From: an uncultured delta proteobacterium
GTDB taxonomy: Bacteria; Desulfobacterota; Binatia; UBA9968
Direction of reading: 5' to 3'
Length of the DNA: 64,000 nucleotides
Assembly: GCA_963745835.1 (NCBI GenBank)
Contig: CAVUZH010000013.1
Coordinates: 416,001-480,000, forward strand
Every line of letters begins with the position of its first letter. Positions within the stretch are counted from its first letter, which is position 1. A program made the translations under genes and the position numbers. The notes beneath the pieces were generated by a model. The model was not told the origin of the DNA. It worked only from the letters and a program-made list of their open reading frames with translations, and searched no databases. Below, piece by piece: positions 1-64,000 of the stretch.

Positions 1-301
1 GCGCAACGATCTCGGTCACATATCGCTTGGTACCGGTCTTGTCGTCATAGCTCCGGCTGCGGATGCTGCCCTCGACAAAAACCTGCCTTCCTTTGGCGAG
101 ATATTGGCTGCAAGATTCACCCTGCTTACCCCATACAATAATGTTATGCCATTCAGTTCTTTCCTGCTTGTTGCCGTCGCGGTCGTTCCAAACTTCGGAA
201 GTAGCGATCGGAAAGCGCGCTACCGCGCTCCCCGTTGAAGTGAAGCGAAGCTCGGGATCTTTGCCCAGGTTTCCAATGAGAATTACTTTGTTAACGGACA
301 T
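1..301 (-). CDS. ssb: single-stranded DNA-binding protein (3' end runs off the window)
   Basis: Manual minus-strand translation from ATG at 301: [21 protein letters not shown]...[50 protein letters not shown] upstream. Not in the ORF track. Confidence 0.95.
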
Positions 302-480
302 GAAACACCTCCAGACCGCTACATTGCGGCAGCAAACAGTGCAGCCAACTTAGCGCCCGCGTTATTTATAGTCAATGATAGAATCGGCATGCATCGGGTC
401 TCCGCTGAATTGCAATTTGCTCATGCGTACACTAGACTAAGCTAGCGTGTTTTCGCGGTTTTGCACTCGCCAAGCTTACT

Positions 481-1275
481 TTGATCTTGATGTTTTATCT
501 GCTCAAGCTGTCGGTTTTTATGCTCATCACCGTACCGGCTGCGGTGCTGACAATCTTTCTTGGCCTATTCGATCGTCATGGCAAAGTCGCCTACCGTGCA
601 AGCCAGATCTGGACGGCTTTGATCTTACGCATGGGCGGGGTTGTATTGCGAGTTAGCGGCGGCGAACATATCGATTCACGACAACAATATGTTTTCATGG
701 TCAATCACCAAAGCAATCTCGATATCCCAGTTCTGGTGCACAGCCTGGTAAGTTTTCAGTTGCGCTGGATCGCTAAAAGAGAGCTTCTTTGGATTCCGTT
801 TTTCGGCTGGGCGATGTGGGCTTCCAGGCATATTATAATCGATCGAGCGGACCCTCTCACTGCTGTCAAAAGCTTAAAACGCGCGAAAGAGCGGATGGCA
901 GCCGGTATTTCGATTGTTGTATTTCCGGAAGGGACGCGCAGCCGAGACGGAAAACTGCTGCGGTTTAAGAAGGGTGGATTTTTACTTGCCGCCCAGGCAA
1001 ACCGACCGATTGTTCCAGTGACCATCAACGGCAGCCGGCAGATCCTGCCAGCCGGTGCATGGCGGTTGAGGGGCGGAATCGTTGAGGTCATCATTAATGA
1101 ACCGATTGCGGTCGATGGTTTTGGCCCGGGCACGCTCCGCCATCTCTCGAACCAGGTACGACAAGCAATTGAAAAGCATCTGCGAAGCGAGCCTGTGGAT
1201 TCGGCCTCGGTCGCAGCAAACTCAGGCCATAGCATCATCACTACTAATCGTCAGTTGGAGAAACGGAGCATTTAA
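481..1275 (+). CDS. plsC: 1-acyl-sn-glycerol-3-phosphate (lysophospholipid) acyltransferase
   Basis: NHQSNLD (HX4D) and FPEGTRS motifs, N-terminal hydrophobic helix; start could be ATG 490. Confidence 0.9.
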   Translation: MILMFYLLKLSVFMLITVPAAVLTIFLGLFDRHGKVAYRASQIWTALILRMGGVVLRVSGGEHIDSRQQYVFMVNHQSNLDIPVLVHSLVSFQLRWIAKRELLWIPFFGWAMWASRHIIIDRADPLTAVKSLKRAKERMAAGISIVVFPEGTRSRDGKLLRFKKGGFLLAAQANRPIVPVTINGSRQILPAGAWRLRGGIVEVIINEPIAVDGFGPGTLRHLSNQVRQAIEKHLRSEPVDSASVAANSGHSIITTNRQLEKRSI

Positions 1276-1281
1276 AGCAGC

Positions 1282-2937
1282 ATGGAATCCGTAAGAATAA
1301 TACCTTTAGGCGGTCTCGGTGAGTTTGGCCTCAACATGATGCTGGTCGAATACGGCGAAGCGGCCATAGCCATTGACTGCGGCCTGATGTTTCCCGGCGC
1401 GGATTTGCTCGGCATCGACCTGGTCATCCCCGATATCAGCTATCTTCTGGAAAACAAGCACAAGCTCAAAGCGATTGTTTTGACCCATGCGCATGAAGAC
1501 CATATGGGGGCGGTTCCCTATGTTCTCGAGCGCCTCTCGGTGCCGATCTACGCCACCCGTTTGACGCTGGGTCTGCTCAGCAATCGAGTCAGAGAACACG
1601 GTCTGGAAGATGTCGCCGATGTTCGCGAGATCACCGCCGGCAAACTGTGGGACTTAGGCCCTTTCAAGCTCGAGGGGATTCGTGTCACGCATAGCCTGAT
1701 GGACTGCCTGGCCTTGGCAATACAGACGCCCGTCGGTACGATCATCCATACCGGTGACTTCAAGATCGATAACACACCAATGGAAGGCGAGATGTTCGAT
1801 TTTCAAAGATTCGCCGCCTATGGAGAAAAAGGCGTTCTTCTGCTCTTGTCCGACTCAACCAACGTTGAACGGCGTGGCCACACCGGGTCTGAACGCGAAG
1901 TTGGAACGAACCTGGAACAGATTTTTCAGCAATCAAGCGGCAGGGTGCTGGTTTCGACGTTTGCTTCGAGCATTCCAAGGATCCAACAAGTGCTGGAAAT
2001 CTCCGAGCGGTGCGATCGCAGAGTCGTGCTCAGCGGTCGCAGCATGGTGCGCAACAGCCAGGTCGCAGCCGACCTCGGCTATCTCCGGCTTCCAAGAAGC
2101 TTCATGACGGAAAATGATCGTTGGCAAGATCTTGCCCCCGATCGCCTCACGTTTCTGACCACCGGCAGCCAGGGTGAGCCGCTATCGGTCTTGCACCGGG
2201 TAGCTCTCAACGACCACAAGACAATCAAAATTCAACCCGGCGATAACGTTATTCTCTCTTCGAAGTTTATCCCAGGCAACGAGAAGATCATTTCGAACTT
2301 GATCAATCATCTCTACCGCCGAGGTGCAGACGTTCACTATGAAAAGGTTTCCGAGATTCACGTCTCGGGGCATGCCAGCCAAGAAGAATTGAAGATAATG
2401 CTGCAGCTGACTCGTCCGCGCTTTTTCGTGCCGATTCACGGCGAGTACCGCCACTTGGTGCGCCATCAGCGGTTGGCTCAAGACGTTGGGGTCCCGGAGA
2501 GTAACTGTTTTATTCTCGAAGACGGCGACGTCTTAGAACTAACCGCCCAGGGCGCCCATAAGACAACTCCCGTCCAAGTGGGCAAAGTGTTCGTCGATGG
2601 CAAAGGTATCGGCGATGTCGGGCCGATTGTGATTCGCGATCGGCGCCATTTATCAGAAGACGGAATGGTGCTCGCGGTACTGGCAATCCACCAGCAATCC
2701 GGCGAAATCGTCGCCGGACCGGATTTGATTTCTCGCGGATTCGTTCGTGATGAAGAAGGCGAAGAGATTTTCGAACAGGCTCGAAAGGTCGTCTTGGAAA
2801 CCTTTAGCGGTATGAACCGGGAAACGCGCGCTGATCGAGCCGAGTTGCAGGAAGAGATTCGCATTGCGCTGCGTCGTCATTTCCGCAAGAAACTAGAACG
2901 GCGACCTGTAGTTTTGCCGTATATAGTTGAAACTTAA
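1282..2937 (+). CDS. rnj: ribonuclease J
   Basis: IIPLGGLGEFGLNM start, THAHEDH metallo-beta-lactamase motif, TGDFK, GSQGEP, HVSGH, PIHGEYRH. Confidence 0.95.
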   Translation: MESVRIIPLGGLGEFGLNMMLVEYGEAAIAIDCGLMFPGADLLGIDLVIPDISYLLENKHKLKAIVLTHAHEDHMGAVPYVLERLSVPIYATRLTLGLLSNRVREHGLEDVADVREITAGKLWDLGPFKLEGIRVTHSLMDCLALAIQTPVGTIIHTGDFKIDNTPMEGEMFDFQRFAAYGEKGVLLLLSDSTNVERRGHTGSEREVGTNLEQIFQQSSGRVLVSTFASSIPRIQQVLEISERCDRRVVLSGRSMVRNSQVAADLGYLRLPRSFMTENDRWQDLAPDRLTFLTTGSQGEPLSVLHRVALNDHKTIKIQPGDNVILSSKFIPGNEKIISNLINHLYRRGADVHYEKVSEIHVSGHASQEELKIMLQLTRPRFFVPIHGEYRHLVRHQRLAQDVGVPESNCFILEDGDVLELTAQGAHKTTPVQVGKVFVDGKGIGDVGPIVIRDRRHLSEDGMVLAVLAIHQQSGEIVAGPDLISRGFVRDEEGEEIFEQARKVVLETFSGMNRETRADRAELQEEIRIALRRHFRKKLERRPVVLPYIVET

Positions 2938-2953
2938 GGTTCGCTTTACTGCC

Positions 2954-5197
2954 ATGGAAAAAGGCCGGCTCAACCGGGAAGTCTGGGGTGTGGTCATTAG
3001 CCTCACCGCTCTTCTGATCATTATTAGCTTAGTCTCGTATAGTCCAAATGACCGTTCGCTCAATACGCCTTCTGGTTTGATCGCTCGTAACTGGGGAGGC
3101 TTTGTCGGCGCTTTTTTAGCCGATCTCCTGTTGCAGGGCCTCGGCCTATCTGCCTACTTACTGCCGATTTTCCTCGGCCTCGCTGCCTATCACTTATTTC
3201 TCCCCGGTTTCAAAGGACTTCGCGCTACCAAGGCAACCGGCTACGCAGTGCTTCTCCTCGGCATAGCAGTTCTTTTGAGTCTATGGATCGATTCTGAAGA
3301 CGCGCGAGACTCCGGTGGCATCATCGGAGGCTTTCTTACGGAAAGCATTCTGGTGCCGTTGTTCGGACGCATCAGCGCAACGTTGATTATCCTGACGACG
3401 GCGCTTCTGGCAATCATGACAGTTTCGCAGATATCGCTGGCGGATCTTCTTGATCGCAGCGGCAAACGACTGCTCCAGTTCAGGAAAACTATCATACCGA
3501 AGATCGGCTTGAGTTTGACCAAGCTCAAACAGCAGAAAGACAAAACCAGGGGGGAAAACATCAAGAACGAACGGCGCGACTATGTGCCGCCGCCCATCGT
3601 TGTAAAGACTGACCCTAAAGAGGAATTGATCAAGAAAGTCGTCAAAAAGCCGATTGCCCCGCAAGAGCAGTTTAAACTCCCGGTAGTTGGAGAAGGGTAC
3701 CGCTTGCCGCCTCTCGACCTCTTAGACCCACCCGATCCCAATCAGTTAATCAAAGTCGACACCAACGGCCTGCACGCCAACTCTCTCATCCTGCAAAAAA
3801 AACTGGCTGATTTCGGCGTCGACGGCGAAGTGGTCGCGGTCCGTCCCGGCCCGGTCATCACCATGTATGAGTTTAAGCCGGCCGACGGCGTAAAGGTACG
3901 CCGCATCGTCATGCTGGCTGACGATCTCGCAATGGCGCTGCGCGCTGTCAGCGTGCGTATTCTCGCGCCGATTCCGGGAGAATCGGTGGTTGGAATAGAA
4001 ATCCCTAATCCCCGGCGCGAAACGGTTTATTTGAGAGAAATCATCGAGAGCGATAGCTATCATTCCGTCGATTCAAAAATCACCTTAGCTCTAGGAAAGG
4101 ATATTGGCGGGATACCGTTTGCCACTGATCTGGGGCGCATGCCTCATCTGCTGGTTGCTGGCGCCACAGGAACCGGCAAGTCGGTGTCGATCAACGCCAT
4201 GATCCTGAGCATTCTCTTTAAAGCGACGCCGCAAGACGTGCGATTCATCATGGTGGATCCGAAAATGCTGGAGCTGACTGTTTACGAAGAAATTCCCCAC
4301 CTTCTTGTGCCTGTGGTGACGGATCCAAAAAAAGCCGCCGCCGCGCTTTTCTGGGCCATGGACGAGATGGATCGACGTTATCGGCTCATGAGAGACAAAG
4401 GCGCGCGCAATATCGACAATTACAATCGAACACTGGAAAAAGAAGGCGCCGTAAAGAAACCCGTTATTGAGCTGACGGAAGCGCAAGCGGACGAAGATCC
4501 GAATGCACCGGGTGGGAGCCTGGCAAAGGAAGCGCCGCTGGTGCATGAGCGTTTGCCGCGGATCGTTATTATCATCGATGAATTGGCCGATCTGATGATG
4601 ACGGTTGGACGCGATATTGAAGAATACATCACCCGACTTGCGCAAAAGGCACGAGCCGCGGGTATTCACCTGATCCTTGCCACTCAGCGCCCTTCTGTGG
4701 ATGTCATCACCGGTTTGATCAAAGCGAATTTTCCGGCGCGTATCTCATTTCAGGTGACCTCGCGAATCGATTCGCGCACAATACTGGACTCGATGGGCGG
4801 CGAGAAGCTTTTAGGCAACGGCGACTTGTTGTTCTTACCGCCGGGCACGGCACGACTGACGCGCATCCATGGAGCCTTCGTATCGGATCAAGAAGTGCGC
4901 AAGGTGATGAAGTTTATTAAGCAGCAGGGACGACCACAGTACCGACCCGATGTTTTTGACGTCAAAAAGGATATCGAGAACGCCGGCGCCGACGAAGAGT
5001 ACGATGAAATGTATGATCAGGCGGTGGCGATTGTCACCGACACTCAGCAAGCTTCGATCTCTATGATTCAACGGAGATTGCGGGTAGGATACAACCGGGC
5101 TGCGCGGATGATTGAGCAGATGGAACGCGATGGCGTTATTGGCCCGGCAGACGGCGCCAAGCCGAGAGAAGTGTATGCGAGAAAACTTGAAGCTTAA
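2954..5197 (+). CDS. ftsK: DNA translocase FtsK
   Basis: N-terminal TM region, Walker A AGATGTGKS, IIIDELADLMM, LATQRPSVDVITG, C-terminal gamma domain (QRRLRVGYNRAAR). Confidence 0.95.
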   Translation: MEKGRLNREVWGVVISLTALLIIISLVSYSPNDRSLNTPSGLIARNWGGFVGAFLADLLLQGLGLSAYLLPIFLGLAAYHLFLPGFKGLRATKATGYAVLLLGIAVLLSLWIDSEDARDSGGIIGGFLTESILVPLFGRISATLIILTTALLAIMTVSQISLADLLDRSGKRLLQFRKTIIPKIGLSLTKLKQQKDKTRGENIKNERRDYVPPPIVVKTDPKEELIKKVVKKPIAPQEQFKLPVVGEGYRLPPLDLLDPPDPNQLIKVDTNGLHANSLILQKKLADFGVDGEVVAVRPGPVITMYEFKPADGVKVRRIVMLADDLAMALRAVSVRILAPIPGESVVGIEIPNPRRETVYLREIIESDSYHSVDSKITLALGKDIGGIPFATDLGRMPHLLVAGATGTGKSVSINAMILSILFKATPQDVRFIMVDPKMLELTVYEEIPHLLVPVVTDPKKAAAALFWAMDEMDRRYRLMRDKGARNIDNYNRTLEKEGAVKKPVIELTEAQADEDPNAPGGSLAKEAPLVHERLPRIVIIIDELADLMMTVGRDIEEYITRLAQKARAAGIHLILATQRPSVDVITGLIKANFPARISFQVTSRIDSRTILDSMGGEKLLGNGDLLFLPPGTARLTRIHGAFVSDQEVRKVMKFIKQQGRPQYRPDVFDVKKDIENAGADEEYDEMYDQAVAIVTDTQQASISMIQRRLRVGYNRAARMIEQMERDGVIGPADGAKPREVYARKLEA

Positions 5198-5849
5198 ACG
5201 ACTGCTTGGGGCTCTGGTGATTGCCTTGTGCTTGACTGCGCAGAATTGGATTACCGCGGCGGAGCCGAAAAGCGCCGAGCAGGTCGTCGACGCGCTGCAG
5301 AAGAACTATGACGCTACCATCGATTTCATCGCTGATTTTCAGCAGGAAACCGAAGTCAAAACTCTTAACCGCAGCTTGAAAGCGTGGGGGAAGTTGTCGT
5401 TCAAACGCCCGGGCAAAATGCTGTGGCGCTATGACGAACCCAAGGGGCAGATCGTACTGACAGATGGAAGCCACCTCTATTTTCTACAACCTGAACAGAA
5501 CCAGGTGATTAAGAGTCCGTTGAAAAACGCCTTTCGCTCGGATATTCCGCTGTCTTTTCTACTTGGGCTGGGCAACTTGAAAAAGGATTTTAATGCCGTG
5601 CTCAAGGCAACTGAAAAGGACGAATACATTCTCCGTCTAGAACCCAAGGGCGAAGCTGGAGGATTCAGCGAAATCCTTCTAGGAGTCAGTCGTAGCTCAG
5701 CCGATATCGTCTGGGTAAGCATTCGTGACGCGGCCAACAATCTGACAAGCTTGCGTTTTTCCAATATGAAGAAAGGCCTTGGGCTTAAGGATTCGCTGTT
5801 TCGAATAGATATTCCCGAGGGGGTCGACATAGTGGAGTTGGGCCAGTGA
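5175..5849 (+). CDS. lolA: outer-membrane lipoprotein carrier LolA
   Basis: Signal peptide, ADFQQ, KRPGKMLWRY motif, downstream of ftsK; exact start uncertain. Confidence 0.88.
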   Translation: MRENLKLKRLLGALVIALCLTAQNWITAAEPKSAEQVVDALQKNYDATIDFIADFQQETEVKTLNRSLKAWGKLSFKRPGKMLWRYDEPKGQIVLTDGSHLYFLQPEQNQVIKSPLKNAFRSDIPLSFLLGLGNLKKDFNAVLKATEKDEYILRLEPKGEAGGFSEILLGVSRSSADIVWVSIRDAANNLTSLRFSNMKKGLGLKDSLFRIDIPEGVDIVELGQ

Positions 5850-7189
5850 AGCAACCAAAGCAGAAGTTTAGCATGATCAGCTTAGGATGCGCCCGCAATC
5901 TCGTCGATTCGGAAGTGATGTCCGGACTACTCGTCCAGGATCATTATGAAATGGTTCAGGAACCGGCCGAGGCGGATGTCGTGTTGATCAATACATGCGG
6001 CTTTATCGATGCCGCTAAAGCGGAGTCGATAGACACAATCGTCGAGATTTCCCGACTCAAGCAAGAAGGAGCGCTGCGCAGGCTTGTGGTTGCGGGGTGT
6101 CTGTCGCAACGGTACCCGCAAGAGTTAGCAACCGAATTGCCTGAGGTCGATTTATTTATAGGCACAGGGGAAATTCCGCGTATAGTCGATATTCTTAGAG
6201 AACATGAACGAAATCAAAGCCGCAGACACTACGTCGGCATTCCCGAGTACCTATACGACCATGTAACACCCCGGCTTCGCCATACTCCGTCTTACACTGC
6301 GTTTGTAAAGGTCTCTGAAGGATGCGACCACAAGTGCGCCTTCTGTATCATTCCTAAGTTGCGCGGCCCACATCGTAGCCGCAGCATTGAATCCGTGGTC
6401 AAAGAAGCCACTATGCTGGCCCAAAGCGGTGTCAAGGAGATTAATCTTATCGCCCAGGATCTCACCGCGTACGGCAGAGATCGCAAAGACGGGACGACTC
6501 TCTACGGTCTGTTAAAAGAGCTGGTTCATGTGCCCGATCTCGTATGGATACGGCTACTCTATGCTTATCCCAATTTTCTTGACTCGCCGCTGCTTGATCT
6601 GATCGATACGAGCGAAAAAATTTGCAAGTACATCGATATCCCTTTCCAGCATGTCAGCGCCGGTATCTTGAAGAGCATGCGCCGAGGCAAAAGCGGCAGT
6701 GCTGTACAGGCTACCGTAGAAAAGCTGCGTGAATCCATTTCTGGTTTGACCCTTCGAAGCTCGCTGATTGTCGGGTTTCCCGGAGAAACCGAAGAGGATT
6801 TTCAAGCGCTGCTCGATTTCGTTGAAAGGACCAGATTCGAACGTCTCGGCGTCTTCAAGTATTCAATCGAAGAAGGCACCGCCGCAGCAAGTCTTGCCGA
6901 TCAGGTCGACGAAGAAGAGAAAGAACGACGCTGGCAAGAGGTGATGGATCTGCAAGCAAGCATCTCGCGAAACAAGAATGAGGCCTTGATTGGGTCTATT
7001 CAGCGGGTTATCATCGATGGCATCGACGAAACCGGGCAGTTGATCGGACGCACACAAGGTCATGCGCCGGAGGTCGACGGCGCTGTATACTTGCAAAACC
7101 CAGCTTCCCTTGAAACCGGCGATTTTGCCGACGTAAAGATAACCGAAGCTCTTGAGTATGACTTAATTGGTGAAATACAACATGTCTAA
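5846..7189 (+). CDS. rimO: ribosomal protein S12 methylthiotransferase RimO
   Basis: SLGCARNLVDSE, INTCGFI, radical SAM CDHKCAFC, C-terminal TRAM domain (APEVDG). Confidence 0.93.
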   Translation: MKQPKQKFSMISLGCARNLVDSEVMSGLLVQDHYEMVQEPAEADVVLINTCGFIDAAKAESIDTIVEISRLKQEGALRRLVVAGCLSQRYPQELATELPEVDLFIGTGEIPRIVDILREHERNQSRRHYVGIPEYLYDHVTPRLRHTPSYTAFVKVSEGCDHKCAFCIIPKLRGPHRSRSIESVVKEATMLAQSGVKEINLIAQDLTAYGRDRKDGTTLYGLLKELVHVPDLVWIRLLYAYPNFLDSPLLDLIDTSEKICKYIDIPFQHVSAGILKSMRRGKSGSAVQATVEKLRESISGLTLRSSLIVGFPGETEEDFQALLDFVERTRFERLGVFKYSIEEGTAAASLADQVDEEEKERRWQEVMDLQASISRNKNEALIGSIQRVIIDGIDETGQLIGRTQGHAPEVDGAVYLQNPASLETGDFADVKITEALEYDLIGEIQHV

Positions 7190-7640
7190 ATCGGAAAGTC
7201 TCAAAGACGCAAAAGCCAGAAAAGATTTCCTCAAAAGCGCGGCGGAAACTTTGCTGGAAATGAAGAAGCAGCTTCATAGAGAAATGCAGGTTCGGGTCAA
7301 AGGCGAGACCGAAGCTGTTAAGGATGAGGGTCGCGACACCTATGATCTAGCTAGCGATGAACGGGATCGGGAAATCAATTTTATTCTCAATGATCGAGAA
7401 CGGGAGAAACTGCACGCGATTGACGAAGCCCTCGAGCGCATCAAAGACAAAAGCTACGGCATCTGCGAGAGTTGCGAAGGCGAGATCCAACTAGGACGCT
7501 TGAAAGTGCTGCCCTTTACAAGACTTTGCGTGAGGTGTCAGGAAGAGAACGAGAAGGAAAGCAAACGTCAGAAAACGCTTGAGGAAGAGCGAGGCTACCG
7601 AAAACTTGTTCTGACTGACTTCGAAGAAGAAGGCTCTTAG
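7182..7640 (+). CDS. dksA: DksA/TraR C4-type zinc finger transcription factor
   Basis: DTYDLA (DxxDxA) coiled-coil tip; CESC...RL...P...CVRC zinc finger. Confidence 0.85.
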   Translation: MSKSESLKDAKARKDFLKSAAETLLEMKKQLHREMQVRVKGETEAVKDEGRDTYDLASDERDREINFILNDREREKLHAIDEALERIKDKSYGICESCEGEIQLGRLKVLPFTRLCVRCQEENEKESKRQKTLEEERGYRKLVLTDFEEEGS

Positions 7641-7689
7641 CTGACAGACCCGCTCCGGCTCAAACCCTGACAGCGTCGATTCAAAAGCC

Positions 7690-7728
7690 AAAAAAAGAGG
7701 GCATGGTTTGGAACCATGCCCTCTTTTT
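7690..7728. terminator. bidirectional rho-independent terminator
   Basis: AAAAAAGAGGGCATGGTT-TGG-AACCATGCCCTCTTTTT: perfect hairpin with A/T tails between convergent genes. Confidence 0.85.
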
Positions 7729-7745
7729 ACGTCAAGGTTTGACGA

Positions 7746-8132
7746 TCAATCGCCGCCCTTTGCAGGGGTAAACTCGATCCCGCTAACGTAATTTTTTTCG
7801 CCTTTTTTCGTATATTGCACCGTTGCCGATGACCCTAAACCGATATCGGCCATCTTTGCATCCTTAGCCTTAAGTTCGGTAACTTTGGTCTTCTGATCGA
7901 AATCAACTGTGACCAACTTGCCTTCCTTGGTGACCACGATCATATAGTTCTTTTCAGTATCCAATAAGCCTATATCGCCGGAAACTTTTTCCGCTTTGGC
8001 TTTCTCAGCCTTTTCACCTTCGGCTTTCTTTGCGCCTTCTGCCTTCTTCTCACCTTCCTGCGCCAAAATTGGCGAGGCCAATGAGAGTGCGCACAGAATA
8101 CTTAGAGCCCGCACTGCGCTTTGTGTCTTCAT
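7746..8132 (-). CDS. exported small OB-fold-like protein (DUF5666/DUF1344-like), soluble paralog 1
   Basis: Sec signal peptide (…PILA|QE), K/E/A-rich linker, domain GDIGLLDTEKNY…DIGLGSSATVQY…KGGD shared with three neighbours. The fold is inferred from the sequence pattern. Confidence 0.75.
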   Translation of the reverse strand: MKTQSAVRALSILCALSLASPILAQEGEKKAEGAKKAEGEKAEKAKAEKVSGDIGLLDTEKNYMIVVTKEGKLVTVDFDQKTKVTELKAKDAKMADIGLGSSATVQYTKKGEKNYVSGIEFTPAKGGD

Positions 8133-8185
8133 AAAATCGATCCTTTCCAATCATATATTACACAGACCGTAAGAGTTGCAGTGGC

Positions 8186-8644
8186 TCAATCCCCACCCTT
8201 GGCTGGGGTGAATTCCACGCTTTTGGCGAGATTTTTATCGCCCTGCTTGGTATATTCAACTGTTGCTGAAGAGCCGAGTCCGATATCCGCTATCTTGCTC
8301 GGAGTAGGATCGATTTGAGTCGCTTTCGTCTTGGCATCGTAATCCAGCGTGATCAGCTTACCTTCTTTAGTTACTAGGATCAGATAATTTTTCTCGGTAT
8401 CGAGTAATCCGATATCGCCTCTCGCCTTCTCTGCCTTCGCCTTGGCTTCACTCTTATCGTCGCCTTTGGCTTCGCCCTTTGCCGTAGTAGTTTCAGCTTT
8501 CGCCTTGGACTCAGCTTTTGCCGGCGGCGCCGCAGGTGCCGCCGCGGGCTTGGAAGCCATGTCGTCTTGTGTTGAACAAGAAGAGATAGCAAAAGCTACC
8601 GCAACCGCCGCCGCAGCACTACTGATCGAAAACAAATCCTTCAT
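8186..8644 (-). CDS. lipoprotein with OB-fold-like domain, lipid-anchored paralog 1
   Basis: Lipobox-like ISS|C-STQ, Ala/Pro/Lys-rich tether, same C-terminal domain ending AKGGD; AGGGAGG RBS. Confidence 0.78.
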   Translation of the reverse strand: MKDLFSISSAAAAVAVAFAISSCSTQDDMASKPAAAPAAPPAKAESKAKAETTTAKGEAKGDDKSEAKAKAEKARGDIGLLDTEKNYLILVTKEGKLITLDYDAKTKATQIDPTPSKIADIGLGSSATVEYTKQGDKNLAKSVEFTPAKGGD

Positions 8645-8767
8645 TGTTGCCTCCCTAGAACATATTTACGGTAAAAATAGATTCGATAATTATCGTGAGC
8701 GTTGATTCATCTCAATACGAAATAGGTATGGTTTTAATCGCGCCGATCCGGCTTGCTGGCGATAAAT

Positions 8768-8783
8768 TCAAACTATAGTCTTA
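8768..8783. promoter_or_regulatory. putative response-regulator binding site TCAAACTATAGTCTTA
   Basis: Palindromic core ACTATAGT in the divergent intergenic region; matches sites at 11799 and 14074. Confidence 0.4.
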
Positions 8784-8876
8784 GGACGACACGGGTGGGA
8801 TTACCACGTTGGCATGTTAGTTTATTTCGTGTATTTTCGCTTGGCGTAGGCAAATGTTCCCTAAGGAGCGAGTGCA

Positions 8877-9581
8877 ATGATGCCGATCAAAGTTGTGATT
8901 GCTGATGACCACGCGCTTTTCAGAGATGGACTCAGACGGATCCTTTCGCTCGAGAAGGACATCCTTGTCGTTGGCGAGGCAGCCAACGGTGACGATGTGA
9001 TCAAAGTCGTCGAGCGGACAAAGCCGGATATCTTGCTCCTGGATCTGAAGATGCCCAAGGGCGATGTTGTTCAAAATTTGCTGGAAGTCGGCGCTAAATA
9101 CCCGTCAACGCGGGTAATCATTTTGACCGCCTTCTCGGACGAGGAAAGTGTTTTGAATGCGGCGAAAGGCGGCGCCAAAGGTTTCGTTCCAAAGGGCGTG
9201 CCCTCCACTAGCTTGCTTCAAGCAATCAAGGCGGTGCACCAAGGCGCTTCTTGGACCGATAAGGAGATACCGTCATGGGAAACTTTCGAGGAGATTGCTC
9301 AGGGCCAGTCACTTGCCCGTGAAGCGCCGACTCAGTTCGATGAGAGTATTAGAAGTCTTACTAAACGAGAAATGGAAATACTCCGGTTAGTGGCCGAAGG
9401 TCTTACTAATGAGGAGATCGGCAAGAAAATTTTTATTAGTGAGAAGACGGTGAAGACTCACCTGACCAATATCTTCGATAAGTTGAAAGTTAATAACCGC
9501 TTCAAGGCTGCTCTGATGCTGATGGGCCAGTCAGGTGACACTAATACAGGGAATTGGAGTAGAAGCGGTCGAGGCCGTTAA
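8877..9581 (+). CDS. NarL/LuxR-family two-component response regulator
   Basis: REC domain (IADDH…LLDLKMP), LuxR HTH (LTKREMEILRLVAEGLTNEEIGKKIFISEKTVKTH). Confidence 0.93.
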   Translation: MMPIKVVIADDHALFRDGLRRILSLEKDILVVGEAANGDDVIKVVERTKPDILLLDLKMPKGDVVQNLLEVGAKYPSTRVIILTAFSDEESVLNAAKGGAKGFVPKGVPSTSLLQAIKAVHQGASWTDKEIPSWETFEEIAQGQSLAREAPTQFDESIRSLTKREMEILRLVAEGLTNEEIGKKIFISEKTVKTHLTNIFDKLKVNNRFKAALMLMGQSGDTNTGNWSRSGRGR

Positions 9582-9602
9582 ACGATCTCGAACTTCAAAA
9601 CA

Positions 9603-10859
9603 ATGTCTCGTGCCACGCCCTCCACAGGGGATACCATTACTCCCGAGGAAGGATGGCTCTTACAACGAGAGAAACTCTTGGCTTGGCTCCGGGTGGCTTT
9701 CGCCATCGTTGCCGTAGTCGTCATACAGCTTAACCCTTCGCGCACGGCGCGCTTTCCGACACTTTCAGTTTTTTCCCTGTGGTCCTTCTTAGCCTATAGC
9801 CTATTTGTTTTAGAGTTAGTTCGGCGGCAAAAGGTAGCCTCCAAGAAGATTGGGATCATTACCGCTTGCTTTGATTCGGTATGGATTTTTTTGATCGTGT
9901 TTTCCACCGGTGGTACCCGAACGCCATTCTTTTTCTATTTCGCGTTCCCGATCCTCTCTGCAAGCCTACGCTGGGGAACCAAAGGAAGCGTCTTCGTCGC
10001 CTTGGTCGGGGTTACTCTCTATGGTTTGATCCGCTTTAGTATGGCTGCGGAAAGCTTTGAGACGCCGATGGGCATCGACACCTTGCTCGTGCGCAGCCTC
10101 TATCTCATCGTTCTAGCCTATATCTTTGGTTTTGTCAGCGAATTTGAGAAGAGGCAGAACCGAAGGCTGCTCGCGCTCTCCGACACAGCCATCAAGGCTG
10201 CGGCGATTCAGGAGAGGCGCAGAATCACATACGAACTCCACGATGGCATTCTGCAATCTCTAGCGACGATTATCCTCAGACTTGAAAGCTGCCGCAGCCG
10301 GCTTATCGACTCTCAAAAAGAGTTGCGCCGGGAAATCGAAGACATCGAAAATTTCACCAGAGACTCAATGACGGAAATCAGGAATTTTCTGGCCGGCAAA
10401 GAGACCCAGCCGTTAACCCCGGGAACGCTGATAGAAAAGCTTCGAGACGAACTGAAATTCCTCCAACAAAGCTTGGGATTGGAAGTCATCCTCGAGAGTA
10501 AACCAGAGGACCCGAGTCTGCCGCATCACATCGAGCGCGAGGTCTATTACGCTCTAAGGGAAGCATTGACCAACGTGACCAAACACTCGCATGCTTCTCG
10601 GGTTGAGATTCAAATCAGCCAGGGGCCAGACCTGCTCGAGGCTTCGCTGAAGGACAACGGTGTGGGATTTGATCAAGACAACCAGAAAAACCGCAGCCGA
10701 CTGGGTTTGTCGGGCATGGGAGACAGAATAAAAAAGATCGGGGGACAACTAAGCATAAAGTCATCCCCCGGTTTAGGGACTACGGTTATGTTCGCAATCC
10801 CCCTGGTTGAAACAAAAAAATCTATCGAAGGGTCAATCGAAACATTGTCAGACAATTAA
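9603..10859 (+). CDS. membrane sensor histidine kinase (HisKA_3 type)
   Basis: Multi-TM N-terminus with no large periplasmic loop, ERRRITYELHDGILQSL H-box, EALTNVTKH, DNGVGF, GLSGM. Confidence 0.92.
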   Translation: MSRATPSTGDTITPEEGWLLQREKLLAWLRVAFAIVAVVVIQLNPSRTARFPTLSVFSLWSFLAYSLFVLELVRRQKVASKKIGIITACFDSVWIFLIVFSTGGTRTPFFFYFAFPILSASLRWGTKGSVFVALVGVTLYGLIRFSMAAESFETPMGIDTLLVRSLYLIVLAYIFGFVSEFEKRQNRRLLALSDTAIKAAAIQERRRITYELHDGILQSLATIILRLESCRSRLIDSQKELRREIEDIENFTRDSMTEIRNFLAGKETQPLTPGTLIEKLRDELKFLQQSLGLEVILESKPEDPSLPHHIEREVYYALREALTNVTKHSHASRVEIQISQGPDLLEASLKDNGVGFDQDNQKNRSRLGLSGMGDRIKKIGGQLSIKSSPGLGTTVMFAIPLVETKKSIEGSIETLSDN

Positions 10860-10941
10860 ATAAACGGGCGCGAACTCGTGACTCACTTGGACTTGCGCAA
10901 GAACTTATTCAAGGGAGAAACCAGCCAATCTTTCTCGGTAC

Positions 10942-11307
10942 TTAATCCCCACCCTTCTTAACTACGTACTCAATGCCACTGAGATAGTTTTTGTCACCTT
11001 TCTTGGTGTATTGGACCGAAGCCGCCGAACCTAGGCCGACATCCGCCATCTTCGCAGGCTTCGGCACCAGCTGTGTAACCTTGGTCTTTTCGTTGAAGTC
11101 CACTGTCACCAACTTGCCGTCTTTGGTAACGACAATCATATAGTTCTTCTCGGTATCCAATAGCCCGATATCGCCCGCAACCTTTTCGGCCTTAGCTTTT
11201 TCTGTCTTGCCCTTTTCTGCATTCTTTTCCTGGGCCGCTATGGGAAACGCGACAATTAACACTATGAAAATTCCCAAACCAAACATGCTCTTCGATCCAA
11301 GTCTCAT
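10942..11307 (-). CDS. exported small OB-fold-like protein, soluble paralog 2
   Basis: Signal peptide (…PIAA|QE), domain nearly identical to 7746..8132, ends KKGGD; GGAGGAGG RBS. Confidence 0.75.
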   Translation of the reverse strand: MRLGSKSMFGLGIFIVLIVAFPIAAQEKNAEKGKTEKAKAEKVAGDIGLLDTEKNYMIVVTKDGKLVTVDFNEKTKVTQLVPKPAKMADVGLGSAASVQYTKKGDKNYLSGIEYVVKKGGD

Positions 11308-11340
11308 AAAATCCTCCTCCTTCGCTCGTTCACACGATGA

Positions 11341-11779
11341 TTAATCGCCACCTTTGGCGGCTTTGAATTCGACCCCGGTGGCGATATTCTTGTCTTTCTG
11401 TTTTGTATATGTGACCGTCGCTGACGAGCCGAGACCTACATCCGCGATCTTAGCGGGGGTTGGAGTCACTTCCGTCACTTTGGTTTTTTGATCGAAATCC
11501 AACGTGACCAGCTTGCCTTCTTTGGTCACGAGAATCAGATAGTTCTTCTCGGTATCGATGAGGCCAATATCTCCTTTAGCTTTTTCGGCCTTAACTTTAG
11601 CCTCAGCCTTTGCCTCGTTTTTGGTTCCGTTATCCGTCTTAGCTGCTGCAGCTTTGGCTGTAGGTGGAACGGGGCGTTGTCGTTGGTTTGGCTACCCGCT
11701 CTTCTTGAGTTGAGCACGATGCCAGAGCTAACAGCATAGCCCAGGCGGTGACTCCAGTTACCGGAAACACACTTTTCAT
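11341..11779 (-). CDS. lipoprotein with OB-fold-like domain, lipid-anchored paralog 2 (apparent +1 frameshift at 11671-11674)
   Basis: MKSVFPVTGVTAWAMLLALAS|CSTQEE… from ATG 11779 with GGAGG RBS. Removing one G from the G4 run (439 = 438+1 nt) joins it to …EKAKGDIGLIDTEKNYLIL…AAKGGD. Confidence 0.72.
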
Positions 11780-11798
11780 CTTTCTATCCTCCCGTTTG

Positions 11799-11860
11799 TC
11801 AGACTAAAGTCGAATGAGTAAACCATTAGTCGTATACTTTACGATGTGATGCCTTGTCAA
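11799..11860 (-). promoter_or_regulatory. sigma70-like promoter (TTGACA-N18-TATACG) with downstream operator-like site TCAGACTAAAGTCGAA
   Basis: Perfect -35 at 11855-11860 (minus strand), -10-like element at 11831-11836, motif at 11799-11814. Confidence 0.45.
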
Positions 11861-12114
11861 GCGATTAAGGTAAACTCTAAGGAATTTTCGCGACGTCCGA
11901 GCGCGGCAAGCGCCGGGCCTAGGCTACGGGCGGAAATGTGAGCTGGCTTACGTTTAAACCAGACGACGATGGGGATGGGCGATGAATGTTAGTTCGACAG
12001 TTTGACGCGGCACCGAAGTCTCGGCTTCTTGCGATCTGCTTTAAAAGTTTACTCAGGATCTTCGCCTATAAGCCAGGGCTCTTCTCGGTTCGAAAAAGCG
12101 TATAGACAGGCAGC

Positions 12115-12408
12115 TCAAAATGGAGGCTTTTTTTCGCAACAGTTAGGATGCCCAGGGCCTTGGCCGGCCCAGGCACCGATCTCAATCGCGTCTAGCGGCT
12201 CGATGAAGAAGGGAATGGGATCGACGTCGGGATTGTTGTCCAAAATTTCATCGCGAATGTTTTGATAAATTTGTTGATCTCTTTTGCCTCTGTCGATGAA
12301 CTGCAGGCGGTACCCGTCGGACGCGCTTGATACCATGGACAACAGCAGCGAGATTACCAGCTGTTTGAAATAATTAGCAAATGTGCCGCCGGCATCATTT
12401 TGAGACAC
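12115..12408 (-). CDS. small hypothetical protein (start uncertain)
   Basis: 97-aa ORF with protein-like acidic composition, directly after the porin terminator; no recognisable family. Confidence 0.3.
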   Translation of the reverse strand: MSQNDAGGTFANYFKQLVISLLLSMVSSASDGYRLQFIDRGKRDQQIYQNIRDEILDNNPDVDPIPFFIEPLDAIEIGAWAGQGPGHPNCCEKKPPF

Positions 12409-12441
12409 AAAAAAGGGGAGTCATTTCTGACTCCCCTTTTT
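12409..12441. terminator. rho-independent terminator of the porin gene
   Basis: AAAAAAGGGGAGTCA-TTTC-TGACTCCCCTTTTT hairpin about 20 nt after the porin stop. Confidence 0.85.
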
Positions 12442-12462
12442 CGTTGCGAGCGGTTACACGTC

Positions 12463-13990
12463 CTAGAACGTGTAGCGCCAGTTTAGGAACAGTGTCTGCC
12501 AGTCGCCGCCTTTACCGTTTCTGCAACCAGTAGCAGGGGTAACATTCGGCGTATTGCAAACTCCGAGATTATGCGCGGCCTGGTTGGCCCCGTTACGCAA
12601 GTTCGACGCATCGTACCACAGCCAGTTGACACCGATGCTCATGCGCGGCGCCAGAAAGTACCACAGATCCACTTCCCGCAGGAGGATCCTGTTGCGGTGA
12701 AATTGATTCAGCATCGCATTTCCGCCCGCAGCCACGACGCTGGCGCAGGTGATCCCGGTATTGCCATTACAACCCGCTTCCATGTCAACGCGCTCGAAGT
12801 GGGTGCCGACTAGAATCGATCCCGCGGTATTGGCAGAGCCTGTCAGGAAACCCTTGGGGCTCCACAGAAAGAGATCATGACCGATCAACCAGCTGTCACC
12901 TTTCTTATGTCCTCGCGTTCCGCCCCGGTCTTCACTTCTCTGGCGATGCGCCATGGCGCGCAACGTATAGGGACCGATGTTCCAGATAAAGCCGGGGGTT
13001 AGGCCGATATGAAGCCCATCGCCAATGGAGCCGGCGCCAGTATCAAACAATGCCTGGCGACCGCCATCGCCATGATCCTGAATGCGGTAGCGGTCGCAGC
13101 CATTATCAATTGCCCTATTATCGGCGTTACAGAACCACGCGCCCATTTCAAAGGCCAGGCCGCGGAGCCAGACGCTTTTAAGTTGCGAGAAGGGCTGAAT
13201 ATTAAGGTAAGCATTAAAGTCCTTGCGATCGGTAAAGCTGCTCAAGCCGTCGTCACCCTCACCGATATTGCCCATGCCAAGGTTGAAACGGCTGATCCGG
13301 CCGGGAATGCCGATGCCCGACAGTGACCTGTCGTCCCAGAAGAGTGAGATACCATTGCCGGTGCGGCCGGTGTTGAAACCGTTGTTGCGCGTATGCAAAT
13401 CATATTCAGCCTGCGAGCCCATTGCGCTGGACCCCTGGCGCGCGGTGCTCATGCTGTTCTGGACCTCCATGCCCAGCTGCACCGTCGGCAAAAATGGATT
13501 CAGGTTTTCGAGATGGAAATTAATAACGCCACGCTGCAATATGGAACCGACATCGTCACCGGTGGCATTCTTCGCATTGCCCGTGCCGAAACCATCCATA
13601 TCAATAGTGGCCTCGAGCTCCCACAAGCAGTTGTTGATGCAGAAGAAGAACCCCGGCCGGAAACGGCGGCCCATGATCTCGCCGTTGGTGCGCCCTACAT
13701 GACTGCGTCCTTCTTCGAAAAGCATCCGAAAATAAGTTTCCAACGGTTGCACGGAAAGACCATGACTTGTCCGCGGCTTCGATATCGAGACCGTTACCCG
13801 GGCGATAACTAAAAGTCGGCATCGCTGCTGCCGCTTCAGTTGCCTCCTTCTTCAATTCGATCTGCTGCTCTTTTAACTGCATCAGCTCTTGCTCAAGCGC
13901 TTGGATCTTTTGATCCACATTTTGCGCAAGGGCGGGGACAGCCAAAAGAAATGCAGAGAGCATTCCCAAGCCCAAAAACGTCTTCTTCAT
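12463..13990 (-). CDS. outer-membrane beta-barrel porin, OprO/OprP-like architecture (apparent +1 frameshift at 13745-13746)
   Basis: Signal peptide and short coiled coil (MKKTFLG…AQNVDQKIQALEQEL) in one frame; amphipathic strands ending …FLNWRYTF (C-terminal Phe) in another. 1528 = 1527+1 nt, so one-base removal gives ~508 aa. Confidence 0.75.
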
Positions 13991-14047
13991 TTTACCTCCT
14001 TTTGCCTCCTGGTTTTTGTGGTACATCGTTAGTACTACTGACCGCGA

Positions 14048-14089
14048 CTTTTAACTTACTCACCAAACCCTGTCAAGCCTAAAGTTGTA
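14048..14089 (-). promoter_or_regulatory. sigma70-like porin promoter (TTGACA-N17-TAAAAG) with overlapping site CAAGCCTAAAGTTGTA
   Basis: -35 at 14071-14076 and -10 at 14048-14053 on the minus strand; motif 14074-14089 overlaps the -35. Confidence 0.5.
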
Positions 14090-14314
14090 CTTTAGCGAAT
14101 GCCGTAGGTCAGTGATTAATACATAAGTAGTTAATTGGCAGTATAGGTCGGAGGCCACGATCCGCAGTCGGCTCGGGCCAAAGCTTTAGGTCTCCAGTCG
14201 CCTGCGGAATCGCTCCGGGGGCTGAGACATAGGATTGTCCTGACTCACGGCTATTCAACATCTATTTTTTTAACGCGTTGAGATTTCATTACCTGCCGGT
14301 TAGAGTCGGCTAGT

Positions 14315-15070
14315 ATGCTGGCCAAAAGAATCATCCCCTGTCTGGATGTGAATGAAGGAAGAGTTGTCAAAGGCGTGAACTTTTTGGAACTTCGCGACGC
14401 CGGAGATCCGGTTGAGATTGCCCGTCAGTACGACAAAGAAGGAGCAGATGAACTTTGCTTTCTCGATATAACGGCGTCGCACCAACAGCGAAGAATCATC
14501 CTCGATGTCGTCGCGCGAACTGCCGAACAGGTTTTCATGCCTCTCACCGTTGGCGGTGGGATCAACTCCTTGGAAGATATTCGCAATTTGTTACATGCCG
14601 GCGCCGATAAGGTTTCGATCAACACGGGAGCAGTCAATCGTCCGGAATTTGTTCGAGAGGCGGCGGAAGTATTCGGCAGCCAGTGCATCGTCGTTGCCAT
14701 TGATGCCAAGCGGGTTGACGATCATTGGGAGGTCTTCACTCACGGCGGAAGGAACCCCACAGGATTGGATGCCAGTGAGTGGGCCGAGCGGATGGAAAAA
14801 TTCGGCGCAGGAGAGATTCTTCTTACCAGCATGGACCGCGACGGCACCAAAGCCGGTTACGATCTTGGCTTGACCCGGGCGATTTCAGACCGTCTGTCGA
14901 TTCCCGTGATCGCCTCGGGCGGCGTAGGAAACTTGGATCACATTTACCAGGGATTTGCCGAGGGAAATGCCAGCGCGGCGTTAGCCGCCTCAATCTTTCA
15001 CTACCGGGAATACTCAGTGGGAGAATGCAAGAAGTATTTGCGCAGCCGCGGCATTCCCGTGCGGCTATGA
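14315..15070 (+). CDS. hisF: imidazole glycerol phosphate synthase cyclase subunit
   Basis: [53 protein letters not shown]. Confidence 0.97.
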
Positions 15071-15192
15071 ATCGCTACCGGGTCTTCACACGTTAATTCC
15101 ACTGTTCTATTTGCCTCCTTAACAGGAACCGGACGCCTTAAGCGGCTCTTTGGTCGAACCAGGAGGCGATGTCTTACTAGTCCAGAGTGTTG

Positions 15193-15564
15193 CTAGTCCA
15201 GAGCAAGAATGAAATAGCCAATTATCGCGATCCCAAACACTGCTAGGAGCACATTAGTATATGCGCCTATATTGACCCAGTATCCCTCTGGAATTTCAAC
15301 CGGCTTGAGAGTCTTTAGCACGCTTCGGTACTGAAGCACGGAAAGCACGGCCACCACGACGCCAAAGAGAATGAAAGAAGCACCTACCCAGAATGATCCG
15401 TTTCGCCGCACATGATCGCCTTGAGCTAAAAGGAACATGTGCAGAAAAAGCCCGAAGCGCTCAATGGCAAACCCAAAGGCCATCAATGCAACCGCCGTAC
15501 GCGTCCACGCCATTAGAGTGCGTTCAGCGGCGAAGAACACTCTCGGATCATTCAAGTCGGACAT
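15193..15564 (-). CDS. DUF202/YidH-family inner-membrane protein
   Basis: DPRVFFAAERTLMAWTRT motif, three TM helices. Confidence 0.85.
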   Translation of the reverse strand: MSDLNDPRVFFAAERTLMAWTRTAVALMAFGFAIERFGLFLHMFLLAQGDHVRRNGSFWVGASFILFGVVVAVLSVLQYRSVLKTLKPVEIPEGYWVNIGAYTNVLLAVFGIAIIGYFILALD

Positions 15565-15873
15565 ATCTCGCCCTAATAGATTTCAATTGATAGGGATAAG
15601 TTCGTGAATGCTCAAACGTGACTGGTCAATCCGCTCCGATTGCGACGGCTATCCGCCGGGATTTATGCAGCCCGCAAAATCATACTGCCGCGAACTGTAG
15701 CACGTAGGGCCACTTCAGATGCAGCGACTTCTTACGCCGTTACCTGGTACATGTCGCCAGGCAAATATCGTGTCTCGTTCTCCGTTGCGCCCATAGATCT
15801 TTTCATTGACATACCCGACATTGGAACTTACTCGGATAAAGATCTAGGAACTTCCGATCTAAAGCCGTCCAGT

Positions 15874-17067
15874 TTAGAAGAGCATGCGCTTTCTCGGCGG
15901 GTCAAAAAAAGGCGGCTTCACTGTAGAAACTCTTACTTTTTTTCGCTCGTACTCCACCGTCGTTTCCATCTGGAGCATGGTTCCGGGCTTTGCGTGTTCG
16001 CTCTTGATGGTTGCCAAGGCGATGTATTTTTTCACACTCGGCGACCACGCGCCTGTGGTCGCTTGTCCGACCTGAAGATCGTCCTTGTAAAGCGGAATGC
16101 CGCCTCTCCAAGCGGCTGCTGGGACATGCGGCGGAAGTCCCACCTTCTGATAGAGCTCTTCGTAATGGCGCCAATCGACCTCTACTCCGGTAATCTGACG
16201 TGGCGCATCCTTGCCGTCCGAATGATGTAGCTGCTTGCTACCGACAAAAAAATTCTTGGCAAGATCCACCGTCCAGCCCAGACCAATCTCGAACGGAGAG
16301 TATTTCTGCGACTCAATGAGCGCCTTTTCCGCGCCGACATAGTCGACTTCGAGCAAAATGAAACCCGCTTCGAGCCGAGCGACATCGAGCGCTAGCATTC
16401 CCGCTGCTTTGAGGCCGTAGGGCTTGCCTTTATCGGTGAGGACGTCCCATACACGCTCTGCATCAGCGGCAGGCAGCCATATTTCATATCCGAGGTCACC
16501 AGTGTAACCGGTGCGGGAAATGGTGACCGGAACTCCGGCGAAATCGGCTGGCCTTAAGCGGAAGAACTTCAACTTACCCAGATCGGCATCGACAATCTGG
16601 GTAAGAATTTTCAAGGCATTGGGTCCCTGCAACGCAAGCGCCGCTATCCGCTCCGATACTTCCTCGATTGAAACCGACATCCCTCCGGCGTTGAGTTTCA
16701 GCCAACGCAGAGCGGGGTCGGCCAAGTGAAAACGAAACTGATCCTCACCCAACCGAAACACCGTGCCGTCCTGGATGACCTTTCCTTCGCCGTCACACAA
16801 GCAACCATAAACGGCCTGCCCTACGGCGCATTTGGCAACGTCTCGCGTGATCACCCGATTGACCAGCTTCAATGCATCTTTGCCCCGGACTTCGTATTTG
16901 AACAGCGGTGAGATATCGATCAGCCCAGCGGTGTTTCGTATCGCGTGATATTCGTAATCGTGCACCACATCATACGAGCTGGCCGCGAAGTATCCCGACC
17001 AGGTGCGCCAATTCTGACTGATGCAGAGCGCGGACGTACGTGAGTGGAAAGGAGTTCCAATGGGCAT
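15874..17067 (-). CDS. aminomethyltransferase (GcvT-like folate-binding) family protein
   Basis: AGLIDISPL, DGTV, ALQGP, RTGYTGDLGYE, RLEAG, PFFDP; no gcvH or gcvP nearby. Confidence 0.85.
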   Translation of the reverse strand: MPIGTPFHSRTSALCISQNWRTWSGYFAASSYDVVHDYEYHAIRNTAGLIDISPLFKYEVRGKDALKLVNRVITRDVAKCAVGQAVYGCLCDGEGKVIQDGTVFRLGEDQFRFHLADPALRWLKLNAGGMSVSIEEVSERIAALALQGPNALKILTQIVDADLGKLKFFRLRPADFAGVPVTISRTGYTGDLGYEIWLPAADAERVWDVLTDKGKPYGLKAAGMLALDVARLEAGFILLEVDYVGAEKALIESQKYSPFEIGLGWTVDLAKNFFVGSKQLHHSDGKDAPRQITGVEVDWRHYEELYQKVGLPPHVPAAAWRGGIPLYKDDLQVGQATTGAWSPSVKKYIALATIKSEHAKPGTMLQMETTVEYERKKVRVSTVKPPFFDPPRKRMLF

Positions 17068-17259
17068 GGGAAGTAGGGACAGGTAATTGCGGCCGAGAAG
17101 GATAGTCGCTGATACGATCGCGCTTAACTTCGAGCGTTGTTAATCCAATCTAATCGATGCTTCTTCGCCTACTCTCCGTCTCCAAGGCCTGTGAATTAAG
17201 TCGGCTCGTTGACTTCGTAGAGAAATTACCAAATATGTTCGTTTAAGCAAATCAATAAA

Positions 17260-18849
17260 ATGACGACTTACGATGCGATTATCATTGGCGGCGGCCATAA
17301 CGGTCTTGCTGCGGCCGCTTATCTTGCCAAAGCCGGAAAAAAAGTGCTGGTGTTGGAGCGCCGCCATGTCCTGGGTGGAGCCGCGGTTACCGAAGAACTC
17401 TATCCCGGTTTCAAATATTCCGTCTGCTCCTACGTAGTAAGCCTATTGCGGCCGGAGGTGATCCAGGAGCTCGAGCTGCCCAGATATGATCTCGAGATCA
17501 TTCCTCTGGATAGCACGTTTACGCCGATGCCCAACGGCGACTATCTAGCCCGCTGGGGCGATCATGCCAGGACACGTCGTGAGATCGCGCGTCATTCCGC
17601 CATCGATGCGGAAGCCTACGAAGAGTACGGCAAGCTCATGGTGCAGATGGCCATGGCGATCAAACCGATGCTTGGCCTGATTCCTCCTGAGCCGACTTCG
17701 TGGAACCCCAAAGAGCTTTATGGACTGGCATCGCTGGGCAATCATTTTCGCCGGCTCGGTGACAAACTAATCTATGACCTTGCAAAGCTCATGACCATGA
17801 GCTCCGCCGATTTTCTTGACGAGTGGTTTGAGACCGAAGTGCTCAAGGCCACCATGTCCGCCAGCGGCATCATCGGTACTTTCATGGGGCCAAGATCACC
17901 GGGCACAGCCTACGTGCTGCTGCACCACTACATGGGTGAGCTCGACGGCGCGTTTCGATCCTGGGGTTTTGCCCGAGGCGGCACTGGTTCCATCAGCCGT
18001 GTGATCGCCGAGGCGGCGCGCCACTATGGCGCAGAGATCAGAACCCAGGCTCCGGTCGATCAAGTGCTAATTAAAAACGGCCGAGCGGTCGGCGTAGCGC
18101 TCAGCACAGGCGAGGAGATTCAAGCGAAGGTAATTGTCTCCAGCGTGGATCCGAAACGAACTTTCTTGAAGATGATCGATTCCGGTCATCTGGAGACAGA
18201 GTTTTTAACCAAGATAAACCAGTTCAAAATTCGCGGCTCGTCGGCAAAGGTCAATCTCTCGCTTGATGCGCTGCCAAATTTCACCAGCCTCCCTGGTGAA
18301 GGACCCCATCTGTCGGGCGCGATCTCGATCAGCCCCAGTATCGAATACATCGAGCACGCCTACGACGATGCTAAGTACGGCGACTACTCACGACGTCCCT
18401 ATATGGACATCATTATTCCATCGACTCTGGATCCTTCGATGGCGCCGCCGGGTAAACATGTCATGTCCGTGTTCGTGCAGTATGCCCCTTATCATTTAAA
18501 AAGTGGGACTTGGGCCGATAAGCGCGAGCAATTCGGCGATACGGTGATAGACACGATTAGCGAATACGCTCCCAATCTAAAAAATATCATCTTGCATCGC
18601 CAAATCGTCACACCCTGGGATCTCGAGGAGGAATTCGGCCTCACCGAGGGAAACATCTTTCAGGGCGAGCTAACCCTCGACCAACTTTTCTTTCTAAGAC
18701 CGGTACCGGGTTGGAGCAAATACCGCACGCCGATTAAGAATCTCTACATGTGCGGCGCCTGTACGCATCCGGGTGGAGGAGTGATGGCCGCATCGGGCCG
18801 GTTGGCAGCACTTGAGATCTTAAAGGATGTAAAAAGGAGCTTCATCTAA
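17260..18849 (+). CDS. FAD-dependent oxidoreductase, phytoene desaturase/PYROXD2-like
   Basis: IIGGGHNGL Rossmann motif, LERR…GGA, APPGKHV, RTPIKNLYMCGACTHPGGGV. Confidence 0.88.
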   Translation: MTTYDAIIIGGGHNGLAAAAYLAKAGKKVLVLERRHVLGGAAVTEELYPGFKYSVCSYVVSLLRPEVIQELELPRYDLEIIPLDSTFTPMPNGDYLARWGDHARTRREIARHSAIDAEAYEEYGKLMVQMAMAIKPMLGLIPPEPTSWNPKELYGLASLGNHFRRLGDKLIYDLAKLMTMSSADFLDEWFETEVLKATMSASGIIGTFMGPRSPGTAYVLLHHYMGELDGAFRSWGFARGGTGSISRVIAEAARHYGAEIRTQAPVDQVLIKNGRAVGVALSTGEEIQAKVIVSSVDPKRTFLKMIDSGHLETEFLTKINQFKIRGSSAKVNLSLDALPNFTSLPGEGPHLSGAISISPSIEYIEHAYDDAKYGDYSRRPYMDIIIPSTLDPSMAPPGKHVMSVFVQYAPYHLKSGTWADKREQFGDTVIDTISEYAPNLKNIILHRQIVTPWDLEEEFGLTEGNIFQGELTLDQLFFLRPVPGWSKYRTPIKNLYMCGACTHPGGGVMAASGRLAALEILKDVKRSFI

Positions 18850-18855
18850 ACCGCC

Positions 18856-20452
18856 GTGCAGCACTATGACGCGATCCTCGTCGGCGCCGGCCATAACGGA
18901 CTGGTTACGGCGGCTTATCTAGCCAGATCAGGTAAAAAGGTATTGGTTTTAGAGCGCCGATTGGTTGTCGGAGGTGTCGCCGCCACCGAAGAAATCTTTC
19001 CAGCTTTCAAGTGCTCTACCGGCGCTCATATTGCCGGGTCATTTTCCCGCGAGATCAGCGCCGAACTTGAACTTCAGAAACATGGACTAAAGCTTCTCTC
19101 TCTCGGTCCACTGGTCTTCGCGCCGCAATTAGACGGCAATTCGCTGCTGATTCCACAAGATCCGGCCAAAACCGTCGAAGAAATCTCCCGGTTTTCGCGC
19201 GCGGATGCCGAAAAATTTCCTTCATTCTGCTCGCTCATTAATAAGCTCGCCGGTTTCCTGCAGGAGCTAAACGGGCTCCCCCTACCCGATGGCACGAGCG
19301 CCGGCAGTTTCAATATTTCGGAGCTGGTTAGAGTTGGTGTGAAATTTCATCGTCTCGGCAAGAAGGAGATGTATGAGTTCCTGCGCATTCTGCCCATGAG
19401 CATTGCCGACCTGTTGGGCGAATGGTTTGAAAACGAAACCCTAAAAGCAGCCATAGCCGGGAGCGCCATTCTGAATTCTTTTGTTGGTCCGCGGGCTCAG
19501 GGAACCGCTTACGTGCTTCTGCATTATTTGTCGCGATCCTCCCACGCTGTCTTTCGCAGCGCCGGCTTCGTTTCCGGCGGCATCAATCAGTTGCCGCAGG
19601 CATTGGCGCGGGCGGCTAGGCAGCATGGCGCGGAAATTCGCACCGAGCGCCGAAGTCGCTCAAATCATCACCCAAAATGGCTCCGCCAAGGGCGTGGTTC
19701 TCAAGAACGGCGATGATATTTCAGCAAGCGTGATCATCTCCAACGCCGATCCAAAGCGGACTCTGCTCCACCTGGTGGAACCGACATATCTCGATCCGCA
19801 CTTCTTGCTGCAAGTTAAAAACATTCGCGCGCGCGGCACCGTCGCCAAAATCAATTTTGCATTGGATACGTTGCCTCAGTTCAAGCCCAAGGCCAATGCA
19901 GCTTCGGGGGCAGAACTAAGCGGCATCGTTCACATCGGCCCTACCGTTGAGTATCTCGAGCGCGCCGCTGACGATGCGAAATATGGCAGATTTTCCAAGC
20001 ACCCCTTTTTAGAAATAACGATTCCGTCCCTCGTCGATCCAACGCTGGCGCCGGCTGGAAAGCACGTTATGTCTGTGTGGATGCAATCGGCGCCCTATCA
20101 TCTCAAAGAAAGCAATTGGAATGATCAGCGCCAAGCGCTTGGTGACAGTGTGACCGATATAATTGAAAGCTATGCGCCCGGATTTAAAAATTCCATCTTG
20201 CACAGGCAGGTGCTAACGCCCCTGGATTTAGAACAAACATTCGGCGTCACCGGCGGTCACCTTGACCACGCGGAACTGGCCCTCGATCAGATCTTTTTTA
20301 TGCGCCCGGTTCCGGGCTGGGCGGGATACCGCACGCCCATCGACAATCTCTACTTGTGCGGCTCCGGGACGCATCGCGGCGGCGGAATCTCGGGCCTACC
20401 CGGCTATTATGCGGCAAAAAAAATCCTGCAGAACTGGCCGCGACAGAACTGA
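18856..20452 (+). CDS. second FAD-dependent oxidoreductase, phytoene desaturase/PYROXD2-like (apparent +1 frameshift at 19643-19644)
   Basis: ORFs 18856..19716 and 19481..20452 join at EIRT|SAEV when one C is removed (1597 = 1596+1 nt); colinear with the upstream paralog. Confidence 0.8.
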
Positions 20453-20689
20453 TTCTTGTGAGGATTCACAACCCCCTTCTTCTATCTTCGAGAGCCGCCC
20501 TCGGCGTTACGTAAACATAGCAAATAGAGTTGCCGAAAAGCGACAGATTCTCGGTAACCTGAAGGCAGGTAAGTTTAAAGGGACAACGACTCACGGGACG
20601 CACTGCAGAGTGTAACGTGCTGTGGAGCAGCCGTTGAATGCTTTCCCGGAACCCAAACAACTATATGACAGGCACTAGCGGACCGAAAT

Positions 20690-20948
20690 TTGGCAACTCT
20701 GGTGCTTGCCGCGGGCGATTTCGGCCGTCCCTATGTGATGCCGCCGAACACACCGGCGGAACACATCAAGACAATCCGTGAGGCGCTTGCGAAAACTTTA
20801 AACGACGAAGCCGTCAAAACCGACGCGGCGAAGAAGAAACTAGAACTTGATCCCGTCCTCCGCTAAGGAGCTAGAAAAACTCGCGAAGGAAGTGACCAGC
20901 CAGCCGCCAGATATCATCGCCAAGATGAAAACGCTGTTGGCAAAATGA
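20690..20948 (+). pseudogene. 3' fragment of a tripartite tricarboxylate transporter receptor (Bug/TctC-like)
   Basis: Manual translation LATLVLAAGDFGRPYVMPPNTPAEHIKTIREALAKTLND…KKKLELDP/SSAKELEKLAKEVTSQPPDIIAKMKTLLAK*; no 5' part or signal peptide. Confidence 0.65.
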
Positions 20949-21492
20949 TCTGATTGTTCATCCGGAGACCCGCTGCGATGCCGCACGGTCTCCGACTACG
21001 TTGTGGAGCGCAGATTTGAACAGGCAAAGAGCGTTTAAACCTGTGCGCATAGGCGCATAGGTCCCACAGCCCGGCGCCGATCTCGCCCGGTCGTCTCATC
21101 CTAAGATATCCTGACGAGGCACTGCCGATTTATTTAGTCGTCGAGTCAGAGCTCAGCTACCGGGCTTCGAAGCGCCCGGAAGCTTAAACCGACCAATTAC
21201 GGTAGAGTCCCTGGCGGCTCTGGATTCAATGAATTGATCGCGAGTCCAAAACGGTTTGGCTAACCGAGGAAAAGCTGTTTTCGGAAAGATCGGTGACTGG
21301 CATGCCGCGGATGATGTCATTGATTTTTTCTGCTAACATTTGAACGATATTCACTAGATGGAAACATTTTCGCCGTCGGCCAGCTTCATGGGCTATAACT
21401 TGCCTGTCAACGAGACCCTCGGCAGAGTTCCCTTTATCGAAATAGCTATCCCAATCCAAGCAATATTTCGCATTCCGAAACGTCCAACCAGA

Positions 21493-21879
21493 ATGGATTA
21501 TTTTTGCTTGATCAGAAATTACCTCGGGATCCTAGCTCTCGTTCCGCTCCTGCTAGCCGGAACTCAGTTTGCCGATGCCGCATCTGCATCTGCCGGTGAA
21601 ACTCAAAAAATAGAGGCACTGATCCAAGATGTGAGAAACTTAAAAGACGCGACCTTTATCCGTAATGGCTCTAGTTACAGTTCCGAAAGCGCGGCTATCT
21701 TCCTGCGGCGCAAATGGCAAGCCAATCAGTCCGAAGTAAAAACGGCGCGTGATTTTATCGATAAAGTCGCCAGTTTTTCCGGGACATCCGGGAAGCCTTA
21801 CTTAATTCGTTTTAAAGTTGGCAGAGAAATCCACAGTCGCGACTTTCTGCTCGCTAGACTAAAATCCGTAGAGGGCTGA
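21493..21879 (+). CDS. DUF5329 (YfeK-like) exported protein
   Basis: Signal peptide, FIRNGS, TARDFIDKVASFSGTSGKPY motif. Confidence 0.75.
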   Translation: MDYFCLIRNYLGILALVPLLLAGTQFADAASASAGETQKIEALIQDVRNLKDATFIRNGSSYSSESAAIFLRRKWQANQSEVKTARDFIDKVASFSGTSGKPYLIRFKVGREIHSRDFLLARLKSVEG

Positions 21880-21891
21880 TAATGTTCAAGT

Positions 21892-22233
21892 ATGTCGGTC
21901 CTGGTGAAAACCACATTGCTGCTCGCAGCCTCGAACGTCTTTATGACTTTCGCTTGGTACGCCCACCTAAATAATCTAAATGATCGAAAGTGGTACATTG
22001 CCGCCATAGCCAGTTGGGGGATAGCCCTCTTCGAATACCTGCTACAGGTGCCGGCAAACCGGATCGGCTACACTCAGTTCAGTCTCGCACAATTAAAGAT
22101 AACTCAGGAAGTAATCACGCTTTCAGTGTTTGTACCGTTTGCGGTGTTCTATATGCGCGAGCCGATCAAGCTCGACTATTTATGGGCGGGCCTATGCTTG
22201 TCAGGTGCCGTTTACTTCATCTTTCGGTCTTGA
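21892..22233 (+). CDS. DMT-family small membrane protein
   Basis: SNVFMTFAWYAHL, SWGIALFEYLLQVPANRIG, QEVITL. Confidence 0.85.
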   Translation: MSVLVKTTLLLAASNVFMTFAWYAHLNNLNDRKWYIAAIASWGIALFEYLLQVPANRIGYTQFSLAQLKITQEVITLSVFVPFAVFYMREPIKLDYLWAGLCLSGAVYFIFRS

Positions 22234-22238
22234 TGCGG

Positions 22239-23180
22239 TTAATTCTCTTGTGTGCCGAGAAATCTCTCCGCATCGATGGATGCCATACAACCGGTGCCGG
22301 CGGCGGTAACGGCTTGGCGGTAAACATGATCCTGCACATCGCCGCACGCAAACACGCCAGGGATATTGGTCTGAGTGCCGTCATGAGTCAAGATATATCC
22401 GAGCGGATCTAGTTCTAGTTGCCCGACAAACAGCTTTGAGTTGGGCTCGTGGCCGATTGCGATAAATACCCCGTCAACTTTGAGGTCCTCCGACTTACCG
22501 GTCTTGAGGTTCTTAAGCCTAACGCCCTTTACGCCACCGTTTTTAGGGTCGCCATAAATCTCATCAACAGCGCTATCCCAGGTAAATGAAATTTTCGAAT
22601 TCTTTTTAGCGCGATCCTGCATAATTTTTGACGCGCGCAGAGCGTCGCGTCGATGCACGACGTTAACGCTTGACGCAAACTTTGTCAGAAACGTTGCCTC
22701 TTCCATCGCTGTATCACCGCCGCCAACGACTACCAGGTCCTTGTCTTTAAAAAAGAACCCATCGCAGGTGGCGCAGGCCGAGACGCCATGGCCCATCAGT
22801 TTGCTTTCAGATTCTAGTCCCAACAATTTGGCGGTCGCGCCGGTGGCCACGATCAAAGCCTCGCATGTAAACGCGTCCCGACCGGCGACGAGTTTGAACG
22901 GCCGTTGTTTGAGATCGACCGAGGTGACCTCGCCGAATATCACCTCCGTTCCGAAACGCACGGCTTGTTTCTTGAACGCTTCCATTAGCTCCGGGCCCAT
23001 GATCCCATCCGGAAACCCAGGGTAGTTTTCAACATCGGTCGTGATAGTGAGCTGGCCTCCGGGTTGAACCCCTTCAATAACGAGCGGCTCGAGATTGGCG
23101 CGGGCGGCGTAGATCGCGGCAGTAAGACCGGCGGCGCCGGAGCCGAGAATGATGAGACGGTAGTGACTTTTTTTCTCCAT
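22239..23180 (-). CDS. trxB: thioredoxin-disulfide reductase
   Basis: [37 protein letters not shown]; real start MEKKSHY at 23180. Confidence 0.95.
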
Positions 23181-23226
23181 GCGGTTTCTGTAACATAAAA
23201 GCCCAAGGGGAGAAAGCAAGCGGATC

Positions 23227-23712
23227 ATGAGAAAGTTAAGCCACTTAGACGAGCAGGGACGCGCCAGAATGGTCGATGTCAGCGACAAGGCGGTAAGCCG
23301 ACGAATCGCTGTTGCCCGTGGAGCAATTAAAATGCGGCCGGAAACTTTGGCCCTTATACTGGAAGACAAAATTGAAAAAGGAGACGTCTTTTCCGTCGCC
23401 AGAGTGGCTGGCATCATGGCCGCAAAAAAGACTTCAGAATTAATCCCGATGTGCCATCCGCTGAACATCACCTCGGTGAAGATCAACCTAAACCCACAGG
23501 AAAACCCAGCTCGTGTCGAAATTGAAGCCGCGGTCCGCGTCGACGGCAAGACCGGCGTCGAAATGGAGGCGATGACGGCAGTATGCGTGGCTGGGCTGAC
23601 GATTTATGACATGTGCAAAGCCGTCGACCGCGAAATGTCGATTAGCGAAATTCGCCTGGTAGAAAAAAGCGGCGGAAAAAGCGGCGTCTTTATTCGCGAC
23701 GAACAGCCATAG
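23227..23712 (+). CDS. moaC: cyclic pyranopterin monophosphate synthase MoaC
   Basis: LSHLD…MVDVSDK, LIPMCHP, TGVEMEA, IYDMCKA, KSGGKSG. Confidence 0.96.
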
Positions 23713-23805
23713 ACCAACTGTTACTTGGCGCAACGCCGGTCAGAAACAATCATAGCTCTCCTACTTCTCGCCTTATTCTGATAGCCATTTCGAATCTTTT
23801 ACCCC

Positions 23806-24981
23806 ATGCAGCGGATCTTTTTAAAAAAAGGCCGAGAGGCTCCCATACTCCGCGGGCACCCGTGGATCTTTTCGGGGGCCATCGAGAAAGTTGAAGGCGA
23901 CGATGAAAATGTCGGTGTAGCCGATATATTCGACAGCCAGAAAACCTGGATCGCCCGCGGTCTTTCGAATGTGAAGTCGCAGATCCGGGTGCGCGTTGTG
24001 ACTTGGAAAAAAGAATCCATCGATCGAGCGTTCTTTTCACGCCGCTTATCTCAGGCTCTTTCTCTCAGAGAGAGATATCTTTCCGCTACAACCAATGCGT
24101 ACCGATTAATCAACGGCGAGGGGGATTTTTTGCCGGGCTTGATCGTCGATCGTTATGACGATTTTCTTGTCTGCCAATTTTTCACCGCCGGCATGGAAAT
24201 GTTCAAAGCTGATATCATCGACGCGCTTAACGATCTCGTCGATGTTAAAGGCATCTCTGAACGAAGCGAGGGCAAAGTGCGTGCCGAAGAAGGTCTCGAA
24301 CCGGCTGTCGGCGGGTTGGCCGGCGAAACACCACCCGAGACGGTCTCGATTGTGGAGAACCGGAAAAAATTCCTCGTTGATGTGAAGGGAGGACAGAAGA
24401 CGGGCTTTTTTCTCGACCAGAGAGACAACCGCGCCTTTCTTTTAACCCTCGCTCGGGATCGGAGAATATTGAATTCTTTCTCCTATACCGGCGCTTTCTC
24501 GGTGTACGGCTTTGACGGCGGCGCAAAAAGCGTTATCACGCTTGATTCCTCGCGCCCAGCGCTCGAATTGGCTGAACAAAATTTGGCTCTTAACGGATTT
24601 GATAGCGCCGAAGGAGAGCTTCTTAAAGGCGATGCATTTACATACTTGAAAGAATCCGACTTAAACTTCGATCTGATTGTTCTCGATCCTCCTTCTTTGG
24701 CGCCCCGGCGTAGCGATATCAACGCCGCCACGGGTGCTTACAAATTTCTCAACCTTCACGCGTTGAAGCACTTAGATCCCGGCGGCATCCTTCTGACCTT
24801 TTCCTGTTCACAGCATCTCACCGCGGACCTGTTCCAGAAGGTGGTCTTCGGCGCCGCCGTCGATGCCGGACGTAAAGTCACCATTCTAGGAAAGCTTGGC
24901 CATTCCATGGATCACCCCGTAAGCCTGCATCATCCGGAAGGAGATTACTTGAAGGGGCTTGCGTTACGAGTGTTGGACTAG
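23806..24981 (+). CDS. rlmI: RlmI/RlmK-family rRNA methyltransferase
   Basis: PUA domain (GHPWIFS), GQKTGFFLDQRDNR, FSYTGAF, LDPP, SCS. Confidence 0.82.
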   Translation: MQRIFLKKGREAPILRGHPWIFSGAIEKVEGDDENVGVADIFDSQKTWIARGLSNVKSQIRVRVVTWKKESIDRAFFSRRLSQALSLRERYLSATTNAYRLINGEGDFLPGLIVDRYDDFLVCQFFTAGMEMFKADIIDALNDLVDVKGISERSEGKVRAEEGLEPAVGGLAGETPPETVSIVENRKKFLVDVKGGQKTGFFLDQRDNRAFLLTLARDRRILNSFSYTGAFSVYGFDGGAKSVITLDSSRPALELAEQNLALNGFDSAEGELLKGDAFTYLKESDLNFDLIVLDPPSLAPRRSDINAATGAYKFLNLHALKHLDPGGILLTFSCSQHLTADLFQKVVFGAAVDAGRKVTILGKLGHSMDHPVSLHHPEGDYLKGLALRVLD

Positions 24982-25041
24982 TACTCGGGCGCTGTGCTAG
25001 AGCTGCGTTGCCGGTCAAACAACATCCAGCGGCGAGGTGTC

Positions 25042-25734
25042 ATGGCTCCTTACCAAACCATCAAAGATTGGCCCGCGGAGGATCGTCCCAGAGAAAAGCT
25101 CCTAGCCAGAGGACCGCAGGCTTTGAGCAATACCGAGCTCTTGGCGATCATCCTACGAAACGGCAATGCCAGCACCGGTGAGAGCGCCATCGATCACGCG
25201 CGGCTGCTGCTCGACCGATTTGGCGGTCTCAAGGGAATGGACGAGGCAGCCGGCAGCGAGTTGGGTAAGGTCAAGGGAATCGGGCCGGCAAAGATAGCCC
25301 AAATCAAAGCCTCCTTGGAGCTTGCACGCCGCATCGGCGGTCAGAGATGGGAGCCCGGTCAATCGCTGCGCTCATCCGAAGACGTTTTCCGTCATTTTCG
25401 CCACGATCTGGAAAGAGAGAAGCGGGAACTTTTCTACGTCGTTTTATTAAACAACAAGAACAAGAAAATCCGCGACGTGAAGATCTCTGAAGGCTCTCTA
25501 ACGGCATCACTGGTTCATCCACGCGAGGTCTACAATCCGGTCATCCGCGAATCAGCGGCTGCCGTCATATTTGTTCACAACCACCCCAGCGGCGATCCGG
25601 CGCCAAGCCCTGAAGACATCGAGATAACGCGCCGCTTAAAGGAAGTCGGCGATGTCATGGGCGTGCGCGTCCTCGACCACGTCGTCATCGGTCAAGACCG
25701 ATATTTCAGTTTCAACGACAAAGGAATGCTCTAG
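25042..25734 (+). CDS. radC: RadC-family JAB-domain protein
   Basis: DRPREKL, ELLAIIL, VHPREV, HNHPSGDPAPSPED, LDHVVIG. Confidence 0.93.
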   Translation: MAPYQTIKDWPAEDRPREKLLARGPQALSNTELLAIILRNGNASTGESAIDHARLLLDRFGGLKGMDEAAGSELGKVKGIGPAKIAQIKASLELARRIGGQRWEPGQSLRSSEDVFRHFRHDLEREKRELFYVVLLNNKNKKIRDVKISEGSLTASLVHPREVYNPVIRESAAAVIFVHNHPSGDPAPSPEDIEITRRLKEVGDVMGVRVLDHVVIGQDRYFSFNDKGML

Positions 25735-25815
25735 CCGTTCTTGACATTTGAGCGCAAAGCTCCATCCGATTCAGAGCGAATCGACCAACTTTATGTCTTA
25801 AACCGTAAAGTTTCG

Positions 25816-25844
25816 TTGACAAGATCATGCCAGCCGTTTATTTT
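25816..25844 (+). promoter_or_regulatory. putative sigma70 promoter (TTGACA-N17-TATTTT)
   Basis: Consensus -35 with 17-nt spacer, about 40 nt upstream of the M23 gene. Confidence 0.4.
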
Positions 25845-25886
25845 GTTGCGAACAACTCTTTCCAAACTGCTTAAAAAGTCTATTGA

Positions 25887-27317
25887 ATGAGCGCTCTTGA
25901 AATCGGCCGCCCCCCCAGACGCGCTGCCTTGCCCGGCAATCTTCTTGTTGTTTTACTTGTCGCAGGTCTGATCGCGGGTGGATACTTTCTCATTCCGCGC
26001 TTTGAATGGAAATCCCCGCAGATCAAGCTCACTCCTGACGCGGAAACCCTTGGGCTTGGCGATCTTGAAATTGATATCAGCGAGCAAGGCACCGGTTTAA
26101 AATCTGTCAGCGCTTCTCTCACCGCCGGCGGCAAAGAGCATTCTCTGGCTGCGGAAGAATACGATCAGCCGTTGATGCAGAAAAAGATTACTATCGCGCT
26201 ATCCTCGAAGCTAACCGGCCTCAAGGAAGGGCCGGCGATTTTGCGCGTTAGCGCCCGTGATCGATCGTTATGGAGTTTTTTTCGGGGCAACGAAACCGTG
26301 CTGCAAAAAAACCTGACGATTGATATCACGCCGCCGACCATCGAGCTGATTGCCGATGACGCCTACGTCAACTTTGGCGGCACCGCACTAGTGGCTTATA
26401 AACCCTCAGCAGACACGGTCAGCACCGGCGTAAAGATTGGTCATCATTTTTTTCCCGGATACAAGGGGCAAACAAAAGATCCCAGCATCTATCTGGCTTT
26501 CTTCGCTCACCCTTACGACACACCGGAGACCGAGAAAGCAACTCTTGTGGCCACCGACAAGGCCGGCAATGCCCGACAGATGGCGCTTGGCTATACACTC
26601 AAGGGCGTTAAGTACAGGAAGAGCACGATTCCGGTTTCAGAGGAGTTCATTAACGGTAAAGTCGCGCCGTTGATCAATGATGTGGGTGCCCGGCAAGGCA
26701 GCGCCAAGGAACTGTTTGTCAAGGTGAACCGCGACATTCGTAAAGAGAACGAGGACAAGATTAAAGCGGTCACCCAAAAAACCGCAGGCTCGATGCTCTG
26801 GAGCGGCCCATTTAACCAGCTAACCAATTCCAAGGTTGAAGCGAACTTTGCCGACGCCAGGACGTACGTTTATAAGAACGAGACCATCGACCATGCGTAT
26901 CACCTGGGCTTTGATCTGTCGGTCACCAAGAGATATCCGGTGGAAGCCGCCAACAGCGGTGTTGTGGGTTTCATCGGTGATTTAGGAATTTACGGAAACA
27001 CCGTGATTCTCGATCACGGCTTGGGGCTTGCGACGCTTTATTCACACCTGAGCTCCATCGACGTCAAACCGGGTGAGCAAATCAAAAAGGCACAAATTCT
27101 CGGCAAAACCGGTGAAACCGGCTTGGCAGTCGGCGATCACCTGCACTACGGCGTCTATTTAAACGGCATCGCCGTGCTGCCATTGGAGTGGTGGGACGAG
27201 AAATGGTTACGTGACAACATATATCCCAAGCTCCAGTCTTCCACTGCCGAGAGCGATGTTGTAGCAAAAGCCGAAGCCAAGCCTGCCGCAAAAAAAACCA
27301 GCCGCCGTCGGCGCTAG
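25887..27317 (+). CDS. M23-family metallopeptidase
   Basis: N-terminal TM anchor, HLGFD (HxxxD), YSHL and HLH motifs. Confidence 0.88.
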   Translation: MSALEIGRPPRRAALPGNLLVVLLVAGLIAGGYFLIPRFEWKSPQIKLTPDAETLGLGDLEIDISEQGTGLKSVSASLTAGGKEHSLAAEEYDQPLMQKKITIALSSKLTGLKEGPAILRVSARDRSLWSFFRGNETVLQKNLTIDITPPTIELIADDAYVNFGGTALVAYKPSADTVSTGVKIGHHFFPGYKGQTKDPSIYLAFFAHPYDTPETEKATLVATDKAGNARQMALGYTLKGVKYRKSTIPVSEEFINGKVAPLINDVGARQGSAKELFVKVNRDIRKENEDKIKAVTQKTAGSMLWSGPFNQLTNSKVEANFADARTYVYKNETIDHAYHLGFDLSVTKRYPVEAANSGVVGFIGDLGIYGNTVILDHGLGLATLYSHLSSIDVKPGEQIKKAQILGKTGETGLAVGDHLHYGVYLNGIAVLPLEWWDEKWLRDNIYPKLQSSTAESDVVAKAEAKPAAKKTSRRRR

Positions 27318-27348
27318 CCATTCCACGTATCGGGTCCAACCAAGCGCT

Positions 27349-28764
27349 GTGTCGATCAAGCTCAGGCGCCCGCGTTCAGAATCGACATCGGACAAACTGG
27401 CAGAGTTTGTCGCAAGCCTGAGCGCAAGAGAGCTTCCTAAAGCAATCAAAGAAGCGGCCAAAGAACATCTGCTCGACGGCTTTGCGACAATGCTTGCCGG
27501 CGCGGCGGAAGGCGCGAGCCAGCGCATCGACGGTTATTTGCGAAATTTTTTCTCCAGACCGGAAGCAACCGTTATTGGATCCGCCATGAAGGTCAATGCG
27601 CAGTATGCCGCGCTCGCCAACGGCATTCGTGGACACGTGCTCGACTATGATGATGCCCAGTTGGCCACTCTGCGTTCGCGGCCCTACGGTCAACTCACCC
27701 ACCCAACCACACCGGTTCTAGCTGCTGCTCTTGCCTTAGCGGAAAAAATCAAGGCCACGGGTTTAGAATTGTTGGCCGCCTATATTGTCGGCGTTGAAGT
27801 AGCGTGCCGGCTCGCCGATGCGATTCACCCCGATCATTATCTTAAAGGCTTTCATCCCACCGGGACAATCGGCGCCTTCGGCGCTACCGCCGCATGCGCA
27901 CACCTGCTGAAATTGGATTTTACCCGGACGCGCTGGGCTGTGGGTATCGCCGCAAGCCTGGCCTCCGGACTGCGAGCTCATCGTGGTACGATGGCCAAAT
28001 CGTTGAATGCCGGGCATGCAGCCGAGAACGGTGTCGTTGCCGCCACTTTGGCTCAAACCGGCTTTAGCGCTTCTACGGATGTATTTGACGACCCGATGGG
28101 TTACTTCGCTGCGGCGTGTCATGGCATGGTGGAACGTAAACTGATCAAGTTCGGCTCGCCGTATTTTCTTGTTAACCCGGGGATCGCCATTAAAATCTAT
28201 CCCTGCGCCGGTGTACTACATCCGGCACTCGACGCAATCATCGATGTAGCCAAGGAACACGATTTGCGATCGACCGATGTCAAAAGAATTCGTGTCAGCC
28301 TCGGTCCTGATGCGGCTTTGCCTCTGGTGTATAATCGTCCAAAGACTGCCCTTGAAGGAAAATTCAGTCTATCCTTCTCCGCCGCTGTGGCTCTGGTCTA
28401 TCGCAGAGCCGGTCTCGAGCAATATAAAGACGCGACTCTTCTGAATCAAAACATTACCGCCGTGATGAAGCGAATCGAGCTCGTGCAAAATCCGAGGCTT
28501 CGGTCGCTGGGCAATCTCGGTTGCCCAGCTGAGATCGAGATTCAATTGAATAACCGGAGAATTTACCGAAAACGCGCCACCGTGGCCAAAGGCCATCCGA
28601 AGAAACCCCTGACACGAGAAGAAATTCAAGAGAAATTTCACCAGTGCGCCGGCGAGCAAATACCAAAGAAACGAGCCAAAAAGTTTGTCGAGGATCTCTT
28701 GTCCATCGAAGAAGTTGATGTGCTGGCGCCATGGCTTAAATTGTTGCGGCCCGCGCGCCGTTGA
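27349..28764 (+). CDS. MmgE/PrpD-family protein
   Basis: HVLDYDD, HP, GFHPTG, KIYPC, KFS, GHP motifs. Confidence 0.88.
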   Translation: MSIKLRRPRSESTSDKLAEFVASLSARELPKAIKEAAKEHLLDGFATMLAGAAEGASQRIDGYLRNFFSRPEATVIGSAMKVNAQYAALANGIRGHVLDYDDAQLATLRSRPYGQLTHPTTPVLAAALALAEKIKATGLELLAAYIVGVEVACRLADAIHPDHYLKGFHPTGTIGAFGATAACAHLLKLDFTRTRWAVGIAASLASGLRAHRGTMAKSLNAGHAAENGVVAATLAQTGFSASTDVFDDPMGYFAAACHGMVERKLIKFGSPYFLVNPGIAIKIYPCAGVLHPALDAIIDVAKEHDLRSTDVKRIRVSLGPDAALPLVYNRPKTALEGKFSLSFSAAVALVYRRAGLEQYKDATLLNQNITAVMKRIELVQNPRLRSLGNLGCPAEIEIQLNNRRIYRKRATVAKGHPKKPLTREEIQEKFHQCAGEQIPKKRAKKFVEDLLSIEEVDVLAPWLKLLRPARR

Positions 28765-28823
28765 CTTTGATCCAGTGAACAGAGAAAGATGACAACAACC
28801 CTGGCTTGAAAGGATCAACTAGC

Positions 28824-29525
28824 ATGCGCATCGTCGATCTCAGCATGACCGTACAAGAGTGCGACTCAGCACCGTTTGCTCCCGATGAAAACTATTTTAA
28901 GCTCAGACCGATTATCAAATGGGAAGACAAAGGGTTTGTTTCCAATGTCGTGCAGATGACCGTTCACGTTGGCACCCACATCGACTCGCCGCATCATTTT
29001 TTTCGCGACAAGCCTTCTATCGAGCAACTTCCGCTCGAGCCGATGGTCGGCCAGGCGATCATACTGGATCTAACCGCTAAGGGGATTGCCCGCGCAGTTA
29101 TCACGCCCCAGGATTTAAGCCAAGCCGAGGAGAAGCTCAAGCAAGAAGGTATTGAGATTCCTCAGGGCGGCATGCTTTTTCTTAGGACCGACTGGCCTAA
29201 AGGCCACGATACGACGGACCCTCAATGGTGGAACGATTCGCCGTATCTAAATAAGGAGGCAGCTCAATGGATTGTTGCGAGGAAGCCGGCGGTTGTCGGT
29301 TTTGATTTTGCGCAGGAAGAAAAGGGAACTGATTATCAAAGCGCCGATCAAATTCTCCAGAGCGCCATGCGCGTGCACCGGACCATTCTTCCCAAAGTGA
29401 TTTTTCAAATCGAGAATCTGATCAATCTCGATCAGATCGGCTCCAGCGCTCAAGTCGTTGCTCTGCCGGTAAAGTGGAAAACCGAATCGGCGCCCGCGCG
29501 GGTCATCGCCCTGCTGGACAATTAG
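28824..29525 (+). CDS. cyclase/kynurenine formamidase-family metal hydrolase
   Basis: HVGTHIDSPHH (HxGTHxDxPxH), IENL, APARV. Confidence 0.88.
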   Translation: MRIVDLSMTVQECDSAPFAPDENYFKLRPIIKWEDKGFVSNVVQMTVHVGTHIDSPHHFFRDKPSIEQLPLEPMVGQAIILDLTAKGIARAVITPQDLSQAEEKLKQEGIEIPQGGMLFLRTDWPKGHDTTDPQWWNDSPYLNKEAAQWIVARKPAVVGFDFAQEEKGTDYQSADQILQSAMRVHRTILPKVIFQIENLINLDQIGSSAQVVALPVKWKTESAPARVIALLDN

Positions 29526-29557
29526 GCCTGACACTCATGAAAGACTCTGATTATCGT

Positions 29558-29673
29558 GCTGCTCAAAAGAGCTCATAGGCGAGGCGGTCAAAAGTCGACG
29601 AGCGAAGGCCTACTCTTCAGTACGTCGACGCGCGGCGATTGGGCCAACGAAGCATATGGGGCTTTTCAGCAGC
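29558..29673. repeat. ~120-bp intergenic repeat with terminal inverted repeats (MITE-like), copy 1
   Basis: GCTGCTCAAAAG…GACGAGCGAAG…AGTACG…CAACGAAGCATATGGGGCTTTTCAGCAGC; colinear with copies at 31487 and 55243. Confidence 0.75.
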
Positions 29674-29687
29674 GTGTTAACTGACTG

Positions 29688-30677
29688 ATGAGAGCAGTCC
29701 GTGTACATGAGCTTGGCGGCCCGGACGTGCTCCGCTACGAGGAAGTTCCGGCGCCACAACCGAGAGCCGGCGAGGTTTTGGTCAGAGTCGCTGCCGCGGG
29801 CGTCAACTATCTCGATATCTATTATCGTTCAGGGTTTTACTGGGGCGGCCATCATGGCCGTGCGCTCCCGTATGTTCCCGGCGCTGAGGCGTCCGGCACT
29901 GTCGCCGACTTAGGCGCGAACGTTACCGAGGTCAAAGTCGGTGATCGCGTCGCCTACGGCATATCCAATGGGTATGGCTCATATGCCGAGCTGCACGCGC
30001 TGCCTGCCTGGCATCTTTACAAAATTCCGCAGTCGATTGCATTTGAAGACGCGGCAGCGATCATGCTGCAAGGCATGACGGCTCATTATCTCACGCACAG
30101 TACTTATGCAGTAAAACCGAATGACACTGTTCTCATCCACGCCGCCGCCGGCGGCACCGGGTTGTTGTTAGTGCAACTGGCAAAGATGCGCGGCGCGCGG
30201 GTCTTTGGGACGGTCTCGACCGATGCGAAAGCGCAGCTCGCCCAAGCGGCCGGCGCCGATTGGACGATCAACTACGCGGAACAGGATTTCGCCGCCGAAA
30301 TTAGAAAATTCACCAACGGCAAAGGCGTTAATGTCGTCTATGATTCAGTTGGCCAGGCGACATTTGAAAAAAGCCTGGACTGCCTCGCCCCATTGGGCAG
30401 TCTGATCATTTTCGGTCAAGCCAGCGGCCCGGTGCCGCCCTTCGATACTTCGATTCTAAACGCTAAGGGATCGCTGACGTTAGCCCGTCCGAGCCTGACA
30501 CACAACGTCGCCAGCCATGCCGACGTGCTTTGGCGCGCCGGCGATCTATTTAACTGGCTTGCGCAAGGAAAGCTTAAAGTTACGATTGGAGAAATCTACC
30601 GGCTTTCCCAAGCCGCGGGCGCGCACCGGCAGTTGGAGTCACGAAAATCAACCGGCAAGATTCTCCTGGTCCCTTAG
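29688..30677 (+). CDS. NADPH:quinone oxidoreductase (MDR/zeta-crystallin family)
   Basis: GVNYLD, GAEASG, LQGMTAHYL, HAAAGGTG, VYDSVG, GKILL. Confidence 0.9.
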   Translation: MRAVRVHELGGPDVLRYEEVPAPQPRAGEVLVRVAAAGVNYLDIYYRSGFYWGGHHGRALPYVPGAEASGTVADLGANVTEVKVGDRVAYGISNGYGSYAELHALPAWHLYKIPQSIAFEDAAAIMLQGMTAHYLTHSTYAVKPNDTVLIHAAAGGTGLLLVQLAKMRGARVFGTVSTDAKAQLAQAAGADWTINYAEQDFAAEIRKFTNGKGVNVVYDSVGQATFEKSLDCLAPLGSLIIFGQASGPVPPFDTSILNAKGSLTLARPSLTHNVASHADVLWRAGDLFNWLAQGKLKVTIGEIYRLSQAAGAHRQLESRKSTGKILLVP

Positions 30678-30683
30678 AAAATC

Positions 30684-31403
30684 ATGTACGGCTGGCGCGC
30701 AAAGCTCGGACGCATCTCCCCTTCTCCTGAAACCGTGGGCGCTGAGGAATGGCGCCGCTCCATGCCCGAAGGCGTCTGCCTCGTCGAAACGCGCACACTC
30801 CTTCACGACGTCACCGTGGACGGCCTCAACGAAGCCGCTAAGCAGGTTGAACGCGCAGCCTTGGAGTTGGCTTCCGCCGAAGTCGACGTGATCTTACAGG
30901 CCGGTACCGCCATCGCGTTCTTCCGCGGCTTTGGGCACGATCATGAATTAAGGCGCCGCATCCATGCTGTCACCGGCATCCAAGCGACCACATCGCTCAC
31001 CGCCGTGGTCGAGGCGCTCCGGGCACTAAAAATTCAGCGCCCCGCAATTGCAACCTCGTACCTGGCCGACATCGATGCGCGACTGGCCGAAGTCTTGGAA
31101 AAGTCCGGCTTCGAAGTGGCGGCGATTCGCGGAATGGGCCTTAAGAAGAGTATCGACATGGGCAAAGTGACACCCGAGGAAACCTACCGCCTGGCGCGAG
31201 AGGTCGTTCGTTCAGCGCCGAAGGCCGATGGGATTCTGATTTCGTGCGGTAATCTCCGGAGCTTTGAAGCCATCGGACCTCTCGAAACCGATACGGGCTT
31301 GCCGGTGATAACGAGTAATCAAGCAGGCCTGTGGCAAGCGCTGCGGATGGCGGGAATACAGGACCATTTAACCTCTCTGGGCCGGCTTCTTAGCGACCAC
31401 TAA
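30684..31403 (+). CDS. Asp/Glu racemase-superfamily protein, arylmalonate decarboxylase-like
   Basis: ILQAGT…FFRG (Gly at first catalytic position), ATSY, DGILISCGNL, PVITSN, GRLL. Confidence 0.8.
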   Translation: MYGWRAKLGRISPSPETVGAEEWRRSMPEGVCLVETRTLLHDVTVDGLNEAAKQVERAALELASAEVDVILQAGTAIAFFRGFGHDHELRRRIHAVTGIQATTSLTAVVEALRALKIQRPAIATSYLADIDARLAEVLEKSGFEVAAIRGMGLKKSIDMGKVTPEETYRLAREVVRSAPKADGILISCGNLRSFEAIGPLETDTGLPVITSNQAGLWQALRMAGIQDHLTSLGRLLSDH

Positions 31404-31486
31404 CAAGTATTTTATAAAATCGACAAACCCTTAGCAGTAAAAAGAGCTTCGTTCTTGAGGAGGTTTCTACAGTCCTCTGGTGCTCC

Positions 31487-31614
31487 TCCAGACTGATCAA
31501 AAAGGTCCAAATGCGAGGCGCGCGAAGATCGACGAGCGAAGACGTACGGCTAAGTACGTTGCAGCGAGGCGGGCGAGTGCAACGAAGCAGACGGGCCTTT
31601 TTCATCAGTCTGGA
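31487..31614. repeat. MITE-like repeat, copy 2
   Basis: Inverted ends TCCAGACTGATCAAAAAGG / CCTTTTTCATCAGTCTGGA, shared internal blocks. Confidence 0.78.
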
Positions 31615-31617
31615 CGT

Positions 31618-32703
31618 TCAGGAGTGCTCGTCCTGGGAAAACCACTCCGTTGGCAACTCTCTTCCCAAGCCCTTCTCTCGCGCAAGCTCGTACACTCTCG
31701 CCCCTGCGGCCGAGAACTGAAGCCCAAGTCCCAAATGATTGAGCATGCAAGTTACGTCCGAGTCTTTATCCCGGCCTTTGACTTTACCGGCAATTATTTC
31801 TGAAAGCTCCGGTTTATCACGCCAGTCCGCGGCGGTTTTTTCTAGCTCTGCGCGACCGTAATCGCCCTTGCCAAATTCCGGAATCGCGCTCTCCTGCCCG
31901 GGTAAGGTGAAGAGTTGTGCAGCTTGGCGCGTCGAAACAGCGATAAGATCGCAACCCAACAGAGCTTCAAGCGTCATCTCGCTGGGCCGTACCGTGGTGA
32001 TATGCATTCCTGCGCGGAGCCAAGATGCGGGAAAAAAAGGGTCCAGAGCATTGGTCGTAAGAGCCACGACATCAGCGTGTTTAGCCGCATCTTCGGGTGA
32101 CGAAACGGCGATAATATCGGCAGCAATGATGCGCCGCATCTCAGCAGCAAAATTTTCACGGTTGGCTGGCGTTGGGCTATAAATCCTAATTTCGCGGAGC
32201 GGCAAAACCTTGCACATTGCGAGCACTGCCGGACGCGCTTGCCAACCAGAGCCATAAACCCCCAGGACCGAGCAATCGGACCGGGCCATGTATTTCGCGG
32301 AAAGCGCGTTGGTAACCCCGACCCGAATCGCCTGGATAAATCCGTCGGGAAAGATGGCCAGAAGCTCTCCCGTCGACGTGCTAAAGACAAACACGAGACC
32401 GACATACTTCCGGCCCATCGCCAAAGGAATCTTTACGCGGCGCTGCCGATCTCCAACAACCGGCCAGGTGAGAATATCGGAGGTAAGCCGCATCGTCGTC
32501 ACACCGGATTGCGGCAAGGAAGCGCAGGATGTTTTCAAGCCGTGGTAACTACCGTCTAGCGGCCCCGGGACCAATAGATCTTGGCGCGGCATGTTCACCG
32601 CATTGCCATTACCGAGATCGCGTAGCGCCGGCTCCAAGACTTTAAAGCATTCCTCGAGCGTAAACAGCTGCTCGATCTCGTCATTACTGAGAATGAGAGT
32701 CAT
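31618..32703 (-). CDS. ornithine cyclodeaminase/mu-crystallin family protein
   Basis: MTLILS, TGELLA, RVGVT, YGSGWQA, C-terminal GLGLQ…YELA…GLG. Confidence 0.88.
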   Translation of the reverse strand: MTLILSNDEIEQLFTLEECFKVLEPALRDLGNGNAVNMPRQDLLVPGPLDGSYHGLKTSCASLPQSGVTTMRLTSDILTWPVVGDRQRRVKIPLAMGRKYVGLVFVFSTSTGELLAIFPDGFIQAIRVGVTNALSAKYMARSDCSVLGVYGSGWQARPAVLAMCKVLPLREIRIYSPTPANRENFAAEMRRIIAADIIAVSSPEDAAKHADVVALTTNALDPFFPASWLRAGMHITTVRPSEMTLEALLGCDLIAVSTRQAAQLFTLPGQESAIPEFGKGDYGRAELEKTAADWRDKPELSEIIAGKVKGRDKDSDVTCMLNHLGLGLQFSAAGARVYELAREKGLGRELPTEWFSQDEHS

Positions 32704-32717
32704 CTCTGTAAATCGTT

Positions 32718-33926
32718 TTAGGGATCAACGACAGGCGCGGGCCTGAGCAGAACAAGGGTGAGGACAGAAGCCGAAAATGGGAAGAATGCGATAAAAATCA
32801 ACGCCGCAGGCAGGCCATAAGCATCGGCGACGATCCCGGCGAGAATCGGTGCGAGAAACGATACCCCCATATTCGCGCCATAGATAAAAGCGATGATACT
32901 GCCGGTCAGATTTTGCGGTGCGGCTTCCATTGCCGCCGATACTATTACCGGTCGCAAAGCCCAGAGGAGCGCTCCGAGAGCCGCAAGACCGCATCCTAAG
33001 ACAAACCCCGATGCGAGATACGGAATTGCGGTGATGGCGACTACGCTCAGCATCGAAAAAATAACGATCAAAAGCTTATGGCCGAAACGATCCGAAAGCC
33101 AACCGACCAATGCCGGCGCCGCACCAGCGAAAAGAAATAGGATAGACATATAGGCGCCGGCTGCTGCGGCCGTGAGCTTTAAGTGCAACAACAAATAGAG
33201 CGGCAAAAACACCGACAGCGCGGTTTGGCCCATGGCGCGTAGAGTCGAGACAGCTACGAGGGCGAATACGGTTTTGTTCTTGACCACATCTTCCCACAAC
33301 GCCCGACGGTAGTCGCGGCCGCGCGCCACTGTGACATCCCCTTCCGCACCGAAGAGCGCATACAGCAACCCAACCGCCAGTCCTGGAATTGCCCAAATCT
33401 GCAGTGTGGTGCGCCAATCAAAAAAATTGAGCAGCAGCCCTATGCTAAGCGGGCCAAGAACCTCTCCCAAGTTCGCGCTGCTGTCGTGAACGCCGAGCGC
33501 GAATGCCCGCTTGTCACGATAGCGGGCGGAAAGTATCGCTAAGGATTGCGGATGAAAACCGCCCCCGCCCAAGCCACCGAGCCCCATGAAGATCATCAAC
33601 AAGGGAAAACTCGACACAGCGCTCAAGCCGAAAGTCGCCATTCCGATCATGCCAATGCAAATTCCCAGCAGGAGATTGCGCCGACTCGCTAGATCGGCCA
33701 AAAAGCCCGACGGAAAGCTAGCCACTCCAGCCATCAAGGTGCGGGCTGAAGCCAACATCCCGGCTTGGGCAAGGGTTAGCCCCAGAGAGGCAGTGATCAG
33801 CGGCAGGATGACGGCAATAACTCCGTTGAAGAGATGTTCGGTGAGATGAGCGCTCGAGTTAGCCGCCAATCGGCCCCAATGACTTAACGGATTGCTTAAT
33901 ACTTGCGCAGTTTCGGCTTTCGACAC
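32718..33926 (-). CDS. MFS transporter
   Basis: About 12 TM helices, GFLAD and GWLSDRFG motif A repeats, FHP. Confidence 0.88.
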   Translation of the reverse strand: MSKAETAQVLSNPLSHWGRLAANSSAHLTEHLFNGVIAVILPLITASLGLTLAQAGMLASARTLMAGVASFPSGFLADLASRRNLLLGICIGMIGMATFGLSAVSSFPLLMIFMGLGGLGGGGFHPQSLAILSARYRDKRAFALGVHDSSANLGEVLGPLSIGLLLNFFDWRTTLQIWAIPGLAVGLLYALFGAEGDVTVARGRDYRRALWEDVVKNKTVFALVAVSTLRAMGQTALSVFLPLYLLLHLKLTAAAAGAYMSILFLFAGAAPALVGWLSDRFGHKLLIVIFSMLSVVAITAIPYLASGFVLGCGLAALGALLWALRPVIVSAAMEAAPQNLTGSIIAFIYGANMGVSFLAPILAGIVADAYGLPAALIFIAFFPFSASVLTLVLLRPAPVVDP

Positions 33927-33994
33927 TTTTCGTCCTTTAAAGGTTTAATGCTTCCAATAAGCTGATTTTCCGCGGAGCGCAAACTCACAGTAGG

Positions 33995-34220
33995 TTAGTC
34001 GATCTCGACCAGCTTTTTTCGGGAAGATTGACCGCGAAGAACTCTCACGGATGATTTAGGGACGGAGAAATATCTCGCCAGCAGTTCGACAACCTCTCGG
34101 TTGGCCCTTTCCTGCCACAGGCGCGGCATGTACTGAGACTCGATACTCCTGCTGTGAGATTTTTACGATGTTTTCTTTCCGAGCTTGCGTTTTTACCTGA
34201 ACAGAAATCCTAAACGACAT
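33995..34220 (-). CDS. DUF167/YggU-family protein (apparent +1 frameshift at 34105-34107)
   Basis: Manual translation MSFRISVQVKTQARKE…VHAAPVAGK/ANREVVELLARYFSVPKSSVRVLRGQSSRKKLVEID*; 226 = 225+1 nt. Not in the ORF track. Confidence 0.8.
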
Positions 34221-34362
34221 GGCAGTACGATAACGTATGTGGTTTCAAAGGATCAAACCCAATGTACTGGTAGCGAAGTCAGCATTAAAAAGGCTGTGAT
34301 TGGACAACCCAAATTGGATCGGATAAGTCATAACGTTAAAAATAACGACGCGGAGGAAAAGC

Positions 34363-35424
34363 GTGACCCTGATTCTCAGCAATGATGACATTCAGAAAGC
34401 GTTGACGGTTAAGGAAAGCCTTGCCGTGATGGAAGAATCTTATCGTGAACAGTCTGCCAGCCGCGCGGTCAACCGCCCCACCTGCCACTCATATTTGCCC
34501 CACTCGCTGCCCAATTCGACTTACAGTTTTAAATCGGTGGACGGCGGCGTCGGCAAGTATGGCGTTCTGGCTTTGCGGGTTACCTCGGATATCGTCCAGG
34601 AGCAAACGATCAACAACACTGTTCGGTTGGAAAAGATTCCACTCGCCGGCAAAGGTTTGTTTCTCGGACTAGTGCAACTCTTCAGCGCGGAAACGGGCGA
34701 GCTTTTAGCAATCATGCCGGACGGCTTTATTCAGCAGACCCGTGTCGGCGTCACCAGCGCACTGGCGATGAAATTCATGGCGCGCAAAGATTCTAAAACC
34801 CTCGGATTAATCGGATCGGGCGGGCAGGCGCGCGCACATTACCGTTATATGAGCGCCATACTGCCGATTGAAAAAGTAAGAGTCTTTAGCCCCAACCCCG
34901 AACACTGCAGAACGTTCACTGAACAAATGTCCAAAGAAACCGGCATTGCCGGCGAACCGGTTAACAGCCCTGAAGAAGCCGTCAAAGGGTGCGACATCCT
35001 ATGCAGCGCGACCAATTCCTCCCGACCGGTGGTGAAAATCGAATGGCTCGCTCCCGGCATGCACTACAACTCAATTCGTGAATTCGAGACAGACATTGGC
35101 GCTTTGGAAAAATGCGACGTGGTGGCCATCCACACACAATTCGGCGGCATTTATCATTACCAACCGCCCGGCATCGTCGAGGATATGCCGGGTGTGCGCC
35201 GTGAAAAGCCGCGCGATTGGTCCCGCTACCCGGAAATTTGCGACATCGTCGCAGGGAAAGTCATTGGCAGAAACAACGACCAGCAGATCACATTCTTTTT
35301 AAATAACGTCGGCACCGGCGTTCAATTTGCCGCCATGGGCTACTGCGCATATAAGGCGGCAAAGGAGCAAGGCTTAGGTCATGAAATCCCCTCGGAGTGG
35401 TTCCTCCAAGACATCAAACCCTAG
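34363..35424 (+). CDS. ornithine cyclodeaminase/mu-crystallin family protein
   Basis: Paralog of 31618..32703; TGELLA, RVGVTS, IGSGGQA. Confidence 0.88.
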   Translation: MTLILSNDDIQKALTVKESLAVMEESYREQSASRAVNRPTCHSYLPHSLPNSTYSFKSVDGGVGKYGVLALRVTSDIVQEQTINNTVRLEKIPLAGKGLFLGLVQLFSAETGELLAIMPDGFIQQTRVGVTSALAMKFMARKDSKTLGLIGSGGQARAHYRYMSAILPIEKVRVFSPNPEHCRTFTEQMSKETGIAGEPVNSPEEAVKGCDILCSATNSSRPVVKIEWLAPGMHYNSIREFETDIGALEKCDVVAIHTQFGGIYHYQPPGIVEDMPGVRREKPRDWSRYPEICDIVAGKVIGRNNDQQITFFLNNVGTGVQFAAMGYCAYKAAKEQGLGHEIPSEWFLQDIKP

Positions 35425-35478
35425 AGATTAACCAGCGTTCAGCACACGCTTAAGCATATGGCTTGCCGTTTAACAATG

Positions 35479-36786
35479 TTATTCCTGCGATCGGCCAATC
35501 AAGGGACGAATGCCGACGACACTGAAGAGAAGTTCCCTGGTGGAAGCCTTCTGCGTCGGTCTAACCTCGCGAAAGGAACGCGCGAGCAGCAGATAAAAAC
35601 CTAGCCTGCAGAAGCACGAAAGAGCAAATAGGCTGAGCAAGCCGTAACCTAGCAGTGGCGGCAGCTGGGAGCCAAGAAAACCGCCGAGAGCGGAGCCAAA
35701 AAAAAGCGCGGCGCCATTGATAACGTTGAAGTACGCAATGCAACGGACGCGTTTTTGTGGCGTCACGGCGTCGTAGATAAAGTTGGCGGCGCTTAGTGTA
35801 ACCCCGCTCCAGGCAAACCCACCCCAGATTTGAACCAGCATCAGATACGCAGGGTCGTGGGAAATGAGCCAAAAGGCGGGAATGAGCGCGGCGAGGAACG
35901 AACTCAGCCGCAGCACTCGGACGTTACCGACGAGGTCCGCATGCCTTCCCCAGAGCGGCAGCGCAACCAGCGAAGCAAATGAGGAACAGACCTGGAGACC
36001 CATATAGGTCAAGTAACTAAATTGCAGATCGCGCAGCATGAAGACGGCGAAAAACGGCGCCGATAAGTAAGTCGCAAACGTCAGGCAGGCGCTGAAGACC
36101 ACGAATTTCAAAAAGTTGCTTTGCCTGAATCGAGCGATGAACATCAAGAACGTAAAATCGCTTGCGGGATCGCTTCTATGCGGCGGCTCATCCATGCGGC
36201 TAATGAAATAACCTGACGCGAAGCGGGCCAGTGCTGCCGAACCGAACAAGAGGCAAAACCCGGCGTTGTAAGATATTTCACCGAATGAATATAGGACCAG
36301 GCCCGATATGATGATGCTGGCTAAGGTCACTGCGCCAACCGTCCGATTGCGCCAGCCAAAGTATCGGCCTCTTTTACTCGAGGGAATGTAATCGGTGATT
36401 AAGCTACCCCACGCCGGCCCGGCCAAGCCGCCGCATACCGCGATCAGGATCAGTAGAGCGGTCAATAACTCCACACGTTGCCCGGTGTCGAGCCAGGGTA
36501 AAATGGCGATGCCAAGGATCAACGAAGCTTGACATAATACTAAACGCACCAGCAATTTAAGCCTGCCGCCAATCCAATGAATTACGCGGACTGCAAGGAA
36601 CTGCGAGACGGATGCGAGCAGATGAGGCAGCGCGCTGATCAAGCCCACCTGTTGAACCGTGGCGCCTAAGAAAAGCGCCAGAGGGGTTGCGTAATGTTCG
36701 GTGACGCCAGCCATGAAGGCGGCAAAGATCCCGTCCTTAAATGACGATCGGAGGCTCTCTCTAACGTCGACCCTTTTTCGTCTCAT
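35479..36786 (-). CDS. MFS transporter
   Basis: About 12 TM helices, RGRYFG, WGRHADLVG. Confidence 0.85.
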   Translation of the reverse strand: MRRKRVDVRESLRSSFKDGIFAAFMAGVTEHYATPLALFLGATVQQVGLISALPHLLASVSQFLAVRVIHWIGGRLKLLVRLVLCQASLILGIAILPWLDTGQRVELLTALLILIAVCGGLAGPAWGSLITDYIPSSKRGRYFGWRNRTVGAVTLASIIISGLVLYSFGEISYNAGFCLLFGSAALARFASGYFISRMDEPPHRSDPASDFTFLMFIARFRQSNFLKFVVFSACLTFATYLSAPFFAVFMLRDLQFSYLTYMGLQVCSSFASLVALPLWGRHADLVGNVRVLRLSSFLAALIPAFWLISHDPAYLMLVQIWGGFAWSGVTLSAANFIYDAVTPQKRVRCIAYFNVINGAALFFGSALGGFLGSQLPPLLGYGLLSLFALSCFCRLGFYLLLARSFREVRPTQKASTRELLFSVVGIRPLIGRSQE

Positions 36787-37113
36787 TTTGGGTAGAAAAA
36801 GGATGAGGTATTTTCGGAGAAATTGCCAGCTAGGAATGCGCGCCAGGTTATTTACAACTTCTGGAAACTGGATTTAAAATACGCTGTCGCGGGGATTCAG
36901 CTTGCTTTCAAACAGCCCGAAAATAGAAGAGCTAACTATGGCACGGAACGTTATCATCAACCAAGGACGAGCAGCCCAAGATAGTTCAAAGATCACCAGT
37001 CATGCTTCCGTCCCACTTAATGCGAGCCAACGCGGCCGCTGTTCGTGCAGCGGTGGATAATGTTACAGATTGCGAGCGGCACCTAAGCGAATGATCAGCA
37101 AGCGTCGGCCATT

Positions 37114-40100
37114 ATGAAGATTCGTTCGCACCTCCTGTTTCTTGTACTTGGCACCCTCCTTCCAATCCTGGCCTTTTCGGCCGCGATGACCGCGGTCTTT
37201 TGGCGTGAACAACGTCAAGCTCTCGAGCAGCGCTTTGTCGACCGCGTGCGAGGAATGACCATCGCGCTGGATCGAGAGATCGATGGCAACACTCGTTCGC
37301 TCCAGATGCTGGCCGAATCACCACATCTCCAATCCAATGATCTACTTAGCTTCCACGAACAGATCATGCGCGCTCGCTCGACGCAGAGTACTTGGGCAAA
37401 TATTATCTTGAGTGATCCGGTCTCGGGTAAGCAAGTGATCAATGTTCGATATCCCTTCGGCAAACCGCTGCCGGAAACCTTGATAGACAAAAGCACACTT
37501 GCGTCAGTGGTAAAATCAGGGCGTCCATTTGTAGCGCCTATTTCGCAGGTACGCGTAGGTGGAAACTACATGACAACAATTGTAGTTCCAGCCAAAACAG
37601 GCAGCGGGCGCCCCTATACACTGATGGCCGTCATTGATCCGTCGAGCTGGTTACATTTTTTGTCCAACTACCCAGTTGCCACCGATGCAACACTGACTTT
37701 ACTGGACCAAAACGGCATCATCATCGCGCGCACGCTAAATTCTGAACGATGGATCGGTCAACTTCCCGCAGAGGGGCTGACGGTCGAAGCGCGCAAGGCG
37801 CCTGAAGGCTCATCGATAACTCAAGGATTAGAGGGACAATGGTTCTATACGGCGCATAGCCGCTCGAAGCTCGCAGGGTGGACCTTGGCTTCAGGCGTTC
37901 CCAAGGAAGGCGTTGAAGCCGCACTGCGTCAATCGGTGCTGCTGATGGTTGCCGGAGTCGCGGCAACTGCGATCTTAGCGATCACGCTTGCTGGCGTCTT
38001 CGGCAGACGAATCGCTCGGCCTATTTCTGAGCTGGCGCACTCCGCTCAGGCTCTGGCCACCGGCGAGCGCGTGAATGCTCATGGAGCCACCGAAGTTGCG
38101 GAGGTCGACGACGTTCGGGCTGCGTTCTCCTCGGCTGCGGACCGGTTGCGGGCTAAAGATTCAGCGCTACGGGACAGCGAGGAGCGTTTTCGCAGCATGG
38201 CCGATACAGCGCCCGTGCTACTCTGGTTATCGGATGTCGATCAACAATGCACATATATCAATAAGCCCTGGCTCCATTTCACTGGTCGCACACTTGAACA
38301 AGAGCTGGGCGCGGGCTGGATGGAGAGCATTTACCCTGAAGATCGCCCGCGGTGTCTTGAAACGTATCGCACATCCTTTCATCGCCGCGAGCGCCTCGAA
38401 ATGGAATACCGACTGCGACGCTCCGACGGTGAGTACCGCTGGGTCTTGAATCGTGGTGCACCGCGAGTGACCGACAATGGCGAGTTCATCGGTTATGTCG
38501 GCTCCTGCGTCGACATTACCGAACGTAAACGAGTTGAGGAATCTCTGCGTGAAAGCGAGGCGCGCCTGCGGCTCGCGATGCGAACCGGCAAAGTCGGTGT
38601 CTGGGATTGGGACATTTTGGCCAACCGAGTGGTGTGGACCGAATCTCTCTATGCGATTCACGGCGTGAAACCCGATGAGTTCGTTACCACCATCGAAGCT
38701 TTTGCCACGCTGCTCCACCCTGAGGACCGTGATCCGGTTTTGCACAGCCTTCAACGCGCTCTGGAGCACGATGCGCCCTATGAGCTCGAGTTTCGCGCGA
38801 TTCGACCGGATGGGCAGATCATATGGCTATTTACCAACGCGATGATATTGCGAAACGGCGGCGAACCGTTCCGTATGCTCGGCGCCACCATGGATATCAC
38901 GCAGCGCAAATTGGCCGAAGAGACAGTGCTCAGGCTACTTCATATCAGCGAACGGCTTAACTCCACGCTCAATGTCGACACGCTGCTCGATGTTTTGGTC
39001 GGCGAGGCGATCCGGATTGTCGACGGCGAGAGCGGCGTTTCCGGCCTTTATACCCCGCAGGGAATGGTTTGCCGCAAGTATTTACACAAAGGCAAACCGG
39101 TCCCATTCGATTATTGCTGGCGCCCAGCAGAAGGATTGCCGGGGCACATCATCAACGAGAAACTGCCCTACCTGACCAATGAGGCCAATGCCGACCCAAG
39201 GACCGCTCAAGAGTTCTACGCTCGGTTTGAAGTCCGCAATGCCCTATCGATACCGATCCTGAATTTTCAGCGCGAGCTCATCGGCTTCTTCGAGATCCAT
39301 AACAAAAACAGCGCCGGCGGATTTACGGATCTGGACAAACGCACCCTGGTGGCGATCTCGGAGGCTGCTGCCACAGCGATCCAGAACAGCTTGGCTTACC
39401 GCAGAGTGCAGGAAGCCGAGGAATCTTTGCGTGACGTCGATCGGCGTAAGGATGAGTACTTGGCGATGCTGGGGCATGAGCTACGTAACCCGCTTGGAGT
39501 CATAAGCATAAGCGCACAGTTATTGCGCGGGCAAGAGCCGTCCTCGCCCGAACTGGCCGAGCTCCGCGATATTGTGGACCGTCAGGTGGAACATATGACC
39601 CGGCTGCTTGATGATTTACTTGACGTATCACGAATCTCTCGCGGTCAAATGAAACTCAACCAAACTTTGTGTGATTTTTCCTCACTTGTCCGGCAAACCA
39701 TGCAGGATTATCGCTCCAAGCTTGAGACCAACAACCTGCATGTCAAGATGGATATACCTGACCGGCCAATGTGGGTCATGGGAGATCGGACCAGGCTGGC
39801 GCAAACCATCAGCAATATCCTGCATAACGCGGATAAATTCACCGGCGCCGGCGGAACAATAACCGTTGCGCTCGAGGAGGAAGCTGCCGCCAAACAGGTC
39901 ATCCTCACGGTGCATGACACGGGCATCGGCATGGAACCAAAACTCCTGGCGCGCGTTTTTGAGCCATTCATTCAGGGCGATCACGGTATCGATCGGCGAC
40001 CCGGTGGACTTGGACTGGGATTGCCGCTGGTCAAGGGAATGATCGAGTTGCACGGCGGCCAGGTGCGCGCATCAAGCGCTGGGCCGGGACACGGATTCCA

Positions 40101-40566
40101 GATCACCATCCGGCTGCCGCTGCGAGATCAAGCCGCGGCTACAATCCGACGGCTGAGCTCCACCCCTGTTCACGCGAGCGCCTGCCGCATCCTGGTGATC
40201 GAAGATAATAGAGCGGCGTCAAGAACAATGAACCTGTACCTGACCCATCAAGGCCATACTGTGGAAGCGGCGCACACCGGGCGCGAAGGTATTCAAGCCG
40301 CACGACGGTTCCAGCCTGATGTCATACTCTGCGATATCGGCCTGCCGGAATTTGACGGTTACAAAGTTGCCCGGCAAGTGCGGCAAGAGCCGGAACTCAA
40401 TCGCGTGTATCTGATCGGAATTTCAGGCTACGGACAGGAACACGATAAGGAGCGCGCCTGGCAGGCCGGCTTCAATGCCTATCTGGTAAAGCCTGTTGAT
40501 ATGTCGGAGCTCGAAACCTTGCTGGCGAAATTTCAAACCGATGCGGGTGTACGCGGCATGATGTGA
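37114..40566 (+). CDS. hybrid sensor histidine kinase/response regulator (Cache-HAMP-PAS-PAS-GAF-HisKA-HATPase-REC)
   Basis: Two TMs around a periplasmic domain, two PAS/PAC (…DIT), HELRNPL, DTGIG, GLGLGL, REC (IEDN…CDIGLP…KP). Confidence 0.9.
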   Translation: MKIRSHLLFLVLGTLLPILAFSAAMTAVFWREQRQALEQRFVDRVRGMTIALDREIDGNTRSLQMLAESPHLQSNDLLSFHEQIMRARSTQSTWANIILSDPVSGKQVINVRYPFGKPLPETLIDKSTLASVVKSGRPFVAPISQVRVGGNYMTTIVVPAKTGSGRPYTLMAVIDPSSWLHFLSNYPVATDATLTLLDQNGIIIARTLNSERWIGQLPAEGLTVEARKAPEGSSITQGLEGQWFYTAHSRSKLAGWTLASGVPKEGVEAALRQSVLLMVAGVAATAILAITLAGVFGRRIARPISELAHSAQALATGERVNAHGATEVAEVDDVRAAFSSAADRLRAKDSALRDSEERFRSMADTAPVLLWLSDVDQQCTYINKPWLHFTGRTLEQELGAGWMESIYPEDRPRCLETYRTSFHRRERLEMEYRLRRSDGEYRWVLNRGAPRVTDNGEFIGYVGSCVDITERKRVEESLRESEARLRLAMRTGKVGVWDWDILANRVVWTESLYAIHGVKPDEFVTTIEAFATLLHPEDRDPVLHSLQRALEHDAPYELEFRAIRPDGQIIWLFTNAMILRNGGEPFRMLGATMDITQRKLAEETVLRLLHISERLNSTLNVDTLLDVLVGEAIRIVDGESGVSGLYTPQGMVCRKYLHKGKPVPFDYCWRPAEGLPGHIINEKLPYLTNEANADPRTAQEFYARFEVRNALSIPILNFQRELIGFFEIHNKNSAGGFTDLDKRTLVAISEAAATAIQNSLAYRRVQEAEESLRDVDRRKDEYLAMLGHELRNPLGVISISAQLLRGQEPSSPELAELRDIVDRQVEHMTRLLDDLLDVSRISRGQMKLNQTLCDFSSLVRQTMQDYRSKLETNNLHVKMDIPDRPMWVMGDRTRLAQTISNILHNADKFTGAGGTITVALEEEAAAKQVILTVHDTGIGMEPKLLARVFEPFIQGDHGIDRRPGGLGLGLPLVKGMIELHGGQVRASSAGPGHGFQITIRLPLRDQAAATIRRLSSTPVHASACRILVIEDNRAASRTMNLYLTHQGHTVEAAHTGREGIQAARRFQPDVILCDIGLPEFDGYKVARQVRQEPELNRVYLIGISGYGQEHDKERAWQAGFNAYLVKPVDMSELETLLAKFQTDAGVRGMM

Positions 40567-40804
40567 TTTGCACATCCAACGCTGCTTAGGGCGGAACCTT
40601 CGCGTTACCAACAGTGGTCTTGTGACTTCTGGACAAACAGTTCGCTCTTCCCTGGTAAGCTACAACAGGAAAATGTCAGACGCTCTCGGTCACTTTAAAG
40701 TCTTGCCTACTCCGTTCCTGCTCCCCTATTGAATCCATGCCCAGAGTGGTCAGTATTGAAAAAGAGACAAGGGGCGTCTTCCGTTCAAAGAGACCGTCAG
40801 AGTC

Positions 40805-41725
40805 GTGAATCAGCCGTTTCTAATCGGAACCTCAGGTTATTCATACCCTGGACCGCCGCCCAGCGGCTGGCGTGGTGCGTTTTATCCGGAGCCAAAACCC
40901 AAACGCTTCGATGAACTCCATTACTATTCGCAGATATTTAATACAGTGGAGATCAATTCGACGTTTTACCGGCCTCCCTCGACCACCACTACTGCAGCAT
41001 GGGCGAAAAAGACTTCATCCGACTTCACCTTTGCCGTAAAGCTGTGGCAGAAGTTTACCCATCCGGTAAAGATTGGGCGGAAAAAGTCGGATGAGAAATG
41101 GCAGCCTCCGACGCAGGATGATGTCGATCAATTCCGCACCGGTCTTGAACCCATCGCCGAGGCGGGTAAGCTCGGTGCGCTTCTGCTGCAATACCCCGCG
41201 AGCTTTCACTGCACGCCCGAGAACATGGAGCGAGTCGAGAGAACGCTACAACTATTCTACGAATATCCGAAAGTGGTCGAGCTTCGGCACAATACTTGGA
41301 CTGAGCAAAGCGCCCAGACCAAAGTCTTGTTGGAAGGCAATAGAGCCAGCAGCGTCCTCATCGACGAGCCTAAATTTTCATCCTCCATACGCCAGGGCAT
41401 CGAGACGATTGGCGAAATTTTTTACTTCCGCGCTCATGGTCGCAACGCCAAGGCTTGGTGGAGACCCAAGGAGTCATGGGAGCGGTATGACTATTTATAT
41501 CCCCGCCAGGAAATCAAAAAAATCGCCGAACGAATCGATAGCGCGACAAGCGCGCCGGGGATAAAAAAGGGGTTTGCATTTTTCAATAATCACGCGCGCG
41601 CCAACGCCGCCGCTAATGCCATCATGCTCTCTCAGGAACTTGGGCTCCGCCCCAAAGCTATGCCAGGTGAAGCAATGATCTCTAAGTTTCCTGAGATTGT
41701 GAATGTCGAGCCGTCATCTACTTGA
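40805..41725 (+). CDS. DUF72-domain protein
   Basis: IGTSGYSY, VEINSTFY, ELRH, RAHGR, YDYLY, FFNN. Confidence 0.9.
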   Translation: MNQPFLIGTSGYSYPGPPPSGWRGAFYPEPKPKRFDELHYYSQIFNTVEINSTFYRPPSTTTTAAWAKKTSSDFTFAVKLWQKFTHPVKIGRKKSDEKWQPPTQDDVDQFRTGLEPIAEAGKLGALLLQYPASFHCTPENMERVERTLQLFYEYPKVVELRHNTWTEQSAQTKVLLEGNRASSVLIDEPKFSSSIRQGIETIGEIFYFRAHGRNAKAWWRPKESWERYDYLYPRQEIKKIAERIDSATSAPGIKKGFAFFNNHARANAAANAIMLSQELGLRPKAMPGEAMISKFPEIVNVEPSST

Positions 41726-41997
41726 TCGATGCGCATGCCGGCGATGGGTGTTTAGCTTACGAGCGGGCCGATAAGAGATCGCCACATAAATCAACACGAC
41801 GGCCAACAATAAGAATTCAAACATGCTGCGTCTCACCTTCCGAAAAATTCGTGCGCTGGAGCATCGGTCTAAAAGTTAGACGAATCGAAGGCAAGACAGT
41901 TGACAGTGTGTTAGCATCCCATCAAAAAAATGAATTCGTTTAACGTCATTTCCCGTTTCTCTCTGCTCACGAGCGGCGGTCATGAACACGGCGCCTT

Positions 41998-43071
41998 TTA
42001 CAACCGCGGTGTCTTGACCATCACGCTCGAATCGATGCTCGCGATGGTCGGCCGGCCGCATTTCGCCATAGTAATTTCCATCTCTTCCCGAAGTATATCC
42101 AACACTCGCATTACTCCCTGCTCGCCATTAACAGCGAGACCCCAAAATAGCGGACGGCCAATGAACACCGCCTTGGCTCCTAAGGCCAGGGCTTTCACCA
42201 CATCGGCGCCTCGCCTGATGCCCCCGTCGAGAAAAAGCTCTAGCTTTCCCTTCGCGGCGACAACAGCTTCAGAGACGACTTCCACCGGTGCCAGAGTATT
42301 GTCCAGGTGCCGGCCGCCGTGATTAGACACGATCACCCCGTGTATTCCTATTTCCGCGCACAACTCGACGTCCTCGCCTGTCATGATGCCTTTGGCAACA
42401 ACCGGCAGGTTGGTTTGCGATTTGATCCATTCCAAGTCTTTCCAAGTGGCGGCAGGATCCGATCCCCCTTCGGCGCCGGCAGGCCGCGGCGCACTGCCCG
42501 GCGCTAAAGATTGTGCCGGATAGTTAACGCCCCGCGTTCGCCGATAGTTGTTGCGAATATTTCGCTCCCGCTTGGGCGGCCACTGAGAATCCAAAGTGAC
42601 ACAGATTGCTTCATAGCCCGCTCCTTTGGCGCGATCGAGCCAGCTTTTAGTCAGGCTCCGATCTCGAAATGGATAGAGCTGCAGCCACAGATGGCCGGAA
42701 GCCGCTTTGGCCAATTCTTCAAAGGATGAGTTTGAATTGGCGCTGACCGCCATAATCGTGCCCCGGGCCGCCGCAGCGCGATAGGTCGCGAACTCGCCTT
42801 CTGGATGAGCCTTTTTATGCCCGCCGCACGGCGCGATCAGCACCGGCAGGCTCACCTTGGTTCCGAGCACGGTAGTCGAAAGGTCAAGCGCGCTCACATT
42901 GCGCAACACCCGCGGGCGCAGCGCCCACGACTCGAAGGCGCGGCGATTTCGTTCGACGCTGATCTCGTCGGTGGCGCCGCCGGCAATATAGTCGTATTCG
43001 TCTTTCGGCAGGCGCTCCTTGGCAATCGCTTCGAAATCAAAAAGGTTGATCGGCATCGAACTGGTGCTCAT
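41998..43071 (-). CDS. FMN-dependent alpha-hydroxy acid oxidase/dehydrogenase
   Basis: DYIAGGA, WLQLY, VAKGI, SNHGGRHLD, DGGIRRG. Confidence 0.9.
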   Translation of the reverse strand: MSTSSMPINLFDFEAIAKERLPKDEYDYIAGGATDEISVERNRRAFESWALRPRVLRNVSALDLSTTVLGTKVSLPVLIAPCGGHKKAHPEGEFATYRAAAARGTIMAVSANSNSSFEELAKAASGHLWLQLYPFRDRSLTKSWLDRAKGAGYEAICVTLDSQWPPKRERNIRNNYRRTRGVNYPAQSLAPGSAPRPAGAEGGSDPAATWKDLEWIKSQTNLPVVAKGIMTGEDVELCAEIGIHGVIVSNHGGRHLDNTLAPVEVVSEAVVAAKGKLELFLDGGIRRGADVVKALALGAKAVFIGRPLFWGLAVNGEQGVMRVLDILREEMEITMAKCGRPTIASIDSSVMVKTPRL

Positions 43072-43174
43072 TTTACCCTCCAACATTAAACTCTGCTTTG
43101 GGTGGACGATTGATTGAAAACGGCGCGTGAGCCTTGACGGATCTCTCAACCTGCAGACTGATTTGTTTACCCGG

Positions 43175-43426
43175 CTATTGTTTAGCTTTTAGCTGTTGGT
43201 CATTGTCTTTGAGAAAGGAACGGATCTCCTCGGCATGGTCAAGAAGCCTGACCCACTGCTCCTTGTAAAGAGTCACGGGAAACCTGCCGAGGCCATAGAG
43301 CGATAGGCCGCCTTTTTCGCTGACCTTCAGCCGCAACTGACCGGGCTTTCGCTCCACCTGTTGGCGTAGCGCCCGATTTTCGGCCTCGAGCCGCGCCAGC
43401 TTCTGCTCCGCTGTTTCTTCTGCCAT
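43175..43426 (-). CDS. small hypothetical protein (coiled coil + KVSEKGGLSLYGLGRFPVTLYKEQW domain)
   Basis: 83-aa ORF from ATG 43426 with GGAGG RBS; protein-like composition. Confidence 0.7.
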   Translation of the reverse strand: MAEETAEQKLARLEAENRALRQQVERKPGQLRLKVSEKGGLSLYGLGRFPVTLYKEQWVRLLDHAEEIRSFLKDNDQQLKAKQ

Positions 43427-43628
43427 AATTCCTCCGATACCTTTAGGGCTGTAAGTGAAAACCGTTACCTTATGAAACCGATCACAGGACAGCTGCACGT
43501 TCTCAAAAACAATTTCTTATCTTAAAGCGCCGGAGAACGCGAGATCGATGCGTCACTTCGTGCTGTAAAAACCCGCAAGGCGGCTGCCTAAGAATTTTCG
43601 GGACGCTTGAAAAATAAGGACTCACACC

Positions 43629-44720
43629 ATGATTGCTTCAATCAAACCCGTGATCGTGGTCGAGGACGATTCGTTTCTACGGGTGATCAAGCTCGTTCTC
43701 GACCCCACTGCGCCCGGCGAGCTATTCGAGGCCTTCGCTCATTTCTGCGCCCATGATCTGCCGGATTTTCGCGCTTGGTGCGAGCAAGTCCGCGCCAATG
43801 TGCGTCACTTGTATCCGGCAGATATCCGGCTGGTGCGGGGCTGCGACGAATTGCTGGCAAATATTCCTGGAGCGAACGCGCTGGTGGTCGAAGCGTTGCC
43901 GGTCGGCGTTCAAGAGATTGCCGCAGCGGGCGGCACTCTGCGGCTAATCCAGAGATATGGCACCCTTACTCGTAACATCGACGAAGTCGCGTGCAGTAGC
44001 GCCGGGATTCAGGTAAAAACTCTCCGGCGCCGCGCTAATATTTCCACCGCCGAGCAAGCGCTGGCACTGATGCTTGCTTTGGCCCGCCAGCTCAATCAGA
44101 ACGCGAATTTAATCAGCATCGAGCAGTTAGAGGCAGCGGGCTATACACCGACTCAGTATGACCGCGAGCGAACCCCCAACGGCAACTGGGCGCGAATCAC
44201 CGGACTCAAAACCCTTTTTGGTCGGCAATTGGGCATCATTGGATTCGGGGAAATCGGCCGTGAGCTCGCGCTACGGGCATCGGCGCTAGGCATGCGCATC
44301 ATCTATCACCAGCGCCATAGTCTCGTGGCCGCAGAAGAACAGCGCTATCAGGTGAACTATTCGTCCATGGGACTGCTTCTCGAAACATCCGACTGCATCA
44401 GCCTGCATCTTCCCCGTGGAGCGGAAACTCGCGGCATCATCGGACGCGCCGAGCTTGAGAACATCAAACCGGGCGCGCTGCTCATCAATGTATCACAACC
44501 TTCTCTCATCGACCGCGCCGCTCTATTGGATGCTCTCAAATCTGGCCGGTTGGGCGGTTTCGCAATGGATAGCTTTTATGAAGAGCCTGCAGATCCCAAT
44601 GATCCGCTGATAAAGTTTAGAAATGTCATTATTACCCCTCACCTGGCTGGTTCACCCAGGTCGAATTCCCTCGACGATATAGCAGAGTTGCTGGACAATC
44701 TGGCGGACGGCTTGTCATAG
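43629..44720 (+). CDS. D-isomer-specific 2-hydroxyacid dehydrogenase family protein
   Basis: GFGEIG, SLHLP, DSFYEEP, TPHLAG. Confidence 0.85.
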   Translation: MIASIKPVIVVEDDSFLRVIKLVLDPTAPGELFEAFAHFCAHDLPDFRAWCEQVRANVRHLYPADIRLVRGCDELLANIPGANALVVEALPVGVQEIAAAGGTLRLIQRYGTLTRNIDEVACSSAGIQVKTLRRRANISTAEQALALMLALARQLNQNANLISIEQLEAAGYTPTQYDRERTPNGNWARITGLKTLFGRQLGIIGFGEIGRELALRASALGMRIIYHQRHSLVAAEEQRYQVNYSSMGLLLETSDCISLHLPRGAETRGIIGRAELENIKPGALLINVSQPSLIDRAALLDALKSGRLGGFAMDSFYEEPADPNDPLIKFRNVIITPHLAGSPRSNSLDDIAELLDNLADGLS

Positions 44721-44941
44721 TCAGCGCTTTGATGGCGAGTTCGAATTAGAAGTACCGACAAGTACGAAGCGGATTGACGCTCTCCATTAGATGAAGACAA
44801 TCTGGCGGCGAACTTGATACCCATCTTAACTCCGGTTTATATATAAGCTTCGAAAGAACGGACCCGTTATTTCAGAAAAGCCCTTTTGTTTGGGCGTTAC
44901 TGTTTTCGACAGTGCTGATTGTTATATTCATAGGAGGATGC

Positions 44942-46027
44942 ATGAGCAGCTCACTGGCAACCAGAATTATTGACGGCGACGGTCATATTATCGAGGACCA
45001 TGCGGGAATTATCGCGCATATGGAGACTCCCTATCGGGAAATCGCCAACCGCAAGGGCATCGTATTTCCGCCACTGGATCATCTTCATACCGGCCGGGCC
45101 GTGGAAACACCGCCACAGCGCGATCAGCGCCCTAACGTTGGACCCAAAGGGTGGCTCGACTTCCTGGATGATGTCGGGATTGACTGGACGGTGCTTTACC
45201 CGACCACGGCTCTGTCTTACGGCAAGATCGTCAGTCTGGACTATGCTGTTGCCGCTGCGCGCGCTTACAACGATTGGCTTTGCGAAACCTACGTCAAATA
45301 CAATCCGCGGTTTAAGGGCATGGCGATCATTCCCATGCAAGATCCGGACGAAGCCGCCAAAGAGCTGCGCCGCGCGGTGACGGAATTGGGAATGTTGGGT
45401 GCCATGATGCCTTCCAACGGTTTGCCGCAGCCGTTAGGCGCCAAGGCGTACTGGCCGATTTACGCCGAGGCCGACCGACTCGGCTGCTGCCTTGCTGTCC
45501 ATGGCGGCGCGCATGATCGTTTCGGCATGGATCACATGAATATGTATGTTCCGGTACATGCGTTAGGTCATCCGTGGGGATTGACCTTCAACTGCGCCAA
45601 TATCGTTTACAACGGTATCTTCGATCGCTTCCCGAGAGTGCGCATCGCCTTTCTCGAAGGCGGGGTGGCTTGGCTCCTGCTATTATTGGAACGCCTCCAT
45701 GCATCGCACGAGACCCATTTTCAGTATATTCCGCCGTCCGAATTCGGCATACGAGAAGAAGACGATCCTGGCAAATACATTAAAAAACAAATCCAGGAAG
45801 GGCGCTTTTTCCTCGGCATCGAAACCGAGGAACTCACTCTTCCTTTTGCCATCAAGATCGTCGGCAATTCGCCATTTCTCTACTCTTCTGATTTTCCCCA
45901 CGAGGTCACCAACGAAAGCTGCAAGCATGATCTTGGCGAGCTGATGGAGAGTGATGAGATCAGCGCGGCAGATAAAGCCGCAATGCTGTACAAGAACGCC
46001 GAAAGGTTCTACAAGCTCCCGCTATAG
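44942..46027 (+). CDS. amidohydrolase_2-family protein
   Basis: IIDGDGH, AVH, FLEGG, SSDFPH, NAERFY. Confidence 0.88.
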   Translation: MSSSLATRIIDGDGHIIEDHAGIIAHMETPYREIANRKGIVFPPLDHLHTGRAVETPPQRDQRPNVGPKGWLDFLDDVGIDWTVLYPTTALSYGKIVSLDYAVAAARAYNDWLCETYVKYNPRFKGMAIIPMQDPDEAAKELRRAVTELGMLGAMMPSNGLPQPLGAKAYWPIYAEADRLGCCLAVHGGAHDRFGMDHMNMYVPVHALGHPWGLTFNCANIVYNGIFDRFPRVRIAFLEGGVAWLLLLLERLHASHETHFQYIPPSEFGIREEDDPGKYIKKQIQEGRFFLGIETEELTLPFAIKIVGNSPFLYSSDFPHEVTNESCKHDLGELMESDEISAADKAAMLYKNAERFYKLPL

Positions 46028-46188
46028 ATGAGAGTTACTGAAGCGAGACCCTGAAGTTCCGTGAATTACACGGCGAAGCTATTCTGAGTCGGCGCTGAAT
46101 ACCGGCGGATTCTGTAGGTGTATTGCACAGCAGGAACTTTCTTATTTAATCAATCAACTATCCCCGCGAAGCTGGAGGTTTGCTATTC

Positions 46189-47274
46189 ATGAGCGACTGT
46201 CGCGCTGCCGTTGTCACCGCCCATAATCAACCACTGACGATTGAGCGAGTGCCGATTCCTGACCTTGAACCCGGAGCGCTGCTGGTCAAAATCGCCGCCT
46301 CTACTCTGTGCGGCACGGACGTACATCGCTGGCATGGACCGCTGGGAGAGGGGGACAGCTTGCCGATCATCACCGGCCATGAACCCTGCGGTTACATCGA
46401 AGAAATCAACGGAGAACGCACCGATATTTTAGGTCAACCGGTGAAGCGCGGCGATCGCATCGTCTGGAGCTATGTCGCTTGCGGGAGCTGCTACTACTGC
46501 ACCGTCGCGTTGCAGCCTTGCATCTGTCCAGGGCGCGCCTCCTGGGGGCATAACCGCAGCGATCAGTATCCCTATCTGCTGGGTAGCTGCGCCGAATATA
46601 TGTATGTGCCGCCTCCTTGTCTGATTATCAAAGTGCCTGAAGAGGTGTCATCCGCTTCGGCGGCGGCTTCCGCTTGTGCGTATCGCACCGTGATGCATGG
46701 CTTTGACCGGTTGGGGGCAATTAAGAGCAACGAGACGGTGGTGATTCAAGGCAGCGGACCCTTAGGCAACTTTGCGACCGCAGTTGCCAAAGATCATGGC
46801 GCCAAAAAAGTATTGGTTATTGGTGCGCCCGCGGTTCGTCTGGAAGTCACCCGTCGCATGGGCGCGGATGCGGTATTGAACTTGGAGGAGGTCACCGACG
46901 CCAAAGACCGTCGGCAATGGGTGCACGATCATACCGACGGCCGGGGCGGTGATGTTGTGATCCAGGTCGCCAACAATATGGCGGTGCCCGAGGGACTCAC
47001 GTTGCTTCGCGGCGGCGGGCGCTACTTGAATATCGGCGCCGGCGGCAAAGCCAATATCGCGGTAGAGCGCCTGCCGCAAGAAATGACGCTAGTGACCGTC
47101 AGATCCGCTGAACCGCGTCACTGGTTGCAAGCCATCGATTTTTTGGCGTCGCGCAGGGATCGATTTCCGTTCGAGGCGATGATTACGGCGCGCTACGATC
47201 TCGAACACGTAAACGACGCGCTTCAAGCCATGGCGAGTTACCAGGTGGTAAAAGCCGTCATCGATCTCAACTGA
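46189..47274 (+). CDS. zinc-dependent alcohol dehydrogenase (MDR)
   Basis: CGTDVH, GHE, CGSCYYC-x7-C, GSGPLG. Confidence 0.9.
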   Translation: MSDCRAAVVTAHNQPLTIERVPIPDLEPGALLVKIAASTLCGTDVHRWHGPLGEGDSLPIITGHEPCGYIEEINGERTDILGQPVKRGDRIVWSYVACGSCYYCTVALQPCICPGRASWGHNRSDQYPYLLGSCAEYMYVPPPCLIIKVPEEVSSASAAASACAYRTVMHGFDRLGAIKSNETVVIQGSGPLGNFATAVAKDHGAKKVLVIGAPAVRLEVTRRMGADAVLNLEEVTDAKDRRQWVHDHTDGRGGDVVIQVANNMAVPEGLTLLRGGGRYLNIGAGGKANIAVERLPQEMTLVTVRSAEPRHWLQAIDFLASRRDRFPFEAMITARYDLEHVNDALQAMASYQVVKAVIDLN

Positions 47275-47377
47275 GATTACGGCGCGAGCCGACTTTTACT
47301 TTAGATCGGACGGACTTTCATCTCAAGGTAAGAAGAATGTAGATCGAAGAGGCAGTGTCGGTTAACCAGCAGCCTGA

Positions 47378-47414
47378 AGCGGTCCGGCGGCTAAACCATA
47401 GCCGCCGGACCGCT
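47378..47414. terminator. strong hairpin between convergent genes
   Basis: 16-bp perfect stem AGCGGTCCGGCGGCTA-AACCA-TAGCCGCCGGACCGCT; weak U tract. Confidence 0.6.
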
Positions 47415-47441
47415 GCTTCAATTCATTCATGTAATTGAAAG

Positions 47442-47609
47442 TCAGACTGGCGGCGAACGCCTGCCCATGACCAAGCTCACTAAAAACAGAACCAAGAATA
47501 CCACGAACAGAATCCAGGCAATCTGAGTTGCTGCGCCAGCAATGCCGGAAAGACCTAGAAGGCCAGCGATCAGACCGATGACTAGAAATGTGATACTCCA
47601 GCTAAGCAT
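47442..47609 (-). CDS. DUF1328 (UPF0391) small membrane protein
   Basis: Manual translation [55 protein letters not shown]; AGGAG RBS; below the ORF-track cutoff. Confidence 0.9.
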
Positions 47610-47681
47610 AATGTTCTCCTTTTCCCTTGGGTTTCCTCAACAGCACACCCCGACACTTCCTCGAATAGATAACGTTGGTTA

Positions 47682-48284
47682 TCAACCTGCCTCTTCCGTG
47701 CCAGCTTCCTGATACAACGGTTCGATCCGAACCAGTGTTAAACCTGACTCGACAAAGCCCAAGGCGTTAGCCGCCGCACGGGAGAGATCGATGACCCGAT
47801 CGCCGACATAAGGTCCGCGATCATTTATCTCTACCTCCACACTGTTGCCATTCTCCAGATTTGTGACTTTTGCTTTTGTGCCTAGGGGAAGTGTCTTATG
47901 TGCTGCCGTTAGCCTACCCTGGTCGAAAATTTCTCCGCTAGCGGTTTTCTTCCCGTGAAATCCGGGCCCATACCATGACGCTTGGCCCCGTATTACTTTT
48001 TTCTTCGAAGTCTCACGACTATTTGCTTGACGCACCGCTTTTCCTTGAGCCCGCTTATTCTTAGCAGGCACAGCTGCATCCTCCAGGGTCGCCGCTTCCG
48101 CCGATTGAGGTTTTACACCCATCAGAGATCCCGGCAAAAGGCTGCCACCCTGAATCAGTGAGGAAGCCAATAAAAAGACCATCCCCAATGAAGGCTGGTT
48201 TCGACAAGAATACGCGTCGTTGAGTTCTTCAGACGAAGGCATATCTCTTCCCTCCAGTTGTGTGATCGTTTCCATGGTGACCAT
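47682..48284 (-). CDS. RlpA-family (double-psi beta-barrel) lytic transglycosylase
   Basis: GQASWYG, TASGE, TAAHKTLP, INDRGP, IDLS; start uncertain. Confidence 0.85.
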   Translation of the reverse strand: MVTMETITQLEGRDMPSSEELNDAYSCRNQPSLGMVFLLASSLIQGGSLLPGSLMGVKPQSAEAATLEDAAVPAKNKRAQGKAVRQANSRETSKKKVIRGQASWYGPGFHGKKTASGEIFDQGRLTAAHKTLPLGTKAKVTNLENGNSVEVEINDRGPYVGDRVIDLSRAAANALGFVESGLTLVRIEPLYQEAGTEEAG

Positions 48285-48324
48285 GTCGTGCTTGAATTTT
48301 GGGCTAGCCTGAACGAAGACTAAG

Positions 48325-48340
48325 GCAAGAGGCGTGCCGG
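48325..48340 (-). promoter_or_regulatory. sigma54 (-24/-12) promoter
   Basis: Minus strand CCGGCACGCCTCTTGC versus consensus YTGGCACGN4TTGC, about 40 nt upstream of the rlpA-like ORF. Confidence 0.6.
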
Positions 48341-48628
48341 TTGACGAAAAAAGTCACATAAGCTATCGATATTTAAGCCATTTCCGAAGGCAGCAGATCA
48401 GGAACCCGACAATGCCTGTACTGAATAACCTACAAGCAGCCGCATGGACGGGTCATCAACTATTGCTCTTTGCCCTCGGCCGAGCTGCCGGTGAGCAAAA
48501 TTGGCACAGCGAGCCTGTTAATTTACCTACTGTTAGGCATAGAAATTCGAGTGCTAGTCAGCGTTGCCGCCAACTGTCTTGGAAATGAGACACAGATCAG
48601 TGGGTATAACGGTTTTGTTGGACGGGGT

Positions 48629-50377
48629 TTATCTTAAGGGATCTTTGCAAATAACGTTGAGCATCGCCTGGCGCTTTTCTTCCCCTACGACTTTCAACGC
48701 GCGCTTTAGCGCGCCCGGGAGCGCTTCCGGTTCTTCGACACGCTCGGCGTACGCGCCGCAAGCTTGCGCCGTTAATTCGAACTTTGGCGACGGACTCAAA
48801 TCCGTTCCCGGAAAGTTGCCGGTCTTTTGAGCGATACCGTCAGGAAAGAGTCCGCGCGCAGCGTTGAGGCTCGCATTCCAAGCTTGGTTGTTGTAGACCA
48901 CCGTTAGAAATGGAACGCGATATTTCTGCGCCGTGAAATGACATGCAGTTGGCGCGCAGAACATATAGGAGCCATCTCCTTCTGCTGCAATGACGGTTGC
49001 TTCAGGAGCTCCCAACTTTACACCGATCGCCGCGCCCAGACCCCAACCGAGATGCCCCGCTAGTGGCGTGCCGAATTGAGAACCTGGGCGGTTCAAATGA
49101 ATAACATCGGCAAGTTTCGACGTCACGGTTTCGTTGACAATGATAGTCTTTTCATCGACCACATCACCGATACACTTTGACACCCACAACGGACTGATCG
49201 GCTGTTCATTTTTAACTGCGTCGATGCTGGCTTCGACTTGACGCCACATCGCATGATGCTCGGCTTCTATCCTCTTGCGGCGTTCTTCGAGATGATTCTG
49301 TTTCGTCTTGCTCTTTTGGAGCTTCAATCTAACCATCGAGGTCAGCGCCGGCAACGATATTTCCGAGCAGCCCGTTATCGGCAAGTCGGCAGGGAAGCCC
49401 CAGCCGGGAATGCCGGTGAACAGCGGATCGCGCTCAAGATGGACGATTTTCGCATCGGATCGGATAAAACGCCGGCTTGGCGGTTCCCATGGCACATCGG
49501 TATCGATGAAAAAAAGCACATCGGCTTCTTTGGAATGCTGAATCGTTTGCACTCCGAGGTAGAGCGGATGATCGGTGGGAAAATTGACGTAACTCATTTG
49601 TTGCACCACCGGAATGGCGAGTAGTTCAGCAAGCTCTACGAGTAGCGGCACCGCTTCGGGATTGCGCCCAAGATACTTTGTCACGATCAGCGGACGTTCC
49701 GCGGCTATGAGAAGTCCAGCGGCCTGCTCTAACGCGGCATCATCAGCCTGCATTTTGGTGGAGGGCACCAAAGAATCCGATGACAACTCCGTCGACTCCA
49801 ACGCTTCGCACAGCCATTCCCGGGGCAAGGTTAAATAGACCGGACCGCGCGGCTCGCTCATCGCGATCTTAAAAGCGCGCGATACCACGGCGGCGAGGTT
49901 CTGATTGGTTCTCACCTCGTAATCCCATTTGACGAACTCGCGCACGATGTTTCCTTGATCGCGCGACTCCTGCCGCCAATGAATATTCTGGCTTTTGCCA
50001 CCGCGCAGCTCTCCTTCGGTGATCGGTGTTCTGCCCGCCACCAGCAACACCGGAACGTTTGCCGACTGAGCATTGATGATCCCGCCTAGGGCATTGGCGG
50101 TCCCCGGCAACGTATGCACCAAAACCATTTGCGGCTTCTGCGTGACGTTGTAATAACCATGCGCCATGGAGACCGCAGCCAACTCGTGCGGGACGACGAT
50201 GGGCTGAAGATCGTTAGGATCTTCGGTCGCGGTTTTTGCCAGAGCTTCTATGATCGGGCCATGATCAGTTCCGGTGTTGGCGAAGAGATAGCGGACCACC
50301 CCAAGCGCGCGCACGTGCGCCAGGAACGCCTCAGCCCCGGTGGACACCGGCATTGACTTTACTTTGTCTTTACTCAT
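48629..50377 (-). CDS. thiamine-diphosphate-dependent enzyme (acetolactate synthase/benzoylformate decarboxylase-like)
   Basis: PHELAAVSMAHGY, GPVY, GDGS…NN ThDP-binding motif. Confidence 0.88.
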   Translation of the reverse strand: MSKDKVKSMPVSTGAEAFLAHVRALGVVRYLFANTGTDHGPIIEALAKTATEDPNDLQPIVVPHELAAVSMAHGYYNVTQKPQMVLVHTLPGTANALGGIINAQSANVPVLLVAGRTPITEGELRGGKSQNIHWRQESRDQGNIVREFVKWDYEVRTNQNLAAVVSRAFKIAMSEPRGPVYLTLPREWLCEALESTELSSDSLVPSTKMQADDAALEQAAGLLIAAERPLIVTKYLGRNPEAVPLLVELAELLAIPVVQQMSYVNFPTDHPLYLGVQTIQHSKEADVLFFIDTDVPWEPPSRRFIRSDAKIVHLERDPLFTGIPGWGFPADLPITGCSEISLPALTSMVRLKLQKSKTKQNHLEERRKRIEAEHHAMWRQVEASIDAVKNEQPISPLWVSKCIGDVVDEKTIIVNETVTSKLADVIHLNRPGSQFGTPLAGHLGWGLGAAIGVKLGAPEATVIAAEGDGSYMFCAPTACHFTAQKYRVPFLTVVYNNQAWNASLNAARGLFPDGIAQKTGNFPGTDLSPSPKFELTAQACGAYAERVEEPEALPGALKRALKVVGEEKRQAMLNVICKDPLR

Positions 50378-50633
50378 GAGTAATTTTTCCTTCCCCAAGT
50401 ATCGGCGGACAGGCCCGCCGGTGAATCGATAACTCAGAAAACTCTAGCATTCATGCTTGGCTGTCCGGCAGATTACATGGGATGTTTGGAGAGCGTCAAG
50501 TACGCAGCCCCGTCCCGCGCAACTCGCGCTCCACGCTGCGCCAACGAACTTGACAAACTTTTCATAAATGAAAGATTAAAATGATCCATTCAGGATGGAT
50601 CGCACTCTCAAACAGTGATCAGGAGGAAGGACA

Positions 50634-50870
50634 ATGGAGACGTGGAGACCGGAAGAGATCGGTGCCACTGCAGGAAAGGTATGGAACTTTTTGCATAGTC
50701 GCGGTGAATCAAGCTTAAGCGCGGTAGAACGCGGAGTGGGCGCGCCGAAACAGCTGGTATGCATGGCCGTTGGTTGGCTTGCGCGGGAAGGAAAAGTTGC
50801 GCTACGGCAGGAAAAACGCTCGTTGCAACTGTGTCTGACCGACGGCGAGCAAAATTCTCGCATGCAGTAA
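50634..50870 (+). CDS. small winged-helix protein (DUF2582-like)
   Basis: IGATAGKVW…MAVGWLAREGK motif; GGAGGAAGG RBS. Confidence 0.8.
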   Translation: METWRPEEIGATAGKVWNFLHSRGESSLSAVERGVGAPKQLVCMAVGWLAREGKVALRQEKRSLQLCLTDGEQNSRMQ

Positions 50871-50995
50871 CAATGGCGACGGAGTGTCGCGCGTTCACGC
50901 CCGTAAAGACGCATAAACGAAAATAATTTTCTCAACAAACAAGCAAGAGCGTTGGAAGCTAAGGCTTCGCATTCATTCTGAGTTAACCTCGGCCT

Positions 50996-52132
50996 TTAAA
51001 ACTTCACCTTGCCTGCATACCCGGTCATTTCGACATAGCCTGATCCGGCGATGGGTTTGTTTCGGAGCGTTCCTTTAACTTGCACAGCGCCCTCCCAGTA
51101 AGTAACCCGCGTGCTTCTATTCGTGATCAGTTCTTGTTCCGCGAAGTGCGGAGCGATTTCTAAGTCGATTTGCTCACCAGGGATGATCACTTTCCATTTT
51201 ATAGGATACTCAGCAGCACTCGTGGGACTTTGCCAACGCGCGAGGACATCTATTCGATAGTCCTTCAGCGCCAGGTGCCGGGTTGTACCATCGGCATAAA
51301 CAACCGTTCCATGTGAGTACGGATCGACGGAGCCATCCTTCCGGCGCATGAGATAAAGCATAATTTCGCTTCGATTCTCGAGCTGAATACTAAACCAGTC
51401 CCAGCCGAGCTGATCTTCGCCGAGCTGGTTGCTGCCAAACTCGTGATCCATCCAAGTCAAACCGCGAACCTTCTCCCGTTTGCCGCCGACTATGAGTTCT
51501 CCTTCTGCCTGCATTCGGGTCAACGAATAATAATATGAGGCCCGGCCTTCCCCCTGGCCTTTTTGGCTGTATCCATTTTGACCATGCAGTACCGGTGGCT
51601 TGAGCGACTTTAGCTCCAGCTGGAGTTCGGTGCCGCGGTCGTTCACCGAAATTTTGTGGTTATCTCGATCGCCTTCCACAGACCAGTCTTCGTTCCAAAC
51701 AAAGAACCGGTCGGTCTTGGCGCCAGCCTTGTCGCCAATGCCGCGATTGATGCGCTCGCGAAAAAGAAAATTCTTGCCCGAGATGTTCGATAGAGCGAAA
51801 TGCGCCATGTACAATTCAGTAAACAGCGGAGTCTCTTTGATATTGGACTGTCGATCCCGGACGCCGAATCGGAAGAATGTGACTTGATATCCGAAGCGCT
51901 GACCGCTTTCCGCTTGAAGGTGACCGGTGTAGTACCACCATTCGGTTTTGAAATCAGGATGTGAATAGTGATCAGCGGGAAATGACAGGGTTCTGCCGGG
52001 GAGCGCGAGTTGATAACTGAAAGTGGAAGGAGTCTTTTCACTCTGAGCCCGGCCTTTTACCGGAGGAGAGAGGGTAAAAACGAGAAGCAGGATTAGAAAC
52101 CCTATCTGATGGAGAATTCTTTTGGCTTTCAT
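50996..52132 (-). CDS. exported lipocalin-like AttH/CrtC-family protein
   Basis: Signal peptide, FPADH…EWWYYTG, SYYYS, WMDHE, GWDWF, YWEG, GYVEMTGY. Confidence 0.85.
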   Translation of the reverse strand: MKAKRILHQIGFLILLLVFTLSPPVKGRAQSEKTPSTFSYQLALPGRTLSFPADHYSHPDFKTEWWYYTGHLQAESGQRFGYQVTFFRFGVRDRQSNIKETPLFTELYMAHFALSNISGKNFLFRERINRGIGDKAGAKTDRFFVWNEDWSVEGDRDNHKISVNDRGTELQLELKSLKPPVLHGQNGYSQKGQGEGRASYYYSLTRMQAEGELIVGGKREKVRGLTWMDHEFGSNQLGEDQLGWDWFSIQLENRSEIMLYLMRRKDGSVDPYSHGTVVYADGTTRHLALKDYRIDVLARWQSPTSAAEYPIKWKVIIPGEQIDLEIAPHFAEQELITNRSTRVTYWEGAVQVKGTLRNKPIAGSGYVEMTGYAGKVKF

Positions 52133-52181
52133 ATCGTTTCAATAATTGCGGATTCTTTTCGACTAATGCTATAGGGAGAGT

Positions 52182-53015
52182 ATGGAAAAACAATACACAC
52201 GAGAAACGCTCCTGATAACTGCCGAGGCGCTAAAGGGTAAGTCGGGTTCTGAGGATCTTTGTTTGATCGATGTGCGGCCGGCCGAGGATTTTGCTCAGGG
52301 CCACATACCGGGCGCGGTTCATTTTGATTTGTTCGGGCTCAGTCTCATCGATACGACTGAGGCGCCGCTGAAAGCTTTTATGCACATGATCCATCACGTA
52401 CTGGAACTGCGCGGCGTTAGCGAAAACAAAGAAGTGGTCGTCTATGAGAATAACTCGGGGATGCGCGCCGCGCGGGCGCTCTGGTTCCTGGACTACTTCG
52501 GCCATCCCAATGCGCGCATGCTCGACGGCGGCATCCAGGCGTGGAAAGCGGCGGGGTTTGCGACGACCACGGAAGTAACTTCCCCCAAAGGTGCCGGTTT
52601 CAAAATCAGCGAGCACCGCGAAGTTCTAGCTACCGCTGACGACGTCCTTCAATCGCTCAACAAAAAGGATGTTTCAATCCTTGACACCCGAAGCCGCGCC
52701 GAATACGTCGGCGCGCAAATTCGAGCGGCCCGAGGCGGAGCCATCCCTGGCGCGATTCATATCGAATGGACCGATAACCTGGACGCCAGCGGCAAATTCA
52801 AACCTGATGCCGAGCTGAAAGCCATGTACAGCCGGGCTGGCATAACGGCGGACAAAGAAGTGATCTCATACTGCCAAGGGGGCTACCGGGCCGCGCATAG
52901 TTACGTTGCGCTCCGCTTAATCGGCTTTCCGAAAATTCGCAACTACATCGGTTCCTGGAAGGAATGGGGTGACCGCTCCGATCTTCCGATCGATCAGCCG
53001 TCCGGGCAGAAGTAA
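52182..53015 (+). CDS. tandem-rhodanese sulfurtransferase
   Basis: GHIPGA, LDGG, active-site YCQGGYRA, YIGSWKEW. Confidence 0.9.
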   Translation: MEKQYTRETLLITAEALKGKSGSEDLCLIDVRPAEDFAQGHIPGAVHFDLFGLSLIDTTEAPLKAFMHMIHHVLELRGVSENKEVVVYENNSGMRAARALWFLDYFGHPNARMLDGGIQAWKAAGFATTTEVTSPKGAGFKISEHREVLATADDVLQSLNKKDVSILDTRSRAEYVGAQIRAARGGAIPGAIHIEWTDNLDASGKFKPDAELKAMYSRAGITADKEVISYCQGGYRAAHSYVALRLIGFPKIRNYIGSWKEWGDRSDLPIDQPSGQK

Positions 53016-53109
53016 ATAAAATTAACTAAGTTGCAGGAGGTCTATCAATCCGACAGGGATGCAAAATTTGCGTACCAAGCGGGATAAGCGTGACCGCTAG
53101 TGCGACTTT

Positions 53110-54096
53110 TCACTGATAGGCTACTGATTGTGGTATTTCCCAATAGTACAACGTGTGCACGTCGCCCGCTCCATCACGATAGGATTCGGTAATCTTCGGC
53201 GGCCAATTGCCCATGTCGAAAGTGTACGAAACGACGCGCGCGCCGGGCTGAAGTTGGCGCATTAGAATCGGCTTGAGCGCTTGATTGCCGTCATGAGAGA
53301 GATACAAGGTCACTATGCTGGCTAACGCCAAATCGGCCGTCATGAAATTCTGATGGCGGACTTCCACCAGCTGCTCTAGATTTTCTTGCTTGATCTTCTC
53401 ACGGGCCATTTTTACCAAGCCCGGATCCACCTCAAAACCTACTGCTTTGATTCGATATTTTTTTGCTGCGGCGATCAACACCCGGCCATCGCCGGAGCCA
53501 AGATCATATAGGAGATCGCCAGCTTTTATCCCGGCGAGCGCTAACAGCCGGTCCACAACTTCGTACGGCGTGGGATCGAAAGGCGCCAGTTGTTCGGGAA
53601 GCGTTCTTACAGAAGGTCGCTCCAACAATGGGGCGGGAGCAAAATCCTCTCCCGGAAGACTGGGCACAACCGAGGTAGTCCGTGAATCAGATGAGCTCGG
53701 AACCTCGATGATTGACACTCCGGGGTGGTAGGAGCGGTATGCGTATGGACCAAACCATGGAACATACGGATAGGGGTGATAATAAATAAACGGCGGGTAA
53801 AATCGTTTGGCAACTACTCGCCCCGGCAAGATAAACCGGACCAACGGTGGGCGCCCAAAGTGAGCGCCACCGACACCCGGACTCGGAATAAAAACCCGAT
53901 GCCCCGTGAGTGAACCATCGAGCCGGCCCAATCTCGGCCTTACGGCGGAAGTGGCTCCGGATCTAACAAAACCGCTGAAGCCGCGGCCAGCCCCACGATT
54001 GCCGCGGATGCCTTGGCTCCAAGCCTGATCCGGGGTCAATAAGAATACAGCGAGAATAAACGCCACAACGTGCATTCTGTTGAATCTTAGGAGCAC
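53110..54096 (-). CDS. class I SAM-dependent methyltransferase with signal peptide and low-complexity N-terminus
   Basis: PFDPTP, YDLGSGDGR, VTLYL, GARVVS. Confidence 0.8.
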   Translation of the reverse strand: MLLRFNRMHVVAFILAVFLLTPDQAWSQGIRGNRGAGRGFSGFVRSGATSAVRPRLGRLDGSLTGHRVFIPSPGVGGAHFGRPPLVRFILPGRVVAKRFYPPFIYYHPYPYVPWFGPYAYRSYHPGVSIIEVPSSSDSRTTSVVPSLPGEDFAPAPLLERPSVRTLPEQLAPFDPTPYEVVDRLLALAGIKAGDLLYDLGSGDGRVLIAAAKKYRIKAVGFEVDPGLVKMAREKIKQENLEQLVEVRHQNFMTADLALASIVTLYLSHDGNQALKPILMRQLQPGARVVSYTFDMGNWPPKITESYRDGAGDVHTLYYWEIPQSVAYQ

Positions 54097-54205
54097 TCAT
54101 TAGCGTAAGTCAACTAGCTCAACAGGCGGCGGGTTTGGTCCATAAATCCGAATAGATTTTTCGCGACCCGCGCCTTAACCTCGAGGTATAGAGGCGGTGC
54201 TATCC

Positions 54206-55081
54206 CTAGTTCGTTCGAGTAACGAGTATCGCATCATCTAAACGAACATAGCCTGGCGGTCTTCCCTGCTTGGAACGAACTTCGAGCCAATTTCCTACCG
54301 CGCGCACCACCGTGATCTTTGTACCCTTATCGATCTCTGTGACCCTGCGGGCTGTGGTCGAAGGCTCTTCGCGCACTGTCGTAGCCCGGATGACCTCATA
54401 AAGCCCCGGCTCAGCAGAACGGCGGGCCGGCGGCGTCTGCGAAGGCGGGGTTTTGGCCGAATGCGCCGATGATACCGGCGGTGTCGGCGGGCGCTTTGCT
54501 GCTATACGGGCCGTTTCCCGTGTCGCGGCGGTTAATCGCTGCTGAGTCGCGGACAGTTCCTTTTGGTTTTCTTGAAGTTTTGCCGTGAGCGACGTCAGCT
54601 CGTTTTTGTTTTTATCTAGTTCTTGGCGGAGCTGTTTCAGTTCTCCTTCAAGTATCCTGATTTTTTCCTCGCGTTCTTGCACCTGCTTAGAGTTGGCATT
54701 TTCCAGCTGGCGAGTATCGTGTCTTTGCCGATATCCGGCAATCAAAAACACACCGAAACCAAGCCCGATCATCAAACTCGCGGCCAGTGTCGCGATCGCG
54801 GGTTTCCTCCAAGACCGGTTACCAGGCTGGTCACCGCCACGAGCGGGTTGGCCAGGCATCTCATCGCGTCTGGGCCATTGAGGTCGTTCCTCCTTGCTTC
54901 CAAACTCCGCCTTGCAATAGGGACATTTGACAGCATTCTCCTCAATGCTGTTGGCGCAGTGCGGGCAAAGACGTGCGCGGCTCATGTTTGCCATCACCAG
55001 TGCTCTGCCATCCTTGGTGCAGAAACTGATGTTGTCATCATATTCAACGGAACAATTGGGGCAGCGTTTCATGCCAGACAT
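54206..55081 (-). CDS. zinc-ribbon / TM / coiled-coil / SH3b membrane protein
   Basis: CPNC…CTKDG and CPHC…CPYC, one TM, long coiled coil, Pro-rich linker, VREEP…WLEV…GYV SH3-like C-terminus. Confidence 0.7.
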   Translation of the reverse strand: MSGMKRCPNCSVEYDDNISFCTKDGRALVMANMSRARLCPHCANSIEENAVKCPYCKAEFGSKEERPQWPRRDEMPGQPARGGDQPGNRSWRKPAIATLAASLMIGLGFGVFLIAGYRQRHDTRQLENANSKQVQEREEKIRILEGELKQLRQELDKNKNELTSLTAKLQENQKELSATQQRLTAATRETARIAAKRPPTPPVSSAHSAKTPPSQTPPARRSAEPGLYEVIRATTVREEPSTTARRVTEIDKGTKITVVRAVGNWLEVRSKQGRPPGYVRLDDAILVTRTN

Positions 55082-55242
55082 TGTTAGATGATTAATCTTG
55101 CGGGTCAAGAGAAAGCATGCTGGCGGGTGCTTGCCGCGAGCCTCAGCATTAGAGTTCTTACTCTGTACGGCCATCAGAGATAGCCATTGTTTGTTGCCGA
55201 GATCCTAGCCTTGCGCTATAGAACGTTGGACAAACTCTGGGA

Positions 55243-55365
55243 CAGCTGCTCAAAAGACCTCAGCGGCAACGCGCGCGAAGTTTGATGAGCTGAGGTGTAC
55301 GCTTCAGTACATCCAAGCGAGGCGGGCGCAGCGCAACGAAGCATATGAGGTTTTTCAGCAGCCTG
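55243..55365. repeat. MITE-like repeat, copy 3
   Basis: CAGCTGCTCAAAAGACC…GCGCGCGAAG…GTACGCTTCAGTAC…CAACGAAGCATATGAGGTTTTTCAGCAGCCTG. Confidence 0.75.
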
Positions 55366-55381
55366 ATAGAACGCATGGAGG

Positions 55382-56332
55382 ATGACGACGAATATGGCCT
55401 TACTCATCGGTGAACCACAAAGCAAAAAGCTCATCAATATGGCGCGGGCGGTCGATCTTCTCGATAAAATGTTTCGAGATCGGGCGGCCGGCAAGCTACG
55501 CGGTTTGCCACGCCGCCGGCTCAAGGGAAACGAGAAGCAAATTAACATCATGGCTGCCTGGCATCAGGGTTACGACCTATTTTGCTTGCGCGCCTACATC
55601 GCTCAAGCAAACACAGTCACGCTCTATAATGGCAAGAACGGGCAAATCCAGGCAATCATCAATATGGGCTATCTCAGCAGCCTGCGGACCGGCGCCGCTA
55701 CGGGCGTCGCCGCCAAGTATCTGGCGCCGCCGAATGCTACTACGTTGGGAGTTATCGGGCCGGGCTGGCAAGCCACTTTCCAGGTGGAAGCAGTTGCACA
55801 CGCGTGTCGGATCGAACGGATCGTGGTCTTCGGAAGGACTCCCAAGCGGCGCAAACAATTCATCAGACAAATGAGCCAAATAGTTAAGGCGGACTGGCGC
55901 GAGGCATCCTCTGTTGAAGAGGTTGAAGACGAGTCGGATATCATTGTCGTCTCGACCAACTCCACCACTCCGGTTGCCGACGGCAAGAACCTTAAAGCGG
56001 AGTCGCTGGTTGCATCCATCGGTGCAAACGGAGCCTTCAAGCACGAAGTCTCGGGCAACTTGATTCGGCAAATGGATCTCATCGTTGCCGATGACGTGGC
56101 CGCTGCGAGAGTGGACAGCGGTGATTTGATCGATGCTTGTCAGTCCGGCATCGCCCGTTGGGAGGATGTCGTCCCTCTGGAAAGATTTGTCGGTAGCGGC
56201 GCTCCGCAACCGCGGCCCAAGAGAATCTTTTTTCAATCCAACGGTATCGCTGATGAGGATCTCGCAGTGGGGCGCTACGTGCTGGAGCAGGCGAAGCGAA
56301 AACTGAAGCTTCGCCAGATCACAGAGATATAG
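55382..56332 (+). CDS. ornithine cyclodeaminase/mu-crystallin family protein
   Basis: LRTGAATGVAAKYLA, IGPGWQA, SIGAN, SNGIADED. Confidence 0.88.
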   Translation: MTTNMALLIGEPQSKKLINMARAVDLLDKMFRDRAAGKLRGLPRRRLKGNEKQINIMAAWHQGYDLFCLRAYIAQANTVTLYNGKNGQIQAIINMGYLSSLRTGAATGVAAKYLAPPNATTLGVIGPGWQATFQVEAVAHACRIERIVVFGRTPKRRKQFIRQMSQIVKADWREASSVEEVEDESDIIVVSTNSTTPVADGKNLKAESLVASIGANGAFKHEVSGNLIRQMDLIVADDVAAARVDSGDLIDACQSGIARWEDVVPLERFVGSGAPQPRPKRIFFQSNGIADEDLAVGRYVLEQAKRKLKLRQITEI

Positions 56333-56478
56333 CTTGCTTAAGCCGCTGCAGATAGGCCGCGGCGTTAGCACCAGCTTCGAAGGCAATTGCGAATTGGTCG
56401 GATCAGATCATTAGCCGCCGCGGTCTCGCTAGACGGCTCAGCTGCATTTAGTCCCGTTGCCAACGCCTTGTATTTGCT

Positions 56479-57204
56479 CTAGGGTTTCTGGAAGGCCAGT
56501 ACGAAGCGATCGCTCAGATTTCGCTCTTTGTTTACGTTGAAGTCCCGTTTATCTTCCGGCCGGCTAAGCATCGTCCCTTCTTTTGCCAGCTTGAATCCTG
56601 AACCGGTTACTTCCTTGATGACCCACAGTCTATCGATGCGATGAAGCGTTTTCACCGCCTCGTTGCCGCTTCCTTCTTTGGCTGAGTGATCGACGATACC
56701 ATAAACACCGCCTCGCTTCAGAGCGCCAAGAATTCTTTTGTTCATCGCGATACGCACTTCGGGAGAGAGATCGTGATAATTCAAATGTATCAAGGCGAAA
56801 TCCAGCGAGCCGTCCTGCGGCAAGCCCAGTTTATCCAACGGGCCTTCGACTAACCGCACGTTGGCGAATTTCGGATTTTTCATGCGTTCAGTCAGTTCCG
56901 GCCGAGGTGCCGGAACCACAGAGTAGACCATTCCCTGGGGGCCCACCACCTGAGATAGGATGGCCGTGTAATAGCCGCGCGCGGCAAAGATATCGGCGAC
57001 TTTATCGCCGCTTTTAACGCCATAAAACGCGAGCACCTCTTTTGGTTTGCGGGTCGAGTCCAAGGCCTTTTCAGTATCCGGCCTTTCTTTATCGGCGAGG
57101 ATGGATGAAAAATCCTGTTGCGGCTGCGTTGTCGAGCAGCCGCCGACGGCGATGATTGATATTAGGACGAGAAGAAAAACTCGCTGCGAGAACACGTTGA
57201 GCAT
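56479..57204 (-). CDS. putative lipoprotein methyltransferase (COG4798-like)
   Basis: Lipobox VGG|C, RKPKEVLAF, VADIFAARGYYT, NYHD, VDH, LHRI, DRF. Confidence 0.75.
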   Translation of the reverse strand: MLNVFSQRVFLLVLISIIAVGGCSTTQPQQDFSSILADKERPDTEKALDSTRKPKEVLAFYGVKSGDKVADIFAARGYYTAILSQVVGPQGMVYSVVPAPRPELTERMKNPKFANVRLVEGPLDKLGLPQDGSLDFALIHLNYHDLSPEVRIAMNKRILGALKRGGVYGIVDHSAKEGSGNEAVKTLHRIDRLWVIKEVTGSGFKLAKEGTMLSRPEDKRDFNVNKERNLSDRFVLAFQKP

Positions 57205-57333
57205 AACTCCCCCTTGCTTTTAAACAGTTGGCCTCATTGTGTCGACTGCAATGATTCTATGGTTTACCGATAGCCCCACGCCTAAGCTAAACCAGAGCAA
57301 ATCTCGCCTGGCACACCGATCGTGTCGTAACAG

Positions 57334-58797
57334 TTATAACACACTCCGATCGACCACAAACACTGCAGCCGTGTTGTCTTCATAAACCAGTCGGTAACGC
57401 GCATCACCGCGGATTAGATGCGTCAACGGCTTACCTGTTTGTGCTATGATCAAGCGGGCTCGCAGAAGTTCAGGGTCTTTATTCCAAGCGGCGCTACCAT
57501 TCCACGTCGCCAGCGAACTGGCGATGCGTTCATCACCGTGTAAGTTCGTGCGGCCATCCATCGCAACCGGCAACTCGGGCAGACTCCAAATCAGATAGCC
57601 TCCCCAATCGAGAGAATTATAGAGTGGCCCTGGAAGCTGACTGGATCTGATGAACTTCACTGCCTGGGCCGGAAAATGCAATTCAACGGCTTTGGCCAAA
57701 GAATTTTCTGAAACATCGCGAATATGGCTCAGCCCGTACAAACCTAGGAACAAGGAAAAAATCACTGCCGCTACTCTTTCCTTGGTGAAGTCAAAATACC
57801 CACTGTACTTTTCTGTACTGGCGAACTCGCTAACGATGCCCGCCACCACTAAAGCCATGAACCATACATCGCGCCGCGCGCGAAAGGCAAAACAAGCCGC
57901 CGTCACGAACAAAGCCAAATAAAAAATGTTCCAGCGTCTCTGCCAACCCAATACAAATGCCCCGATTAAGGTTAAACAAAGAACCAACCAATCTGCGAGG
58001 GAACGAAAGAACATGGGATGCAGCTCAGAGATATTCTGGAAAGCCCCGCTCTGTGTAACATATTCAAGGATCGCCAGGTAAACACGGTAGTGATAGGGAT
58101 TTACCAGGGTTGCAAGCAAACATGATCCAAGAAGCAGCAAGGAATGGGTGACCGACAATGCCTGGCTAGCGCTTTGCGGCAAACCGGATCTCGTGAAACG
58201 ATTGAGGAACGATTCAAGTGCCAAAAAACCTAAGATAGCTAATCCATAGACAAACTGTATGTGCAAATTGGCCCAGAGGACAAATACCAGAGGCAAAATT
58301 AAGGCGGGAAGAAGCTTCCATGAGCGGCGCAGAATAAAGACAAGTATCAGCTCTATGGCAGTGAATAAAATCGTGAAGAGCCATGGGCGCGGGCTTAGCA
58401 GCGGTTTTAGGCTGGCAAAAATCACCGCCAGCAGGAGGACTTCAGCGACAAAAGGCAAGCGGGCTCGGCGGAGCAGTAGATGGATCGTCACCGCTACCAG
58501 GAGGGACATCGTCACGGTAAACGCCACCAACCCTGTCAAACCAAAATATCTGTGCACGCCGTAAACCAGGATCTCGAACAACCAGCTATAGGCGATCCAG
58601 CGCTTTCCCGCGCCAAAAATAGAGAATGGGTCTTCGACCGGAACATGGCCATGAGCAACGATCCACTGCCCGGTTCTTAAGTGCCACCAGATATCCGGGT
58701 CCTCGATCGGCAGCATCGCTTGGTAGGCGGGAATCAAGTACACCAGAGTCCATATGAACAACCGGCAAATCGTTTCCTTGTTCGGAACTCTTGTCAT
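57334..58797 (-). CDS. polytopic membrane protein, GT-C glycosyltransferase-like
   Basis: EDPDIWWHLRTG after the first TM, DPFS, RP, WANLH, NPY, WGGYL, DGR; more than 10 TMs. Confidence 0.6.
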   Translation of the reverse strand: MTRVPNKETICRLFIWTLVYLIPAYQAMLPIEDPDIWWHLRTGQWIVAHGHVPVEDPFSIFGAGKRWIAYSWLFEILVYGVHRYFGLTGLVAFTVTMSLLVAVTIHLLLRRARLPFVAEVLLLAVIFASLKPLLSPRPWLFTILFTAIELILVFILRRSWKLLPALILPLVFVLWANLHIQFVYGLAILGFLALESFLNRFTRSGLPQSASQALSVTHSLLLLGSCLLATLVNPYHYRVYLAILEYVTQSGAFQNISELHPMFFRSLADWLVLCLTLIGAFVLGWQRRWNIFYLALFVTAACFAFRARRDVWFMALVVAGIVSEFASTEKYSGYFDFTKERVAAVIFSLFLGLYGLSHIRDVSENSLAKAVELHFPAQAVKFIRSSQLPGPLYNSLDWGGYLIWSLPELPVAMDGRTNLHGDERIASSLATWNGSAAWNKDPELLRARLIIAQTGKPLTHLIRGDARYRLVYEDNTAAVFVVDRSVL

Positions 58798-58899
58798 TCG
58801 TCCTAGTCGATTTTCGGCGTCTAACGGATCAGCAGCGGATCAGGAGCACGATATAGACGAGGTGGGTTGCTAAGCTTGCGGTACGGCCGCAAGATACTC

Positions 58900-59676
58900 T
58901 CAAACAGAATTTTGTCGCATCGCTTGATCGACATCGTAGCGCAGCAGGTCCCAGATCTTTTCTGTGCATCTTGCAAAATCGGGATCCTTCATGCTGCGAA
59001 AGTTGCGCGGCCGCGGCACATCAACCGTGATAATGCTCTTGATTAACCCGGGGGCCGAGCTCATAACCGCGATACGGTCGCAGAGCATGACCGCTTCATC
59101 GAGATTATGCGTCACCAGAACGACGGTTTTCTTGTCGCGCTCCCAGATGCGCAGCAGCTCTTCCCGCATCAGCAGTCGGGTCTGAGCATCGAGCGAGGCG
59201 AACGGCTCATCCATGAGAATCACTTCAGGATCATTGGCAAGGGCGCGAGCGATGGCGACTTTTTGTTTCATCCCCCCGGAAAGCTCGTAGGGTCGGGCCT
59301 TGCCGAAGTCGAGCAGGCGAACTACCTCCAGAAAGAACTGGCTCACCCGTTTCAACACCGAGGGGTGCTCATTGCGAAACTCCGCGCCGAGCGGGACGTT
59401 TTCCTCGACGCTTCGCCACGGCATCAGCGCCGATTCCTGAAAAACCATAGAGACCATCGATTTGGTTCTTTTCTCGCCGACGAATTCGACGGATCCCGTT
59501 GTCGGTTGCTCCAGGCCTGCGATGATGTGCAATAAGGTGGTTTTGCCACAGCCGGTAGGTCCGATGATGCCAAAGAACTCCCGGTCGCGCACCTCAAAAT
59601 CGACCCCGCCCAAGGCACGGACGTTTCCCGATCCCGAGGTAAACTCTTTAGTTAAAAAACGGACAACGATTTTCAT
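58900..59676 (-). CDS. ABC transporter ATP-binding protein (NitT/TauT/SsuB type)
   Basis: GPTGCGKT, LMPW, LSGGMKQ, DEPFASLD, PRPR. Confidence 0.9.
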   Translation of the reverse strand: MKIVVRFLTKEFTSGSGNVRALGGVDFEVRDREFFGIIGPTGCGKTTLLHIIAGLEQPTTGSVEFVGEKRTKSMVSMVFQESALMPWRSVEENVPLGAEFRNEHPSVLKRVSQFFLEVVRLLDFGKARPYELSGGMKQKVAIARALANDPEVILMDEPFASLDAQTRLLMREELLRIWERDKKTVVLVTHNLDEAVMLCDRIAVMSSAPGLIKSIITVDVPRPRNFRSMKDPDFARCTEKIWDLLRYDVDQAMRQNSV

Positions 59677-59745
59677 CGACGAGCTATCGGTGACATTTAA
59701 CTAACTGTTGCAGCTTGAACGGCTGAACGTTCTTGGCTCCGGGCG

Positions 59746-60780
59746 CTATCGCGCAGCGAAGATGTCATCGAACATTTTGCCGTACCTTGAGAAGTCTTCA
59801 AGAACTTCGACCGGCGCGAAAGCCGGCTTGATGCCTTCCATTAAGCGTGCTTGTGCCGGCGGCGTATCCGTCCGATCGGGAATCCTGTTCATTTTGCGGA
59901 CGATTTCTTGGCCCCCTTTAGATAATACGAAATCGATGAACAACCGCGCTGCATTGGGATGGGGCGCTTTTGCGGAAATACCGGCGGGATGGATGTTGGC
60001 AAAGACCGGATTTAAGTAAATCCAGTCGACCGGAGCACCGGTGGGCTTCAGCACTTCGAAGGTCTGCGAGTACGCACTCAGCGCTCCCTTGAATTCTCCC
60101 GCTGCCACGAGCTGAGCAAGTAGCGTGCGCCCGGAACGCAGCTGCGTTTGCTTGGACAACTCACGCATGTACGCTAAACCTTTTTCCTCACCCATGGCTC
60201 TAAGCATCGTGCCGAACCACTCGTAGGCTTTACTATCGATGCCGATGTTATTCTTCCATTCGGGCTTTAACAGATCAGTGTAGGACCGGGGTACGCTACC
60301 TTTGGGCACGGTCCCGGTATTGTAGCCGAAAGCCGCGTAGTTGGTATAGACCGATGTCCACGCGCCATGCGGGTCTTTGTAACCATCTTTGAAAAACTTG
60401 CGCTCCGGTGAATCGTAGGCGGCAAACAGACCTCGTTTGGTTAAATTGTGACCGTAAAAGCTTGTCGTCACAGCGACGTCCCAGAGATTCTGACCGGCGC
60501 GATTTTCGGTCAAAATCCTTTCCATGATAGCTGCGTCGGTGCCACGGTAAAAAGCTGCTTCGATCTTCGGATATGCTTGCTTAAACCCATCGGTCAGCAT
60601 CTTTGAATCAGCGGCATTGAAGGTGGCATAAAACATCAGCTTACCTTCAGCTTCGGCCTTTTCCTTTACGCTCTGGGCCAGAACAGGCGTTGCAGCGGCC
60701 AACAGCCAGACCGCCAAGACGAGAAAACCCTGCACAGAACCAAGTTGCCTCAGTCCGAAACTCCAGTGCCTTGATCTCAT
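59746..60780 (-). CDS. extracellular solute-binding protein (Fe3+/thiamine-type ABC)
   Basis: Signal peptide, AEAEGKL, YNT, DLLKPEWK, APHPNAARLFIDFVLS. Confidence 0.85.
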   Translation of the reverse strand: MRSRHWSFGLRQLGSVQGFLVLAVWLLAAATPVLAQSVKEKAEAEGKLMFYATFNAADSKMLTDGFKQAYPKIEAAFYRGTDAAIMERILTENRAGQNLWDVAVTTSFYGHNLTKRGLFAAYDSPERKFFKDGYKDPHGAWTSVYTNYAAFGYNTGTVPKGSVPRSYTDLLKPEWKNNIGIDSKAYEWFGTMLRAMGEEKGLAYMRELSKQTQLRSGRTLLAQLVAAGEFKGALSAYSQTFEVLKPTGAPVDWIYLNPVFANIHPAGISAKAPHPNAARLFIDFVLSKGGQEIVRKMNRIPDRTDTPPAQARLMEGIKPAFAPVEVLEDFSRYGKMFDDIFAAR

Positions 60781-61499
60781 GGCATCTCCGCCAGAAGGCG
60801 GCCGTAACCGGTTACCGGTTCGTTGAGGTGCAGGATTTTCTTGGTGGCCCAGACTTGCGCGGGGATGCTCGAGACTACCGTGGTCTTGAGATCACGCTCG
60901 AGCATTTCGATCACCGGCAGATTATGCCAACCGGCGCCGAGCATGTAGATGCCATCCGCCGGTCCGTGCTCGATAAACACTTTCTTGGCGAAATTATAGA
61001 TCGCTTCCGGCGCAAGCTTCCCGGCGTCTTTGAACGGCACCTCGATGCCTTTCATCGCTCTGACCTCGAATTCGTCGTCCTGCAAAAACTTTGCGAACCG
61101 CTGGTTCATATCGTCTTGAAAATAAGTAATGCCGACCAATTTTTTCATTCCCAGCGCCCGGAACGCATCGACCTGAGCGATCGTCGCAACCGTCACGGGA
61201 ATTTTATATTTCTTCGTCAACGAATCGGCGATCGCACGGTCCGCACCATGGCCGCGCACCATCGTCGGTGGTGCCCCCATGATCATCACCACGTCCGCAC
61301 CCAATTCCGCCAAGCGAGCCACTTTCTTTTCGGCAACCGTCAAAGCTTCTTGCAGCTCCTGTTCATTGCCGGCGCGAATACCTGCGTGAGCGGGAATGAA
61401 GCCGACGCCTTCAGGCATGAGCTTGATGAAGCTTTCCATGGACCCGGGCCGGTAAGTTGGCTTCACCAACCCGACGATTCCCCGCGCACCGTAGTACAT
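60777..61499 (-). CDS. maleate isomerase/Asp-Glu racemase superfamily protein lacking cysteines
   Basis: Same fold pattern as 30684..31403 (ADVV…G, ADGIYM, VVSS, GYGRLL); no Cys in the sequence. Confidence 0.78.
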   Translation of the reverse strand: MYYGARGIVGLVKPTYRPGSMESFIKLMPEGVGFIPAHAGIRAGNEQELQEALTVAEKKVARLAELGADVVMIMGAPPTMVRGHGADRAIADSLTKKYKIPVTVATIAQVDAFRALGMKKLVGITYFQDDMNQRFAKFLQDDEFEVRAMKGIEVPFKDAGKLAPEAIYNFAKKVFIEHGPADGIYMLGAGWHNLPVIEMLERDLKTTVVSSIPAQVWATKKILHLNEPVTGYGRLLAEMP

Positions 61500-61533
61500 T
61501 CGTTATTTCTCCTTAACTCTGCAGCTGATCTTT

Positions 61534-63249
61534 CTATGCCGCGGCCTGGAGCCCGTGGCCGTTGCCGCTCCCCAGCACGCTCCCTGGCAGCGCCCCAGTG
61601 TGATTGCCCTTATCAACCAATACTTCGCCGTTGACGATCGTCATTTCGATGCCCGTTGCTTTTTGGATGAAGCGTTTTTCGTTACCTGGCAAGTCTTGCA
61701 CCATTTCCGGGTCGCACTCACGGATCGTCGCCGGATCGAACAGAACTAGGTCTGCGGCCATGCCGCGGCGCAGCAAGCCCCGCCCTTGCAGGCCGAAGAT
61801 TGATGCAACCATGAACGTCAGTTTGCGCACGCCTTCTTCCAGACTCATGATTTTTTTCTCCCGCACCCAGTAACCAAGCAGGCGGGTCGAGTAGCCAAAT
61901 CCCGCATCGTAGATCAGATGCGCGCCGGCATCGGACTGACCGACGAGAACGTAGGGGCTGCGGATGATCTCGGCCACCGCCTCTTCGTCACCATTGGTGC
62001 TGGAGGTTTGAAACTCGGTGTCCAACCCTTCCTCGAGCGAGAGATCGAGGAAGGCGTCGATCACATCCTGACCGCGTATTTTGGCGATCTCCGCCACGCT
62101 CTTTTTTTCCAGATATTTATTCGCCGGAGTCGCGGCGTTGATCAGATACACCAGATCCCAGCGTCGCGAGAAACGCGACGACTTCTTCTCCTCGACCGCT
62201 TCATAGCGCATCTTCTTGCGCGTATCCGGATCTTTGATCGCTTCGATGCGCGCTTCCAACGGTAAGAATAGAATTGTCTTCCAGGTCGGCAGGTCATCGA
62301 ACACCTGAGCGTTCTTCATCGTGAGCCGGTTATTGAACAAACGGGCATTGCACAACGGATAGGACTGTACGCCTCGATCGATCGACTCTTTGGCGAGATC
62401 CAAAAGCTGGCGCCATTCAGTGGGCTTATCCCAACGGTGCGTGATGCTCTGCCAGATCACCGGCCGGCCGGAACGGCTGGAGATTTCGTCGAACAGCTGC
62501 ACGCTCTCGCGCATCGGCACCGAAACACCCAATGAGCCCCGGGAAATCTGCACGGCGCCCTGGTTGATCTCGCCCAGCGCGCAGGCGAGCTCGATAATCT
62601 CTTCGTCGGTGGCAAAGCGACTCTGGATCGGCGTGCCGTCGGCGTACATGTGAACGGGATTTTGATTGGTCGAAAAACCGGAGGCGCCCGCGCGCACGCT
62701 GGCCTTTAGCACTTCTTTCATCTGATGAATCTCCGCCGCGGTCGCGGCGCGCTCGATGGAGGCCTCGCCCATTACGAATTGGCGCAGTGCGCAGTGGCCC
62801 ACCAGCGATGCGACATTGATACCCAGGTTACCGCGCAGAGCGTCGAGGTATTCGCCGAAGGCAGTAAAGCCCCACTTCACTCCGGCTTTCAGAGCCGGCA
62901 GCGTAATCGCTTCAACGCGCTCGAAGCTTTTCAATATTGTCTCACGGTCCTGTTCCTTACAGGGCGCCAGCGACAGCCCGCAATTTCCGGGTATGACGGT
63001 GGTCACACCGTGGTAGCAGGAAGAGGTGGCCAAGGGATCCCATAAAAGCTGGGCATCGAGGTGCGTGTGAAAATCGATAAAACCTGGCGACACGGCAAGA
63101 CCATCGGCATTCACGATTCGTCGCGCGCTGCCGCTGATCCGCCCCATTTCAACAATGCGACCATCCTTAACCGCCACATCACCGAGGTAGGAAGGCAATC
63201 CACTGCCATCGTAAATGCGGCCGCCTTTGATGAGTAAGTCATACGACAT
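61534..63249 (-). CDS. N-acyl-D-amino-acid deacylase family amidohydrolase
   Basis: DLLIKGG, PGFIDFHTHLD, GVTTV…GNCG, SDAGAH, ADLVLFD. Confidence 0.88.
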   Translation of the reverse strand: MSYDLLIKGGRIYDGSGLPSYLGDVAVKDGRIVEMGRISGSARRIVNADGLAVSPGFIDFHTHLDAQLLWDPLATSSCYHGVTTVIPGNCGLSLAPCKEQDRETILKSFERVEAITLPALKAGVKWGFTAFGEYLDALRGNLGINVASLVGHCALRQFVMGEASIERAATAAEIHQMKEVLKASVRAGASGFSTNQNPVHMYADGTPIQSRFATDEEIIELACALGEINQGAVQISRGSLGVSVPMRESVQLFDEISSRSGRPVIWQSITHRWDKPTEWRQLLDLAKESIDRGVQSYPLCNARLFNNRLTMKNAQVFDDLPTWKTILFLPLEARIEAIKDPDTRKKMRYEAVEEKKSSRFSRRWDLVYLINAATPANKYLEKKSVAEIAKIRGQDVIDAFLDLSLEEGLDTEFQTSSTNGDEEAVAEIIRSPYVLVGQSDAGAHLIYDAGFGYSTRLLGYWVREKKIMSLEEGVRKLTFMVASIFGLQGRGLLRRGMAADLVLFDPATIRECDPEMVQDLPGNEKRFIQKATGIEMTIVNGEVLVDKGNHTGALPGSVLGSGNGHGLQAAA

Positions 63250-63541
63250 GAGAAATCCTCCTTGGTCGATCCAACCGGCTGCGTGAGCTTATAGATAGGG
63301 GTATACAAAAGTCAATCAAGAATCGCTAACCGGGCTCCAGATCGAAGAATCCGGTGACTACAATGATCTAACTTCTCTGTGCTGTTGTGTCTGGCGACGG
63401 GAAGAGCCGATCGATTCAACACCGAGACACGGACAGCGCTTAGTCGGCGATCTCCGTAACTCAAATCGGATGCAGCATTGTGTAAGTCCAACCGTTATGA
63501 ATAAGCTATGACTTAACCTTTGAACCGTTAAGCAAAATGTC

Positions 63542-64000
63542 TCAGGAGAGTAAGAGCTCGAGATCTTCGCGGGTTAGATTGTGCAGTAAGCTGTTATCGG
63601 CGGTAATGATGGCATCTGCCAGATCGCGTTTACTTTTCTGCAGCTCCAGCACCTTTTCTTCGACAGTGTCTCGCGCAATCAAACGATAAGCAAAAACCTG
63701 GCGGGTTTGGCCGATGCGATGGGCGCGGTCAATGGCCTGAGCTTCTACGGCTGGATTCCACCAGGGATCGAGAAGGTAGACGTATTCAGCGGCGTGCAAA
63801 TTGAGACCCAGTCCGCCTGCCTTAAGGCTGATGAGGAACAACTTGATGTTTGGATCGTTTTGAAACTCCTCGACCCGCGCCTCACGCTCGCGAGTGCGGC
63901 CATCCAGGTAGGAATAAGCGACTTGATCACGATCGAGCCGATCACGGACAATGGCAAGCAAACTGGTGAACTGTGAGAAAACCAGCGCTTTATGTCCCTC
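63542..64000 (-). CDS. SNF2-family helicase, C-terminal part (5' end outside the window)
   Basis: [45 protein letters not shown]. Confidence 0.93.

Follow-up and report, generated by a model that had tools for sequence, protein, structure and literature searches.

The 64,000-nucleotide stretch of DNA analysed here (the window) holds a gene cassette, restricted to one family of the Binatia, which are uncultured soil bacteria, in which the genes of a two-component system are flanked by two pairs of genes for small periplasmic proteins that, judged by their sequences, form an unnamed family. An operator-like 16-bp palindrome (consensus TAAGACTTAAGTCTTA), which resembles the LiaR/CesR box, ties the regulator gene, one of the pairs (the B pair) and a putative porin gene together, and the system seems to control the B pair and outer-membrane channel genes via this one shared DNA site. 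We read the cassette, with a probability of roughly 0.55, as a lineage-specific envelope-stress or envelope-homeostasis circuit of Binatia, seemingly of a familiar kind and built from new parts.

Gene organization of the locus

The cassette is bounded by a dksA/traR zinc-finger gene with its terminator and by a His_biosynth (hisF) gene, the placement given in an earlier, purely sequence-based reading of this DNA (the initial annotation). All of the genes described there were found, namely two pairs consisting of a lipoprotein gene followed by a gene for a soluble protein, a regulator gene and a kinase gene. The dksA terminator, a terminator-like hairpin with a 17-bp stem (7692-7728, minus strand), lies 3' of the first soluble paralog, A1, which is arranged tail-to-tail with dksA, and is common to both genes. 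A1 (7746-8132, minus strand; domain at 7749-7988, ending in KGGD) carries a signal peptide; its open reading frame extends to 8150, and the likely start is the ATG at 8132, which gives 128 aa and is backed, at residue 7, by an Atlas record and by 128-aa homologs. Its partner A2 (8186-8644, minus strand) is a lipoprotein of 152 aa with the lipobox ISS|C, a linker rich in Ala, Pro, Lys and Glu, and the domain at 8189-8428. A promoter-like site for A2-A1, TTGAGA-18-AATTAT (8686-8715, minus strand), lies within a strongly conserved block (ATACCTAnnnCGTATTGAGA...CACGATAA) that differs from the palindrome and is unique in the genome.

The divergent operon has a promoter-like site, TTGGCA-17-TATTTT (8809-8837, plus strand), and encodes a NarL-class response regulator of 234 aa (8877-9581, plus strand), with a receiver domain (Response_reg, 1e-22) and a GerE/LuxR helix-turn-helix (GerE, 6.8e-23), followed by a histidine kinase of 418 aa (9603-10859, plus strand) with HisKA_3 (PF07730, 4.7e-12) and HATPase_c (PF02518, 1.1e-12) domains. 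The hydropathy profile of the kinase displays five clear hydrophobic helices and a weak one in residues 25-178, and no loop exceeds 28 aa, in agreement with the earlier description of a kinase with many membrane helices and without a periplasmic domain. The best NCBIfam scores, 167.7 bits for MadR and 91.6 bits for MacS, are both far under the cut-offs; no named system or family model fits in the Pfam and NCBIfam searches, as had been supposed. The open reading frames of at least 60 aa between dksA and hisF are all assigned, and none of them is a gene for a LiaF/VraT-like membrane inhibitor.

On the other side of the operon lie B1, a soluble paralog of 121 aa (10942-11307, minus strand; domain at 10945-11184), and B2, a lipoprotein paralog with a broken frame (11341-11779, minus strand; domain at 11344-11583). 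A 680-bp stretch parts the B pair from the putative porin gene and holds a gene relic in two frames (12027-12276, minus strand), which covers the last ~85 aa of a lipoprotein whose gene other Binatia have at full length (478 aa). A 97-aa open reading frame at 12115-12408 belongs to this relic and was rejected as a gene.

The putative outer-membrane porin (~509 aa; 12463-13990, minus strand) ends in a strong intrinsic terminator (12407-12444, minus strand; 17-bp stem followed by a T run, -31.2 kcal/mol, z -6.7) and is therefore not co-transcribed with the B pair. Its probable identity rests on the signal peptide, the C-terminal WRYTF and the likeness to OprO/OprP clusters, with an Atlas (language-model) feature likeness of 0.97 and 27 of 30 matches in PF07396 OprO/OprP clusters. 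PF07396 itself gave no match in the window pieces, in the intact ortholog of locus L050 or in the window's own genome, while control genomes do match. Neither the window pieces nor, for Pfam, the L050 ortholog matched any HMM, the window pieces had no PDB sequence match, and a profile of 22 porin-family members found nothing in PDB. The N-terminal part contains a coiled-coil-like stretch. The Cys-paired character noted at the outset was recovered: eight Cys form four close pairs, all kept in the L050 ortholog.

A shared palindromic site

One copy of the palindrome precedes the regulator gene by ~102 nt, two overlie the B-pair promoter and one is at the porin promoter. Box 1 (8768-8783; minus strand TAAGACTATAGTTTGA; PWM 14.0) lies in the divergent intergenic region, at that distance from the regulator ATG. 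Boxes 2 and 3 (11799-11834, at 11799-11814 with PWM 13.6 and at 11819-11834 with PWM 12.7) sit between a conserved -35 element (TTGACA, 11855-11860) and the B2 ribosome-binding site. At the porin promoter (14071-14090, minus strand), the box-like site TACAACTTTAGGCTTG at 14075-14090 (PWM 11.7) overlaps the -35 element TTGACA (14071-14076) and is conserved in L006, L026 and L051. The window boxes are degenerate, with no exact match to TANGACNNNNGTCNTA among them. The consensus agrees with the CesR motif, TCAGHCTnnAGDCTGA as it appears in the accessible part of PMC4447274, at 12 of the 14 specified positions.

At least one site was found in all 31 A-side upstream regions and in 27 of the 28 B-side regions, 25 of which hold at least two; the upstream regions contain 97 sites, compared to 5.75 in shuffles. 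Across 142 loci (891,906 b), 229 of the 237 matches of at least 12 bits fall in four places, namely the regulator/A intergenic region (80), upstream of the B pair (132), upstream of a gene for a Pal-like lipoprotein (13) and upstream of the porin gene (4), these counts being obtained with a PWM from sites chosen by likeness to a consensus read from the alignment, which makes its core columns partly circular.

With a PWM built without the window's sites, the window's own genome showed 73 matches of at least 11 bits, three of them in the cassette, and the window's boxes rank 14, 18 and 33 genome-wide. The best match of all (20.5) precedes a second porin copy, on contig C19, by 184 nt. Of 22 porin-family genes in other genomes of the family, most of them on contigs other than that of the cassette, 15 have a box of at least 12 bits, compared to 0.1% of 2000 random windows; the other seven have no upstream box at 12 bits.

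Conservation of the cassette

The kinase and/or regulator gene lies beside the domain genes in 47 of 59 related genome loci, ten being cut off and two (the complete intervals L054 and L061) holding domain genes without an adjacent kinase, and the two-component system lies beside them in 29 of 30 metagenome loci of at least 3.5 kb; most loci are kin with an inherited arrangement, so these counts are of non-independent events. The paralogs and the two-component system thus form a conserved unit, as first suggested. Nearly all loci are syntenic, between lolA-rimO-dksA and hisF; the dksA flank is replaced in L043-L047. The order lipoprotein then soluble protein is found in at least 54 pairs across loci, and a clade with a reduced set (one of each) keeps the B-side lipoprotein and the A-side soluble copy.

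The porin gene adjoins the cassette in only 7 of 24 complete intervals. It is not the constant part that the initial annotation had taken it to be, and homologs without it are what that annotation had itself named as counting against its proposal. A Pal-like OmpA-domain lipoprotein gene, absent from this window, is a commoner upstream neighbour (12/24), and neither gene is present in 9/24. Of the self-contained envelope module proposed earlier, a regulon linked via the shared box is partly supported; the self-containment is not, the porin being an inconstant neighbour with its own terminator.

The paralogs and the fold of their domain

The alignment agrees with the early view that the four paralogs share an ~80-aa domain: the four copies, the only ones in the 7.28-Mb genome, are 69-79% identical pairwise, with 44 of 80 columns invariant and KGGD at every end. 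The lipoproteins have the lipobox context CSTQEEM and a spacer of median 43.5 aa. The domain has no sequence match in Pfam, NCBIfam or PDB.

The AF2 model of the domain (pLDDT 91.5) has five strands and may be an OB fold, as the initial annotation supposed. No solved structure fits the model as a whole (best Z 2.2); the part that can be superposed on CusF is limited to the first three strands, residues 1-38 (rmsd 1.8 A, Z 2.2; Foldseek E 0.45). CusF and DUF5666, which we take to belong to the Pfam OB clan, are linked to the domain remotely, by profiles that run through multi-repeat relatives. Ten of 28 distant relatives scanned reach the DUF5666 cut-off and four that of CusF_Ec; hhalign gave 96.5% for a relative with two domains, the other of which reaches 35.2 bits with CusF_Ec (cut-off 27), and 45% for a five-repeat DUF5666 protein. 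The language-model (Atlas) likeness to a DUF5666 cluster is 0.93. The paralogs themselves show no Pfam match to CusF_Ec (PF11604) at E up to 1, no direct HMM match to DUF5666 (PF18914), and no Pfam family of the BOF/YgiW-YdeI kind at E up to 1. Outside the family there is one clear homolog (G076, E 1.3e-16), whose gene immediately precedes those for an OEP outer-membrane factor and a HlyD/CusB-type adaptor.

Comparison with known systems

The cassette resembles the LiaFSR, CesSR and VraSR systems of Firmicutes in several respects. These share with it a HisKA_3 kinase without an extracytoplasmic sensor domain, which senses within the membrane, a response regulator of the NarL/LuxR class, a small local regulon of envelope proteins, here putative, and a near-identical 16-bp inverted-repeat operator before their own operon and targets, here a predicted one matching 12 of 14 positions of the CesR motif in the form the accessible text gives. 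Nevertheless, the present host is diderm, the cassette has no LiaF/VraT-like inhibitor gene, and in place of LiaIH-type proteins the outputs would be outer-membrane proteins and periplasmic beta-domain pairs of a lipoprotein and a soluble protein. The kinase also has five to six helices, whereas LiaS has two.

Among periplasmic proteins, SipA, YgiW and YdeI of gamma-proteobacteria bind toxic peptides on their way in and make contact with OmpA or porins. These OB-fold (BOF) proteins, including YgiW/VisP and YdeI of Salmonella, may be analogous to the present ones as small secreted proteins of beta-barrel type that are linked to a two-component system and have an outer-membrane partner. SipA of Vibrio cholerae, according to the accessible portions of PMC6370654 and PMC5636140, is a periplasmic protein whose expression requires a two-component system and which binds both antimicrobial peptides and OmpA. 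The present proteins differ in lacking a Pfam match to this family at E up to 1, and in being lipoprotein and soluble pairs, doubled around the sensor genes. With CusF and DUF5666 they share a small five-strand domain of similar length, besides the remote profile links, but they lack a direct HMM match and metal ligands, and the superposition is confined to the first three strands. CpxAR-CpxP and ZraSR-ZraP likewise have the gene of a periplasmic protein, a possible output and feedback modulator, divergent from the two-component operon; their kinases and regulators are of other classes and the periplasmic fold is unrelated.

Proposed circuit and alternatives

In the envelope circuit that we propose, the regulator would bind the palindrome TAAGACTTAAGTCTTA, judging by its conservation and position, and the box ~102 nt upstream of its own gene suggests autoregulation. 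The two boxes of the B pair, between the -35 element and the ribosome-binding site, would be in a repressor-like position, the box of the adjacent porin gene would act from over the -35 element or upstream of it, and further boxes before porin-family and Pal-like genes elsewhere would extend the regulon. The A-pair promoter has a different conserved block, so that regulation of the A pair by the same protein does not follow. The outputs would be envelope proteins, namely a lipoprotein with the five-strand beta domain on a flexible spacer, a free periplasmic copy, and the Cys-rich outer-membrane channel; the beta-domain proteins are most likely periplasmic binders or chaperones at the outer membrane. 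The gene content, the conservation, the distribution of boxes and the lack of known family models are observed; which protein binds the box, whether it activates or represses, what the signal is and what the proteins do biochemically are the parts of this proposal that we infer.

The beta-domain proteins might instead belong to the sensor: by touching the short loops that the kinase exposes to the periplasm, the tethered and free copies would set its activity, and the flanking gene positions would then reflect co-inheritance of a three- or four-part sensor. Since the kinase lacks a periplasmic domain, an accessory protein would have to relay periplasmic signals to it, as with NlpE/CpxP and CpxA, QseG and QseE, or LiaF/LiaX and LiaS. 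The A pair and the regulator-kinase operon are divergently oriented, an arrangement also seen for cpxP and cpxRA. Even the reduced clade retains a lipoprotein and a soluble copy, the spacers are long (median 43.5 aa), and conservation reaches at least 90% at ~26 of the 80 domain positions (137 sequences), which suits contact with a fixed partner protein. Kinases driven by accessory lipoproteins also have precedent in the accessible parts of PMC6075780 and PMC12691602. However, the boxes at the B promoter make the B genes at least also targets, and L054 and L061 hold domain genes without an adjacent kinase; we regard this alternative as rather unlikely. A bolder variant, which we find doubtful, is that the lipoprotein and soluble pairs form a periplasmic gauge for the kinase: the outer-membrane-anchored copy, on its ~44-residue spacer, and the free competitor would report envelope spacing or the state of the outer membrane and porins, and the kinase would swap the A and B pairs and retune the porin and Pal-like genes. 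The swap of the A and B isoforms is suggested by their promoters, that of B having boxes where a repressor would sit and that of A carrying another element. If true, the gauge would be a new sensing principle based on an undescribed protein family, and the lack of a solved structure matching its whole confident model might be due to a strand-swapped hetero-dimer.

It is improbable that the cassette is no functional unit, its genes being co-inherited neighbours and the palindrome serving an unrelated regulator or a leader RNA hairpin. Nearly all loci are indeed syntenic kin, and a palindrome within a 5' leader could form an RNA structure as well, but the core is kept together while the flanks change, and in 80 loci the regulator box keeps its distance of ~102 nt and precedes the promoter, so that it is part of no leader. 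The box also precedes porin genes on other contigs and resembles an operator of the regulator's own class, as far as the accessible CesR source describes it. We consider it likewise improbable that the proteins are CusF-like periplasmic carriers of metals or cations for a channel or efflux pump, with the two-component system as metal sensor. The distant relatives at the DUF5666 (10/28) and CusF_Ec (4/28) cut-offs and the superposition of residues 1-38 on CusF favour such a role, as does the position of the G076 homolog, which resembles that of cusF in cusCFBA. The metal site of CusF is built of Met, His and Trp; the 111 aligned domains contain 2 His, 0 Cys and 0 Trp in total, and Met positions are unconserved between the two types, so that a site of this type cannot form. 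The lack of a Pfam CusF_Ec match and of a transporter gene in the cassette also argues against metal carriage.

Frame breaks in B2 and the porin gene

The breaks in B2 and the porin gene look like assembly errors, judging from the sequences compared. In B2, the signal peptide and lipobox are in frame at 11639-11803 and the domain is in another frame at 11341-11691, the frame shifting by one base close to the C-run at 11671-11674. L006 and L024 have intact orthologs of 144 aa. The porin gene is split across two frames near 13742 (13742-13744), and contigs of two other sequencing runs (X2 and X6) have one base fewer at 13742/13744, which restores the frame. The porin gene of L006 is also broken, at a different position. 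The stretch is present in 20 of the 24 listed sequencing runs, all of them DNA.

Gene content of the cassette

The cassette is bordered by a dksA/traR zinc-finger gene (7167-7640, +) and hisF (14315-15070, +), both found by Pfam, and just past hisF, outside the cassette, lies a gene for a DUF202 membrane protein (15193-15564, -). On the dksA side, A2 (8186-8644, -) has a lipobox and A1 (7746-8150, -, likely start 8132) an ordinary signal peptide; on the hisF side, B2 (11341-11779, -) and B1 (10942-11307, -) repeat this arrangement. Between these pairs are a response regulator (8877-9581, +) with Response_reg and GerE matches and a histidine kinase (9603-10859, +) with HisKA_3 and HATPase_c matches, so that the arrangement in the initial annotation, two lipoprotein/signal-peptide pairs around a NarL-type regulator and a kinase between dksA and hisF, is found in place. 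A non-coding stretch separates B2 from the gene of a secreted protein of ~509 aa, the putative porin (12463-13990, -).

The C-terminal 80-aa domains of A1, A2, B1, and B2 each end in KGGD and share 69-79% identity (44 of 80 columns invariant), confirming that the four proteins are paralogs; there is no fifth copy in the 7.28-Mb genome of the window (G000). The spacers before the domain have a median length of 43.5 aa in the lipoproteins (Ala 34%, Lys 19%, Pro 14%, Glu 12%), where the commonest lipobox context is CSTQEEM, and of 19 aa in the soluble copies (Lys 35%, Glu 24%, Ala 23%). Every NCBIfam match of the regulator and the kinase scores far under its cut-off (MadR 167.7 of 300, MacS 91.6 of 300). 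Residues 1-180 of the kinase contain five clear and one weak hydrophobic helix, and all of the loops are at most 28 aa long, therefore the kinase has no periplasmic domain, as had been proposed.

Two of these genes are broken in the assembly. The signal peptide and the domain of B2 are in different frames, beside a C-run, and the B2 orthologs at two loci of the same genus (L006 and L024) are unbroken, with 144 aa. The porin gene is split near 13742, and that of L006 at another spot of the gene; contigs of two other public runs (X2 and X6) have one base fewer at 13742 or 13744, which joins the porin frames as ...SFRATVETYFRMLFEEG... Fragmented porin matches also occur in several other long-contig assemblies. 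The public runs found for the cassette are all of DNA. For B2, one diverged X1 contig lacks the base at 11676, another that at 11680, and an X6 contig is a net 4 bases shorter than the window; these contigs are too diverged to decide on the B2 break. Both breaks are probably consensus errors, and the genes not pseudogenes. Single-base frame breaks affect at least three G000 genes, B2 and both porin copies. The G000 assembly (25 contigs, 97.1% complete, 9.33% contamination) measures 7.28 Mb, where genomes of the genus measure 3.9-5.5 Mb; it may be a mixed bin with an imperfect consensus.

Conservation of the cassette

We mapped the window proteins by tblastn onto 59 genome loci carrying the domain, mostly from MAGs named 'Candidatus Binatia' or 'delta proteobacterium', and observe a recurring order: lolA-rimO-dksA, pair, regulator-kinase, pair, ..., hisF. 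The kinase and/or regulator adjoins the domain genes in 47 of the 59 loci; ten loci run out of sequence no more than 460 nt from the first domain gene and are uninformative on the two-component system, two complete hisF-dksA intervals (L054 and L061) lack it, and one locus (L028) keeps the regulator without the kinase. An independent metagenome scan gave 80 loci, and all 30 of those with at least 3.5 kb show the same cassette, with the kinase and/or regulator in 29 and one cut off. The idea that the domain genes travel with this two-component system as a unit is supported by both sets.

At least 54 two-gene pairs have the lipoprotein first and the soluble protein second. A crude lipobox pattern returns four pairs as 'soluble, soluble' and one as 'lipoprotein, lipoprotein', and a reduced clade has a single gene per side, the B-side one for a lipoprotein and the A-side one for a soluble protein. 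A quick tree separates the soluble type (58 rows, SH-aLRT 96) from the lipoprotein type (62 rows, SH-aLRT 95), with A-side and B-side copies intermingled inside each type, therefore the split between tethered and free proteins is old. The A and B pairs would, judging from this tree, have been either homogenised or re-duplicated.

The porin had been proposed as a member of the module, and as a constant neighbour it is not supported: of 24 loci reaching hisF, 7 carry the porin gene and 12 that of a Pal-like OmpA-domain lipoprotein (PF00691, 1.7e-20); 4 loci have both and 9 have neither. A strong terminator (-31.2 kcal/mol, z -6.7) closes the porin gene and makes it a transcription unit of its own. 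Several lineages have a 478-aa lipoprotein of no known family (no Pfam match, with an internal repeat) between the porin and the Pal-like gene. It is full length at eight loci (L120, L073, L095, L054, L040, L059, L068, and L057), where it occupies the position from the porin or hisF to the Pal-like gene. Of this gene the window keeps the last ~85 codons as a relic in two frames (12027-12276, -), which explains a spurious 97-aa ORF (12115-12408) that begins in the porin terminator and is not a gene. The lineage of the window has lost both the 478-aa lipoprotein gene and the Pal-like gene.

A 16-bp box and the predicted regulon

Alignment of the 200-nt regions immediately ahead of the lipoprotein genes (32 on the A side, 28 on the B side) reveals a conserved 16-bp palindrome, consensus TAAGACTTAAGTCTTA. 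A single site lies in the regulator/A2 intergenic region; the B side has two, between a conserved CGCTTGACAA (-35) and the B2 ribosome-binding site. Allowing up to two mismatches over 10 core positions, at least one box is found in 31 of 31 A-side and 27 of 28 B-side regions, and at least two in 25 of 28 B-side regions. All 66 upstream windows together contain 97 sites, compared to a mean of 5.75 and a maximum of 12 in shuffles, and in the remainder of the 602,701 bases of these loci sites occur at chance rate. The exact pattern TANGACNNNNGTCNTA has no match in the window because each of its boxes departs at two core positions, and a weight matrix was used instead, which was built without the window's own sites, has partly circular core columns, and derives from loci that are kin. 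By this matrix, boxes 1, 2, and 3 of the cassette score 14.0 (8768-8783), 13.6 (11799-11814), and 12.7 (11819-11834).

Across all 142 loci (891,906 bases), a score of 12 bits or more is attained at 237 positions. The intergenic region between the regulator and the A pair accounts for 80, usually 102-111 nt from the regulator start; 132 are upstream of the B pair, 13 of Pal-like genes, and 4 of adjacent porins, and 8 lie elsewhere. G000 has just 73 positions of at least 11 bits in 7.28 Mb, the top one (20.5 bits, C19:90903) preceding a second copy of the Cys-paired porin gene by 184 nt. At the window porin promoter, TACAACTTTAGGCTTG (11.7) overlaps the -35; the same sequence is found in L006, L026, and L051, with variants in L043, L046, L047, and L050. 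Porin-family genes, one to four each, are present in 20 of 30 other genomes of the family (18 of 28 when the unpublished G012 and G018 are set aside), and most of these genes are not on the contig of the cassette. Restricting the count to the 22 genes that have sufficient upstream sequence, and leaving out the loci of G012, G018, and the window as well as one duplicate row, we found a box of at least 12 bits within 360 nt upstream in 15 and of at least 14 bits in 12, compared to 0.1% of 2000 random G000 windows that reach the box threshold.

L047 and L050 carry the porin promoter and its box as a tandem duplication 200 nt upstream of the porin start, with two TACGACTTnAGnCTTGAC copies ~90 nt apart. 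The second-best box of G000, TAAGACTCCGGTCGTA (17.0 bits, C25:54317), precedes a 146-aa ORF (53759-54199, -) by 118 nt. A 123-aa ORF with a hydrophobic N-terminus comes next, and both may be further regulon members.

A simple promoter scan of the window lists a regulator promoter (TTGGCA-17-TATTTT, 8809-8837) and an A2 promoter (TTGAGA-18-AATTAT, 8715-8686) and no B promoter, the B -10 region being taken up by box 3. The A2 promoter is located inside a block, ATACCTAnnnCGTATTGAGA-N12-CACGATAA (8686-8735, -), which is unlike the regulator's box and more than 70% conserved in 32 orthologous regions, which suggests a second regulator or an unusual promoter. An ECF-type regulon is ruled out by the block's single occurrence in G000, beside one weak look-alike.

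The box consensus agrees with the CesR motif TCAGHCTnnAGDCTGA at 12 of its 14 specified positions, and the source of this motif describes LiaR-type regulators as binding 16-bp inverted repeats (PMC4447274). The best-supported reading is that of a LiaSR-like membrane-sensing two-component system of a diderm, with a local regulon of envelope proteins predicted to comprise the beta-domain pairs, the porin-family genes, and, in many relatives, the Pal-like lipoprotein. The box positions suggest that the regulator would control its own gene, repress the B pair, and modulate the porins; we infer the sign of the latter two effects from position. Of the self-contained sense-and-respond module first proposed, the conserved unit stands, with a predicted operator in common, and the porin becomes an optional neighbour with its own transcription unit. 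The main rival sees the tethered and the free proteins as co-sensors of a kinase that is itself blind to the periplasm. Published work documents accessory lipoproteins that drive kinases (PMC6075780, PMC12691602) and describes LiaF as a negative regulator (PMC3543457). If the beta-domain proteins are co-sensors, they would show how a kinase without a periplasmic domain reads the periplasm in a diderm.

Returning to the LiaSR-like reading, in which these proteins are regulon members, their closest functional parallel is SipA, a periplasmic OB-fold protein that depends on a two-component system and binds antimicrobial peptides and OmpA (PMC6370654, PMC5636140). By family HMM, the small-domain proteins fall outside the SipA family. 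If they are binders or chaperones, the SipA/YdeI theme would extend to a distant phylum and an unrelated sequence family.

The interpretation first offered is partly supported, with the cassette best read as an envelope-stress two-component regulon around two protein families without models. The circuit is of an ordinary type made of undescribed parts. As a regulon it is unusually compact and open to testing: a single kinase and regulator, a predicted operator of 16 bp, and a few envelope targets. We found no description of the cassette in the literature on Binatia/Binatota two-component systems, histidine kinases, lipoproteins, or DUF5666, no paper on Binatota histidine kinases, and, in the available excerpts on DUF5666, nothing on function. 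Binatia are abundant uncultured bacteria of soil and sediment, and we know of nothing on how they keep their envelope intact.

Two protein families without database models

The cassette defines two families that lack any database model, a small periplasmic domain and a putative Cys-paired outer-membrane protein. The latter had been called a Cys-paired porin; the four Cys pairs stand and are also present in the unbroken 513-aa ortholog of L050, which has no Pfam match and no PDB sequence match. PDB searches returned noise, both with a single porin sequence (best E 0.019, a CarO-type protein, over 100 residues) and with a porin profile, and PF07396 was not found in G000. The protein has at least 1014 relatives, all unnamed. 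In the Atlas, 27 of 30 matches are to OprO/OprP clusters, with a feature likeness of 0.97; as the sole positive lead, this leaves the name porin a reasonable inference. The second copy (G000:C19:89221-90734, -) is in three pieces in the assembly, and ~1 kb upstream on the other strand is an ORF which, from its sequence alone, we name a BamD-like TPR lipoprotein.

No Pfam or NCBIfam model matches the small domain, and a 137-sequence profile gave no match in the PDB. The AlphaFold model, whose pLDDT rises from 57.6 with 4 sequences to 91.5 with 137, shows five strands, the third and fourth of them joined by a long loop. Compared as a whole with solved chains, it has no match above Z 2.2 or Foldseek E 0.45: the best Foldseek match is CusF (E 0.45, TM 0.36), a full VIA search gives Z 2.0, and the re-aligned CusF fits model residues 1-38 only (Z 2.2, rmsd 1.8 Å). 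The absence of a whole-model match does not show a new fold; going by the model, either the last hairpin would pack unusually or the protein would be an oligomer. Remote links point to the DUF5666/CusF neighbourhood: the 28 distant representatives include 10 that score at or above the DUF5666 cut-off and 4 that do so for CusF_Ec, a two-domain relative obtains 96.5% in hhalign with its first domain and a five-repeat DUF5666 protein 45%, and the ESM Atlas likeness to a DUF5666 cluster is 0.93. A CusF-type metal site is excluded because 111 aligned domains contain two His, no Cys, and no Trp.

The family is numerous and narrow. A word-indexed search gave at least 7143 matches at E ≤0.001 among 8000 candidates scored, none with a Pfam domain, and the few names are 'hypothetical' or Binatia; the narrowness follows from an exhaustive search of 50%-identity representatives, which yielded just 93 matches, 13 of them at E ≤1e-30. 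The domain is present in 21 of 24 genomes of the same family (19 of 22 without the unpublished G012 and G018) and absent in 16 of 16 genomes of two sister families. Ten of 300 sampled other genomes of the phylum have a match: G015, from the window's own family, G076 (1.3e-16), and eight marginal cases (5e-5 or weaker). The G076 protein (135 aa) is the sole clear homolog outside the family. Its gene is followed directly by those of an OEP outer-membrane factor and a HlyD/CusB-type adaptor (locus L064, G076:C161, 1582-5118, -), much as cusF is placed in cusCFBA.
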